This document shows, one piece after another, positions 1 to 36,649 of a stretch of 36,649 bases of DNA (positions within the stretch are counted from its first letter, which is position 1; each line of letters begins with the position of its first letter). Below the pieces are notes generated by a model, which saw only the letters and a program-made list of their open reading frames with translations, had not been told where the DNA came from and ran no database searches. The translations under genes were made by a program, and so were the position numbers. The stretch is from a bacterium. GTDB lineage: Bacteria > Patescibacteriota > Minisyncoccia > Phycocordibacterales > GCA-002787175. The stretch spans positions 1 to 36,649 of the forward strand of contig JAUYJM010000007.1 of the NCBI GenBank assembly GCA_030689285.1, written 5' to 3'.

Positions 1-140
1 TCTTGAAATAAAAGGAGCTAAGGTTTTGGCGTATTTTGTCCGTTTAAAGCGCCGAGACCTAAAAATCAAAACGAACTAGACCTTGTAGACGTTTCAATGG
101 ATTCTTTTTGCACGGCGGTTCGATTCCGCCCATCTCCACA
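1..140 (+). ncRNA. ssrA: 3' portion of a tmRNA (SsrA) including the tRNA-like T-arm and acceptor 3' strand; the 5' part is either left of the window or supplied by 186-229 if the gene is permuted
   Basis: T-arm GGCGG(114-118)/TTCGATT/CCGCC(126-130), then the 7-nt acceptor strand CATCTCC(131-137) and A138. There is no matching GGAGATG about 70 nt upstream, so this is not a tRNA. The TGTAGACGTTTC...GCAC segment before the T-arm resembles the equivalent segment of E. coli and B. subtilis tmRNA. Confidence 0.55.
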
Positions 141-229
141 TTTTCAAAAATGAGCTCGCTTCTTGGCGAGCCATTTTTGTTATGTGGAGATGGAGCAAGT
201 GAACTGCTTCACTTGCGTGCGGAATCGAA
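130..229 (+). repeat. tmRNA-end-associated structured module, copy 1
   Basis: 12-bp inverted repeat CCATCTCCACAT(130-141)/ATGTGGAGATGG(182-193) enclosing a hairpin. It is followed by a 9-bp stem GCAAGTGAA(195-203)/TTCACTTGC(208-216) and GTGCGGAATCGAA(217-229). The same architecture recurs at 3660-3795. Confidence 0.85.
146..180 (+). terminator. intrinsic-terminator-like hairpin directly after the tmRNA 3' end
   Basis: AAAAATG(A)GCTCGC-ttcttg-GCGAGCCATTTTTGT: the A-tract and T-tract flank a GC stem with one bulged A. Confidence 0.5.
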
Positions 230-334
230 GGACGGAAACATGTTTCGTCAGCAGACGAAACAGTTGAGTCGGGGTCGCGAAAAACTTTTGCGACGGCAAA
301 AGTTTATTCGTGACCGATACGCGAGTCCGCGAGC

Positions 335-348
335 TTCCGCCCATCTCC
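335..348 (+). repeat. 14-nt exact direct repeat of the tmRNA T-loop-to-3'-end segment (att-like)
   Basis: TTCCGCCCATCTCC at 335-348 is identical to 124-137. No T-stem 5' strand lies upstream of it. Confidence 0.8.
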
Positions 349-542
349 TCACACATAGAACAATATGGAAGACTTTGAATTACGAAACTCCATATCCGCG
401 TCTTTCTTTTCAATTTCGGCTACGGCTTTGTAAAAATTATTCAACAGATACTCTGAATATGCCTCATAATTTTTGCTTCGCCTCGCTCTAAATTGATAAG
501 AAATCCATCGGAAGCGAGTTTCGTAACTCAAAGTGGAAGAAT

Positions 543-570
543 AAAAATGCCCTGTTTTCAGGGTATTTTT
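543..570. terminator. bidirectional intrinsic terminator
   Basis: AAAA-ATGCCCTG-tttt-CAGGGTAT-TTTT. It lies 70 nt past the stop of the minus-strand GT gene and would also end any plus-strand transcript coming from 186 onward. Confidence 0.55.
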
Positions 571-639
571 CCGTTTTAATACACATCAACATTTTCCGAA
601 GTCACATCACTTCATGAAAGATTGACCTTCATGGCCCCA

Positions 640-1803
640 TTAGCCCTGTATCCGATTCTGACTATGCTCTGCCTTTATCTCCCGATACAGCTCAAGTAAA
701 TTATCCGCGATTGTGCCACTACGAAATTGCCCAGCCGTTTTGCGTGCTGCTCCAGCCATGGCAAGCCGCTTCTCAGGATTAGAAACGAGCTCTTCCACTT
801 TTTCCTGTGCCTCCTTATTTGAGAAAACCAAAAACCCGTTTTCGCCATTTTTTATAATCTCAGGAGCTACACCGACTGCATAGGATATTGGCACAAGGCC
901 TTGCGACATGCCCTCGACAAGACTGAGAGAGAATCCTTCATATCGGGATGAAATAAAAAGAATGCTCCCATAGCGACGCGACAAAACATCGGGGATAAGA
1001 TCTTTACGGATATTGACGTGTATATGGTGAGTCGGGAAAGCAACACGGAGCCACTCTTTTAACTTTTTATTAGTAGTCATACAAATTGTTGTCTTGGAAA
1101 TATCCGGAAAAGATCGGTAGAGTCCAATAAGACGGTCGAGTCCCTTGAGTTTGAGCGTAAAGACATCTCCACCGAGACGACCAAGAAAAACAATGTGTGG
1201 ATCAGAGGCAACGGGCGATTCTTTTCTTTCAAACCAGTAATTCTCAATGGCATTGTAAACAACCTTGATTCTTTCTGGCAGTACCCCCATGCCAATAAGT
1301 TCTTCTCTCACATATTCTGAAGTCGCTATGCATCTCGTCACGCGTGTTGCCACTAACTTTTCCATATCAGCTATATCTCGGAGAGGCTGAAATGTTTCAG
1401 GCTCAAGGCCTGAAATAATATTGAGATTGCGTAACTCACGCCAGATCGCTATCTCATCAGGCAAAAGTATTGATGTTTTTGGGGTGTTTTTGAGAAATCC
1501 AATAGTAGTTGAACCGAAGTGACTAACGAGAGGTGTTTTGAACGAAAGAAACGGTAACGGGGTGTATGTTGTTCCCTGAATAATGTGATAACGAAGTATG
1601 TCGTCTTTGTGTTCAAGTAAAGAATGAAAGAAAAGAATGTTCGCAAGCCCACGCATGTGTATCGGCACATCAGCAAGTTGCCAACGCGGATAGAAATTAC
1701 GAACGGTGGCACCTCGCTCTTTGAGCGCTGCCGCCATAATCTGATTTATATGATGCGCCCCAGTTGCGATGCGCCTTTCATTATGAATCATCGCTACTTT
1801 CAT
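640..1803 (-). CDS. glycosyltransferase, GT4 / group-1 family
   Basis: ORF 640..1926. The GT-B type C-terminal region reads ...FISSRYEGFSLSLVEGMSQGLVPI... . I place the start at the ATG at 1803 (MKVAMIHN...), a typical GT4 N-terminus. The upstream ATG at 1926 adds 41 basic residues and remains an alternative. Confidence 0.85.
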   Translation of the reverse strand: MKVAMIHNERRIATGAHHINQIMAAALKERGATVRNFYPRWQLADVPIHMRGLANILFFHSLLEHKDDILRYHIIQGTTYTPLPFLSFKTPLVSHFGSTTIGFLKNTPKTSILLPDEIAIWRELRNLNIISGLEPETFQPLRDIADMEKLVATRVTRCIATSEYVREELIGMGVLPERIKVVYNAIENYWFERKESPVASDPHIVFLGRLGGDVFTLKLKGLDRLIGLYRSFPDISKTTICMTTNKKLKEWLRVAFPTHHIHVNIRKDLIPDVLSRRYGSILFISSRYEGFSLSLVEGMSQGLVPISYAVGVAPEIIKNGENGFLVFSNKEAQEKVEELVSNPEKRLAMAGAARKTAGQFRSGTIADNLLELYREIKAEHSQNRIQG

Positions 1804-1958
1804 ACCATTTCCCGGTTTTGGCACATTTCCACTTTTCCTGCGTGATAAATGGCGCAATCCTCTCATAAAGGAATTTGTTGTTTTATACGCCCGACGTGTC
1901 AGACTGTGATTTGTTTTTGTATTCATAAAATAATTTATGCGTTCCTTACTGAAAGTTT

Positions 1959-1990
1959 TTTTCGGTATATGACATTCATTATACCGAAAA
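1959..1990. repeat. 11-bp perfect inverted repeat upstream of the GT gene (candidate operator or hairpin)
   Basis: TTTTCGGTATA(1959-1969)-N10-TATACCGAAAA(1980-1990). Confidence 0.6.
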
Positions 1991-2419
1991 TTATTTATTT
2001 CTCCATCTTTTATTTATTGTATTCTCTCCGGAGTGGACTCAACAAAAATTCGGCCAAAAAACACGCGAAAAGTATCCGCCACTCCATAAGCACTTTTTCA
2101 GGCCTATTTTTTTATTCCTTTTTATTAATGTCATTAACTTCGTTAACATACTGGAGAGTGTAGTGTAGAGAGGTGGTTCTATTGAGATTGATGGATTCCT
2201 TATCAAAGAGGTAATCTATCACCAGAGAGGACTCTAGTGGCCGAGAACCTTACCACGATTGAACGATCTTAAGAGAAGAGCACACATCTGGTTCCAAGAT
2301 ATAGGTTCTAACATCATTCATTAGTTTCCACTCGACTCGCTTGCTTTCTGAAAGCAAGCTCGCTCGTGGATTTTCCTGAGCTTGTCGAAGGATAAACCAC
2401 CAGCGAAAACAGCGTGCTC

Positions 2420-2448
2420 AAACACCTCGTCAGAGGTGTTTTTGTGTT
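2420..2448 (+). terminator. orphan plus-strand intrinsic terminator
   Basis: AAACACCTC-gtca-GAGGTGTTT followed by TTGTGTT. There is no plus-strand CDS upstream. Confidence 0.5.
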
Positions 2449-2496
2449 GCATTAACAGGTTGAATGTACCTACCTGATCCCTTTATCCTCAAGTAT

Positions 2497-2538
2497 AAAA
2501 AAGAGCCCCGACACCATCATCGCTGACGGGTGGGGCTC
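2497..2538 (-). terminator. intrinsic terminator of the XRE regulator gene
   Basis: On the minus strand: GAGCCCC...GGGGCTC followed by TTTTTT, starting 6 nt after the stop codon at 2544. Confidence 0.55.
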
Positions 2539-2543
2539 GTGAC

Positions 2544-3317
2544 TTATGTTGCAAGGATTGTGGAAAATTCAACTCCCACTTCCTTTAAACTGAAATATGC
2601 TTCGCACAGAGCAGTGAGTTGCTCAAAGTTCAGACTCTCAAAACCTTCCATTCTTGCGATTTTTTTCAGCAAAGGTAGAACATCCTGTTTCTTTAGCTTA
2701 TCAAGGATTTTTACAGCCCTTGGCTCGTTAGCGAGTTTGTCCATTTCGGCGGGGTCAATTCCCAACACTTGGCAAAGTGCTTGTCTTCTTTCGAGAGACA
2801 GCTCTCGCTTTACTCTTCCATTCTCAAGGTTCGAGAAAGATTGAGTAGTAAAATCCTCTTTGAGAAGCTTGTTCAGCTCCGCATTAGCCTTTCGTTGTGA
2901 CCAACCTTTTCCGATACGAGCAGTCCTCACCATCACCCCAATCCTCTGTATGTTTGAGCATTCTCCTTGAGTAGATGAGTTTCGGTGAGATTCTTCTTTT
3001 GTGGATAAGCTTTCGTAAATCCCTTTATCACCATCCAGCACATCTGCCAAAAGGTGACGAAGCTCAAGTGATAGTTCACGACTCAAACTCGCCGACTCCA
3101 ATTTTGTAATCCAAGTCCTATTAAACTTTTTCGGTTTCTTGGTGTAAGGATCTACGGGTTTATTTTGAGCACCTTGTAATTTTGAAGTTAGCTGTTCCTG
3201 CGTCCACCCGAGACGCACTCTATCTTGTTGGACTAGTTCGCCTAGGTGTTTCGCATTCATGTGTAAACTTTCTGTAAGAGGTTGTAGGTTTCTGCGACAA
3301 TATGGGACCAGACGCAT
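2544..3317 (-). CDS. XRE-family DNA-binding protein with two tandem HTH domains
   Basis: Two repeats of the pattern GW(T/S)Q...(L/N)LE...RELSLE.R..L...L, which is HTH_XRE-like, each with an inserted loop. The C-terminal ~70 aa are unassigned. An alternative start is the ATG at 3260 (MNAKHLGELV...). Confidence 0.8.
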   Translation of the reverse strand: MRLVPYCRRNLQPLTESLHMNAKHLGELVQQDRVRLGWTQEQLTSKLQGAQNKPVDPYTKKPKKFNRTWITKLESASLSRELSLELRHLLADVLDGDKGIYESLSTKEESHRNSSTQGECSNIQRIGVMVRTARIGKGWSQRKANAELNKLLKEDFTTQSFSNLENGRVKRELSLERRQALCQVLGIDPAEMDKLANEPRAVKILDKLKKQDVLPLLKKIARMEGFESLNFEQLTALCEAYFSLKEVGVEFSTILAT

Positions 3318-3659
3318 TGTTAAAACGACAAATTTTTATTATCGCAAAAACACGTCCGGCTCTGTAAAAAGGTCTAAACTTGAGCTACCATAACATACAA
3401 AATGTGTTCTGTCCATGTTTTTCCCGCTGAACACATGAGCTTAATTTCGACCTTAAAATACCTTCATTTAGAGCCATTTTTTAAAATCGCGCCGAAACGA
3501 AAAGGAACAGAGAATAATATTAATTCTAATACAAGAATTGTGATACCTAGAAAATAGATTTTCCTTACGATTTCACCATTATTTTCCCATTATTACAGGT
3601 ATTTAAGAATTAATACCACTAAAAAACAAAGGTTTTGATGGTTTTCGATGTTTTACGGT

Positions 3660-3795
3660 CCATCTCCACATGTACAAAAACCAGCCCGAATGGGCGGTTT
3701 TTGTTATGTGGAGATGGAGCAAGTGAACTGCCCGCCCGTACCGAATATGTCTGTGCGGTACGTTCGGGCGGGCTTCACTTGCGGGCGGAATTGAC
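3660..3795 (+). repeat. tmRNA-end-associated structured module, copy 2 (diverged, no T-arm)
   Basis: CCATCTCCACAT(3660-3671)/ATGTGGAGATGG(3706-3717) enclose AAAAACC(A)GCCC-gaat-GGGCGGTTTTT. GCAAGTGAA(3719-3727)/TTCACTTGC(3774-3782) now carries a 42-nt GC-rich hairpin insertion (3731-3772). GGGCGGAATTGAC(3783-3795) follows. Confidence 0.85.
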
Positions 3796-3829
3796 AAACC
3801 CCCCGCATAGGTTTAATTTAGAGGACAGT

Positions 3830-4024
3830 ATGAACACCCTAACGGACAGACAAATTGTGGAGCTTCGCAGAATACACGAAGCCGACCAGGCCGAAGCGGC
3901 ATACGAGCAAAGACGAAGAGAGTTTTTCAGAGCAAAAATGCGAAGCGACAAGTTGCAAACATTTTTGATGCTGGCCTTCATCTTGTTTTTGTTTGCGCTG
4001 TTGTTTGCAAAGATAAACGGTTGA
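3830..4024 (+). CDS. small hypothetical protein with a C-terminal transmembrane helix (64 aa)
   Basis: ATG at 3830 is preceded by AGAGGA (3819-3824). The N-terminal part is charged and helical, and the tail is hydrophobic (LMLAFILFLFALLFA). Confidence 0.6.
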   Translation: MNTLTDRQIVELRRIHEADQAEAAYEQRRREFFRAKMRSDKLQTFLMLAFILFLFALLFAKING

Positions 4025-4051
4025 AAGAGAGCAGAAAGGAGTCAAGACAAA

Positions 4052-4240
4052 ATGAGCAAACCGATTCGCGCAAAATGTCCTCATTGCGGAACTTTGACGC
4101 CTTACGCCGGCTACGGAGCGCACGTGGCGGTATGCGTCAGAATGCAGAGTGCAAAAACGCAACTCCCTCAACCATTCGCCTTCATCCGAAAAAAGGACGA
4201 AAAAGGTTTGAAGAAATCCACAGAAAGCCATTGTGCGTAA
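4052..4240 (+). CDS. small hypothetical protein with a CxxC...HxxxC zinc-ribbon-like motif (62 aa)
   Basis: AAGGAG lies 10 nt upstream of the ATG. The motif is CPHCGTLTPYAGYGAHVAVC. Confidence 0.5.
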   Translation: MSKPIRAKCPHCGTLTPYAGYGAHVAVCVRMQSAKTQLPQPFAFIRKKDEKGLKKSTESHCA

Positions 4241-4268
4241 TATCTTGTGGCGTTAAACTACCATAAGT

Positions 4269-4472
4269 ATGGACACTCACAAAATCCCAGTCCCTCTCGC
4301 TGTGTTTCTGCAAATACAGAAGCGTGAGATGGAGAGTCCGTTCAACAGGTGGGTGACCGGCGAAGAAGTCCACCGCTACCCCACAAACAATGAACTGGTA
4401 ACGCATTACATTGGCTCTGGTCGCGCGGCAGAAATAGCGCGCGAACTGGAGCCCAGGATGGCAAGAATCTAA
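4269..4472 (+). CDS. hypothetical protein (67 aa)
   Basis: Same strand and tightly spaced after the previous ORF. I see no recognisable domain and no clear SD. Confidence 0.4.
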   Translation: MDTHKIPVPLAVFLQIQKREMESPFNRWVTGEEVHRYPTNNELVTHYIGSGRAAEIARELEPRMARI

Positions 4473-4507
4473 TTTGCGCGGGCCTCTCGGCACCGCGAAG
4501 AAACAAG

Positions 4508-4545
4508 CCCCATTTTGAAGCGATTCAAAATGGGGTCTTTTTGTT
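4508..4545 (+). terminator. strong intrinsic terminator
   Basis: CCCCATTTTG(4508-4517)-aagcgatt-CAAAATGGGG(4526-4535) followed by TCTTTTTGTTTG. Confidence 0.75.
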
Positions 4546-4573
4546 TGCTTATATCGCCTATTTATGCTATATT
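4545..4573 (+). promoter_or_regulatory. sigma70-like promoter
   Basis: TTGCTT(4545-4550)-N17-TATATT(4568-4573), about 80 nt upstream of the ATG at 4653. Confidence 0.4.
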
Positions 4574-4652
4574 AAAAATAGATTTCTTTAGGGTCTCCAA
4601 CCAAATATCCATTTTGGAAATGGACCTCTTTACTCAAAAAGAAAGGAACAGT

Positions 4653-5066
4653 ATGGACACAGAAACATTGACAGTAGCAGTTAAATACTTGCGATACGCG
4701 GCAAGCACAGTGAAAGAGTGGAATTTGAGACCGGAAGAAGCCGGTCAATTTATAAACGACTACCAGTTGGCGCGGCGGAAGTCTCCCCTGAAAGAAGACG
4801 ACGCGGCCGACATAGTGCGGGCGATCTGGTCTCCTCAATTTCATATTGCGTCAGAACTGTGGGGCTTGAGCGCAGACGCTCAGGAAACAATACTCGCCTT
4901 GTGGTCTTGTTTTTTGGCGGAATCGGATCGCCTCTGGAAAAATGGCCAAGAGGAAGTGGGTGAGATTATGGACCGCAACCTCGCCCAAAACCTCGGGGTG
5001 AAGTTTGAAGACTGGAACAACGCCCGTCTGCAAGCAAGAACCTTTTCGGAATTAGTGGCGGCATAA
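4653..5066 (+). CDS. hypothetical protein (137 aa)
   Basis: ORF 4515..5066. The 5' part of that ORF spans a terminator and a promoter, so I use the in-frame ATG at 4653, preceded by GAAAGGAA. No recognisable domain. Confidence 0.6.
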   Translation: MDTETLTVAVKYLRYAASTVKEWNLRPEEAGQFINDYQLARRKSPLKEDDAADIVRAIWSPQFHIASELWGLSADAQETILALWSCFLAESDRLWKNGQEEVGEIMDRNLAQNLGVKFEDWNNARLQARTFSELVAA

Positions 5067-5082
5067 GCAAGTGTTGATCAAA

Positions 5083-5112
5083 GCGCGGGAAAATCCCCCC
5101 GCGCTTTTTTGT
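5083..5112 (+). terminator. intrinsic terminator
   Basis: GCGCGGG(5083-5089)-aaaatccc-CCCGCGC(5098-5104) followed by TTTTTTGTT. Confidence 0.75.
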
Positions 5113-5140
5113 TGCATAAAAAATTTAACTGTGATATAAA
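5112..5140 (+). promoter_or_regulatory. sigma70-like promoter of infC-rpmI-rplT
   Basis: TTGCAT(5112-5117)-N17-TATAAA(5135-5140). Confidence 0.45.
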
Positions 5141-5173
5141 TATACTCTCAATCAGGTAACTACAAAATCCATC

Positions 5174-5683
5174 TTGAACAAAAGGGCACGGATAAATCAT
5201 CAAATCAGAGCCGGTGACTTGCGCGTACTAAAAGCAGACGGCGCTGTCCTCGGTATAATGTCTAGGGACAAAGCCCTGGAATTGGCCGTTTCCGAAGGTC
5301 TGGACTTGATTGAAATCTCGCCTGGCGCTTCCCCGCCGGTGGCAAGAATAATGGATTTCGGTAAGTACCAGTACGACGAGAGCAAGAAGCAGAAGCTTGC
5401 AAAGTCAAAAACGAAGGTGGCAGAGCTCAAGAGTATACAGGTAAAAGTCGGCACGGGTGAACACGACTTGGCCCTGAAAGCCAAAAAGGTTTCTGATTGG
5501 CTTTCGGACGGACACAGAGTGAGAATTGAACTTTTTCTCTCCGGCCGCTTGAAATATCTTGATAAAAAGTTTTTAGAAGAAAGATTGGAAAGGATACTTC
5601 GCCTTGTAAGCACCGAGTATAAGACGACCGAACCAGTCAAAAAAAGTCCCAAAGGTTTTACAGTGGTTGTAGAAAGAAAATAA
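5174..5683 (+). CDS. infC: translation initiation factor IF-3
   Basis: INHQIRAGDLRVL...GLDLIEISP...PPVARIMDFGKYQY matches the IF3 N and C domains. The start is non-AUG (TTG at 5174 or ATC at 5171), and the first in-frame ATG is 28 codons in. Confidence 0.9.
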   Translation: MNKRARINHQIRAGDLRVLKADGAVLGIMSRDKALELAVSEGLDLIEISPGASPPVARIMDFGKYQYDESKKQKLAKSKTKVAELKSIQVKVGTGEHDLALKAKKVSDWLSDGHRVRIELFLSGRLKYLDKKFLEERLERILRLVSTEYKTTEPVKKSPKGFTVVVERK

Positions 5684-5796
5684 TACGCGCCGATTGAGGT
5701 TTCGAAACATAACCTGTAAACACAAGAAAAGCCGATGTTTTGTCCCGCGACAGATTAAGGGTTATTCCGCATTTAAACTTTCGTATAAGTTATATT

Positions 5797-5976
5797 ATGA
5801 AAACAAACAAATCGTTTATGAAACGGCTAAAAGTCACAAAAAATGGCAAGATTGTGGCAAGAAAGGCCGGACAAAATCATTTTAACGCCAAAGAAAACAG
5901 GAGATCGCAGATGAACAAGCGTCGTTCTGTGATTTTGAAGTTTAAAAACAAAACCATTAGCAGATATTTAGCATAA
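5797..5976 (+). CDS. rpmI: 50S ribosomal protein L35
   Basis: MKTNKSFMKRLKVTKNGKIVARKAGQNHF... is the L35 signature. It follows infC. Confidence 0.9.
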   Translation: MKTNKSFMKRLKVTKNGKIVARKAGQNHFNAKENRRSQMNKRRSVILKFKNKTISRYLA

Positions 5977-6090
5977 AAACTCGAATGGTCCCGAACTAGG
6001 CGCGAGTACGCGCCTCCCGAATCAATCATGAATCTGATATTAGGGAAAATTAGGGATAAAATTCGGGATTGATTAGAGAACAATAATTAT
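5977..6090 (+). repeat. intergenic repeat element, family A, copy 1 (sense to operon)
   Basis: Contains GTCCCGAAC, the hairpin GGCGCG-AGTA-CGCGCC (5999-6014), TCCCGAATCAATCATGAATCTGA and ATTAGGGA/ATTCGGGA motifs. It is nearly identical to the reverse complement of 17382-17501. Confidence 0.85.
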
Positions 6091-6441
6091 ATGGTACGCG
6101 TAAAAAAGGGTGTCAACGCCCTGAAAACAAGAAGAAATATATTAAAGGCGGCCAAAGGCTACCGTTTCGGACGCTCAAAAAAGGAGAGGGCCGCTTATGA
6201 AGCACTCGCCCACGCCGGAAAGTACTCTTTCGCGCACAGAAGAGACAAAAAAAATGACTTTAGAAGACTCTGGAATGTTCAAATAAGCTCGTCTCTTAGG
6301 CCCCTGGGTTTCTCATACAGCAAATTTATCGGGATACTTAAAAGAAAAAAGATTGAACTTGATAGAAAGATTTTAGCGACGCTTGCCGAAACAAATCCAG
6401 AAACATTTAAGAGGGTGGTGAAGAAAACGGAAAAAATTTAG
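6091..6441 (+). CDS. rplT: 50S ribosomal protein L20
   Basis: MVRVKKGVNALKTRRNILKAAKGYRFGRSK... is the canonical L20 N-terminus. Confidence 0.95.
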   Translation: MVRVKKGVNALKTRRNILKAAKGYRFGRSKKERAAYEALAHAGKYSFAHRRDKKNDFRRLWNVQISSSLRPLGFSYSKFIGILKRKKIELDRKILATLAETNPETFKRVVKKTEKI

Positions 6442-6462
6442 GGAGTTTTGAATGTAAAAAAT

Positions 6463-6492
6463 CGTGTTCGTTTTATGCAAACGCGGTTTTTT
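6463..6492. terminator. probable bidirectional terminator between convergent rplT and the MBL gene
   Basis: CGTGTT(6463-6468)...AACGCG(6480-5) with a G.T wobble, flanked by AAAAAA upstream and TTTTTT downstream. Confidence 0.35.
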
Positions 6493-6508
6493 ATGCTGAT
6501 AGAAAAAA

Positions 6509-7870
6509 TCAGAATTCTATCTCATACTTATCTCCCACTTTCGGCGCCACGGCTTCTACGCAGAGGTAGTCCCGAATCCTTTGAGCCAAAAACATTGATG
6601 CTTTTGGCTCGCCCATTGCTACGAAAACTTTTTTCAAGGTCTCTGCCGAATTGGATACAAATTCCAAAAGACCCTCACCGTCTTTGTGCGAAGAGTAGCC
6701 GTTTATTGTAACGATTTTCGCCCTGACCCTGACCTTTTTGTCCCCTATTTTTACCTCTTTTAAACCGTCCTGAATCTCTCTGCCCAAACTTCCTACGGCT
6801 TGATAGCCGACAAAAAGGATAGTAACGGAAGGATCGGGCAGAAGTCTTTCTTCATGCTTGACGATTCGCCCGCCGGAAGACATCCCTGAGCCGGCTATTA
6901 CAATCTTTGGCCCGCTTTGGGAAACTATTTCTCTGGATTCTATAGAGGATTCAGTCACCTTGAGCATAGGAAAAGAAAAAATATCGTCGCCTTCAGCTAA
7001 ATGCTTTTGGATATCATTATTTAAGTTTTTCGGCATTCTTCTGTAAATTTCGGTAACCTTTACTGCCAACGGCGAATCCAAAAAAACCTTTACGTCCTTT
7101 ATAGACCCACTTTCCACAAGGTCATTAAGTTTATGCAGTAGTATTTGGGTTTTTTCAATTGAAAACGAAGGGATGAGCAATGTTCCTTTTTTAGATATGA
7201 CATCTCTTATAACCCGTTCAAAGTTTTCCTCTCTTTCGCTCCTGTTCTCGTGATTCCTGTCTCCATATACGCTTTCCACCACCATATAGTCGGCTAAAGA
7301 GACTTTTTCGGTGTCATTTAAAAGAGGTGAGGGAGAATTTCCAAGGTCTCCGCTAAATACCATGCTCTTTCCATTTCTCTCCAAAATCACAATAGCCGAA
7401 CCTAAAATATGGCCCGCGTCTTTAAATATCGCGCGCAAATCAACCCCTGCGCCAAACCATTCCCTGTAATCGTAAGTGTCCCATAGAGCCAACGCGGCAA
7501 GAGCATCTTCCTTTGCGTAGAGAGGTTCTTTTTTCTCTCTTTCCATAATGGAGATGGCATCTTCAAACATAAAAGAAGCCATTGCCTTGGTTTCAGCGGT
7601 ACTTATAATCCTGCCCTTAAACCCGTCTCTAACAAGCTTTGGTACGCGCCCTATGTGGTCTATATGAGCATGAGTTATAAAACATATGTCTATGTCTGAC
7701 GGGTCATACGGGAATGGCTTTCTATTTTCATCTTCCGCAAAATTTTCACCCTGTATGAGCCCACAGTCCACTAAAATACGCTCCTTTCCCGTATCAAGCA
7801 GAAAATTTGAACCGGTAACCTTTCTGACACCGCCCCAAAAAACAATAGAGCTTTTAAAGTCACTTTTCAT
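6509..7870 (-). CDS. MBL-fold metallo-hydrolase, beta-CASP RNA-processing nuclease family
   Basis: Carries the HAHIDHIG metal motif, beta-CASP-like central region and C-terminal ...GYSSHKDGEGLLEF. I place the start at the ATG at 7870 (MKSDFKSSIVFWGG...); the upstream GTG at 7915 is less likely. Confidence 0.85.
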   Translation of the reverse strand: MKSDFKSSIVFWGGVRKVTGSNFLLDTGKERILVDCGLIQGENFAEDENRKPFPYDPSDIDICFITHAHIDHIGRVPKLVRDGFKGRIISTAETKAMASFMFEDAISIMEREKKEPLYAKEDALAALALWDTYDYREWFGAGVDLRAIFKDAGHILGSAIVILERNGKSMVFSGDLGNSPSPLLNDTEKVSLADYMVVESVYGDRNHENRSEREENFERVIRDVISKKGTLLIPSFSIEKTQILLHKLNDLVESGSIKDVKVFLDSPLAVKVTEIYRRMPKNLNNDIQKHLAEGDDIFSFPMLKVTESSIESREIVSQSGPKIVIAGSGMSSGGRIVKHEERLLPDPSVTILFVGYQAVGSLGREIQDGLKEVKIGDKKVRVRAKIVTINGYSSHKDGEGLLEFVSNSAETLKKVFVAMGEPKASMFLAQRIRDYLCVEAVAPKVGDKYEIEF

Positions 7871-8309
7871 AAGTGTTTGTCTCCTCCGAAAACAATTTTG
7901 ACGCATCGACTCCACGGACTCTCTGCCATATTGAAAATGCCGACAAGCCGCCTAAAAGATCCAAAAAAAGGTCTTTTACGGTATCAAAGCTGTAGCTTAC
8001 AAAACGGTATTCTATGATGCCTATACTATATTCAAATATCTCCCAAACTACTCCCACAAAAGCGGTGCCGAAAATAACCAATTTGAACATCTTGTCTCCG
8101 CCTTCTTTGTCTCGTAAATCATCGTAAGAAAGAAATTTTTTACCAAAAAGAACAAAAACAAATCCGATAAGAAGTCCGCCGAAAAAATGCATGGGAATAT
8201 CCAGCCAAAAATAGCGCCAATACAAGAAGAACTCCAACGCCAAAACGTGCGCGGTGGCTACGGACAGGCTTGTCAAAAATATCCAAAATATGAGTTTTCT
8301 TTCTGACAT
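7860..8309 (-). CDS. hypothetical polytopic membrane protein (149 aa)
   Basis: Four or five hydrophobic segments. The stop overlaps the downstream nuclease start by 11 nt (ATGAAAAGTGA). Confidence 0.6.
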   Translation of the reverse strand: MSERKLIFWIFLTSLSVATAHVLALEFFLYWRYFWLDIPMHFFGGLLIGFVFVLFGKKFLSYDDLRDKEGGDKMFKLVIFGTAFVGVVWEIFEYSIGIIEYRFVSYSFDTVKDLFLDLLGGLSAFSIWQRVRGVDASKLFSEETNTYEK

Positions 8310-8544
8310 GACATCCTATTAGTTCAAGAAAAACTCGCCCGACGAGGCGGACGAGCCTTTCTTAGGGTTACTTGAGAATATACCCTAAAAAAATTTAGGT
8401 GGGTGCCCTCAGCTTCACTTATCTGAAGACTTTTGGACGCACAGAGGGAAATTCCGCGCGTTCAAAAGTCCTCATCAAAGCGAAAACGATTTGGGCTCCC
8501 TAAAAAAGAGGTATAGAGTTTTTATCACAAGTAACCCTGTATAT

Positions 8545-8574
8545 ATTATAACTCTCAATCGCTCTGAAATGCAA
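8545..8574 (-). promoter_or_regulatory. strong sigma70-like promoter (minus strand)
   Basis: On the minus strand: TTGCAT(8574-8569)-N18-TATAAT(8550-8545), about 230 nt upstream of the ATG at 8309. Confidence 0.4.
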
Positions 8575-8691
8575 CAACAACGCGAAGGTTAGTTGTAACT
8601 TTATATGCCGATGCGCCGTAATGCAAAATATTCAAACGAATACGACAGAAATTTTTATGGAAATGAGGAGGGGGCACGCCAAGACTGCAAA

Positions 8692-9294
8692 TCATTCCAA
8701 GATTCCGTCAATATTTACATCATAAAGTATGGATTCCTGAACCAAGCGGTAATTTATGATTTCTTCCGGTTTAAACCAGTGAGCGATTTCGTCTTCCGCT
8801 TCTTTTACCGACCCTGAAGCGTGAATCAAATTTCTGACGGCGCGGCTGTCTGAATCGGCCATAGCGTAAGAATCCAATACAAAATCCCCCCTAATCGTAC
8901 CCACATCGGAAGAACGGGGTTCCGTGCCTCCCGTCATCTTTCTTATAAGTTCCACCGCGTGAGCTCCTTGCCATACCATAGCGACCACAGGTCCGCTTGT
9001 CATATACTTTTTAAGACTTTCAATGACTCTGTCGCCGACCTCAATCGGGTCCAAAGATGGCGGTTTTTGGCCTTTTTTCTGATAGCTTTCTATGGCTTTC
9101 TCGCCCACCAGACGTTTCCAATTCGGGTCTATAGAATAATGCGCTTCTATGTGCTCGGGTGTCGGCACAAGCATTTTTATGGCTACAAGTTTTAACCCAA
9201 GTCTCTCGTAACGCTTGACAATCTCTCCCGTAAGAGTTCGTTGGATGCCGTCCGGCTTTATTACAACCAGAGTTTTTTCGTGTCTAAAATGCAT
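8692..9294 (-). CDS. ndk: nucleoside-diphosphate kinase (long form with internal insertion)
   Basis: TLVVIKPDGIQRTLTGEIVKRYE...GLKLVAIKML...SGPVVAMVWQG...GTIRGDF...NLIHASGS are the NDK motifs. An insertion of about 40 aa follows HIEAHY. Confidence 0.9.
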   Translation of the reverse strand: MHFRHEKTLVVIKPDGIQRTLTGEIVKRYERLGLKLVAIKMLVPTPEHIEAHYSIDPNWKRLVGEKAIESYQKKGQKPPSLDPIEVGDRVIESLKKYMTSGPVVAMVWQGAHAVELIRKMTGGTEPRSSDVGTIRGDFVLDSYAMADSDSRAVRNLIHASGSVKEAEDEIAHWFKPEEIINYRLVQESILYDVNIDGILE

Positions 9295-9369
9295 GCGGTA
9301 AGTATAAAGTCAAAGGTAAAAAGTGTAAAGCGAAAAAATCAGTGTCTGCCCGTGTAGAGACGGAAACTT

Positions 9370-10182
9370 TTAGACGCCTAAAAATGGCGTTAAAATTTCC
9401 GGTCCCTTGCTTGTAATAGCTATCGTTTGTTCAAAATGGGCCGCGATAGCACCGTCTTTCGTTCTATAAGTGAAACCGTCCTCGTCCAAACAGACGTCTC
9501 CCTTCCCCAAAGTAAACATCGGTTCTATTGCCAATACCATACCAGGTAAGAGCCTCTCCCCTTTTCCAGATTGCCCGTAATTTGGCACAAACGGCTCTTC
9601 GTGGACTTTGTACCCCACGCCGTGACCGGCCAGGTCTCTGACGATTCCGAATCCAAACGGTTTTACGAAATTTTCTATTGCCGCCCCTATATCTCCAACC
9701 GTATTACCCGGCCTTGCCTCTTTTATTCCTTGAGCGAGCGCATCTCTCGTAACTTTAATCAACTCAATCTTTTTATCCTCGTCTGGCTGTCTTTTTTTGT
9801 TTGTTATTTCGCGGTCATAGGTCACTAAAACCGTCACCGCCATATCGGTAATCATTCCCCTATGACAGAGACCGCAGTCCAGAGACACAACGTCCCCTTC
9901 CGCTAGGACAATCTCCTTTTCGTTGGGAATTCCATGCACTACGGCATCATTTACAGACACGCAAACGCTTGCCGGAAAAGCCCGCGCGGCGCCATTCGGT
10001 TTATAGTTTAAAAAAGCTCCTTCATCGCCCAAATTTTTTATTTTTTCCTCCGCTATGCGGTTTAGACTGTTCGCCGAGACTTTGGAAACGGCGGCAACCG
10101 AAAGGTCTCGTAAGAGTTCGGCCAGTCGCGATCCTCCTTCCCGCAAGATATCTATTTCTTTTTCCGTTTTCAAGCGTATCAT
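9370..10182 (-). CDS. map: type I methionine aminopeptidase
   Basis: IRLKTEKEIDILREGG...VVHGIP...DCG...GHGVG...HEEP...LAIEP... are the metal-ligand motifs. It follows adk with an ATGA overlap. Confidence 0.9.
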   Translation of the reverse strand: MIRLKTEKEIDILREGGSRLAELLRDLSVAAVSKVSANSLNRIAEEKIKNLGDEGAFLNYKPNGAARAFPASVCVSVNDAVVHGIPNEKEIVLAEGDVVSLDCGLCHRGMITDMAVTVLVTYDREITNKKRQPDEDKKIELIKVTRDALAQGIKEARPGNTVGDIGAAIENFVKPFGFGIVRDLAGHGVGYKVHEEPFVPNYGQSGKGERLLPGMVLAIEPMFTLGKGDVCLDEDGFTYRTKDGAIAAHFEQTIAITSKGPEILTPFLGV

Positions 10183-10793
10183 CTTAGAGAATTTGAGTAC
10201 GCTTTTATCTTGCCCACTATATCCTCATGCACTTTCTCAACCGTCTGTTCGCCGTTTATTTCAAAAAAAACCATACTTTTGTTTTGATTTTCTTCAAAAT
10301 AGGCGATAGCAGGCACCACATTTTGATAGTACCAATCCAAACGCCTGTTTATGGAACTTTCGGTGTCATCCTCTCGCCCCCTTTCCGTAAGTCTTTTGAA
10401 AGACCATTCACGATTCACGTTTATGAAAATCACAAAAATCGGCTTGAATCTGTAAAATTCTAAAGCGTTGGCGAGAATCGGCGCTTCCGCCACTCGTCTG
10501 GAAAGCCCGTCCGCAATCAAATTTTCTTCCCCTGTAAAATTGTCTATTATAAACGACGACCAAATCCAAATCGGAAAAAATTCTGGAAAAAGGCCGCCAT
10601 GTTCCAAAACTTCTCTTGTTAATTTATTTGTGTACCCGTCTTTTTCGTTAAATTTTCTGGCCAATCCGCCTGTCTCTATGTAAATGGATTTCCTACCGGA
10701 GTTTTTTTCCAAATACTCCTTTATTAAGTTTGCTTGAGTACCTTTACCGGAACCGGATGGTCCGAAAAATAAAAAAGCGGATGGTGATTCCAT
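10179..10793 (-). CDS. adk: adenylate kinase
   Basis: P-loop FFGPSGSGKGTQ, positioned between secY and map. I use the ATG at 10793; the ORF-track start at 10826 is a TTG. Confidence 0.85.
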   Translation of the reverse strand: MESPSAFLFFGPSGSGKGTQANLIKEYLEKNSGRKSIYIETGGLARKFNEKDGYTNKLTREVLEHGGLFPEFFPIWIWSSFIIDNFTGEENLIADGLSRRVAEAPILANALEFYRFKPIFVIFINVNREWSFKRLTERGREDDTESSINRRLDWYYQNVVPAIAYFEENQNKSMVFFEINGEQTVEKVHEDIVGKIKAYSNSLR

Positions 10794-10845
10794 AAAATAA
10801 AGATAGGTGTTTTTAAAGTTGCTCAATTATAACTTAAATCTGCCT

Positions 10846-12123
10846 TTAATACTCCCTCATTGAAACCTGCGCGTCTATCTTCTTTACGAGGTCAGTGACC
10901 ACAGAAACCGCTATAAGAAGCGCTGTGCCGCCTATCGCGAGAGTGGCGTTACCGGTTACCCCTTGCATAATAAGAGGTAAAACAGCTATAGCGCCGAGAA
11001 AAAGCGCCCCTACCAAAGTTATTCTAGTGAGCACTTGAGAAACATATTTCGCCGTAGTCTGGCCGGGACGCACCCCGGGAATGAAAGCGCCGTTTTTTTG
11101 CAAATTTGTGGACAAAGCATCGGGGTCAAAGGTGATGGCGGTGTAGAAATAAGTGAAGAAAAATACCAAAATAAAATAAAGAGACGAATAAAACCACGGG
11201 TTCTGAAGCACCGATAGCGCGACCGAAGAGACTGCAGACACTATGTCGTTTGGTATCCGAGACAGGAAGTTTATAACCATCTGTGGAAAAAATAGGATTG
11301 AAAGAGCGAATATTATGGGTATAACTCCCGCTTGATTGACTCTAAGCGGCAGATAAGTGGATATGCCCCCATAGACCTTCATACCGCGCACTCTTTTCGC
11401 GTAAGTTACGGGAATGGGTCTCTCGGCTTCAGTTACAATCACGACCCCTAGAACTATGAGGCAGGCAAGAAAAAGAAAACCTAAGAAAATCGGTATCTGA
11501 GACGGGTCGGCCGACAACTGATAAAAAAGCTGCGTGGCGGAACTCGGAATACTGGCGACGATTCCGGCAAAGATTATGAGCGAGACTCCGTTACCGATGC
11601 CAAACTCGCTTATAAGCTCTCCCAGCCACATCAGTAAAATAGAACCCGCCATTATTACCAGTATGTTTGTTATAACCTGTATAGGTAAAAGGTTACCTAC
11701 CACACCCTGACTCTGAAGCAAGGTCAGAAAAGCGAATCCTTGAATAAGGGCCAGAGGAACAGTCAAAAGTCTTGAGTATTGGCTGAACTTTCTCCTGCCC
11801 GCCTCGCCTTCTTCGTGATAAAGGGCTTTGAGCTTGGGCGACATCATAGTAAGAAGCTGCATTATGATAGACGCTGTAATATAGGGCCCCACCCCGAGCA
11901 TAACCAAAGAAAAATTTGAAAGTCCGCCGCCGGAAAATACGTTAAAAAGACCCAAAAGTTGGTTTCCCGCCAAAAATTCGTCTAGCCGGCCTTGGTCAAT
12001 GCCGGGAATGGGGATTGAAGCAAGAAATCTGAAAATAGCCAGCACCGCGAGCACGAAAAAGATTTTTCGGCGAAGACCGCGGTCATTGAAAAGCAAAGTG
12101 ATTTTTTGTCCAAAGTCGCTCAT
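10846..12123 (-). CDS. secY: preprotein translocase subunit SecY
   Basis: Ten-TM protein. ...LGVGPYITASIIMQLL... is the SecY signature. It follows rplO. Confidence 0.95.
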   Translation of the reverse strand: MSDFGQKITLLFNDRGLRRKIFFVLAVLAIFRFLASIPIPGIDQGRLDEFLAGNQLLGLFNVFSGGGLSNFSLVMLGVGPYITASIIMQLLTMMSPKLKALYHEEGEAGRRKFSQYSRLLTVPLALIQGFAFLTLLQSQGVVGNLLPIQVITNILVIMAGSILLMWLGELISEFGIGNGVSLIIFAGIVASIPSSATQLFYQLSADPSQIPIFLGFLFLACLIVLGVVIVTEAERPIPVTYAKRVRGMKVYGGISTYLPLRVNQAGVIPIIFALSILFFPQMVINFLSRIPNDIVSAVSSVALSVLQNPWFYSSLYFILVFFFTYFYTAITFDPDALSTNLQKNGAFIPGVRPGQTTAKYVSQVLTRITLVGALFLGAIAVLPLIMQGVTGNATLAIGGTALLIAVSVVTDLVKKIDAQVSMREY

Positions 12124-12129
12124 AATTTT

Positions 12130-12573
12130 TTACAGAGATACGGTGCCCCCGGCCGCTTCTATTTTTTCCTTAGCAGAAACTGAAACCGCGCAATTGACTA
12201 CCGAAAGTTTCTTTGTAATAGTCCCTTCTCCCAAAATTTTAACGGAAAATTTAGAGTCTTTGCCTCCGGACAAAACTTTTTTCCTCGCAAGTTCTTGCGG
12301 ACTGACCTTTTCTCCGTCAGAAAAATGCTTTTCTAAAACTTCCAAGTTTACCACCAAGGGCTTTATTTTGAAGCTTTTAAACATGTTTTTGCCTCGACCG
12401 CGCATTTTGGGAAGCTTTTTTATAAAATCGCGAAATTCCGGCCTGATTTTTCTTCCAGCCCTGGCTTTTTGCCCCTTGGTACCGCGCCCGGAGGTTTTAC
12501 CGCGCTTGCCGCCGCGTCCGACTTGCGTGGACTTTTTGTTTGGGTGTTTTCTTTTTAGGTTGTTTATTTGCAT
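12130..12573 (-). CDS. rplO: 50S ribosomal protein L15
   Basis: GRGGKRGKTSGRGTKGQKARAG is the Gly/Arg-rich L15 N-terminus. Confidence 0.9.
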   Translation of the reverse strand: MQINNLKRKHPNKKSTQVGRGGKRGKTSGRGTKGQKARAGRKIRPEFRDFIKKLPKMRGRGKNMFKSFKIKPLVVNLEVLEKHFSDGEKVSPQELARKKVLSGGKDSKFSVKILGEGTITKKLSVVNCAVSVSAKEKIEAAGGTVSL

Positions 12574-12617
12574 AGAAGATATGACTTTTTTAAGTCTCTG
12601 TTCTCAAAATTTATATA

Positions 12618-13232
12618 CTATTTACTCTCTTGTATCAAAACACTAGTCTCTCCGGACGATTCAGTCAAAGCTTTCGGTGCGCGGGATTTAAGCGAGAGCA
12701 AAGTGAGGGCTTTAACGGTTGCCTGCGCGATATTCAACTTGTTCTTGCTTCCAGAAAACACTTTGCCAACCACATCCCTTAAACCAGCAAGCGAAAGTAC
12801 GTCTCTAACGGCGCTTCCGGCCACAAGACCCTTTCCGGGTGAAGGCATAAGCGCGATGCGAGCGCTTGAATATTTTACGGCAATCTCATGAGGTATTGAA
12901 CCTGACTTAGTGGGACTCGCTGAAATCATATTTTTCTTGGCATTTTTTATCGCTTTCTCTATAGCTAAAGAGGTGTCTCCGGCCTTGCCAGTACCGACAC
13001 CGACCCTACCTTTTTTGTCTCCTATAACTATAGCCACACTGAAGCTGAATCTTCTTCCTCCTGCGGCCACTCTTGTTACGCGTCTTATAGCCAGAATCTT
13101 TTGAGCGAATTCAGGCCTTCTGTCTTCACGGACAGGACGCCTTCTTGTGTTTTTGGTAAATTCGCGGCTACCGGATGTATTTGGCCCTCTGCCTTGTTTT
13201 TGTTGCGGTTGAGATTGTTTCAATTTGTCCAT
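12618..13232 (-). CDS. rpsE: 30S ribosomal protein S5 (with ~40-aa basic N-terminal extension)
   Basis: ...ILAIRRVTRVAAGGRRFSFSVAIVIGDKKGRVGVGTGKA... is the S5 core. Confidence 0.9.
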   Translation of the reverse strand: MDKLKQSQPQQKQGRGPNTSGSREFTKNTRRRPVREDRRPEFAQKILAIRRVTRVAAGGRRFSFSVAIVIGDKKGRVGVGTGKAGDTSLAIEKAIKNAKKNMISASPTKSGSIPHEIAVKYSSARIALMPSPGKGLVAGSAVRDVLSLAGLRDVVGKVFSGSKNKLNIAQATVKALTLLSLKSRAPKALTESSGETSVLIQESK

Positions 13233-13237
13233 AAGAT

Positions 13238-13579
13238 TTAAAAAATTAACCCCCCCTTTCTCGCTCCGTCCGCGAAAGATTTTACAGCCCCAGCGTACAA
13301 GTAGCCAGCCCTGTCAAAAACAACGCTTTTTATGCCTTTTTCTTTGGCCCGCTTGGCAATTACACTGCCGGCGGCCTCTGCCTTTTCAACCCTAGTTCCA
13401 TTTTTCTCTCCGCGAGTGGAAATTGAAACCAGAGTACTGCCGGAACTGTCATCTATTATTTGGCCTGAAATGTAACGATTGGAACGAAAAACCGAAAGGC
13501 GAGGACGGTTGGCCGTACCTTTTACCTTTGCGCGAATGCGCTTGTGTCTGGTTATTCTATTGTCGGAATTAGATTTCAT
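13238..13579 (-). CDS. rplR: 50S ribosomal protein L18
   Basis: RHKRIRAKVKGTANRPRLSVFRSNRYISGQIIDD. I use the ATG at 13579; the ORF-track start at 13582 is a TTG. Confidence 0.9.
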   Translation of the reverse strand: MKSNSDNRITRHKRIRAKVKGTANRPRLSVFRSNRYISGQIIDDSSGSTLVSISTRGEKNGTRVEKAEAAGSVIAKRAKEKGIKSVVFDRAGYLYAGAVKSFADGARKGGLIF

Positions 13580-13679
13580 CAAATTAGTTCTTCAAGTTCA
13601 TAAAGTTTAAAGTTTATAAAGTATTTGTCTCTTTGGCCTTACCTGATGAACTTTACAAACTTGACAGACTTTTAACTCT
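13580..13679 (-). repeat. intergenic palindromic repeat, family B, copy 1
   Basis: AAGTT(Y)AT-type octamer arms flank the conserved core TAAAGTATTTGTCTCTTTGGCCTTACCTGATGAACTTTA. It fills the whole rplF-rplR spacer. Confidence 0.85.
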
Positions 13680-14213
13680 TTATGCTGTTTTCTTTCCTTC
13701 CTTCCTTCTGACCACCTCGTCTTCGTATCTCATACCTTTTCCCTTATAAGGTTCAGGTTTCTTTTTGTCGCGCAGTCTTGCGGCAAACTGCCCCACTTGC
13801 TCTTTGTCAATTCCCGAAACAGTGATTAAGCTTTTTTCCACTACAACAGCGATTCCTTCCGGAATCGCGACAGACACGGGATGAGAAAATCCAAGTTGCA
13901 TCACAATGTCTTTACCTTTCACTTCAGCCCTGAAGCCAACGCCTTCCAATATCAGTTTTTTTTCGTAAGGAGTCACTACCCCTTTTATCATATTTTGAAT
14001 ATGAGACGAATAAGTGCCCCAAAGCATCTTGGAAAACACAGTCTCCTCTTTCGGCTTCAAGACAATTCCTTCAGGAGTCTTCTCTATTGAAATGAGAGGT
14101 AAAAAATTTCTGGTTAAAACTCCTTTGGGCCCCTTCACCGCAAAAGAACCGTCAGTGAGAGTAACCTCGGTTTGCGCTGGTATGGGTATTATTTTTTTGC
14201 CGATTCGCGACAT
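13680..14213 (-). CDS. rplF: 50S ribosomal protein L6
   Basis: MSRIGKKIIPIPAQTEVTL...GPKG..., 177 aa, at the spc-operon position. Confidence 0.95.
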   Translation of the reverse strand: MSRIGKKIIPIPAQTEVTLTDGSFAVKGPKGVLTRNFLPLISIEKTPEGIVLKPKEETVFSKMLWGTYSSHIQNMIKGVVTPYEKKLILEGVGFRAEVKGKDIVMQLGFSHPVSVAIPEGIAVVVEKSLITVSGIDKEQVGQFAARLRDKKKPEPYKGKGMRYEDEVVRRKEGKKTA

Positions 14214-14314
14214 AAATAAGTTTATAAAGTTATAAAGTTTAAAAGTTTATAAAGTATTCGGCTCTTTGGTTTTGCTTGATGAACTTTATGAACTTGATAA
14301 ACTTTCTAATCTCT
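14214..14314 (-). repeat. intergenic palindromic repeat, family B, copy 2
   Basis: Core TAAAGTATTCGGCTCTTTGGTTTTGCTTGATGAACTTTA. The left arm AAGTTTATAAAGTTATAAAGTT is complementary to the right arm AACTTTATGAACTTGATAAACTT. Confidence 0.85.
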
Positions 14315-14695
14315 TTACCATATTTCAAATAAAGGTTCTCCTCCCAGCCTTTCTTTTCTGGCATCCTCTCCGGTCATAATTCCCCGAGGCGTAGACACCG
14401 CCACTTTTCCGTAACCTTGTTTTACCCTCCTTATGTCAGATGCTCTTATGTAAACCCTTTGCGAAGGCTTGGAGACCCTTCTCACTCCCTCTATCTTGGG
14501 AAGACCTCCGTCGTAAGCTAAAACCACTTTGATTTCTCTGCTCTTTTCCTTTCTGGAAAAATCAGAAATAAAGCCGTTCCTCTTCATAAGACCTAAAATG
14601 GATTCGTTCAAGTTGGAAGCCGGAATGAATACCGACTGCTTTCCCGCCTTATTGGCGTTTTGTATCTTTGTTATGATGTTTGAAATTTTGTCCAT
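14315..14695 (-). CDS. rpsH: 30S ribosomal protein S8
   Basis: MDKISNIITKIQNANKAGK...GGEPLFEIW is an S8-like N- and C-terminus. Confidence 0.95.
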   Translation of the reverse strand: MDKISNIITKIQNANKAGKQSVFIPASNLNESILGLMKRNGFISDFSRKEKSREIKVVLAYDGGLPKIEGVRRVSKPSQRVYIRASDIRRVKQGYGKVAVSTPRGIMTGEDARKERLGGEPLFEIW

Positions 14696-14814
14696 AATTT
14701 TTGTTCCGAAGTCGGCTCCAAACGATGCTCCCTAATTTTTCACCGTAAACATATTCATAATAGGTTCGGGCACTCTCCGTGTTTGCGGTCAAATCCGGAT
14801 CCGGACTTCCAGGG

Positions 14815-15000
14815 TTACCAGCTTGACTTCTTTACCCCAGGTATCATTCCTTCGTTGGCGAATTCGCGAAAACATATTCTGCAAAGACCGAAATCCCTTA
14901 TGAAGCCGCGTTTCCTGCCGCAACGAAAACATCTGCGCACAATTCTACTGCTCCACTTCGGTTTTTTGACGCTCCTTGCTATTACTGATTTTTTTGCCAT
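14815..15000 (-). CDS. rpsN: 30S ribosomal protein S14, zinc-binding type Z (61 aa)
   Basis: [10 protein letters not shown]...[23 protein letters not shown]...W carries CxxC...CxxC. The ATG at 15000 lies within ORF 14815..15036. Confidence 0.9.
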
Positions 15001-15063
15001 ATTTTTAGCAACAGGGTTACAAGATATTAACAACAAAAACTTCTTGAGTCAAGACTGCTTATG

Positions 15064-15621
15064 TTATGCTTCAAAACTAGGACTTCGGTCTTTCCGAAAA
15101 GGAAAATTTATGGCTTCCAGAAACCCGAATGTTTCCTCTTTTGTTTTTGAGCTGACAACCATCGTAACAGCCAATCCGAAAACATCTTTTATTTCCTCGT
15201 CTGAAGTTTCTGGAAATATCGTATGCTCCTTTATGCCGAGGGTTACGTTGCCCATATTGTCCACCACGGTTCTTTGGATGCCTCTGAAATCTTTAGTTCT
15301 GGGAAATCCTATATTTAAGAGCTTGCCTAAAAAGCCCTGCATTCTGCTTCCTCGTAAAACTACCTGGACACCTACAGGATCTCCTTGTCTGGTTTTAAAA
15401 GAGGCGATAGATTTTTTCGCGCCCCTAAGAACAGGTTTTTGCCCTGTAATCTTGGTTAGTCGGTCTAAGACAAGTTCAATTTTCTTTTTATCCTTAAATG
15501 ACCCGACTCCCACGCTCACAACCACCTTTTCTATCTTCGGTGTTTCCATGATATTAACATAACCGAATTTGTCTTTCATTTTAGCGAATATTTCTTTTTG
15601 TATGTTGTTTTTTAACGTCAT
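15064..15621 (-). CDS. rplE: 50S ribosomal protein L5
   Basis: ...NIMETPKIEKVVVSVGVG...GFPRTKDFRG... . I use the ATG at 15621 (MTLKNNIQ...). The ORF-track start at 15657 is a GTG that overlaps rplX. Confidence 0.9.
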   Translation of the reverse strand: MTLKNNIQKEIFAKMKDKFGYVNIMETPKIEKVVVSVGVGSFKDKKKIELVLDRLTKITGQKPVLRGAKKSIASFKTRQGDPVGVQVVLRGSRMQGFLGKLLNIGFPRTKDFRGIQRTVVDNMGNVTLGIKEHTIFPETSDEEIKDVFGLAVTMVVSSKTKEETFGFLEAINFPFRKDRSPSFEA

Positions 15622-15646
15622 GTTATTTTGTAATGCGAAATCGGCG

Positions 15647-15946
15647 CTATATTGCACTGCCGCTTTTCTTGCTTACTCTTATCTTTTTGTCTCCTTCCAT
15701 TTTATAGCCGACTCTCACGGGCTTTCCGTTTTCCACAAGAGAAACATTGGACACGTCCACGGGCATCGCTACTTCCACGATTTGTCCCTTTCCGCTCGTT
15801 TTAGAGGCCTTTTTGTGCCTTTTAGCCATATTCAAACCGGATACGATGACTTTTCCGAGCTTTGGAAAAACCTCTGAAACAGCGCCTGTCTTGCCGCGCT
15901 CTTTTCCGGAAATCACTATTATATTGTCTCCTTTTTTGATTTTCAT
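15647..15946 (-). CDS. rplX: 50S ribosomal protein L24
   Basis: MKIKKGDNIIVISGKERGKTG is the KOW motif. Confidence 0.95.
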   Translation of the reverse strand: MKIKKGDNIIVISGKERGKTGAVSEVFPKLGKVIVSGLNMAKRHKKASKTSGKGQIVEVAMPVDVSNVSLVENGKPVRVGYKMEGDKKIRVSKKSGSAI

Positions 15947-15948
15947 AT

Positions 15949-16320
15949 TTAAACTATTTCAGCCGCCTTTGAGCTAATCGTTTGATAACCAAACTCGGCC
16001 ATCTCCCTCGGTATTGGACCGAAAATGCGTCCGGCAATCGGTTCGGACTTGGCTTTATCCACTAAAACCACGGCATTCTCATCAAACCTGATATAAGAGC
16101 CGTCAGAGCGCCTAAACGGTTTTACCTGCCTTACCACCACCGCGTGGAAAACATCTTTTTTCTTGACGGTTTTTCTCGGTTCCGCCTTCTGCACCGAAAT
16201 GACGACTTTCTCTCCCAATTCCGCGTACCTTTTCTTTGAGCCTCCGAGTACTTTGAAAACGCGTCCGAATTTTGCGCCGGAGTTGTCCGCGATTTTCACG
16301 ATGGAACGAGGTTGAATCAT
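15949..16320 (-). CDS. rplN: 50S ribosomal protein L14
   Basis: MIQPRSIVKIADNSGAK... Confidence 0.95.
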   Translation of the reverse strand: MIQPRSIVKIADNSGAKFGRVFKVLGGSKKRYAELGEKVVISVQKAEPRKTVKKKDVFHAVVVRQVKPFRRSDGSYIRFDENAVVLVDKAKSEPIAGRIFGPIPREMAEFGYQTISSKAAEIV

Positions 16321-16418
16321 AAGATTAGTTCGTCAAGTTTATCAAGTTGAAAGTTCTTAAAGTATTCCGACTTTGCCTTACTTGATGAACTTTATGGACT
16401 TTATGAACTTTTAACTTT
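16321..16418 (-). repeat. intergenic palindromic repeat, family B, copy 3 (right arm runs into the rpsQ 3' end)
   Basis: Core TAAAGTATTCCGACTTTGCCTTACTTGATGAACTTTA. The arm ...ACTTTATGGACTTTATGAACTTTTAACTT covers the last codons and the stop of rpsQ. Confidence 0.8.
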
Positions 16419-16664
16419 GAAGTGCTTATCCTTTGATATCGGTCTGCACTCCGCTATCGTCACTGTATCTCCGATCTTTTTCGTGTTGCCTGAATCGTGC
16501 GCCTTAAATCTTTTCGTAACGCGCATAAATTTATGGTACTTTGGATGTTTTACAAAACGATTCACTTCTACCACCACGGTATCTTTCATTTTATTAGAAG
16601 CGACCACACCCGAAAGTACTCTGGGCTTTTTTTCCATATTTATATTTTTTGTTTTGGAAATCAT
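16401..16664 (-). CDS. rpsQ: 30S ribosomal protein S17
   Basis: ...RVLSGVVASNKMKDTVVVEV...KHPKYHK... . The ATG at 16637 (MEKKPRVL...) is an equally plausible start. Confidence 0.9.
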   Translation of the reverse strand: MISKTKNINMEKKPRVLSGVVASNKMKDTVVVEVNRFVKHPKYHKFMRVTKRFKAHDSGNTKKIGDTVTIAECRPISKDKHFKVKSS

Positions 16665-16722
16665 ATATTATTGCAGAAAAACTTTTAACATTGGGCGACT
16701 TGTGGCTTTTAAGAATTACACG

Positions 16723-16911
16723 CTACAAAAGAGGATGTCTGACGCTCAATTCCGTCAAAATTTTCGCTATTTCCTTTCTAAGGTTTTTTCCTTCTTTGAT
16801 ATTCTTCGCCTTGCTTCCGGACATACTGAATCTAAAGTTTTTAAGCGCAAGTCTCTTTTCAGAAAGCGCTTTTAGCAAATCTTTTGGGGTCTTGTTAGAA
16901 ATATCTTTCAT
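16723..16911 (-). CDS. rpmC: 50S ribosomal protein L29
   Basis: 62 aa, ...LSEKRLALKNFRFSMSGSKAKN..., positioned between rplP and rpsQ. Confidence 0.9.
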   Translation of the reverse strand: MKDISNKTPKDLLKALSEKRLALKNFRFSMSGSKAKNIKEGKNLRKEIAKILTELSVRHPLL

Positions 16912-16964
16912 AGTTTCCAGTGGTTGATTAATCTACATTATGTTTCAAACAAACGCAAACGAAA

Positions 16965-17381
16965 CTAGCGGGCTACAATCTTTGTCTTGACCGGAAGCTT
17001 GGTACCCGCTTTTCTTAAGGCCTCCTTTGCCGCGCTTTCCGAAAGACCGTCAATTTCAAATATTATCCTGCCCGGTCTAATCTGAGCGCAGTACCCTTGA
17101 AGGTCTCCTTTACCTTTGCCGAGTTTAACTTCGGCAGGCTTCGCCGTAAAAGGCATATCAGGAAAGACTCTGGTCCACATCTTTCCGGTCTTACCGGCAG
17201 CTCTAGACATTGCTCGTCTCGCCGCTTCAAGCTGGTTGGATTTTACTCTGGCAGCCTGAAGCGCCTTGAGACCAAAAGAACCGAAGCTTACCTCGGTACC
17301 TCTCGTCTCAACCCAAGCCCGCTTTGGATTGCGGCGCTTTGTCTGCCATTTTCTAAATTTTACTTTTTTGGGGAATAACAT
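16965..17381 (-). CDS. rplP: 50S ribosomal protein L16
   Basis: MLFPKKVKFRKWQTKRR... Confidence 0.95.
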   Translation of the reverse strand: MLFPKKVKFRKWQTKRRNPKRAWVETRGTEVSFGSFGLKALQAARVKSNQLEAARRAMSRAAGKTGKMWTRVFPDMPFTAKPAEVKLGKGKGDLQGYCAQIRPGRIIFEIDGLSESAAKEALRKAGTKLPVKTKIVAR

Positions 17382-17501
17382 ATGTAAATTTATTCTCTAA
17401 TCAATCCCTAATTTTAGTCCCGAATTTCCCTAATTCAGATTCGTGATTGATTCGGGAGGCGCGTACTCGCGCCTAAATTCGGGACTATTTGGGATGATTG
17501 G
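17382..17501 (-). repeat. intergenic repeat element, family A, copy 2 (sense to operon)
   Basis: Its reverse complement matches 5988-6085 over a ~55-nt near-identical core that includes the GGCGCG-AGTA-CGCGCC hairpin (17458-17473). It fills the rpsC-rplP spacer. Confidence 0.85.
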
Positions 17502-18173
17502 TTACTTTCGCTGGTTCTTATCAGCGAAAATCTCTCCTTTATATATCCAAACCTTTATCCCGATATCGCCGTAAGGCATATGGGCCTTCTCTCTGGCAAA
17601 ATCCACATCGGCTCTAAAAGTCTGAAGAGGGATTCTGCCTTTTTTGAGTTCCTCCGTTCTTGCCATTTCAGCCCCGCCTAGTCTTCCTCCAAGATAAACC
17701 TTGACTCCCTGAACATCTCTGTTTGCCATAACTTTCTCAATAGTCTGCTTCATAACCCTTCTGAAAGGAAACCTCTTCTCAATGCCTTCCGCAACCATAT
17801 AGGCAACTATTGAAGCATTTGATTCGGGAGACTTGACTTCCTCAACATCCAGCTTCACATCCCCGGAAATCGGTATTTTTTTGCGGGACAGAAATTTGAG
17901 TACATCCTTTTTTAGGTTTAAAATTCCTTCTCCGCTTTTGCCGATTATAAGGCCGGGTCGTGAAGTTTTTATTATTATTCGGAAAGATTTTCCCCCTCTT
18001 TCCATCTCTACAGAACTTACATAAAGTCCTCGCAAACGCTGTGTGAGGTAGTCCCTAAGAAGCACATCGCATTTCAAAAAATCTCTATACTTTCCTCCCA
18101 TGCCAAACCATCGGGATTTCCAGTCCCTGATGATTCCTAAACGATGCGAATACGGATGGACAATGTGAGTCAT
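17502..18173 (-). CDS. rpsC: 30S ribosomal protein S3
   Basis: MTHIVHPYSHRLGIIRDWKSRWF... has the KH domain and S3 C-terminal domain. Confidence 0.95.
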   Translation of the reverse strand: MTHIVHPYSHRLGIIRDWKSRWFGMGGKYRDFLKCDVLLRDYLTQRLRGLYVSSVEMERGGKSFRIIIKTSRPGLIIGKSGEGILNLKKDVLKFLSRKKIPISGDVKLDVEEVKSPESNASIVAYMVAEGIEKRFPFRRVMKQTIEKVMANRDVQGVKVYLGGRLGGAEMARTEELKKGRIPLQTFRADVDFAREKAHMPYGDIGIKVWIYKGEIFADKNQRK

Positions 18174-18218
18174 AAAATTAATTTGGGGTTTAAATCTGAA
18201 GGTATAGGGTTAAATTTT

Positions 18219-18563
18219 TTACTTTTTGCCTTTCATTGACACTTTCGCTCCGAGAATGAGCGTAATGATGCTTGTTCTCTTTTTTATGCGGAACATTGAG
18301 CCCCTAGCCCTTGGCATCCCTCTTTTTAAAACGGAACCGCCGTCAACCGTAATCTTTTCAACAAAAAGCCCTTCTGTGGGTATATTTTTTTGCCTTGCGT
18401 TTGCCAAAGCGGAGTCAAGAAGTTTTCTGACCGGTCCTGTCGCGGTTTTGACTGTGTAGGACAAAAGATTTTGAGCTTCCTCAACCTTTTTACCTCGTAT
18501 CATATCCGCCACCAGCCGGACTTTTCGGGGAGATTGTCGGTAGTTGTTTAGAATTGCTTTCAT
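18219..18563 (-). CDS. rplV: 50S ribosomal protein L22
   Basis: ...YRQSPRKVRLVADMIRGKKVEEA... Confidence 0.95.
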   Translation of the reverse strand: MKAILNNYRQSPRKVRLVADMIRGKKVEEAQNLLSYTVKTATGPVRKLLDSALANARQKNIPTEGLFVEKITVDGGSVLKRGMPRARGSMFRIKKRTSIITLILGAKVSMKGKK

Positions 18564-18703
18564 GGCGTGTACGTGTAGCGTGTAGCGTGCAACGTGTAGC
18601 GTAGAATCTTGTAACGTGTAGCGTCAGAGTATTTCTTTTCCGGCGTTACACGTTACAAGTTACACTTTTTAGATTATGGCGTTACAAGCTACACGTTTTG
18701 TGA
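18564..18703 (-). repeat. long palindromic intergenic element, B-like architecture with a different repeat unit
   Basis: Tandem (A)CGTGTAGCG units on the left and CGTTACA/GCTACACG units on the right. CTTGTAACGTGTAGCG pairs with CGTTACACGTTACAAG with 1 mismatch. The loop TCAGAGTATTTCTTTTCCGG shares AGTATT..CTTT with family B. Confidence 0.8.
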
Positions 18704-19045
18704 TTATTTTTTCGCTTCTGTCGCCGATTTGGCCGACTGGGCCGCCGCTATTTCGGCGTCCTTTTTCTGTTGTTCCAACTCCTTCTGCATCTTACCGCCG
18801 TGCCTGACAAACTTTCTAGTCAGTGAGAACTCTCCCAAACGGTGTCCTACCATATCTTCAGTAACCAAAACTTCCGGGAAATCTTTTCCGTTGTGCACCA
18901 AAAATTTAAACCCGACCATTTCAGGCGAAATAACGGAAGCGCGAATCCATACTTTTATAGGCCCGGAGCTTTCCGGTCTTTTGCCCTGGATTTTTTTTAG
19001 AATCCTCGGGTCAACATATGGTCCTTTGGACAGAGAACGTGTCAT
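18704..19045 (-). CDS. rpsS: 30S ribosomal protein S19 (with Lys/Ala/Glu-rich C-terminal tail)
   Basis: MTRSLSKGPYVDPRILKK...VHNGKDF..V.VTEDMVGHRLGEF. The ATG at 19045 lies within ORF 18704..19183. Confidence 0.9.
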   Translation of the reverse strand: MTRSLSKGPYVDPRILKKIQGKRPESSGPIKVWIRASVISPEMVGFKFLVHNGKDFPEVLVTEDMVGHRLGEFSLTRKFVRHGGKMQKELEQQKKDAEIAAAQSAKSATEAKK

Positions 19046-19080
19046 AATTTTAAAAACAAGCTCCTGCCGAGCTTTAAATG

Positions 19081-19108
19081 AGTTTACCAGAAGACAAAGG
19101 AAAGTCAA
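19081..19108 (-). promoter_or_regulatory. candidate promoter of the rpsS-led ribosomal protein operon
   Basis: On the minus strand: TTGACT(19108-19103)-N16-TAAACT(19086-19081), about 35 nt upstream of the rpsS ATG. Confidence 0.35.
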
Positions 19109-19341
19109 CTCAAAGCGTTGGCGCAACTTTTTTACACGCGCCTGAGAAACAAGAATCTTGCACATACCATTATTAAAGGGCAAAACAAGCCGTTTTCAAT
19201 ACGCCACGCGGGTGGCGTATTAATCTGGTTTAAAATGACCCAATATGCCCATTACACCACATTTTTCCCAAAATTTCTGGAGGTTGGACACCTAAATTCA
19301 GAGGAGAAGCGTCTCTTTCGGGAAAGCTATCCGAGCGCCCC

Positions 19342-21078
19342 TTACATCTTCTCTGGCGTCTTAATACCGAGAAGCCAAAGCCCGTTTTTCATTACTTGAG
19401 CGAAAGCATATGTCAAAGCAATTTTGTAAGGAGAAGACGGGTCGCCCTTGTCCACTATTTTTTCTTTGGCGTACCAAGAGTTAAACTGGCCCGCAATCTC
19501 TGTCAAATAGGTTACGATATGGTGTGGCGCGTATTCACTGGCCGCTCTTTCCACAATTTCCGGAAATCTGATAATCAGTCTTTCCAAAGAATTGGGCTCA
19601 TTTCTTTTTTCCGGAAATTGGAAATTGGAAATTGGAAATTGGAAATTTTCTGCTCTGGCCTTCGCCAGAACAGAACTCGCTCTTGTGTGCGAATACTGCA
19701 AATACGGTCCAGAGTCGCCTTCAAAAGAAACCGATTTTTCAAGCTCAAAAACAATATCTCCCCCTATGGCTTGCCGTAGTATGGAATACTTTATTGCTCC
19801 GACCGCTATAATTTCAGCTGTTTCTTCCCTTTTTTCTTCCGAAAAATCTCGTTCTTTCATTTTTTCTTTAACCAGATTCTTAACTTGCTTCAAAAGCGCC
19901 TCGCCTGTTATGACATTTCCTTTTCGCGAAGACATCTTGCCTTCGGCAAAACGCATCATTCCATGACTTATATGCTCGGTTTTATGGCCAATTTTCTCAT
20001 CTACTTCGCTCAAAGCGGAGAGCACAACCTTAAAATAATCGTCCTGTTCGCTTGCGGTTACAATTATAGACCTTTCAAGGTCTTCGTGACGTTTAAATTT
20101 TTCCGTATTTAAACCCATCTCTTTGGCTTCGTATGTCGGCAACCCTTTTGAAGTCACGAATACTCTTTTATGCAGTCCTCTTTTCTCACCATCAAATATG
20201 ACGGCTCCTTCGCTTTCTTCAAATACGCCTTTTTTCAAAAACTCCAGCGTTATTTCCTTTCCTCTGCCCGCCACTTCACTTTCAAAAATGTATTCGTCAA
20301 ATTTTGTACCCAAAACGGCGTAAAGTTCTTCAAAATGTTCCAGGCTCCACGTTCGGCCTTTTTCATATATTTTATTCGCTTCCGCGTCTGACTTTTCATA
20401 AAGAATTTTGTTTAGCTCGTCTATTTCGGCTTTATTCTCCTTGGAATTCTCATAAGCGCTGGAGCCGAACACGTACGCTTCGCCCAAAAAAGCGGTCTTT
20501 TCCGACAACGAGTCGCTGTCTTTCGGTACGCTACCAAGTTTATTTTTGTATCCCCAAACAGCTTTTGCGATATGAAGTCCCGTGTCACTCGGGTAGCACA
20601 TTCTCACGACCTTCGCTCCGGAAAACTCGGTCAAACGGGAGATGGATTCTCCTATGGCATTACTCATCAAATGCCCGATATGAAACGGCTTGAAAATATT
20701 GGGGTCGGTGTATTCCACCATCACTTTTTCATCCAAAAGATGTTCACTTTTTCCAAACCTTTCTTTTTTCTCCAAAATATCTGTTACGCCAAGGGCAAAA
20801 ACTTTTGGTTTTAGATGGAAGTTTATAAACCCCGCTCCCGCCACCTCTGCTTTTTCCACTTCTTCCAACTGATTTTCCGTAACGCTCCTTACCAAATCAA
20901 TCGCGAGCTCCCGCGGACTTTTGCCGACTTTCTTTGCGTAAACAAGCGCCGCGTTTGTGGCAAAGTCCCCATGCGCCAAATCGGCTGAATGCTTTAATTC
21001 AACTTTTGCGGTTTTGACCCCCTCCTTTTTTAGGCCGTCTTCCACCGTTTTTTTTATTTTTTCCTTTATTTCTATCAT
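19342..21078 (-). CDS. argS: arginine--tRNA ligase
   Basis: Class I HIGH motif (FHIGHLMS), MSSRKG (KMSKS-like), and the C-terminal DALR anticodon-binding region ...YLTEIAGQFNSWY...; 578 aa. Confidence 0.9.
   Translation of the reverse strand: MIEIKEKIKKTVEDGLKKEGVKTAKVELKHSADLAHGDFATNAALVYAKKVGKSPRELAIDLVRSVTENQLEEVEKAEVAGAGFINFHLKPKVFALGVTDILEKKERFGKSEHLLDEKVMVEYTDPNIFKPFHIGHLMSNAIGESISRLTEFSGAKVVRMCYPSDTGLHIAKAVWGYKNKLGSVPKDSDSLSEKTAFLGEAYVFGSSAYENSKENKAEIDELNKILYEKSDAEANKIYEKGRTWSLEHFEELYAVLGTKFDEYIFESEVAGRGKEITLEFLKKGVFEESEGAVIFDGEKRGLHKRVFVTSKGLPTYEAKEMGLNTEKFKRHEDLERSIIVTASEQDDYFKVVLSALSEVDEKIGHKTEHISHGMMRFAEGKMSSRKGNVITGEALLKQVKNLVKEKMKERDFSEEKREETAEIIAVGAIKYSILRQAIGGDIVFELEKSVSFEGDSGPYLQYSHTRASSVLAKARAENFQFPISNFQFPEKRNEPNSLERLIIRFPEIVERAASEYAPHHIVTYLTEIAGQFNSWYAKEKIVDKGDPSSPYKIALTYAFAQVMKNGLWLLGIKTPEKM
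19613..19647. repeat. heptanucleotide microsatellite (GGAAATT)x5 inside argS
   Basis: Five perfect tandem copies. On the coding strand they encode ENFQFPISNFQFPEK. Confidence 0.95.
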
Positions 21079-21096
21079 TCTTAAATTTGTCCTTTA

Positions 21097-22887
21097 TCAC
21101 ACATTCCCCAGTTTTGACATTTTGTGAAAATATGAATTCGGATTTCCCAAAAGCTCCTGCGGATTGCCGGACTCCACTATCTTACCTTTATCTAAAACAT
21201 GTATGATGTCGGCATCGACTACGGTGGAGAGTCTGTGAGCTATCACAATTATAGTCATTTCCCCTTTTAAGCCGTTCAGAGTTTCTTTTACAAGACTTTC
21301 CGACTGGTTATCAAGCGCGCTTGTAGCTTCGTCAAGCACCAAAATTTCCGGATCTCTTGCCAAAGCTCGAGCGAGGGCTATTCGCTGTCTTTCACCTCCC
21401 GAATGCCTTGCCCCTCTCTCTTCAACGGATGTATCAAACTTTTGGGGCAACTTCATAATAAACTCGTAGATATTAGCTTGTTTGGCGGCATCAGCGGCTT
21501 TTTCAAAAGTGATTGATGAATCGTAAAAGCGAATGTTTTCAAGAATAGAGTCGTTTTTGAGAAATACGTCCTGCGCCACATATACCGTCTTTTTTCTCCA
21601 CTCTTTTATGTTTATTTCCGAAACGTCCCTGCCGTCAACGGTTATCCTTCCGGCTGAAGGCGAAATAAAACGAAGAAGCATATCCGCCAAAGTGGTTTTG
21701 CCGGAACCGGAAGGTCCTATTATCGCCACGGTCTGCCCTTTTTTTACTGAAAAAGCAATGTCGTTTACAACGTTTTCGCCGCCGTACTTAAACGACACGT
21801 CTTCAAATCTTATCTGTTCTTTGAAACTCATAGGCATACTTCCGTTTTGTATGTCCGCGTTTTTTGACACGGTTTCAAACATTTTTTCCACCGATTGGGC
21901 GTGAGGCAGAGAACCGCTCAAGATATTTTTTGAATTTTGGATTTTTTCAATTCTTATAAACATCTGTTGAATCAAGTAAATTATCGGGATGAAAGCGGTT
22001 ATGTTGAATGTTAAAAATTTATAAGACACGGCAAAAACCGCTAAAATGAAAATCAGACTCATCGGCTCAATGGATACCTTCACAAGAGTCTTGATGTCTT
22101 GTTTTCTTATTTCCGCCCGCTCGTATTTTCTGAAAAATGACACGAGACTTTCAAGCACCGTCTTTTCCGCGCTAAAGGCCTTTACCGACTTGATACCGTA
22201 AAGCGCTTCGCTTATGCCGTGTGCCGCGTCTTTCGTCGCGGAAGCCAAAGTTCGGGCGGATTCTCGGATTTTCCTATCAAAAGGTTTAAAAATAAAGAGA
22301 ACAACTATGCCGACCAAAAGCGAAAGAGCGGTGATTTTCGGAGAGAGAAAAAATGCCACAGCAGCGTATGTGACAAGGGTTGAAACGCTCAGAAATGCAA
22401 CCATGGTAGTGTCCAGTATTTTCGCGCTATGCTCAATATCGGCCATCACCATATAGTCCAAATGTCCGAGCTTTTGCTTTCTCAAAAAAGAAAAGGAGCT
22501 CCCGAACAGGCGTTCGCACATTTTTTTTCTGATTGAGACTTTATAGTCGCCCACTACGCGCACCCTTATCCTGCCGAAAATAAAAAGGAGTACGGCTTTT
22601 AAGACAAAAAGCAGAAATACGATTAAAAGAAGTTTTTGAAAACCGAACGATATGCCCATGATTTCCGACATCTTATGCAGGGCGCTTACGACAGAGTTGT
22701 CCGCTAAAGTATTCGGATTTACAAGAGACATAAAAAGCGGCACAAGCAAAGTGATGCCTATACCCTCCGCGAGACCTGAAAGCATACCTAGAGCGGATAA
22801 CGAAACCAGCTTTACCCTATAGCCGGTATAAAGGGTGTTAAAAAGCCGCCCTACCTTCCAAAAAAGTTTAAACGGGTTTTTTATCAC
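21097..22887 (-). CDS. ABC transporter, fused permease/ATPase (MsbA-like exporter)
   Basis: Six N-terminal TM segments, Walker A GPSGSGKTT, signature HSGGERQR, Walker B ILVLDEATSALD. GTG start. Confidence 0.9.
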   Translation of the reverse strand: MIKNPFKLFWKVGRLFNTLYTGYRVKLVSLSALGMLSGLAEGIGITLLVPLFMSLVNPNTLADNSVVSALHKMSEIMGISFGFQKLLLIVFLLFVLKAVLLFIFGRIRVRVVGDYKVSIRKKMCERLFGSSFSFLRKQKLGHLDYMVMADIEHSAKILDTTMVAFLSVSTLVTYAAVAFFLSPKITALSLLVGIVVLFIFKPFDRKIRESARTLASATKDAAHGISEALYGIKSVKAFSAEKTVLESLVSFFRKYERAEIRKQDIKTLVKVSIEPMSLIFILAVFAVSYKFLTFNITAFIPIIYLIQQMFIRIEKIQNSKNILSGSLPHAQSVEKMFETVSKNADIQNGSMPMSFKEQIRFEDVSFKYGGENVVNDIAFSVKKGQTVAIIGPSGSGKTTLADMLLRFISPSAGRITVDGRDVSEINIKEWRKKTVYVAQDVFLKNDSILENIRFYDSSITFEKAADAAKQANIYEFIMKLPQKFDTSVEERGARHSGGERQRIALARALARDPEILVLDEATSALDNQSESLVKETLNGLKGEMTIIVIAHRLSTVVDADIIHVLDKGKIVESGNPQELLGNPNSYFHKMSKLGNV

Positions 22888-23036
22888 GGTTGGAAGTAAT
22901 ATACATTTTTTTCGCGCGCCTGTATATGGGTAAAGAAATCAGCCGCGACTACAGACTTGAAAACGCATACGCGTATCCGCGGTCAGCTTAGCTGGCGCGC
23001 GATTTCTCCACAAGAAAGATAATGTATAATAAAGCC

Positions 23037-23396
23037 ATGCACTATATTTTCATTGTCTTAACCGCCTCCCTCAACACCGCGGCGAATTTTTTTCTAAAAA
23101 CCTCCTCCGGCAAATCTTTTGCGTTGAAAGACTCTTCTATTCTTTCCTTAATTCAAAATCATTACACCGTGATTTTGGGATTTTTCCTATACGCCGCTTC
23201 CGCGATTTCATATATCCTTTTACTTCGGCTCTTGCCGCTTTCGGTGGCTTACCCCGCGGTGGTAGTAACCACGCTTATAGCAATCAATGCCGTAAGCCAA
23301 ATTTATCTCAAAGAGACCGTGAACGCGCCGCAAACAATAGGATACTTATGTCTCATTGTCGGCATAACGTTAATTTTTTATTTCAAACCCGCCTAG
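23037..23396 (+). CDS. small 4-TM DMT/SMR-like membrane protein (ArnE/ArnF-like flippase candidate)
   Basis: About 120 aa with four hydrophobic helices and the motif LPLSVAYP. I use the ATG at 23037 because the ATG at 23022 overlaps a TATAAT box. Confidence 0.6.
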   Translation: MHYIFIVLTASLNTAANFFLKTSSGKSFALKDSSILSLIQNHYTVILGFFLYAASAISYILLLRLLPLSVAYPAVVVTTLIAINAVSQIYLKETVNAPQTIGYLCLIVGITLIFYFKPA

Positions 23397-24731
23397 AGAG
23401 TTTGAAAACTCCAATCTTTTTGCCGCGAGCTTTGCCACAACGTTTCCTTCTCTCACCGCGTAATTTGTACCTCTGTCTTCGGGGAAAATTTGAGTGAAAT
23501 TTGAAATGTAAACTCCGGGTATCGGTGTTTCATATGGCAGAATTTTTTCTTCGTATTTGGTGTCCACTATATGCTGTGCATTCTTGAATCGGGAAAAGAT
23601 TTTTTCAACAACATTGTTTTGGTCAAATTGCGGAAAAAGTTTCTCCAGATACGCAAACCATTCTTTCCAAACGTCTTCTTCGGACAACTTCATAAGACGG
23701 TGCGCTTCCGGCACGTAAGCGGCCATATAGTAAACACAGACTCCGCCGTAGTCTTCTTTCGGCACCAGTTTTGTGTGATTTATAAATACCAAAAACGGCG
23801 CTTCCGTGTCGTTTACACTGTGCCAGTAATGTTCTCCTATATCTTGTGTTGAAGAAAAAATCGCGCAAACCGCGGAAAGATAGGGCACGGAGGAAAGTTT
23901 GGTCCTATAAGAAGCGGAAATGTTGACGGAGTCTTGGGTAAGAAAATTGAAAGCGGGAGAAGGGATGGCGGCAATAATCGCGTCAAAATCCTGCCTATCA
24001 TCCCCTACAACCAAGTAAGGCATAGAAAAATTCGCGTCAATTTTTTTGATGTTCGCTTCGGTAACTATTTTTACCCCGTTTTCTCGGAGTTTGCCGCAAA
24101 GAGCGTCAGAGACAACCGCAAAACCGCCTTTAGGATAGACGAGGACTTCTCCCGAAATCCCCTTTGCTCTGGAACGGGCTCGAATGTGTATTCTAGCCCA
24201 AAGCCATGCCATAGAAATAGACGCGTAAAAATTATGAAATTTGGCCTGAAGAAGCGGCCGCCATAAAACTTCCGTCACTTGTCTGCCGGAAAAACGCTCC
24301 ATCCACCTAAGCGCGGCCACTTTTGATAGCGGCCTCCAGTTTTTCTCAAATCGCAGATACATAACTACAAAACCCGCTCGCAACCGACTAAAGAAAGACA
24401 AGGGCTTGTATCTTAAAAGGTCAAGCGCGCCTGTAAAAGGGTAAACTTTTCCGCCAGTGCAAAGGGCGGTAGAGCTTTTTCTGTATTTTAATATATCCGC
24501 GAGACGAAGCTCTTCCACAAGAGACAGTATGTCTGTGTCGGTGGTAAACCAATGGTGGTAAGCGCGTTCAATATTACAGCCGTTTATCTTCGTACCGGAG
24601 GCCAGCCCTCCCAAGGTCTTGCCTTTTTCAAAAAGAGTAACGTCGTAGGACATTTGAGAAAGACGATAAGCGGCCACAAGTCCGGTAAATCCGGCTCCGA
24701 TGACGGCAACTTGTTTGGCATTTTTTCTCAT
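23370..24731 (-). CDS. FAD/NAD(P)-binding oxidoreductase (amine-oxidase / phytoene-desaturase-like fold)
   Basis: N-terminal VAVIGAGFTGLVAAYRL...LFEK....GG dinucleotide-binding motif; 453 aa. Confidence 0.8.
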   Translation of the reverse strand: MRKNAKQVAVIGAGFTGLVAAYRLSQMSYDVTLFEKGKTLGGLASGTKINGCNIERAYHHWFTTDTDILSLVEELRLADILKYRKSSTALCTGGKVYPFTGALDLLRYKPLSFFSRLRAGFVVMYLRFEKNWRPLSKVAALRWMERFSGRQVTEVLWRPLLQAKFHNFYASISMAWLWARIHIRARSRAKGISGEVLVYPKGGFAVVSDALCGKLRENGVKIVTEANIKKIDANFSMPYLVVGDDRQDFDAIIAAIPSPAFNFLTQDSVNISASYRTKLSSVPYLSAVCAIFSSTQDIGEHYWHSVNDTEAPFLVFINHTKLVPKEDYGGVCVYYMAAYVPEAHRLMKLSEEDVWKEWFAYLEKLFPQFDQNNVVEKIFSRFKNAQHIVDTKYEEKILPYETPIPGVYISNFTQIFPEDRGTNYAVREGNVVAKLAAKRLEFSNSLGGFEIKN

Positions 24732-24758
24732 ATCCGATTGGCAAATTTTAGCGCAATA

Positions 24759-25727
24759 TCACGATAAGTTTTTTCTATATATCTTGGATATTATATATAA
24801 AGGCCTTTTTTTCACCTCTGAAAAAATTCTGCCTACATAGCTTCCTATAATACCGATAGAAAGTATCTGCACGCCTCCGATAAAAAATACGCTTATGATA
24901 AGAAGCGTCCAACCCGAAACGGTAATCTCCGGAAAGAAAAACTTCATAAAAAGCGCGTAAAAAATCCCCAGAATACTCAATCCCGCCACCACTGCTCCAA
25001 GCCAAGATACGAGACGCAAAGGAACTACGGAAAAACTGGTTATGGCGTCTATGCTGAATTTAACCATCTTTTTCAATGGATATTTTGTTTCGCCAGACTT
25101 TCTTTCGTTTCTGTCAAAAAGAACTCCTGTTTGGTTAAATCCGGCGTATGACGTAAGTCCGCGCAAAAATCTGTTTGTTTCTTTTATTTCAGACAGCGCG
25201 TTTAAAACTTTTCTGTCCATAAGTCTGAAGTCCCCAGTGTCTGTCGGTATCGGCACCTCGGAAAGAGCGTTTAGAATTCTGTAAAAAGCGAAAGCGGTAA
25301 ATCTTTTAAAGACGCTGTCTTTTCGGCTTCTTCTTTTGGCGTACACCACGTCAAAACCGTCCTCCCATTTTTTCACAAGCAGAAGAGCGACTTCGGGCGG
25401 GTCCTGAAGGTCCGTATCCATTATTATAGCCGCGTCCCCGGAAGAGTGGTTAAGACCCGCCGTAGTCGCCGCTTGATGACCGAAATTTCTGGAAAAATCC
25501 ACCACAAAAACTCTGCCATCTTTTTCTGACAAACCCTTAAGAAGGTGAATGGAATTGTCGCGACTACCGTCATTTACAAAAATAAACTCACTGTCGTATT
25601 TCGGCAAAAGCGACGCGGACACTTTAAGCAACTCTTCAAAAAGGGCTTTTATGTTCCCTTCTTCGTTATAAACAGGCAAAACAAAAGAAATTTTCCTCTT
25701 AGCAGATGCTTTGGGAGAGAAACTCAT
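24759..25727 (-). CDS. GT2 polyprenyl-phosphate glycosyltransferase (GtrB/ArnC/DPM1-like) with C-terminal TM pair
   Basis: ISFVLPVYNEEGNI...VNDGSRDNS...MDTDLQDPPE..., with two C-terminal TM helices. I use the ATG at 25727; the ORF-track start at 25763 is a TTG. Confidence 0.85.
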   Translation of the reverse strand: MSFSPKASAKRKISFVLPVYNEEGNIKALFEELLKVSASLLPKYDSEFIFVNDGSRDNSIHLLKGLSEKDGRVFVVDFSRNFGHQAATTAGLNHSSGDAAIIMDTDLQDPPEVALLLVKKWEDGFDVVYAKRRSRKDSVFKRFTAFAFYRILNALSEVPIPTDTGDFRLMDRKVLNALSEIKETNRFLRGLTSYAGFNQTGVLFDRNERKSGETKYPLKKMVKFSIDAITSFSVVPLRLVSWLGAVVAGLSILGIFYALFMKFFFPEITVSGWTLLIISVFFIGGVQILSIGIIGSYVGRIFSEVKKRPLYIISKIYRKNLS

Positions 25728-25811
25728 CGTATAAAGAGTATCACGCGCCAATGTCAGTTTCAAGCCGCTTGTTGAGAGCTCCGCCAGAATTATGAAAAAA
25801 TTATAGAAAAA

Positions 25812-27797
25812 CTATTCGCCGGGCAACTTGTAAATCTTGATGCCGTTTGCATCATAAACTATCTCAAGGTCAGTGTTTAATTTAGCGGGATCGCGGGCTA
25901 TCGCTTTTTCGCGCTCGCCGAAATACAAATAGTCCAGCTTGTAGGGCAATGTTTTTCCGCTTTTCAAAAAATCTTCGTACCGTCTTACAAAGGCGCTATG
26001 CCTCTCCCCACTCCAGACAGGAAATCCGTAGCCGCGGTTTGTGAAAATCACCCCGGGCTGTTCAGCTCTAAACTGGTCGGCAAAAAGGTAGGATATTCCT
26101 GTTCTGTCTTCATTTTCCGGAATACGACCGCCAGTGGCGAAAAATCTTCCGAACTCCCCCTCCCCAATTCCGTATACCTTGCTTATCTGGAAAAATCTGT
26201 CCGCTATCTCGTCGTTTGCCGCGACCGTGTCATAACCGTCCGGCACGTAAATCTTTTTGTCAGTAAAATGCTTGAGCAAAGTATTTGAGACAAAAGACGG
26301 CGTGCCTATAACGGAGTCCTTCGGCGTGTTCTCGCGTATCCACTCATAGCTCCCAAATTCTTCCGCCAAGATAAAAGCGCCGCCGTTTAGATTTGAAGAT
26401 ATGTACCTTCTTTCTATGTCAACCCCCTTCAGAAAAAGAAATGCTATGGCAAAGACCAAACTCGCCTCCGCAACCTTCTCTGCGTTAAACTTTCCTTTTC
26501 TTGACAAAACCATAAGTCCTAAAACCAAAAGCGCCAAAAAGAACGCTAAAACCAGTGAATAAATTTTAACTTTAGAATTTTCAGTTGTTATGGCTCGCGC
26601 CAGAAAAAAGCCGCTAAAGAATGCAGTTGCCAGTGAAATTTGTAACGGAAGAAGTTTTTCTTTGTACTTTTGAAACAACGCTAAAGCAAGAGCAAAGAAA
26701 GCCATATTTAAAACAAACTGCCTCGGTTTGATCCAATGGTCGGGCTGAGGGTTAAAGCCGGTTACCACTTGAATGTTATAAACGATAAAAACCGGCAAAA
26801 GCAGAGAAACGAGAAAAATCGCCGCGAATTTGTCTTTTTTTCTAAAAAGCCAAAAAAGAAGGGCGGCTAGCGCGGTATGCTGAAAATAAGCGAATAAAAC
26901 TCTCGGGTAGAAAAACGGCTTAAAAGTATGCTCCGGGCCTATACGTATAGAAATGTCTTTGTAGCCAGGCAGACGCGTCAATTCGTAGAAATTGATGAAA
27001 TACGGAACAACCATAAGAGCCGACACCGCGAAAACAACAAGAGCAATTTTTAAAATCTTCTTTTCTTTGAGAAACAAGGACGCAATGACGATAAAAAACA
27101 GCGCGGTGGCGGTATAGACCGCGTAATAAAAATAGACATACAAGAGAAAACCGACCGCGATGCCAGCGAGATAAGGCATCCATCTTTCATTTCTCTTAAA
27201 AGCGCGAACTAAAAGATAAAGCGCCACGAAGAAAAACACCGCAGTAAGCATCGGGTCCTCAAAGCGGTTGAAATACAGGCGATACTGCGGATTGACTAGA
27301 TGGCTGAAAAACCACGCTCTGCCGTAGTCGTCCAAAGGCGGAAAAAAAGAAAGATAGCGCGGCAAGATAAGACTCAAAGAAGCGAAGGCGATTGACAAAA
27401 GCCTTTTTGAAAAAAGTTCGTAAAACAGAAAGTATAAAACCAAAAATGCCATCGCGGGAAAGAAAACGGAAGAAAATATGAAAGCGACGTTTACGCTTCC
27501 AAAAAGTCTAGCCAGAAAACCCAAAATATAATGAGGGGCGGGAGGAGACACGGTCGGAGAACCCTGATATTCATACAAACTTATATCCCCGCTCGCCCTT
27601 CCGGTCAGATACACCTCTTTTGCCCTTGCGATAGTGTGATACTTTTCGTCAATTCCGATTATCGTGGGCGCGTAAATAATATCCGAATTTTTTCCGGCCT
27701 CAATATAAAAAAATAAATGATGAAAGCCGTACAAGACAGCAACCGCTGAAGTCAAAAAAAATATCGCCTTATGTTTTTTGAAAAAAGAATGCGCCAT
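25812..27797 (-). CDS. large polytopic membrane protein, probable GT-C-fold (ArnT/PMT-like) glycosyltransferase
   Basis: 661 aa, at least 12 TM segments, then a ~200-aa soluble C-terminal domain. It lies directly downstream of the polyprenyl-P GT2. Confidence 0.65.
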   Translation of the reverse strand: MAHSFFKKHKAIFFLTSAVAVLYGFHHLFFYIEAGKNSDIIYAPTIIGIDEKYHTIARAKEVYLTGRASGDISLYEYQGSPTVSPPAPHYILGFLARLFGSVNVAFIFSSVFFPAMAFLVLYFLFYELFSKRLLSIAFASLSLILPRYLSFFPPLDDYGRAWFFSHLVNPQYRLYFNRFEDPMLTAVFFFVALYLLVRAFKRNERWMPYLAGIAVGFLLYVYFYYAVYTATALFFIVIASLFLKEKKILKIALVVFAVSALMVVPYFINFYELTRLPGYKDISIRIGPEHTFKPFFYPRVLFAYFQHTALAALLFWLFRKKDKFAAIFLVSLLLPVFIVYNIQVVTGFNPQPDHWIKPRQFVLNMAFFALALALFQKYKEKLLPLQISLATAFFSGFFLARAITTENSKVKIYSLVLAFFLALLVLGLMVLSRKGKFNAEKVAEASLVFAIAFLFLKGVDIERRYISSNLNGGAFILAEEFGSYEWIRENTPKDSVIGTPSFVSNTLLKHFTDKKIYVPDGYDTVAANDEIADRFFQISKVYGIGEGEFGRFFATGGRIPENEDRTGISYLFADQFRAEQPGVIFTNRGYGFPVWSGERHSAFVRRYEDFLKSGKTLPYKLDYLYFGEREKAIARDPAKLNTDLEIVYDANGIKIYKLPGE

Positions 27798-27824
27798 TGG
27801 ACAAGATTAAAAATACATATATCT

Positions 27825-28736
27825 TTACGTATTTTTGTTAAACGGTAAAAACTTTTTAGAAAAAAACCGCCAAAATTCCATAGCTATTTTTCTCTTCTTG
27901 ATTAAAACTCGCCTGCTCCACGGCTTCAACATTAGAAATTTTCTCTTAAAAGCGATCTCGGATGATGTCCATATCCAAATGAATACGGTAAATATATACT
28001 GCGTCACCGGAAAATTACCGTGTTCTATGAGCGTATGAGGGTGGTCTGGATGCCTTTCCAAACGCGAACGGATATCCTGAAAACGTGTATGAAGAACTTT
28101 TGGCACGGAATACATCTTTGCGCTAAGAGCCACTTCAGAAAGAAAAAGCAAGGGACCGTGCATCGTGGCCTTAAAAGGACGTTTCAAGATTTTTTTTAAA
28201 AACGAGGTCCTGTAGAGTCCGAAAAAAAATATAGGACCCTTTTTGCCCCGAAAATGCATCTTGAAGTTGTCTTGGTATGAGGCACTCGTTAGGTCATGCG
28301 TTCTCTCTTCGTCTCTTATAGGAACTCCGTCTTTTACATATCGCATTATGTAGTGGCTCATAGCCACGCCAAAGTCCGGATTAGACTCCAAAGCGTTCGT
28401 AAGTTCCTCAACAAACCTTTTATCCCACCAGTCATCATCGGACACCCACATAAAATACTCGCCTTTCGCTTGTTTTACCACAAATTCATGGTTTGGATTA
28501 CCTCCTATGTTTTGCTTTTGGCGTATATAGCGAATACGGTGGTCGCGATTCGCGTATGTTTCCATTATCTTTTCAGTATCGTCCGAGGAAGCGTTGTCGG
28601 AAACAATAAGTTCAATATTTTTGTAAGTTTGGTTCAAAAGCGCGTCAATCGCTTTAGGTAAAAGTGTCGCCCTGTTATAAGTCGGAAGACCTATGCTTAC
28701 AAGAGCGAGATTTTTTCCTGGAGGTAGCGGCGTCAT
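27825..28736 (-). CDS. GT2 family glycosyltransferase
   Basis: VSIGLPTYNRA...VSDNASSDDT...VSDDDWW motifs. The ATG at 28736 makes an ATGA overlap with the upstream stop. Confidence 0.85.
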   Translation of the reverse strand: MTPLPPGKNLALVSIGLPTYNRATLLPKAIDALLNQTYKNIELIVSDNASSDDTEKIMETYANRDHRIRYIRQKQNIGGNPNHEFVVKQAKGEYFMWVSDDDWWDKRFVEELTNALESNPDFGVAMSHYIMRYVKDGVPIRDEERTHDLTSASYQDNFKMHFRGKKGPIFFFGLYRTSFLKKILKRPFKATMHGPLLFLSEVALSAKMYSVPKVLHTRFQDIRSRLERHPDHPHTLIEHGNFPVTQYIFTVFIWIWTSSEIAFKRKFLMLKPWSRRVLIKKRKIAMEFWRFFSKKFLPFNKNT

Positions 28737-29836
28737 AAAAGTCTGTTGCATTTTAAGGCATCTGCTTGTTTTAATAAGCCGTGGTTTCTTAAGAGCTTTT
28801 CCACAGAAGTGTCAGGCGTCTTCCGAAAAATTTTAGGAGACGCGGGCTTCTCAATTCTCTCATCAAGTTCGGCTTTTCCATTAAACCGAGCCTTGCTTTG
28901 TTCAAACGTAAATTCTTCTTTAAAAGTAGGCGCGAAAACCTGTGGCACTTGTTTTGAAGCGCGATAGAGTTTTCTCAAAAATCGCTGGTAGACGAGCCCA
29001 CGCGAAGAAACCGCGGATGCCTCATAAGCTGTATTTAAACATTCCAAAGAATACTCAAATTGACCGAAAACGCAAGCGAAAAAAGCCAGTTTCTCAAGCA
29101 TAAGAACACGCTTCTTTTTGTTTTTAACGCGCAGAACCGATTTAATATTACGTAAATACAAGGCATCGGTCGCAGTTTGGAAACCCTCGCCTCTCAACCC
29201 TTTGGGATAGCGGAATGGCGAGCAGTCCAAAATATATTTCGTAAATTTTACAAAAAAGAAGCCTTGGTCGGAAAGCAGTTTGCTTACGTCGCCAAACAGT
29301 TTTTGTTTTTTGTATATTTCTTGAAAACTCACCTCTGAAACTACAGCCAACACATTTTCTTTTAAAATCTGAGAGGAAGCTCTTAAGATTTCAAATTCCG
29401 TGCCTTGCGTGTCTAGAGACAAAAAGTCCGGCGGAGGGATTTTCTTATTATTTATAAGAAGTTCATCCATGGTCGTGACTTTTACCTCCATCTTCTCCAT
29501 TGGACTCATTACTTCGCCCAGTATTACGTCCTGTCTCCATTTTCTAAAATAAAAATACCAATTTTTTTTAGATGGCGATATCGCTCGCAGTGAACTTGTA
29601 TATGGGTCGTAGTTTATATTGAAAATTTCTGCGCCATTTTTGCCGCCGACGCATTTTGGCAAAACTATGAGTTTGGACTTCAATTTTTTATTGGCAGAAG
29701 CCATCTGCTCGGCACAGCTTGGGTCGGCATCGTACAGGACGTTTACAAAGTCCCGCTCAAAGCGCGGAAGCAGCGGAAAACTCCTCCTTCCGTCACGGCC
29801 CCCAATGTGGTGAATGACTATATTCTCCGCCTGCAT
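28733..29836 (-). CDS. FkbM-family methyltransferase
   Basis: ...FLSLDTQGTEFEILRAS... is the FkbM-type motif. The ATG at 29836 is preferred over 29860, which abuts the divergent gene's ATG. Confidence 0.7.
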   Translation of the reverse strand: MQAENIVIHHIGGRDGRRSFPLLPRFERDFVNVLYDADPSCAEQMASANKKLKSKLIVLPKCVGGKNGAEIFNINYDPYTSSLRAISPSKKNWYFYFRKWRQDVILGEVMSPMEKMEVKVTTMDELLINNKKIPPPDFLSLDTQGTEFEILRASSQILKENVLAVVSEVSFQEIYKKQKLFGDVSKLLSDQGFFFVKFTKYILDCSPFRYPKGLRGEGFQTATDALYLRNIKSVLRVKNKKKRVLMLEKLAFFACVFGQFEYSLECLNTAYEASAVSSRGLVYQRFLRKLYRASKQVPQVFAPTFKEEFTFEQSKARFNGKAELDERIEKPASPKIFRKTPDTSVEKLLRNHGLLKQADALKCNRLL

Positions 29837-29860
29837 AATGTATGATATTATACACGACAT

Positions 29861-30610
29861 ATGCTTTTGAAAAAGCGTATCAAAAATTACAAAAACCTGA
29901 GAAAATACGGACTTTCGCCTAAAGACGCTCTTCTAGTCATACTAAAGAGCGCTAGAATGGTTACAGCTCCTTTTGACACGGGGGGCAGGAGTATAATCAC
30001 AAACTGGCGAGATGCCAGAGGACTTTATGACCACGAACCCAAAACCCGCAAATGGTTAGAGGGTAAAAAAGGGGTTTTTTACGACATTGGCGCCCATATA
30101 GGCAAGTTTGCTTTTATGGCGGAAAAGCAGGGATTGAAAGTTTACGCTTTTGAACCTCATTTTGAAAATTTCAGAACCTTATGCCACAATGTAATGCTGA
30201 ACGAAAGCGATGTTACGCCTTTTCCGCTGGCGATACTTGGAAAAACCTGTATAAAAAATTTTTCATTGAGTTCTATTTATTCAGGTTCGGCCAATCACGG
30301 CAATAAGCCGGAGAGCAACCGCGCCATTGATTTGGTCGCTTTCTCAATAGACGATTTGGAAAACATTCTGAAACTTCCTCCTCCTGAATATCTGAAAATT
30401 GACGTTGATGGAGCGGAAACGGAAATAATAACAAACAGTTCTCTTCATAGCGTAAAAGAGATTTTGGTTGAGATTGGCTCCAAAACCGCCGAAGAACTCA
30501 TACACAAAAATCTTTCGGTAAATTTTCAACTGTTTGACACTGATGAACTTATCGGAGTTGGCGAACGCGGCGAACAGTATCCAAGAAACGAATTCTGGAA
30601 AAGAAAGTAA
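29861..30610 (+). CDS. FkbM-family methyltransferase
   Basis: FYDIGAHIGKFAFMA...AFEP...YLKIDVDGAETEII. Confidence 0.8.
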   Translation: MLLKKRIKNYKNLRKYGLSPKDALLVILKSARMVTAPFDTGGRSIITNWRDARGLYDHEPKTRKWLEGKKGVFYDIGAHIGKFAFMAEKQGLKVYAFEPHFENFRTLCHNVMLNESDVTPFPLAILGKTCIKNFSLSSIYSGSANHGNKPESNRAIDLVAFSIDDLENILKLPPPEYLKIDVDGAETEIITNSSLHSVKEILVEIGSKTAEELIHKNLSVNFQLFDTDELIGVGERGEQYPRNEFWKRK

Positions 30611-30637
30611 TCTGCGTATTGATTGTAAACTATATTT

Positions 30638-31576
30638 ATGGCCGAAAAAATTCTCATTACAGGCGCCGCCGGATACATAGGTTCGGTTCTCACGCCATAT
30701 CTTTTGGAAAATGGCTACGATGTAATCGCGCTTGATAATTTTATGTTTCGCCAAAACAGCCTTCTTGATTGTTGTAAATATAAAAACTTTGAAATTAAAA
30801 GGGGCGACTGCCGAGACGAGGATGTTCTAAAACCCTTGCTCGCCAAAGCAGACATAATAATTCCTTTGGCGGCTATTGTGGGAGCTCCGCTCTGCGAACA
30901 GAACAAAGAAGCCGCAGAAACCACAAATCTGGGCGCCATAAAGACTCTCTGCCGTCTCGCTCGCAAAAATCAGAGAATTCTTATTCCCATCACCAATAGC
31001 GGATACGGCATAGGCGAGAAAGGGAAATTCTGCACTGAAAATTCCGCCTTGAAACCTATTTCTTTGTACGGTCAAACAAAGGTAGAAGCCGAAAAAGTGG
31101 CGTTATCCCGAGAAAATAGTTTAAGTTTCAGACTGGCAACCGTTTTTGGTATGTCGCAGAGAATGCGAACGGACCTTCTGGTCAACGACTTCGTATATAG
31201 AGCCGTTACGGATAAAGCCGTGGTGATTTTTGAAGGGCATTTCAAGAGAAATTATGTCCATATACAAGACGTGGCCAGGGTTTTTCTACACGGTTTGAAA
31301 AACTTCGGCAAAATGAAGGGTCGGCCCTATAACGTGGGGTTAAGCGACGCAAACCTGTCAAAATTGGAACTGTGTGAAGTTATAAAAAAACACCTGCCAA
31401 AATTTACCTATATGGAAGCGCCTGTCGGAGAGGACCCTGATAAGCGCGACTACATCGTTTCTAACGAAAGAATTGAAAAAACCGGCTTCAAAACCGAGTG
31501 GGACTTAAACCGCGGTGTCACAGAACTCATAAAAGGCTACACGATTATTAAGAACAACCTATATTCTAACGTCTAA
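30638..31576 (+). CDS. NAD-dependent sugar epimerase/dehydratase (SDR)
   Basis: ILITGAAGYIGS Rossmann motif, with YGQTK catalytic Y-x3-K. Confidence 0.85.
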   Translation: MAEKILITGAAGYIGSVLTPYLLENGYDVIALDNFMFRQNSLLDCCKYKNFEIKRGDCRDEDVLKPLLAKADIIIPLAAIVGAPLCEQNKEAAETTNLGAIKTLCRLARKNQRILIPITNSGYGIGEKGKFCTENSALKPISLYGQTKVEAEKVALSRENSLSFRLATVFGMSQRMRTDLLVNDFVYRAVTDKAVVIFEGHFKRNYVHIQDVARVFLHGLKNFGKMKGRPYNVGLSDANLSKLELCEVIKKHLPKFTYMEAPVGEDPDKRDYIVSNERIEKTGFKTEWDLNRGVTELIKGYTIIKNNLYSNV

Positions 31577-31583
31577 CTTTAAA

Positions 31584-32303
31584 ATGCTGAAAGACATTCC
31601 AATAGTTATCCTGTGCGGAGGTTTAGGCACACGTTTAAGGAGACTCATACCGGACCGCCCAAAGGTTCTTGTTCCTTTTCATAAAAAAGTTCTTCTGGAT
31701 ATAACAATGGAACTTTTGCAAAAAAACGGCTTTGAAAAAATCATCTTAAGCGTGGGATTTATGAAAGAACAGGTTAAGGAGCATTGCGAAAAATGCGGTT
31801 ACAAAGTGACTTTTTCCGAAGAAGATACGCCTCTTGGCACCGGAGGCGCCATCAAAAAAGCCCTTGACCGCCATATTAAGACTTCCATTTTTTTCGTTAT
31901 GAACGGCGATATGGTCTTTAATCCGAACTTTAATGACCTTCTTGATTTTCATACGGTGAATGGCGGAATTATGTCACTCTTTGTAACTGGAGGTTATATC
32001 GGAAACGGCGGAACCGTGGTATTTTTAGATAATCAAAACAAGATAATAGACTGGCGCGAAAAGACCGAAAATGACGCTCCCGAAAACATAAGGTTAAATG
32101 CCGGTACTTACATAATGAGCCGTGAAGTATCGGCTTTTTTCCCTCAAAAGAATTCTTTTTCGCTGGAGAATGAGGTTTTTCCAAAAATTTTTAGAGACCG
32201 ATGTTATGGTTTGGAAACAGATATTCAATTGATAGACATAGGAGTACCCGAGAGATACAACTCCGCTTTGAAGATGTCTTCTCAAATTTTAAAGACGATA
32301 TGA
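31584..32303 (+). CDS. sugar-1-phosphate nucleotidyltransferase (HddC-like)
   Basis: ILCGGLGTRLR...PK.L...LGTGGAI are the NTP-transferase motifs. Confidence 0.85.
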   Translation: MLKDIPIVILCGGLGTRLRRLIPDRPKVLVPFHKKVLLDITMELLQKNGFEKIILSVGFMKEQVKEHCEKCGYKVTFSEEDTPLGTGGAIKKALDRHIKTSIFFVMNGDMVFNPNFNDLLDFHTVNGGIMSLFVTGGYIGNGGTVVFLDNQNKIIDWREKTENDAPENIRLNAGTYIMSREVSAFFPQKNSFSLENEVFPKIFRDRCYGLETDIQLIDIGVPERYNSALKMSSQILKTI

Positions 32304-33280
32304 TAATCTCCAGAGCTCCGCTTAGAATAAGTTTTTTTGGCGGTGGCACGGACCACCCCGAATTTTTCCTAAACGAAGGAGGCGCCGTGCTTTCCACCGC
32401 GATAGATAAATACACTTATGTAACGGCCAACAGATTTCTAAGCTATATGTTTGAATATGCCATTCGCCTTTCATACAGCAGTGTAGAACTGGTCAAGAAC
32501 GTCAATGAAATTGAACATCAGATATTCAGAGAATGTCTCAAACGGTGCGGCATAAAGAAAGACTTGGCGCTCCACAGCATTTTTGACACGCACGCGTATA
32601 GCGGCCTCGGCACTTCGTCATCGCTTACGGTCTCCGTGCTCCAAGCTTTGCATTGCTTCAATAATAAGTGGATCTCTCCGCGAGACCTTGCCCGAGAAGC
32701 TATCTATGTTGAAAGAAATATGGTTAAAGACAAAGTCGGTTGCCAAGACCAAATAGCTGCAGCTTATGGCGGATTGAATTTTATTGAGTTTCAAACCGAG
32801 AAGGATTTTGTGGTAAACCGCATTGCTTTATCTCCGAGAAGACTTGCAGAACTGGAATCTTATGTCTTTATTGTCTATACGGGAAAACTTAGAAAAGCGT
32901 CCGAAATAACAGCCCATCAGTTAAAAAAAATAAAAGAAAACACGCAAGCGTTAAAGGATATGAAAAGAATGGCTTACGAAGGCCGAGACATTTTAGTCAA
33001 CAACAAACCACTGAGAAAATTTGGCGAACTTTTGGGTGAAGCGTGGGGAAAAAAGAGGACTTTAGACGGAGGCGTATCAAACTCAGCAATAGACGAAATG
33101 TACGAAAAAGGCCTTAAAGCCGGAGCTTTGGGGGGAAAGCTTCTGGGAGCGGGAGGAGGCGGTTTTCTTTTGTTTTTTGCGGAACACGGACTCCATCCCA
33201 AACTCGCAAAGCTTTTTCAGAAAAAAAACATTTTACCGGTTAAATTAAACGCTCCGGGCGCGCAGATTATCTTTTCATAG
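32300..33280 (+). CDS. GHMP-family sugar kinase (HddA-like)
   Basis: MIISRAPLRISFFGGGTD, GLGTSSS and GAGGGGFLLFF. ATGA overlap with the upstream stop. The ORF-track start at 32201 lies inside the previous gene. Confidence 0.85.
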   Translation: MIISRAPLRISFFGGGTDHPEFFLNEGGAVLSTAIDKYTYVTANRFLSYMFEYAIRLSYSSVELVKNVNEIEHQIFRECLKRCGIKKDLALHSIFDTHAYSGLGTSSSLTVSVLQALHCFNNKWISPRDLAREAIYVERNMVKDKVGCQDQIAAAYGGLNFIEFQTEKDFVVNRIALSPRRLAELESYVFIVYTGKLRKASEITAHQLKKIKENTQALKDMKRMAYEGRDILVNNKPLRKFGELLGEAWGKKRTLDGGVSNSAIDEMYEKGLKAGALGGKLLGAGGGGFLLFFAEHGLHPKLAKLFQKKNILPVKLNAPGAQIIFS

Positions 33281-34235
33281 AGCGCCTAACCGCTTCCATA
33301 ACTTTTGCTCTGGTTAAAATATCTTTTTCAAAGTTACCGTAACTGCTATTAAAAACGCCTTCGCAGAAATCATTGATGGCTAACAAAAACTGACTAGCAG
33401 GTTTTACAAAAATATTCTTTCTTACATTTTTCGTTTCTAAAATAACGTTGGTGGGTTTATCCACGTTGACAGAAAACGCGCGGCAAACTTCCAAACTTCC
33501 CGTTTCACCGTAAAGTTTGTAAAAAGACGAGTATTCTTCGCCCATCGCCGCCCTGCATTTGGCTTTCACCCCCCCGCTTAAAAACAGTTCAACTTCCGCG
33601 CTTACATCAATATCCAAATCTTTGTTTATTTCTTCTTTCCCTAAAACCTTGTGAGGCAAAGAATCCAGGTGAAATATCGCCGCGACAATGGGGTAACCGA
33701 GCGAATCGTAAGAAACTCCTCCCAAAAGCTCTGCTTTAAGTCTGATGTCTCCCGCATCAGGAAGCGGATAAGTAAAATGAGCGTCAAAAAACCCTATTTT
33801 TCCTATTTTTTCCGACAAATTTCTGACGATAGCGTGTTGCGGATGATACAAAAAAGCGTAATTTTCAAAAATTCTAACCCCTTTTTCTCTACAGATTTCT
33901 AAAGCATCTTTTGCTTCCGCCAGATTTAAAAACGCGGGTTTTTCGCAGATTATATGTTTCCCCGCTTCAGCCGCTTTTATGACCCACTCAAAGTGAAGAG
34001 GTGGAGGAGTAGAGATGTATACGGCCGATACTTCCTCGTCGTTTAGTACGTCTTCGTAAAATCCCGCCTTTTCCGCGCCAAACTCTTTTGCGTATTCTTC
34101 AGCCCTTACAAGATTTCTGCTTCCGATATGGCGCAATCTTGCCTTTTTGGAAGAAACAACGGCAGGCAAAAATCTTTTCTTTGCAACCCTTGAGCATCCG
34201 ATAATTCCAAATTTTATCGGTAAACTTTCAGACAT
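33267..34235 (-). CDS. Gfo/Idh/MocA-family NAD(P)-dependent oxidoreductase
   Basis: IKFGIIGCSRVAKKRF...EKP motifs. The ATG at 34235 gives an 8-nt overlap (ATGTCTGA) with the upstream cupin gene. Confidence 0.85.
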   Translation of the reverse strand: MSESLPIKFGIIGCSRVAKKRFLPAVVSSKKARLRHIGSRNLVRAEEYAKEFGAEKAGFYEDVLNDEEVSAVYISTPPPLHFEWVIKAAEAGKHIICEKPAFLNLAEAKDALEICREKGVRIFENYAFLYHPQHAIVRNLSEKIGKIGFFDAHFTYPLPDAGDIRLKAELLGGVSYDSLGYPIVAAIFHLDSLPHKVLGKEEINKDLDIDVSAEVELFLSGGVKAKCRAAMGEEYSSFYKLYGETGSLEVCRAFSVNVDKPTNVILETKNVRKNIFVKPASQFLLAINDFCEGVFNSSYGNFEKDILTRAKVMEAVRRSMKR

Positions 34236-34713
34236 GTTTGCTGTCTTTACTTTGCGTCTTGAAGAACGAGCTTTGAGGGTCGCCGTGGTCTCCTTGGCCG
34301 AGTCCCAAGTTTTCATGCCTGATCGGCTCTTTGCAGTCGTCCCAGCGTTTGGTCAAAAACGACACCGATTGACAGTCGGTAACAGCCAAAAAAACATGGT
34401 AAACGTTTCTTGGAATAAAGACGCAAGTCCCTTTGCTCATTTCAATGAAATACTCCTTGCCGGTTTTTAAATCTTTTTCCACCTCAACCCCGGTGCCGTC
34501 CACAAGCATAATGTACTCGTCAAATTCGGGATGGCAGTGGTTGCCGCGGATTTTTCCGGCTTTTATAAACTGATGAGTCCACTCCGCTATAGGTTGATCC
34601 GGCACAAAAGAAAAAATGGCACCTCGCCCGTCTTTTACGGTGTTAAGGTTGCAAGACGGCGTAAATAACCTCATTCGCATCGCAGTTTTAGTTTCAGTCT
34701 TTTTTATTTTCAT
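34228..34713 (-). CDS. cupin-fold sugar-nucleotide ketoisomerase/epimerase-like protein (WxcM/FdtA-like)
   Basis: ...KDGRGAIFSF...KAGKIRGNHCHPEFDEYIMLVDG... is a cupin His cluster. Confidence 0.65.
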   Translation of the reverse strand: MKIKKTETKTAMRMRLFTPSCNLNTVKDGRGAIFSFVPDQPIAEWTHQFIKAGKIRGNHCHPEFDEYIMLVDGTGVEVEKDLKTGKEYFIEMSKGTCVFIPRNVYHVFLAVTDCQSVSFLTKRWDDCKEPIRHENLGLGQGDHGDPQSSFFKTQSKDSKHV

Positions 34714-34735
34714 AAAATTTCCGTAAGCATACAGA

Positions 34736-35644
34736 TTAAGCGGCTATTGATTTGTAATATAAAACGGTTTCGGCAAGGCCTGTTCTAAAAGCCGTAAATT
34801 TAAAATCGGGGAGAAGTTTTCTGGTTTTTTTTGTATCCAGAACTCTTTTTCGCATTCCAATATATTTTGCTTCAGTATCGTACTTAATTTTGTTAGAATC
34901 GTATTCCAAAACATCGCTTACGGCCGCCGCGTATTCCCTAATGCTTTGTCCTTCTCCACTGCCGAGATTGAAAATATCGCTTTCACCTTTCTCTACCACG
35001 GCTTCAATAAGACGAACAGCGTCCGAAGCAAAAATCAATTCTCTAACCTGATGACCGTCTCCCCAAAGCACTACTGGATGATCCCCGTTAACCCCCGCAT
35101 AAATCTTTTTGATTAGGTCAAAGATAAAATGATTGTCTCCTGTTTCAAAAAGCGGACCGTAGAGAGTTGAAGGGATACAGTAGCGATATTGCATACCAAA
35201 CTGTTTTTGTAGCGCCCGAAGACCGGAAAGAAGCATTCGTTTTGTCATGGCGTAAGTATAAAGGTCTTTGGGCGGCTCCCCCTTCATATAATCGTCTTCT
35301 TTAAGCGCCTGGTCGCCATCCGGATAAGCACAACTCGTACCCATGGCTATCATAAGAGACTGTGGCTGAAATTCTTTCCAAAACCACAACATATTCGTGT
35401 TTATCTCTTGATTTATAATCCACTGCTCTCCCTGATGATAAAGACAAAAATCACCGGCTTTGGTCCAAGCCGCAAGATGGTAAATTCTATCAAACTTCTC
35501 ACCCTTAAACTGAAGAAGGTTTTTTTTCTCCCGCAAATCGCAATTTCTAGAATTTATGATTGTAACTTTATTCCCTCCTTTTTCCAAATGAGGAACTAAA
35601 TGCCTGCCCAGAAACCCCGTGCCACCTGTCACTAAAATGTTCAT
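34736..35644 (-). CDS. NAD-dependent epimerase/reductase (GDP-L-fucose-synthase-like SDR)
   Basis: ILVTGGTGFLG, YAMTK (Y-x3-K); 302 aa. Confidence 0.85.
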   Translation of the reverse strand: MNILVTGGTGFLGRHLVPHLEKGGNKVTIINSRNCDLREKKNLLQFKGEKFDRIYHLAAWTKAGDFCLYHQGEQWIINQEINTNMLWFWKEFQPQSLMIAMGTSCAYPDGDQALKEDDYMKGEPPKDLYTYAMTKRMLLSGLRALQKQFGMQYRYCIPSTLYGPLFETGDNHFIFDLIKKIYAGVNGDHPVVLWGDGHQVRELIFASDAVRLIEAVVEKGESDIFNLGSGEGQSIREYAAAVSDVLEYDSNKIKYDTEAKYIGMRKRVLDTKKTRKLLPDFKFTAFRTGLAETVLYYKSIAA

Positions 35645-36649
35645 ACGAACTTATTATAGTTATCTTTATCTATTACGCAAGGTTTCGGCACGGGTACTAT
35701 AAAAACAGTGCCGGATTTTATGTAATTTTTCATTTTTTTCAAAAGCTCCGGCAAAAAATTCCAAGCCAAAACTAAAAAGGCGTCCGGCGGCAAAGTCTTC
35801 TTCTCATCCCAAATCGGAATTCTGACGCCGGGAATGTACTTTCCGATTTTGAGCGGATTTACTTCAACCGCCGCCGAAACCAAATCTGGTCCGATGCCAA
35901 AAGAATTCAGCATTGTGGAACCCTTAATCGGGGCGCCGAGCGCGTAAACTATTTTCCCTTCTTTTTTAAATTTTTTTAAAATAGATAGGAGTTTGCTTTT
36001 CATTTTCCCTACCCTCCGAGCAAACATTTGATATGTGGCGAATTTGCCAAGCTCTCGCCTTTTTTCGTCCTCTCTCATCTTTGCCACCGAGGGACTCGCG
36101 CGTCTTGTCCCTTTTTTTGCAATCAGATACTCAATGGAACCGCCGTGTATCGGTAAAAACCCAACAGAAAAAACTTCCAAATCGTACTGTCTTAGAAGCT
36201 TTTCTATGGAACAAAGAGTCCAGTAAGTCAGATGTTCGTGGTATATCTGGTCAAAAGCCCCTATCTTTATCATTTGTCCCAGGTAAATAGCCTGTACGCA
36301 AAGCACTCCATTTTCACCGATAAGCTCCGCAATACCCTTTGTAACGGAATGAAGCTCTTCCAAGTGAAAGAATACGCCGGCGGCAGTTACCAGACTAGCA
36401 TACCCTCGTTTTGCGATAATCTCTCTTGTTACTTTCTCATTAAAAAACTTCGGCAAAGTTTCCAATCCTCTTTTGTTGGCGATTTTCGCAAGGTTCTTAG
36501 CCCCGTCAACACCGAGTGTTTTTACGCCGGTACCCCGCCAACATTCAAGCCACGTGCCGTCGTTTGAACCGATATCAACGACAAGGTCCCCTTTTTTGAG
36601 TTTTAACCTCTTTATGAGCCGTTTTGTGCTTTCTTCAAAATGCTTCTTT
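35641..36649 (-). CDS. class I SAM-dependent (NDP-sugar C-)methyltransferase, N-terminus beyond window end
   Basis: The frame stays open from 36465 to the window edge: ...KKHFEESTKRLIKRLKLKKGDLVVDIGSNDGTWLECW..., where DIGSNDG is SAM motif I. The C-terminal half resembles the C-methyltransferase C-terminal domain. ATGA overlap with the next gene. Confidence 0.75.
   Translation of the reverse strand, partial: KKHFEESTKRLIKRLKLKKGDLVVDIGSNDGTWLECWRGTGVKTLGVDGAKNLAKIANKRGLETLPKFFNEKVTREIIAKRGYASLVTAAGVFFHLEELHSVTKGIAELIGENGVLCVQAIYLGQMIKIGAFDQIYHEHLTYWTLCSIEKLLRQYDLEVFSVGFLPIHGGSIEYLIAKKGTRRASPSVAKMREDEKRRELGKFATYQMFARRVGKMKSKLLSILKKFKKEGKIVYALGAPIKGSTMLNSFGIGPDLVSAAVEVNPLKIGKYIPGVRIPIWDEKKTLPPDAFLVLAWNFLPELLKKMKNYIKSGTVFIVPVPKPCVIDKDNYNKFV

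Follow-up and report, generated by a model that had tools for sequence, protein, structure and literature searches.

Directly after the tmRNA gene with which this bacterial contig begins lies a module (130–229) that is repeated 3.5 kb further on, at 3660–3791. The locus raises the question of what the second copy is, a structured RNA in its own right or a trace of recombination at the tmRNA end. The window analyzed here is the entire contig of 36,649 nt, whose start falls inside a one-piece tmRNA gene. The remaining 3′ part of this gene occupies positions 1–141 on the plus strand (Rfam RF00023, 61.9 bits, E = 5e-22, model positions 230–374), with the T-arm at 114–130, the 3′ acceptor strand at 131–137 and the discriminator A at 138; CCA is not encoded. 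A GT1 glycosyltransferase, an XRE regulator and three small ORFs lie between the tmRNA gene and infC (5174). The rest of the contig is ordinary chromosome, with rplT (6091), an RNase J-like gene, ndk, map, adk, secY, a ribosomal protein operon, argS and a sugar-modification cluster. Pfam searches detected no recombinase or integrase domain on any ORF of the 36.6-kb contig. A prophage with copy 2 as its attL was considered and rejected, as the contig is chromosomal and carries neither phage nor integrase genes.

Other repeats occur on the same contig. An inverted repeat of about 86 nt (5997–6083 and 17390–17475; 41 nt at 98% and 45 nt at 84% complementarity) has each of its copies just 5′ of the start of a ribosomal protein gene, rplT (6091, plus strand) and rplP/L16 (16965–17381, minus strand), and may be a leader or promoter element common to both. 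AT-rich direct repeats of about 45–99 nt (13581–13679, 14214–14312 and 16324–16416), built from AAGTTTATAAAGTT / TGATGAACTTTATGAAC motifs, are located in intergenic gaps of the ribosomal protein operon, around L18, L6 and S8 and upstream of 16401.

[quoted passage not shown] In copy 1, the left arm consists of TTCGATTCCGC and CCATCTCCACAT (119–141, plus strand), which cover the final 23 nt of the gene together with the trailer. The apex hairpin, A5-TGAGCTCGC/GCGAGCCA-T5 (146–178), is a bidirectional intrinsic terminator, detected by the terminator scan on both strands (154–171). On the right, A′ (ATGTGGAGATGG, 182–193) and T′ (GCGGAATCGAA, 219–229) join in the MFE fold of copy 1 into a strand exactly complementary to the final 23 nt of the gene, a relation that the earlier note had not recognized. 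Those 23 nt comprise the T-loop TTCGATT, the T-stem strand CCGC(C), the acceptor strand CATCTCC and ACAT. H1 (GCAAGTGAA/TTCACTTGC, 9 bp, 195–203/208–216) sits between these two pieces. The arms are complementary over 12 + 11 nt and almost perfectly Watson–Crick, with few wobble pairs, making them inverted target-like arms able to anneal into a mimic of the target.

The second copy shares much of this sequence. The 12-nt tmRNA end recurs at 3660–3671 on the plus strand (12/12 identical to 130–141), and A′ is identical at 3706–3717, confirming the earlier note on this DNA, which had described a second module copy with an identical 12-nt inverted repeat. A repeat search of the window showed a 34-nt block of 100% identity (174–207 = 3698–3731), and CCATCTCC occurs eight times against 0.64 expected. 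Folding against shuffled sequence gave z = -10.3 and -8.7 for the two copies, far better than the shuffles. The 9-bp stem of H1 is kept in copy 2 (3719–3727/3774–3782) and its loop is replaced by a 42-nt GC-rich hairpin (3731–3772), again as the note had it. No second copy of this insert was found elsewhere in the window when it was searched as a dispersed repeat. T′ corresponds to GCGGAATTGAC at 3785–3795, with GCGGAAT (3785–3791) as the part that copy 2 retains, so the right arm of copy 2, composed of A′, H1 with its loop insert and T′, spans 3706–3795 on the plus strand. Outside the apex and the H1 insert the copies are about 97% identical; such closeness suggests that duplication or exchange took place recently inside the lineage, or that gene conversion was at work, and that the DNA was not imported from a distant donor.

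The differences lie in the left arm and in the hairpins. The left arm of copy 2 is without the T-loop and T-stem part: RF00023 matches only 1–141, ARAGORN finds no tmRNA in copy 2, and the T-arm is absent. Both the missing T-arm and the position of copy 2 upstream of the first small ORF (ATG at 3830) had been recognized correctly before. At the apex, copy 2 carries A5-CCAGCCCG/GGGCGG-T5 (3676–3702), which by sequence and fold is a terminator-like hairpin with a bulged stem (GCCC/GGGC plus CC/GG, then T5); the simple terminator scan made no call here because the stem is bulged. The apex had been thought to show compensatory base changes. The A5/T5 frame is indeed kept, but the hairpins within it are unrelated in sequence, which is wholesale replacement and not point-wise compensation.

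To establish what the inverted arm represents, we compared it with both ends of tmRNA genes. A′ is not a copy of a tmRNA 5′ end: real 5′ ends in related loci read GGGGATG and form the G3:U70 pair, whereas A′ reads GGAGATGG and would give A3:U70. A permuted tmRNA (RF04321) was likewise rejected, as the copy 1 region, at 25.8 bits, falls short of that model's gathering score of 47. In related loci, complete one-piece tmRNAs end at the left arm. The arm instead follows the tmRNA 3′ end of its own locus. Agreement between T′ and the local T-arm is complete (11 of 11 positions) in most of 53 modules, which cover 29 distinct T-arm sequences among the matches listed. Even unusual T-arms are tracked, TTCGCTA by TAGCGAA in L015 and L028 and CTCATTA by TAATGAG in L088. 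T′ is closer to the left, tmRNA-side copy than to the right copy in 42 of 52 units (among the matches listed).

The module proved to be part of a larger and widespread element. A scan of one genome per species for CCATCTCCAC and GTGGAGATGG separated by a gap of 20–50 nt returned at least 120 loci. About 60 of the matches listed belong to Patescibacteria (Saccharibacteria, Paceibacteria, and Kaiser-, Nomura-, Vogel-, Taylor- and Campbellbacteria), and there the left arm is the end of a complete standard tmRNA, after which the same module architecture follows. From A′ to a second direct copy of the tmRNA end, a stretch of about 165 nt adopts the same fold in every locus. We refer to this stretch as the X unit; its 3′ end is the second direct copy and its 5′ part belongs to the palindromic module. 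In the window, a partial direct copy of the tmRNA end, the third, TTCCGCCCATCTCC (335–348 = 124–137, 14/14), which the earlier note had not mentioned, closes a complete unit at 184–351. The order in this unit is A′ (182–193), H1 (195–216), T′ (219–229), P2/H2 (about 231–266), P3/H3 (about 270–334) and TTCCGCCCATCTCC (335–348). Within P2, the internal loop (GGA/GA) is conserved and the hairpin, H2, is variable. P3 is marked by GGTCGAGA...ACTTAGT, by a terminal loop resembling GAGCGNAGCGAA, and then by ...ACTTAGTGATTCGTGACC.

For the covariation test, 17 aligned sequences were compared with a structure that had been mapped from a single one of them. Standard pairs are formed in 88.1% of cells, compared with 34–45% when the partners are slid, and 42 of 61 pairs are changed on both sides, compared with 17–24. 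The covariation score is 0.55 against about 0.10 in controls, and none of 500 shuffles reached the pairing and covariation values of the structure. G.U cells outnumber A.C cells by 55 to 32, which leans towards the transcribed (tmRNA) strand, on which the structure itself was derived. The covariation is genuine; its basis is the set of more than 50 homologues found in other genomes, and not the pair of copies in the window. The expansion of the H1 loop site seen in copy 2 also recurs elsewhere, in L037.

To survey the family, we built a covariance model of the X unit, R1. The model recognizes the copy 1 unit (184–351, plus strand) over its full length with 89.4 bits (E = 4.6e-22), this unit being outside the training set. 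It finds about 85 units in total, answering the call for a search for further copies. About 70 full-length units occur in about 58 of the palindrome-selected loci (among the matches listed) and lie just 3′ of a tmRNA gene on the same strand; the sole exception to this rule of position and strand is a degenerate relic in L042. A second sample, selected by the tmRNA 3′ 21-mer only and so not conditioned on the palindrome, has an X unit in about 14 of about 66 standard tmRNA loci, the others carrying different insertions or none.

Searches beyond these genomes were negative. No X unit was present on 70 + 3 viral contigs, and single-strand replicon genes, circles and phage copies were not found either. 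Most of the 70 viral contigs with the tmRNA 3′ 21-mer carry permuted tmRNA genes. On these IMG/VR contigs (L247–L316, classed as viral), the 21-mer TTCGATTCCGCCCATCTCCAC is common to many circularly permuted (two-piece) tmRNA genes, laid out as T-arm, CCA, stem and then GGGGATGACCAGGTTTCGAC. A 21-mer spanning A′ and H1 had no match in the metagenome and viral collections. Exact-sequence protein look-ups for the glycosyltransferase, with either of two starts, and for L20 returned no record, and no conspecific genome came to light. Rfam 15 holds no family matching 142–351 at E up to 10; its matches in the region are the tmRNA itself and the sub-threshold permuted-tmRNA model, which falls on the T-arm, A, loop and A′ arrangement. 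The searchable literature yielded no description of a tmRNA-downstream element in Patescibacteria. The X unit is a real, covarying structured family, and apparently an undescribed one.

Against this family, copy 2 is incomplete. R1 scores it at 10.2 bits (E = 0.22), aligning only the 5′ strand of P1, H1 and T′; P2, P3 and the closing 3′ strand are missing. It is on the tmRNA strand at a distance of 3.5 kb, and so is not directly adjacent to the gene as X units are. Its content together with the 10-bit score therefore identifies it as a truncated family member. This bears on two claims of the earlier note. That the two copies are homologous structured elements holds at the level of homology and of family covariation; it does not extend to copy 2 itself as a functional RNA. 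The proposal of a functional structured RNA or leader finds no support, given the missing P2, P3 and closing strand, a score of 10 bits against 89, the absence of copy 2 from the related locus L124 and a downstream ORF that is an orphan. At its present position, copy 2 can at most be a terminator or insulator ahead of the small-ORF operon.

The segment between the two modules (352–3659, characterized by Pfam on its ORFs) holds a 60-aa ORF (349–531, minus strand), the GT1 glycosyltransferase (640–1803/1926, minus strand, Pfam), the XRE regulator (2544–3260/3317, minus strand, Pfam) within a block that includes its terminator and promoter (2495–3432), and an AT-rich spacer (3433–3659) between that block and copy 2. 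Across all ORFs of 349–3317, Pfam returned only GT1 and XRE, with no integrase inside the bounded segment, and base composition showed no contrast between 352–3659 and the flanks. Downstream of copy 2 lie the three small ORFs of 64, 62 and 67 aa (3830–4472, plus strand), with a bidirectional terminator on their 3′ side (4507–4536). The first of them (ATG at 3830) is an orphan with no homologue among 5.8 billion proteins. A possible tmRNA-end remnant near 4593 (GGTCTCCAACCA) was rejected as an att remnant and judged to be a promoter/operator palindrome. The surrounding stretch (4547–4626) has a good sigma-70-like promoter (TTGCTT, 17 nt, TATATT) followed by the palindrome TCCATTTTGGAAATGGA, operator-like in appearance, and precedes a 137-aa orphan ORF (4653–5066).

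Related loci provide additional insight into this layout. Both in the window and in L178, modules bracket small gene cargos without an integrase. L178 has a two-gene cargo flanked by two near-identical module copies of about 140 nt, and its first unit is broken exactly at the expected start of the right-hand direct repeat. Two intact palindromes kilobases apart were seen only in the window, among the loci listed. The one close relative found, L124, encodes an XRE protein 85% identical to that of the window and shares only the XRE block (window 2495–3432, 87.6% identity over 942 nt), the flanks being unrelated. The XRE gene, its terminator and about 115 nt upstream thus appear as a discrete 940-nt block (window 2495–3432, L124 1761–2701), in both genomes inside a variable region downstream of the tmRNA gene. 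In L124, the tmRNA is followed by a different island of 2.26 kb (a DUF3800 gene and two orphan ORFs), which is bounded by the direct repeat ATTCGCCCATCTCCACAA. No integrase or recombinase was found in this island, and L124 lacks both an X unit and a counterpart of copy 2.

The presence of inserted genes between the two copies, which the earlier note had not remarked on, suggests that recombination took place at the tmRNA end. The window also has the arrangement typical of a displaced repeat, namely a direct repeat identical to the intact tmRNA 3′ end, downstream of it and in the same orientation. We consider, with a probability of roughly 0.55, that copy 2 is a displaced, truncated tmRNA-end module left by an insertion at the tmRNA end, and it most likely forms the distal boundary of an inserted segment of about 3.5 kb. 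In other genomes, serial accumulation of X units, and of DNA bearing them, is seen at the tmRNA 3′ end, and serial insertion is also the most economical account here. According to this model, DNA with a fresh X unit, the glycosyltransferase gene and the XRE block would have entered by recombination within the 12-nt CCATCTCCACAT, rebuilding the tmRNA end and bringing a new terminator. The older module would have been displaced 3.5 kb downstream, and may then have lost its T-arm flank and everything past T′ and gained the 42-nt insert in the H1 loop. The event was probably carried out by a host recombinase acting in trans, or else by homologous (Campbell-type) exchange between module copies; the latter, running through the module, would also yield the pattern seen in L178. 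Neither the window nor the L124 island contains an integrase or recombinase, and none recurs downstream of arrays, so that the mechanism of insertion is inferred, as is its direction. Neither an empty site nor an excised circle was observed among the genomes found, which include no conspecific one.

To further explore how X units behave, we examined loci with more than one. Tandem arrays comprise at least three units in L073, three in L024, four identical ones in L224 and two in several other loci. The L224 array (8772–9562) consists of four identical 212-nt units directly after the tmRNA, with degenerate A′, and may stem from an amplification that is very recent or from the assembly. Units of one array usually resemble each other less than they resemble units of other genomes; one L073 unit is 89% identical to an L003 unit and only 63% identical to its own array mates. 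Subtype order within arrays varies between genomes, and unit similarity correlates weakly with tmRNA similarity (Spearman 0.17). A′ is degenerate while T′, P2, P3 and the direct repeat stay in L224, L146, L150 and L172. R1 scores do not drop along the arrays, nor as the distance to the tmRNA grows. In general, then, distal units are not in decay, and the idea that they decay with age gains no support from the model scores. Conservation at all array positions fits selection on every unit, as expected of an RNA function, as well as recent insertion.

Downstream of the arrays, we found no recurrent recombinase among 166 ORFs clustered by all-against-all BLAST and read by eye, without a Pfam scan. 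The genes that do recur are infC and rplT (the synteny of the window), truB, FtsH and toxin-antitoxin-like pairs. X units usually precede a terminator, a strong terminator also stands 5′ of each unit, and no consistent promoter for the units was found. At 352–375 and in L004, L013, L030 and L073, the last direct tmRNA-end copy is followed by a conserved motif (A)CATGGAAATATATGGAAG with ATGGAA/ATAGAA repeats. These five loci come from different lineages, and the motif may bind a protein or simply belong to the native flank. Many metagenome loci that share this tmRNA 3′ end carry another element 3′ of the tmRNA, in which inverted repeats TGCTTCGC...GCGAAGCA surround a small ORF, GIY-YIG-like by eye. 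It occurs in L134 (545–1000), L183, L202, L225, L238, L239, L242, L235 and L217, and in L134 lies between the tmRNA and a degenerate X unit.

Other explanations of these data have to be weighed against displacement by insertion. X units could be structured small RNA genes arising from tmRNA read-through or processing, with a 5′ part complementary to the tmRNA 3′ end and a 3′ end identical with it; copy 2 would then be a divergent second copy that still functions, serving the small-ORF operon as its leader or as an sRNA. The strong covariation in H1, P2 and P3, the conserved internal and terminal loops (GGA/GA and GAGCGNAGCGAA) and the excess of G.U over A.C cells are what such a view expects, as are the preservation of structure at every array position and the variable hairpin lengths and loop expansions (L037, L063) typical of RNAs. 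The T-arm, A, loop and A′ arrangement also resembles, weakly, the permuted-tmRNA model RF04321 (25.8 bits). The units, moreover, always lie on the strand of the tmRNA, usually ahead of a terminator. Yet a strong terminator also precedes each of them, and no promoter is consistently present. Together with the degeneration of A′ in units that persist (L224, L146, L172), the patchy occurrence at about 14 of about 66 standard tmRNA loci with the same 3′ end, and a copy 2 that is stripped of P2, P3 and the closing strand and absent from L124, this leads us to regard the RNA explanation as unlikely. By analogy, the palindrome could instead be a recombination site in folded single-strand DNA, its arms annealing into a tmRNA-end mimic that permits integrase-less insertion via a host tyrosine recombinase; P2/P3 could then be a single-strand origin-like structure and copy 2 the left end of an element carrying the small ORFs. 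Folded DNA would explain both the co-varying inverted arm and the absence of integrases. Next to the direct copy there is indeed an inverted copy of the target, which follows it through 29 T-arm variants. Integrases are missing in cis, the pairing of the arms is almost perfect Watson–Crick, and the inverted-arm homology of copy 2 also stops at the mid-T-loop position. The target, however, is not dif, the unit of 165–200 nt has no coding capacity, and neither single-strand replicon genes, circles or phage copies nor any X unit on the 70 + 3 viral contigs came to light. The comparison with CTX phage and single-strand origins is one of analogy, and we consider this explanation quite unlikely.

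A simpler view would make copy 2 a plain local duplication of the tmRNA flank, produced by unequal crossing-over or slippage, decaying, functionless and unlinked to any gene insertion. The near-identity of the copies outside the apexes and the existence of tandem identical units (L015, L084, L224) agree with it. It accounts poorly, however, for copies that stand 3.5 kb apart with unrelated mosaic cargo between them, for differences that take the form of replaced or inserted hairpin apexes rather than scattered substitutions, and for the same cargo-bracketing layout in L178, and we consider it very unlikely.

Displacement by insertion has precedents at tmRNA genes. Williams, in "Traffic at the tmRNA gene", reportedly described tandem islands at the tmRNA gene and displaced direct repeats of its 3′ end. 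As in tandem ssrA islands, the direct repeats of the tmRNA 3′ end described here begin in the T-loop, and serial insertion would line up repeats and islands 3′ of an intact tmRNA whose end is restored by the incoming DNA. Unlike in ssrA islands, the repeat lies inside a long palindrome bearing the complement of the tmRNA end, and most of the "islands" are structured, gene-less units of 165–210 nt with which no integrase family is associated. Islands without an integrase do occur in ssrA arrays: in Dehalococcoides, where the 20-bp repeats of tandem ssrA islands start in the T-loop, some islands have none (McMurdie et al. 2011, PMC3146451). Islander/TIGER islands served as the comparison source for tmRNA-integrated islands (PMC4383910).

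Structural parallels can be drawn with other systems as well. The module apex resembles a Rho-independent bidirectional terminator, a GC hairpin between A- and T-tracts, but unlike in a plain terminator the pairing runs 23 nt past the tracts into the tmRNA gene and is broken by a conserved side hairpin. With permuted tmRNA (RF04321), the module shares the order T-arm, 3′ acceptor strand, hairpin and back-pairing strand, giving an acceptor-like stem, and the same 21-nt tmRNA end is found in many permuted genes; it differs in the complete standard tmRNA upstream, in the A3 of A′ that precludes G3:U70, and in having no coding piece after it. In CTX phage, a folded single-strand attP mimics dif and exploits the host Xer recombinases, and integron attC hairpins are comparable. 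Like these sites, X units carry inverted target-like copies that can anneal into a duplex mimicking the chromosomal target, have no integrase of their own, keep their structure through base changes and form arrays of inserted units. Their target, however, is the tmRNA gene end and not dif or attI, and their sequence is conserved besides their structure. No link to a single-strand replicon, IntI or Xer was seen, and the comparison may serve as a lead.

Displaced tmRNA-end repeats are already familiar as a mark of island traffic; a palindromic, integrase-less, structured unit appears to be a new form of it. What sets it apart is the combination of an exact inverted copy of the tmRNA end that tracks each genome's own T-arm, a strongly covarying structure of about 165 nt found neither in Rfam 15 nor in the searchable literature, and the lack of an integrase. 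A bolder reading, to which we give rather less than even odds, is that the X unit may be an undescribed tmRNA-linked element of Patescibacteria, either a miniature integrase-less integrative element or a new structured RNA, with copy 2 as a relic. Under either reading, R1 can be used to annotate such loci and to delimit islands in Patescibacteria. If the unit is an RNA, its 5′ part would be antisense to the tmRNA 3′ end and its 3′ end would mimic the tmRNA, making it a new partner of the ribosome-rescue RNA. If it is an integrative element, the palindrome would fold into a tmRNA-end mimic that captures a host recombinase, and the tmRNA flank would act as a cassette platform for small cargo genes. 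Should the units be mobile, they would show ultra-small, recombinase-poor bacteria shuffling small gene cassettes at one hotspot.

Follow-up and report, generated by a model that had tools for sequence, protein, structure and literature searches.

The spc operon in our window, a 36,649-nt stretch of patescibacterial DNA, contains three spacers that are occupied by versions of one AT-rich palindrome of about 100 nt, here called Family B. We were interested whether these palindromes serve the mRNA in which they lie or whether they have come there as mobile elements. The copies and their neighbouring genes are as follows.

13238..13579, minus strand: rplR (L18), with copy A as upstream neighbour.
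13580..13679, minus strand: Family B copy A, filling the rplF-rplR spacer (whole-genome profile E = 3.3e-26; orthologue in the related genome G001 81% identical); its left end TAAAGAGTTAAAAGT begins with the rplF stop and its right end ACTAATTTG adjoins the rplR ATG.
13680..14213, minus strand: rplF (L6), between copies B and A.
14214..14314, minus strand: Family B copy B, filling the rpsH-rplF spacer (E = 7.5e-23; G001 orthologue 75% identical).
14315..14695, minus strand: rpsH (S8), with copy B as downstream neighbour.
15949..16320, minus strand: rplN (L14), with copy C as upstream neighbour.
16321..~16421, minus strand: Family B copy C, in the rpsQ-rplN spacer (E = 5e-22; G001 orthologue 94% identical).
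16401..16664, minus strand: rpsQ (S17), overlapping copy C at its 3' end.

Copy A is bounded by the rplF stop (13680-13682) and the rplR ATG (13577-13579), copy B by the rpsH stop and the rplF ATG. Copy C ends at the rplN ATG; its left arm contains about the last six codons of rpsQ along with the stop of that gene (16401-16403). The initial annotation had described the three as equally oriented hairpins with a common core and tandem-unit arms that fill their spacers from stop to start, and this description was borne out: all copies are present on the strand of the genes and share the core (copy C is one base short in the CT(Y)TTTG block), and their arms are built of 8-9-nt units (AAGTTYATM or its complement). 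Alignment of the three gave a mean column identity of 82%. The elements have inverted ends (AGATTAG...CTAATCT and TAAAGAG...TTATG), carry no ORF and are predicted to fold into hairpins of 29-37 pairs with dG of -16 to -23 kcal/mol. A profile derived from them re-found the same three in the whole genome with E = 3e-26 to 5e-22, far beyond chance. Less exact was the earlier statement that the remaining genes of the cluster are separated by 2-60 nt, as rpsS-rplV (140 nt), rpsC-rplP (120 nt) and rpsN-rpsH (119 nt) are long as well and contain other hairpin families, two of which lie here:

17382..17501, minus strand: 'Family A' hairpin with ATTAGGGA/TCCCGAAT units, filling the rpsC-rplP spacer; same class, different word.
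18564..18703, minus strand: hairpin of a third word family with CGTGTAAC/GCTACACG units, filling the rpsS-rplV spacer; same class.

'Family A' has a second copy at 5997-6083 and recurs as a 141-nt insert in the helix-6 region of the 16S rRNA gene (contig C48), and the third family occurs in G001 with the same loop in a different spacer (rpsC-rplP).

Although the three spc spacers are indeed filled by Family B, the family is not limited to them. A census with nhmmer found about 11 copies dispersed over the 689-kb genome (G000), a count taken from an assembly which lacks the 23S rRNA gene and in which several copies are located at contig ends. Copies were detected on six further contigs; four lie at r-protein junctions, the fourth of these between rplC and rplD on contig C54, and four within the 16S rRNA gene or the spacer that follows it. 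The left arm encodes the C-termini of both S17 and L3. That three copies lie within 3 kb in the same orientation could suggest neutral duplications confined to the spc operon, which was the null hypothesis of the initial annotation. This idea can practically be dismissed, because copies also turn up on those six contigs, within rRNA genes, and in relatives and other phyla, and because neutral DNA could not have stayed 75-98% identical between G000 and G001 when four-fold degenerate sites agree at 37%.

The rRNA copies revealed a second setting of the family. Whereas the three focal copies sit between protein genes, inserts of about 120-145 nt take the place of helix tips in the 16S gene and also occur in the spacer downstream of it; cmscan placed one of 144 nt at a helix tip at model positions ~178-200 and one of 118 nt at a helix tip at ~440-480. 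Predicted folding energies of two rRNA copies are -72.7 and -70.0 kcal/mol (z = -10 and -8). Family B copies are also present in the 16S and 23S genes of G001, and related copies in those of G001, G005 and G024. Comparison of the tail of contig C73 with the region upstream of the G001 23S gene gave a match for the element alone. This placement at 16S and 23S helix tips is exactly that of the intervening sequences (IVSs) excised by RNase III, which are bounded by a stem and cut by this enzyme in the systems covered by PMC4990558. A gene for RNase III is present in G000 (C11:185-577, 142 bits), and by analogy with classical IVSs the rRNA copies are probably removed by it.

A third setting is the flank of genes with a PF05635 domain, the domain of the 23S-rRNA-IVS protein, which resembles Avd (PMC10053308). 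Four PF05635 genes occur in G000, each in the loop of an inverted repeat with periodic arms and extending from stop to start. On contig C56 a Family B left arm is followed by a PF05635 ORF (61.5 bits); no contig containing the missing half of this cassette, or overlapping the end of C73, was found in the assembly. The complete cassette is preserved in G001 (contig C7), with a PF05635 ORF of 120 bits and Family B arms on both sides, and Family B matches adjoin PF05635 genes in G024 (C7) and G005 (C4). All PF05635 genes inspected (25/25) sit between periodic inverted arms, each with a word specific for its cassette. The nine proteins whose arms contain the Family B word form one clade with a support of 99/99, drawn from Patescibacteria, Bacteroidota and Mycoplasmatota, and are separate from 14 PF05635 proteins with other words, including the G000 paralogues. 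Thus arm word and protein clade travel together across phyla, and a 21-nt arm pattern matches more than 120 loci across phyla.

One arm family therefore appears in three settings in G000, namely as flank of a PF05635 gene, as insert in the 16S gene and its spacer, and as filler of four stop-to-start junctions of the S10 and spc operons. From this, Family B is probably the gene-less miniature of a mobile hairpin cassette of the rRNA-IVS type. In the full cassette a small PF05635 gene would be enclosed by a pair of inverted arms, each a tandem array of 8-9-nt words, and insertion would occur at rRNA helix tips and between closely spaced cistrons, with no recognisable transposase.

To follow gain and loss, the orthologous operons of relatives were compared as the initial annotation had proposed, and junctions proved to be filled or empty in different congeners. 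G001, which has the most Family B matches (35), is filled at the four spacers orthologous to those of G000 and in addition at rpsN-rpsH, rplN-rplX and rpoA-rplQ, with rplN-rplX being a spacer of only 2 nt in G000. In G002 all these junctions are short (11-39 nt) and free of the element, e.g. rpsH-rplF with 39 nt and rpsQ-rplN with 11 nt. Among 80 metagenomic relatives a single one carries Family B close to rplF, the median spacers being 15 and 11 nt; the best L6 matches in this set are at most 65% identical and include no near-isogenic pair of a filled and an empty site. When the filled rplN-rplX junction of G001 was set against the empty one of G000, the element lay exactly between stop and ATG without a recognisable duplication; the empty sites of G002 are too diverged for alignment.

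Element DNA is far more alike between congeners than the saturated backbone. Four-fold sites of G000 and G001 are 37% identical (250/684), yet orthologous elements are 98, 94, 81 and 75% identical, and the cassette ORF differs at one position in 188 nt next to a host gene of ~55% identity, so that the family must be either much younger than the split of the hosts or under constraint. A long tract of homologous recombination was rejected as source of this identity, because the codons beside the element diverge at the normal rate, and at rpsQ-rplN the high identity is lost where the element ends. The cassette ORF is a clear sign of recent spread in genomes with saturated synonymous sites. In the junction copies the identity is unevenly distributed: between copy C and its G001 orthologue the loop and right arm (~70 nt) are 100% identical and all six differences fall in the left arm, and loop variants specific for individual spacers are common to G000 and G001. 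Both observations fit purifying selection on the 3' half, and hence a function, better than a pure passenger.

This brings in the reading favoured by the initial annotation, according to which the hairpins in the r-protein mRNA are kept by selection as RNase III cleavage sites, stability determinants or translation gates; a hairpin common to the rRNA might then coordinate r-protein and rRNA processing. Conservation far above the saturated synonymous sites and ending at the element borders would be expected from it, as would the invariant ~70 nt of loop and 3' arm in front of rplN, and the presence of an RNase III gene and the location of most copies at ribosomal loci are compatible with it. 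The stem base pairs the region of the stop codon with that of the start codon in two of the four r-protein copies of G000. In addition, orientation is the same at all ten protein-gene sites in G000 and G001, which could mean selection or function and speaks against the copies being passengers. However, the near-identity of the cassette gene, which extends to synonymous positions, shows that recent spread alone suffices to explain such conservation, and G002 and most other relatives manage with short spacers and no element. The G001 copy at rpsH-rplF has a left arm of 11 units and has lost the 3' (right) arm, so that the hairpin cannot form (-4.6 kcal/mol).

RNA folding also gave a picture at odds with a selected hairpin. 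Hairpins are predicted as the initial annotation had claimed, but covariation did not support them: RNAalifold of eight mRNA-sense copies gave a consensus fold of -3.3 kcal/mol with a positive, i.e. penalising, covariation term, in which pairing is limited to the invariant AAAGT/ACTTT blocks. Among the rRNA copies there is too little variation for their covariation to be informative. Folded as mRNA, the hairpins reach about half the stability of those in rRNA (mean -19.5 versus -39.6 kcal/mol), and in 8 of 11 copies from G000 and G001 the antisense strand folds better. An unbiased cross-phylum sample had neither an orientation bias relative to genes (32:25) nor a strand bias in stability (mean ddG ~0); we therefore do not claim as a general rule that the mRNA strand is the weak one. 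Promoter and terminator signals stood at background in our scan (11 versus 7.5±2.6 and 9 versus 6.8±2.7), the single promoter-like match in copy C placing its -10 hexamer over the rplN ATG, and a promoter or terminator role was thus rejected. In the window no Rfam family except tmRNA reached its gathering score, and there was no match to an r-protein leader. Taken together, selected mRNA hairpins appear rather unlikely as the reason for these elements, and cleavage, stabilisation or uncoupling at the r-protein junctions is a hypothesis that ranks behind the mobile IVS-type element, to which the evidence points first.

How could such an element persist within essential operons? As a mobile cassette derivative it may be tolerated because its ends provide, or leave intact, the stop codon of one cistron (TAA in ...TAAAGAG) and the start codon of the next (...TTATG), and its arms would be rich in stop codons. 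The weak hairpin of the mRNA sense could be melted by the terminating ribosome, so that the next cistron would still be translated. The mRNA copies would then be mainly tolerated passengers, and their 3' half may serve as a co-opted leader of the next cistron.

The weak point of a mobile element is that no mechanism of movement is visible and no target-site duplication could be defined. G000 was searched for DDE/rve transposases and reverse transcriptases, and none was found. It does contain one Y1_Tnp-like ORF (C16:7469-8125, 37 bits), bracketed by an inverted repeat of 18 bp, and Y1_Tnp genes occur in 19 of 31 related genomes, which might suggest REP- or MITE-like elements moved by a conventional transposase of the IS200/RAYT-like type. 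But the repeat flanking the Y1 gene, GGTGTCCAACCTCCAGAA, is unrelated to Family B, unlike in REP/RAYT systems, where the Y1 gene is flanked by its own repeats, and G001, despite being richest in Family B, gave no Y1_Tnp match. Of the features of a MITE, Family B has the inverted ends, the small size and the lack of coding capacity; its gene-bearing parent encodes a PF05635 four-helix-bundle protein instead of a known transposase. With the absence of DDE and rve genes from G000 and a target-site duplication that could not be defined also counting against it, mobilisation by a conventional transposase is very improbable, and replication- or retro-based movement was likewise rejected for G000 (no reverse transcriptase, no DDE/rve, Y1 gene not associated).

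As no other candidate mobility gene is linked to the arms, the PF05635 protein itself deserves attention. The periodic arms could be arrays, in DNA or RNA, to which the protein of the same cassette binds, thereby driving insertion, copying or protection, with gene-less copies being served in trans. Periodic arms around every PF05635 gene inspected and the covariation of word and protein clade would agree with this, and Avd, an accessory protein of diversity-generating retroelements (DGRs), binds nucleic acid in these systems. On the other hand, a period of 9 nt is out of step with helical phasing, and co-travel is expected of any cassette that is inherited or transferred as a unit, so that recognition of the word by the protein is not demonstrated by it. 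For Coxiella, moreover, the IVS protein S23p is described in PMC4990558 as probably not produced in vivo. We regard binding arrays as quite improbable in this specific form. More generally, one may speculate that PF05635 proteins are mobility or maintenance factors of widespread transposase-less hairpin cassettes, each reading its own 8-9-nt arm word and promoting a homing-like insertion at the tips of rRNA helices and between the stop and start codons of strongly expressed operons; gene-less copies would be served in trans, and some would have taken on the role of conserved leaders of the following cistron, connecting rRNA with r-protein transcripts via a shared hairpin. We consider this unlikely as a whole, but arm words, cognate protein and RNase III are now available as substrates for testing.

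Among known systems, Correia elements (NEMIS) of Neisseria offer a model of how elements like Family B could work, being gene-less intergenic palindromes of ~100-150 bp that are co-transcribed with their neighbours and form hairpins which are RNase III substrates. They have no sequence relation to Family B and differ by defined terminal inverted repeats, a TA duplication and hundreds of copies, and we know of no link of Correia elements to rRNA genes, PF05635 cassettes or arms of periodic words. Rickettsia palindromic elements are similar as selfish palindromes tolerated in essential genes, comparable to the S17 and L3 C-termini described here, but are defined by in-frame insertion into ORFs, whereas Family B occupies the tips of rRNA helices and the junctions between stop and start codons, and its parent carries a gene. 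REP/BIME elements are also imperfect intergenic palindromes, often between co-transcribed genes; in contrast to the ~100 nt and about 11 copies of Family B, which is not associated with Y1, they measure 20-40 nt, number in the hundreds and flank a RAYT gene.

The closest likeness is to the rRNA IVSs known from Salmonella, Leptospira and Coxiella, as far as these are covered by PMC4990558. Both have a long stem formed by terminal inverted repeats and an insert that replaces an rRNA helix tip (in 16S here and in 23S in G001), the loop of some copies contains a PF05635 ORF (G000 contig C56, G001 contig C7), the distribution is patchy with apparently horizontal spread, and the host encodes RNase III. 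Family B differs in that the focal three copies, and 4-7 per genome in the genus, lie between genes of r-protein operons, that its arms are arrays of 8-9-nt words and that several copies reside in 16S, which is rare among classical IVSs. From the same host group (CPR/Patescibacteria), Tsurumaki et al. (2024, PMC11270868) reported many short ORF-less inserts in rRNA genes as 'probably' of the IVS type, together with IVP ORFs in inserts of 16S and 23S. Like Family B, these are below 200 bp, not introns, and located at tops or bases of stem-loops; in the parts of that study available to us they are treated within rRNA genes only, with no mention of filled r-protein spacers, arms of periodic words or near-identity across genomes. 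Mobile hairpins of this kind would account for contig breaks and for spacers of unusual length in CPR rRNA and r-protein operons. rRNA IVSs, with their small S23p/IVP gene, were described decades ago. As the same family of sequences is present in this one small genome in three forms, namely as rRNA insert, as IVP-gene cassette and as miniature filler of r-protein junctions, IVSs may now be seen as one manifestation of a general mobile hairpin element.

With 689 kb in 79 contigs at 43.7% GC, the window being one entire contig (C19, 36.6 kb), the source genome (G000) is marked by its size and its insert-laden 16S rRNA gene as that of a CPR/Patescibacteria-type bacterium. The S10/spc genes of the window lie on the minus strand, and the palindromic repeats noted by the initial annotation in three of their spacers were borne out, with a mean column identity of 82%; a profile of the three copies recovered each of them in a whole-genome search (E = 3e-26 to 5e-22). 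The arms of these Family B elements, on either side of a short loop, are built from 8-9-nt units in tandem; read along the mRNA strand, the unit is AAGTTYATM in the 5' arm and its complement in the 3' arm. Each copy occupies the full spacer: the left end (TAAAGAG...) opens with or includes the upstream stop codon, and ATG follows directly after the right end (...ACTAATYTK). A genome-wide census with nhmmer led to about 11 copies in G000, including a fourth 'type 1' copy and four near-identical 'type 2' copies with a different loop and an additional outer stem, CCGCATCACATG...CATGTGATGCGG.

Family B copies in the source genome (C-numbers are contigs)
Window 13580-13679, minus strand: copy A, between rplF and rplR
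Window 14214-14314, minus strand: copy B, between rpsH and rplF
Window 16321-~16421, minus strand: copy C, between rpsQ and rplN
C54: fourth type 1 copy, between rplC and rplD, orientation as in copies A-C, ending at ATG
C48:245-369: type 2 copy
C26:1-135: type 2 copy
C26:3480-3598: type 2 copy
End of C73: type 2 copy
C26:3027-3121: copy in the spacer downstream of the 16S gene
C6: copy between ftsZ and trxB
C56: copy

Copy C supplies the stop codon of S17 together with its last ~6 codons, and the rplC|rplD copy likewise supplies the final four codons of L3. Roughly 8/11 copies lie at rRNA or r-protein loci, with r-protein junctions holding 4/7 of those outside the rRNA locus (binomial p ~2e-4 under the rough assumption of 5% such junctions). 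G000 has a split S10 operon, with rplC-rplD-rplW-rplB on C54; in the window, argS (PF00750) and an ABC transporter gene come before rpsS (19342-22887 region). The genes on C54 are followed by a 1208-aa ORF for a putative class I aminoacyl-tRNA synthetase. In the congener G001, rpsS and the rplC|rplD spacer are ~2 kb apart on one contig, suggesting an unsplit operon.

Family B was also detected within the 16S rRNA gene, the halves of which were assigned to C48(-) and C26(+) by Rfam. Rfam alignments placed a 144-nt insert at the helix tip at model position ~178-200 (helix-10 region) and a 118-nt insert at the tip at ~440-480, in the helix-17 region, which is also the point of a break in the assembly. 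The helix-6 region carries a 141-nt insert of another word family, Family A. In rRNA sense with flanks, the rRNA copies fold at -72.7 and -70.0 kcal/mol (z -10 and -8; antisense -53.8 and -48.7), and the type 2 rRNA copies are nearly identical between G000 and G001. RNase III is encoded in G000 and may excise them. The G000 assembly as a whole yielded no 23S gene. The stretch from the 16S 3' end to tRNA-Ile (C26:1649-3791) holds a LAGLIDADG-type ORF (2300-2878), a group-II-D1D4-like Rfam match (2270-2383) and two Family B hairpins.

Other periodic-arm hairpins in the source genome
Window 17382-17501: Family A, filling rpsC|rplP, ATTAGGGA/TCCCGAAT units around GGCGCGAGTACGCGCC
Window 5997-6083: Family A, inverted, just downstream of a perfect minus-strand TTGACA-17-TATAAT
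C48 ~490-640: Family A, the 141-nt insert at the 16S helix-6 tip
Window 18564-18703: third family, filling rpsS|rplV, CGTGTAAC / GCTACACG units, loop GCCGGAAAAGAAATACTCTGACGC

The third family, with the same loop, sits at rpsS|rplV in G000 and at rpsC|rplP in G001, which is direct evidence that hairpin families change sites. The rpsN|rpsH spacer (window 14696-14814, 119 nt) is not a periodic palindrome; it holds a Family B copy in G001 and measures 13 nt in G002, a second congener.

A link to the 23S-rRNA-IVS protein family PF05635 (23S_rRNA_IVP) was found on C56, where a Family B left arm lies 5' of a PF05635 gene (61.5 bits) that is truncated at the end of the contig. The orthologous site on C7 of G001 has the cassette complete, in the order left arm(s) of Family B, PF05635 ORF of 114 aa (120 bits), right arm of Family B and ATG of the next gene. 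In G024 and G005, which belong to other families of the order, Family B matches also adjoin PF05635 genes. Each of the four PF05635 genes of G000 lies in the loop of an inverted repeat with periodic arms that reaches from upstream stop to downstream ATG and has its own word, the remaining three being inserted exactly stop-to-ATG between unrelated genes.

Further PF05635 genes in their own periodic-arm hairpins
C74:2073-2369: word AATGTTGTA
C52:4342-4629: word AATTTTAAA
C17:5513-5803: word AAATCCGAAAT-like

The loop of gene-less copies is loosely like the two junctions of such a cassette, AAGTAAGG..AAAGAG and CCGAATACTT, a likeness, suggestive only, that would fit their origin by internal deletion. 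Across phyla, an exact 21-nt arm pattern was found at at least 120 loci in Patescibacteria, Bacteroidota, Ignavibacteria, Mycoplasmatota and others; the matches listed include many small hairpins directly beside an ATG, and some matches adjoin PF05635 ORFs. The C56 protein fragment scored 60-90 bits against PF05635 proteins beside the same word in other phyla, compared to 24 bits or none against its own-genome paralogues. In a tree of 23 PF05635 proteins, where most B-word rows had been found through a search for the word and relatives share labels, the 9 with B-word arms grouped in a single clade (99/99), separate from the 14 bearing other words. This shows that the arms move together with the gene as a unit, and implies nothing as to the protein reading the word.

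Comparison of orthologous spacers in the congeners revealed both presence and absence of the elements. G001 carries Family B at the four orthologous spacers as well as at rpsN|rpsH, rplN|rplX (only 2 nt in G000) and rpoA|rplQ; G002, of the same genus, has short spacers, with 14, 39 and 11 nt at the positions of copies A, B and C. Of 80 metagenomic relatives (L6 47-65% identical), 1 has Family B nearby; their median spacers are 15 and 11 nt, and those of at least 60 nt (8/73 and 5/75) are mostly periodic-arm hairpins with other words. G000 and G001 are old relatives, with r-proteins 45-92% identical and four-fold degenerate sites saturated at 37% identity. Their orthologous elements are 98% (rplC|rplD), 94% (rpsQ|rplN), 81% and 75% (the other two) identical, the cassette ORF shows 1 difference in 188 nt next to a ~55% identical host gene just upstream, and the high identity stops at the element borders. 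As the synonymous-site identity of the cassette gene cannot come from protein-level selection, this shows that the cassette DNA, at the same site in two diverged genomes, is recently of common ancestry. For the identity of the gene-less copies two readings remain, exchange between lineages limited to the element, and purifying selection. The six differences between the rpsQ|rplN copies are all confined to the left arm, and each site has its own loop variants, common to both genomes; this favours constraint of some kind on the 3' half.

The initial annotation had proposed that the hairpins would be processing or translation-uncoupling elements of the mRNA, a reading that appears improbable; the structural evidence in mRNA sense is weak. 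Mean sense dG was -39.6 kcal/mol for 20 rRNA-locus copies (four genomes) compared to -19.5 for 11 protein-gene copies (Mann-Whitney p = 9e-6, with copies not independent), and 8/11 mRNA copies fold better on the antisense strand. AAGTC occurs 22 times in the 5' arm (AAGTT 24), almost without the matching GACTT in the 3' arm (1, AACTT 25), so that the mRNA has C·A mismatches where the antisense strand has G·U. RNAalifold on 8 copies gave -3.3 kcal/mol and no support from covariation. In the rpsH|rplF copy of G001 (C8, L019 8633-8773), the left arm runs to 11 tandem units and the right arm is nearly deleted, so that unit number varies independently of pairing, minisatellite-like. Element orientation is uniform at 10/10 protein-gene sites of G000/G001; a cross-phylum sample chosen without orientation bias gave 32:25 and no strand-stability bias, and the orientation rule is therefore local to these two genomes. 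Promoter-like and terminator-like matches were at background level only.

The data show one family in three contexts, filled and empty sites, youth of the elements relative to their host, and arms that travel together with the gene. The best reading of Family B is a gene-less miniature of a hairpin cassette of the IVS type, mobile now or recently in the genus. Operon copies may be tolerated through their stop- and start-compatible ends, a terminating ribosome would melt the weak mRNA stem, and the 3' half could have been co-opted as a leader. DDE, rve and RT genes were not found in G000; a Y1_Tnp-like ORF (IS200/RAYT-like, 218 aa) lies within a perfect 18-bp inverted repeat, GGTGTCCAACCTCCAGAA / TTCTGGAGGTTGGACACC, unrelated to Family B (C16:7366-8146 for the whole), and the copy-rich G001 gave no Y1_Tnp match. 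Just upstream of this ORF, a AATGTTGTA-word stretch resembles the arms of the C74 IVP cassette. Within the library covered, a full-text literature search found no description of Family B-type elements in r-protein operon spacers or of periodic-word arms. IVSs, their excision by RNase III and the S23p ORF are already known (PMC4990558), PF05635 has been likened to Avd (PMC10053308), and short ORF-less inserts and IVP ORFs have been described in CPR 16S/23S genes and tentatively called IVSs (PMC11270868).
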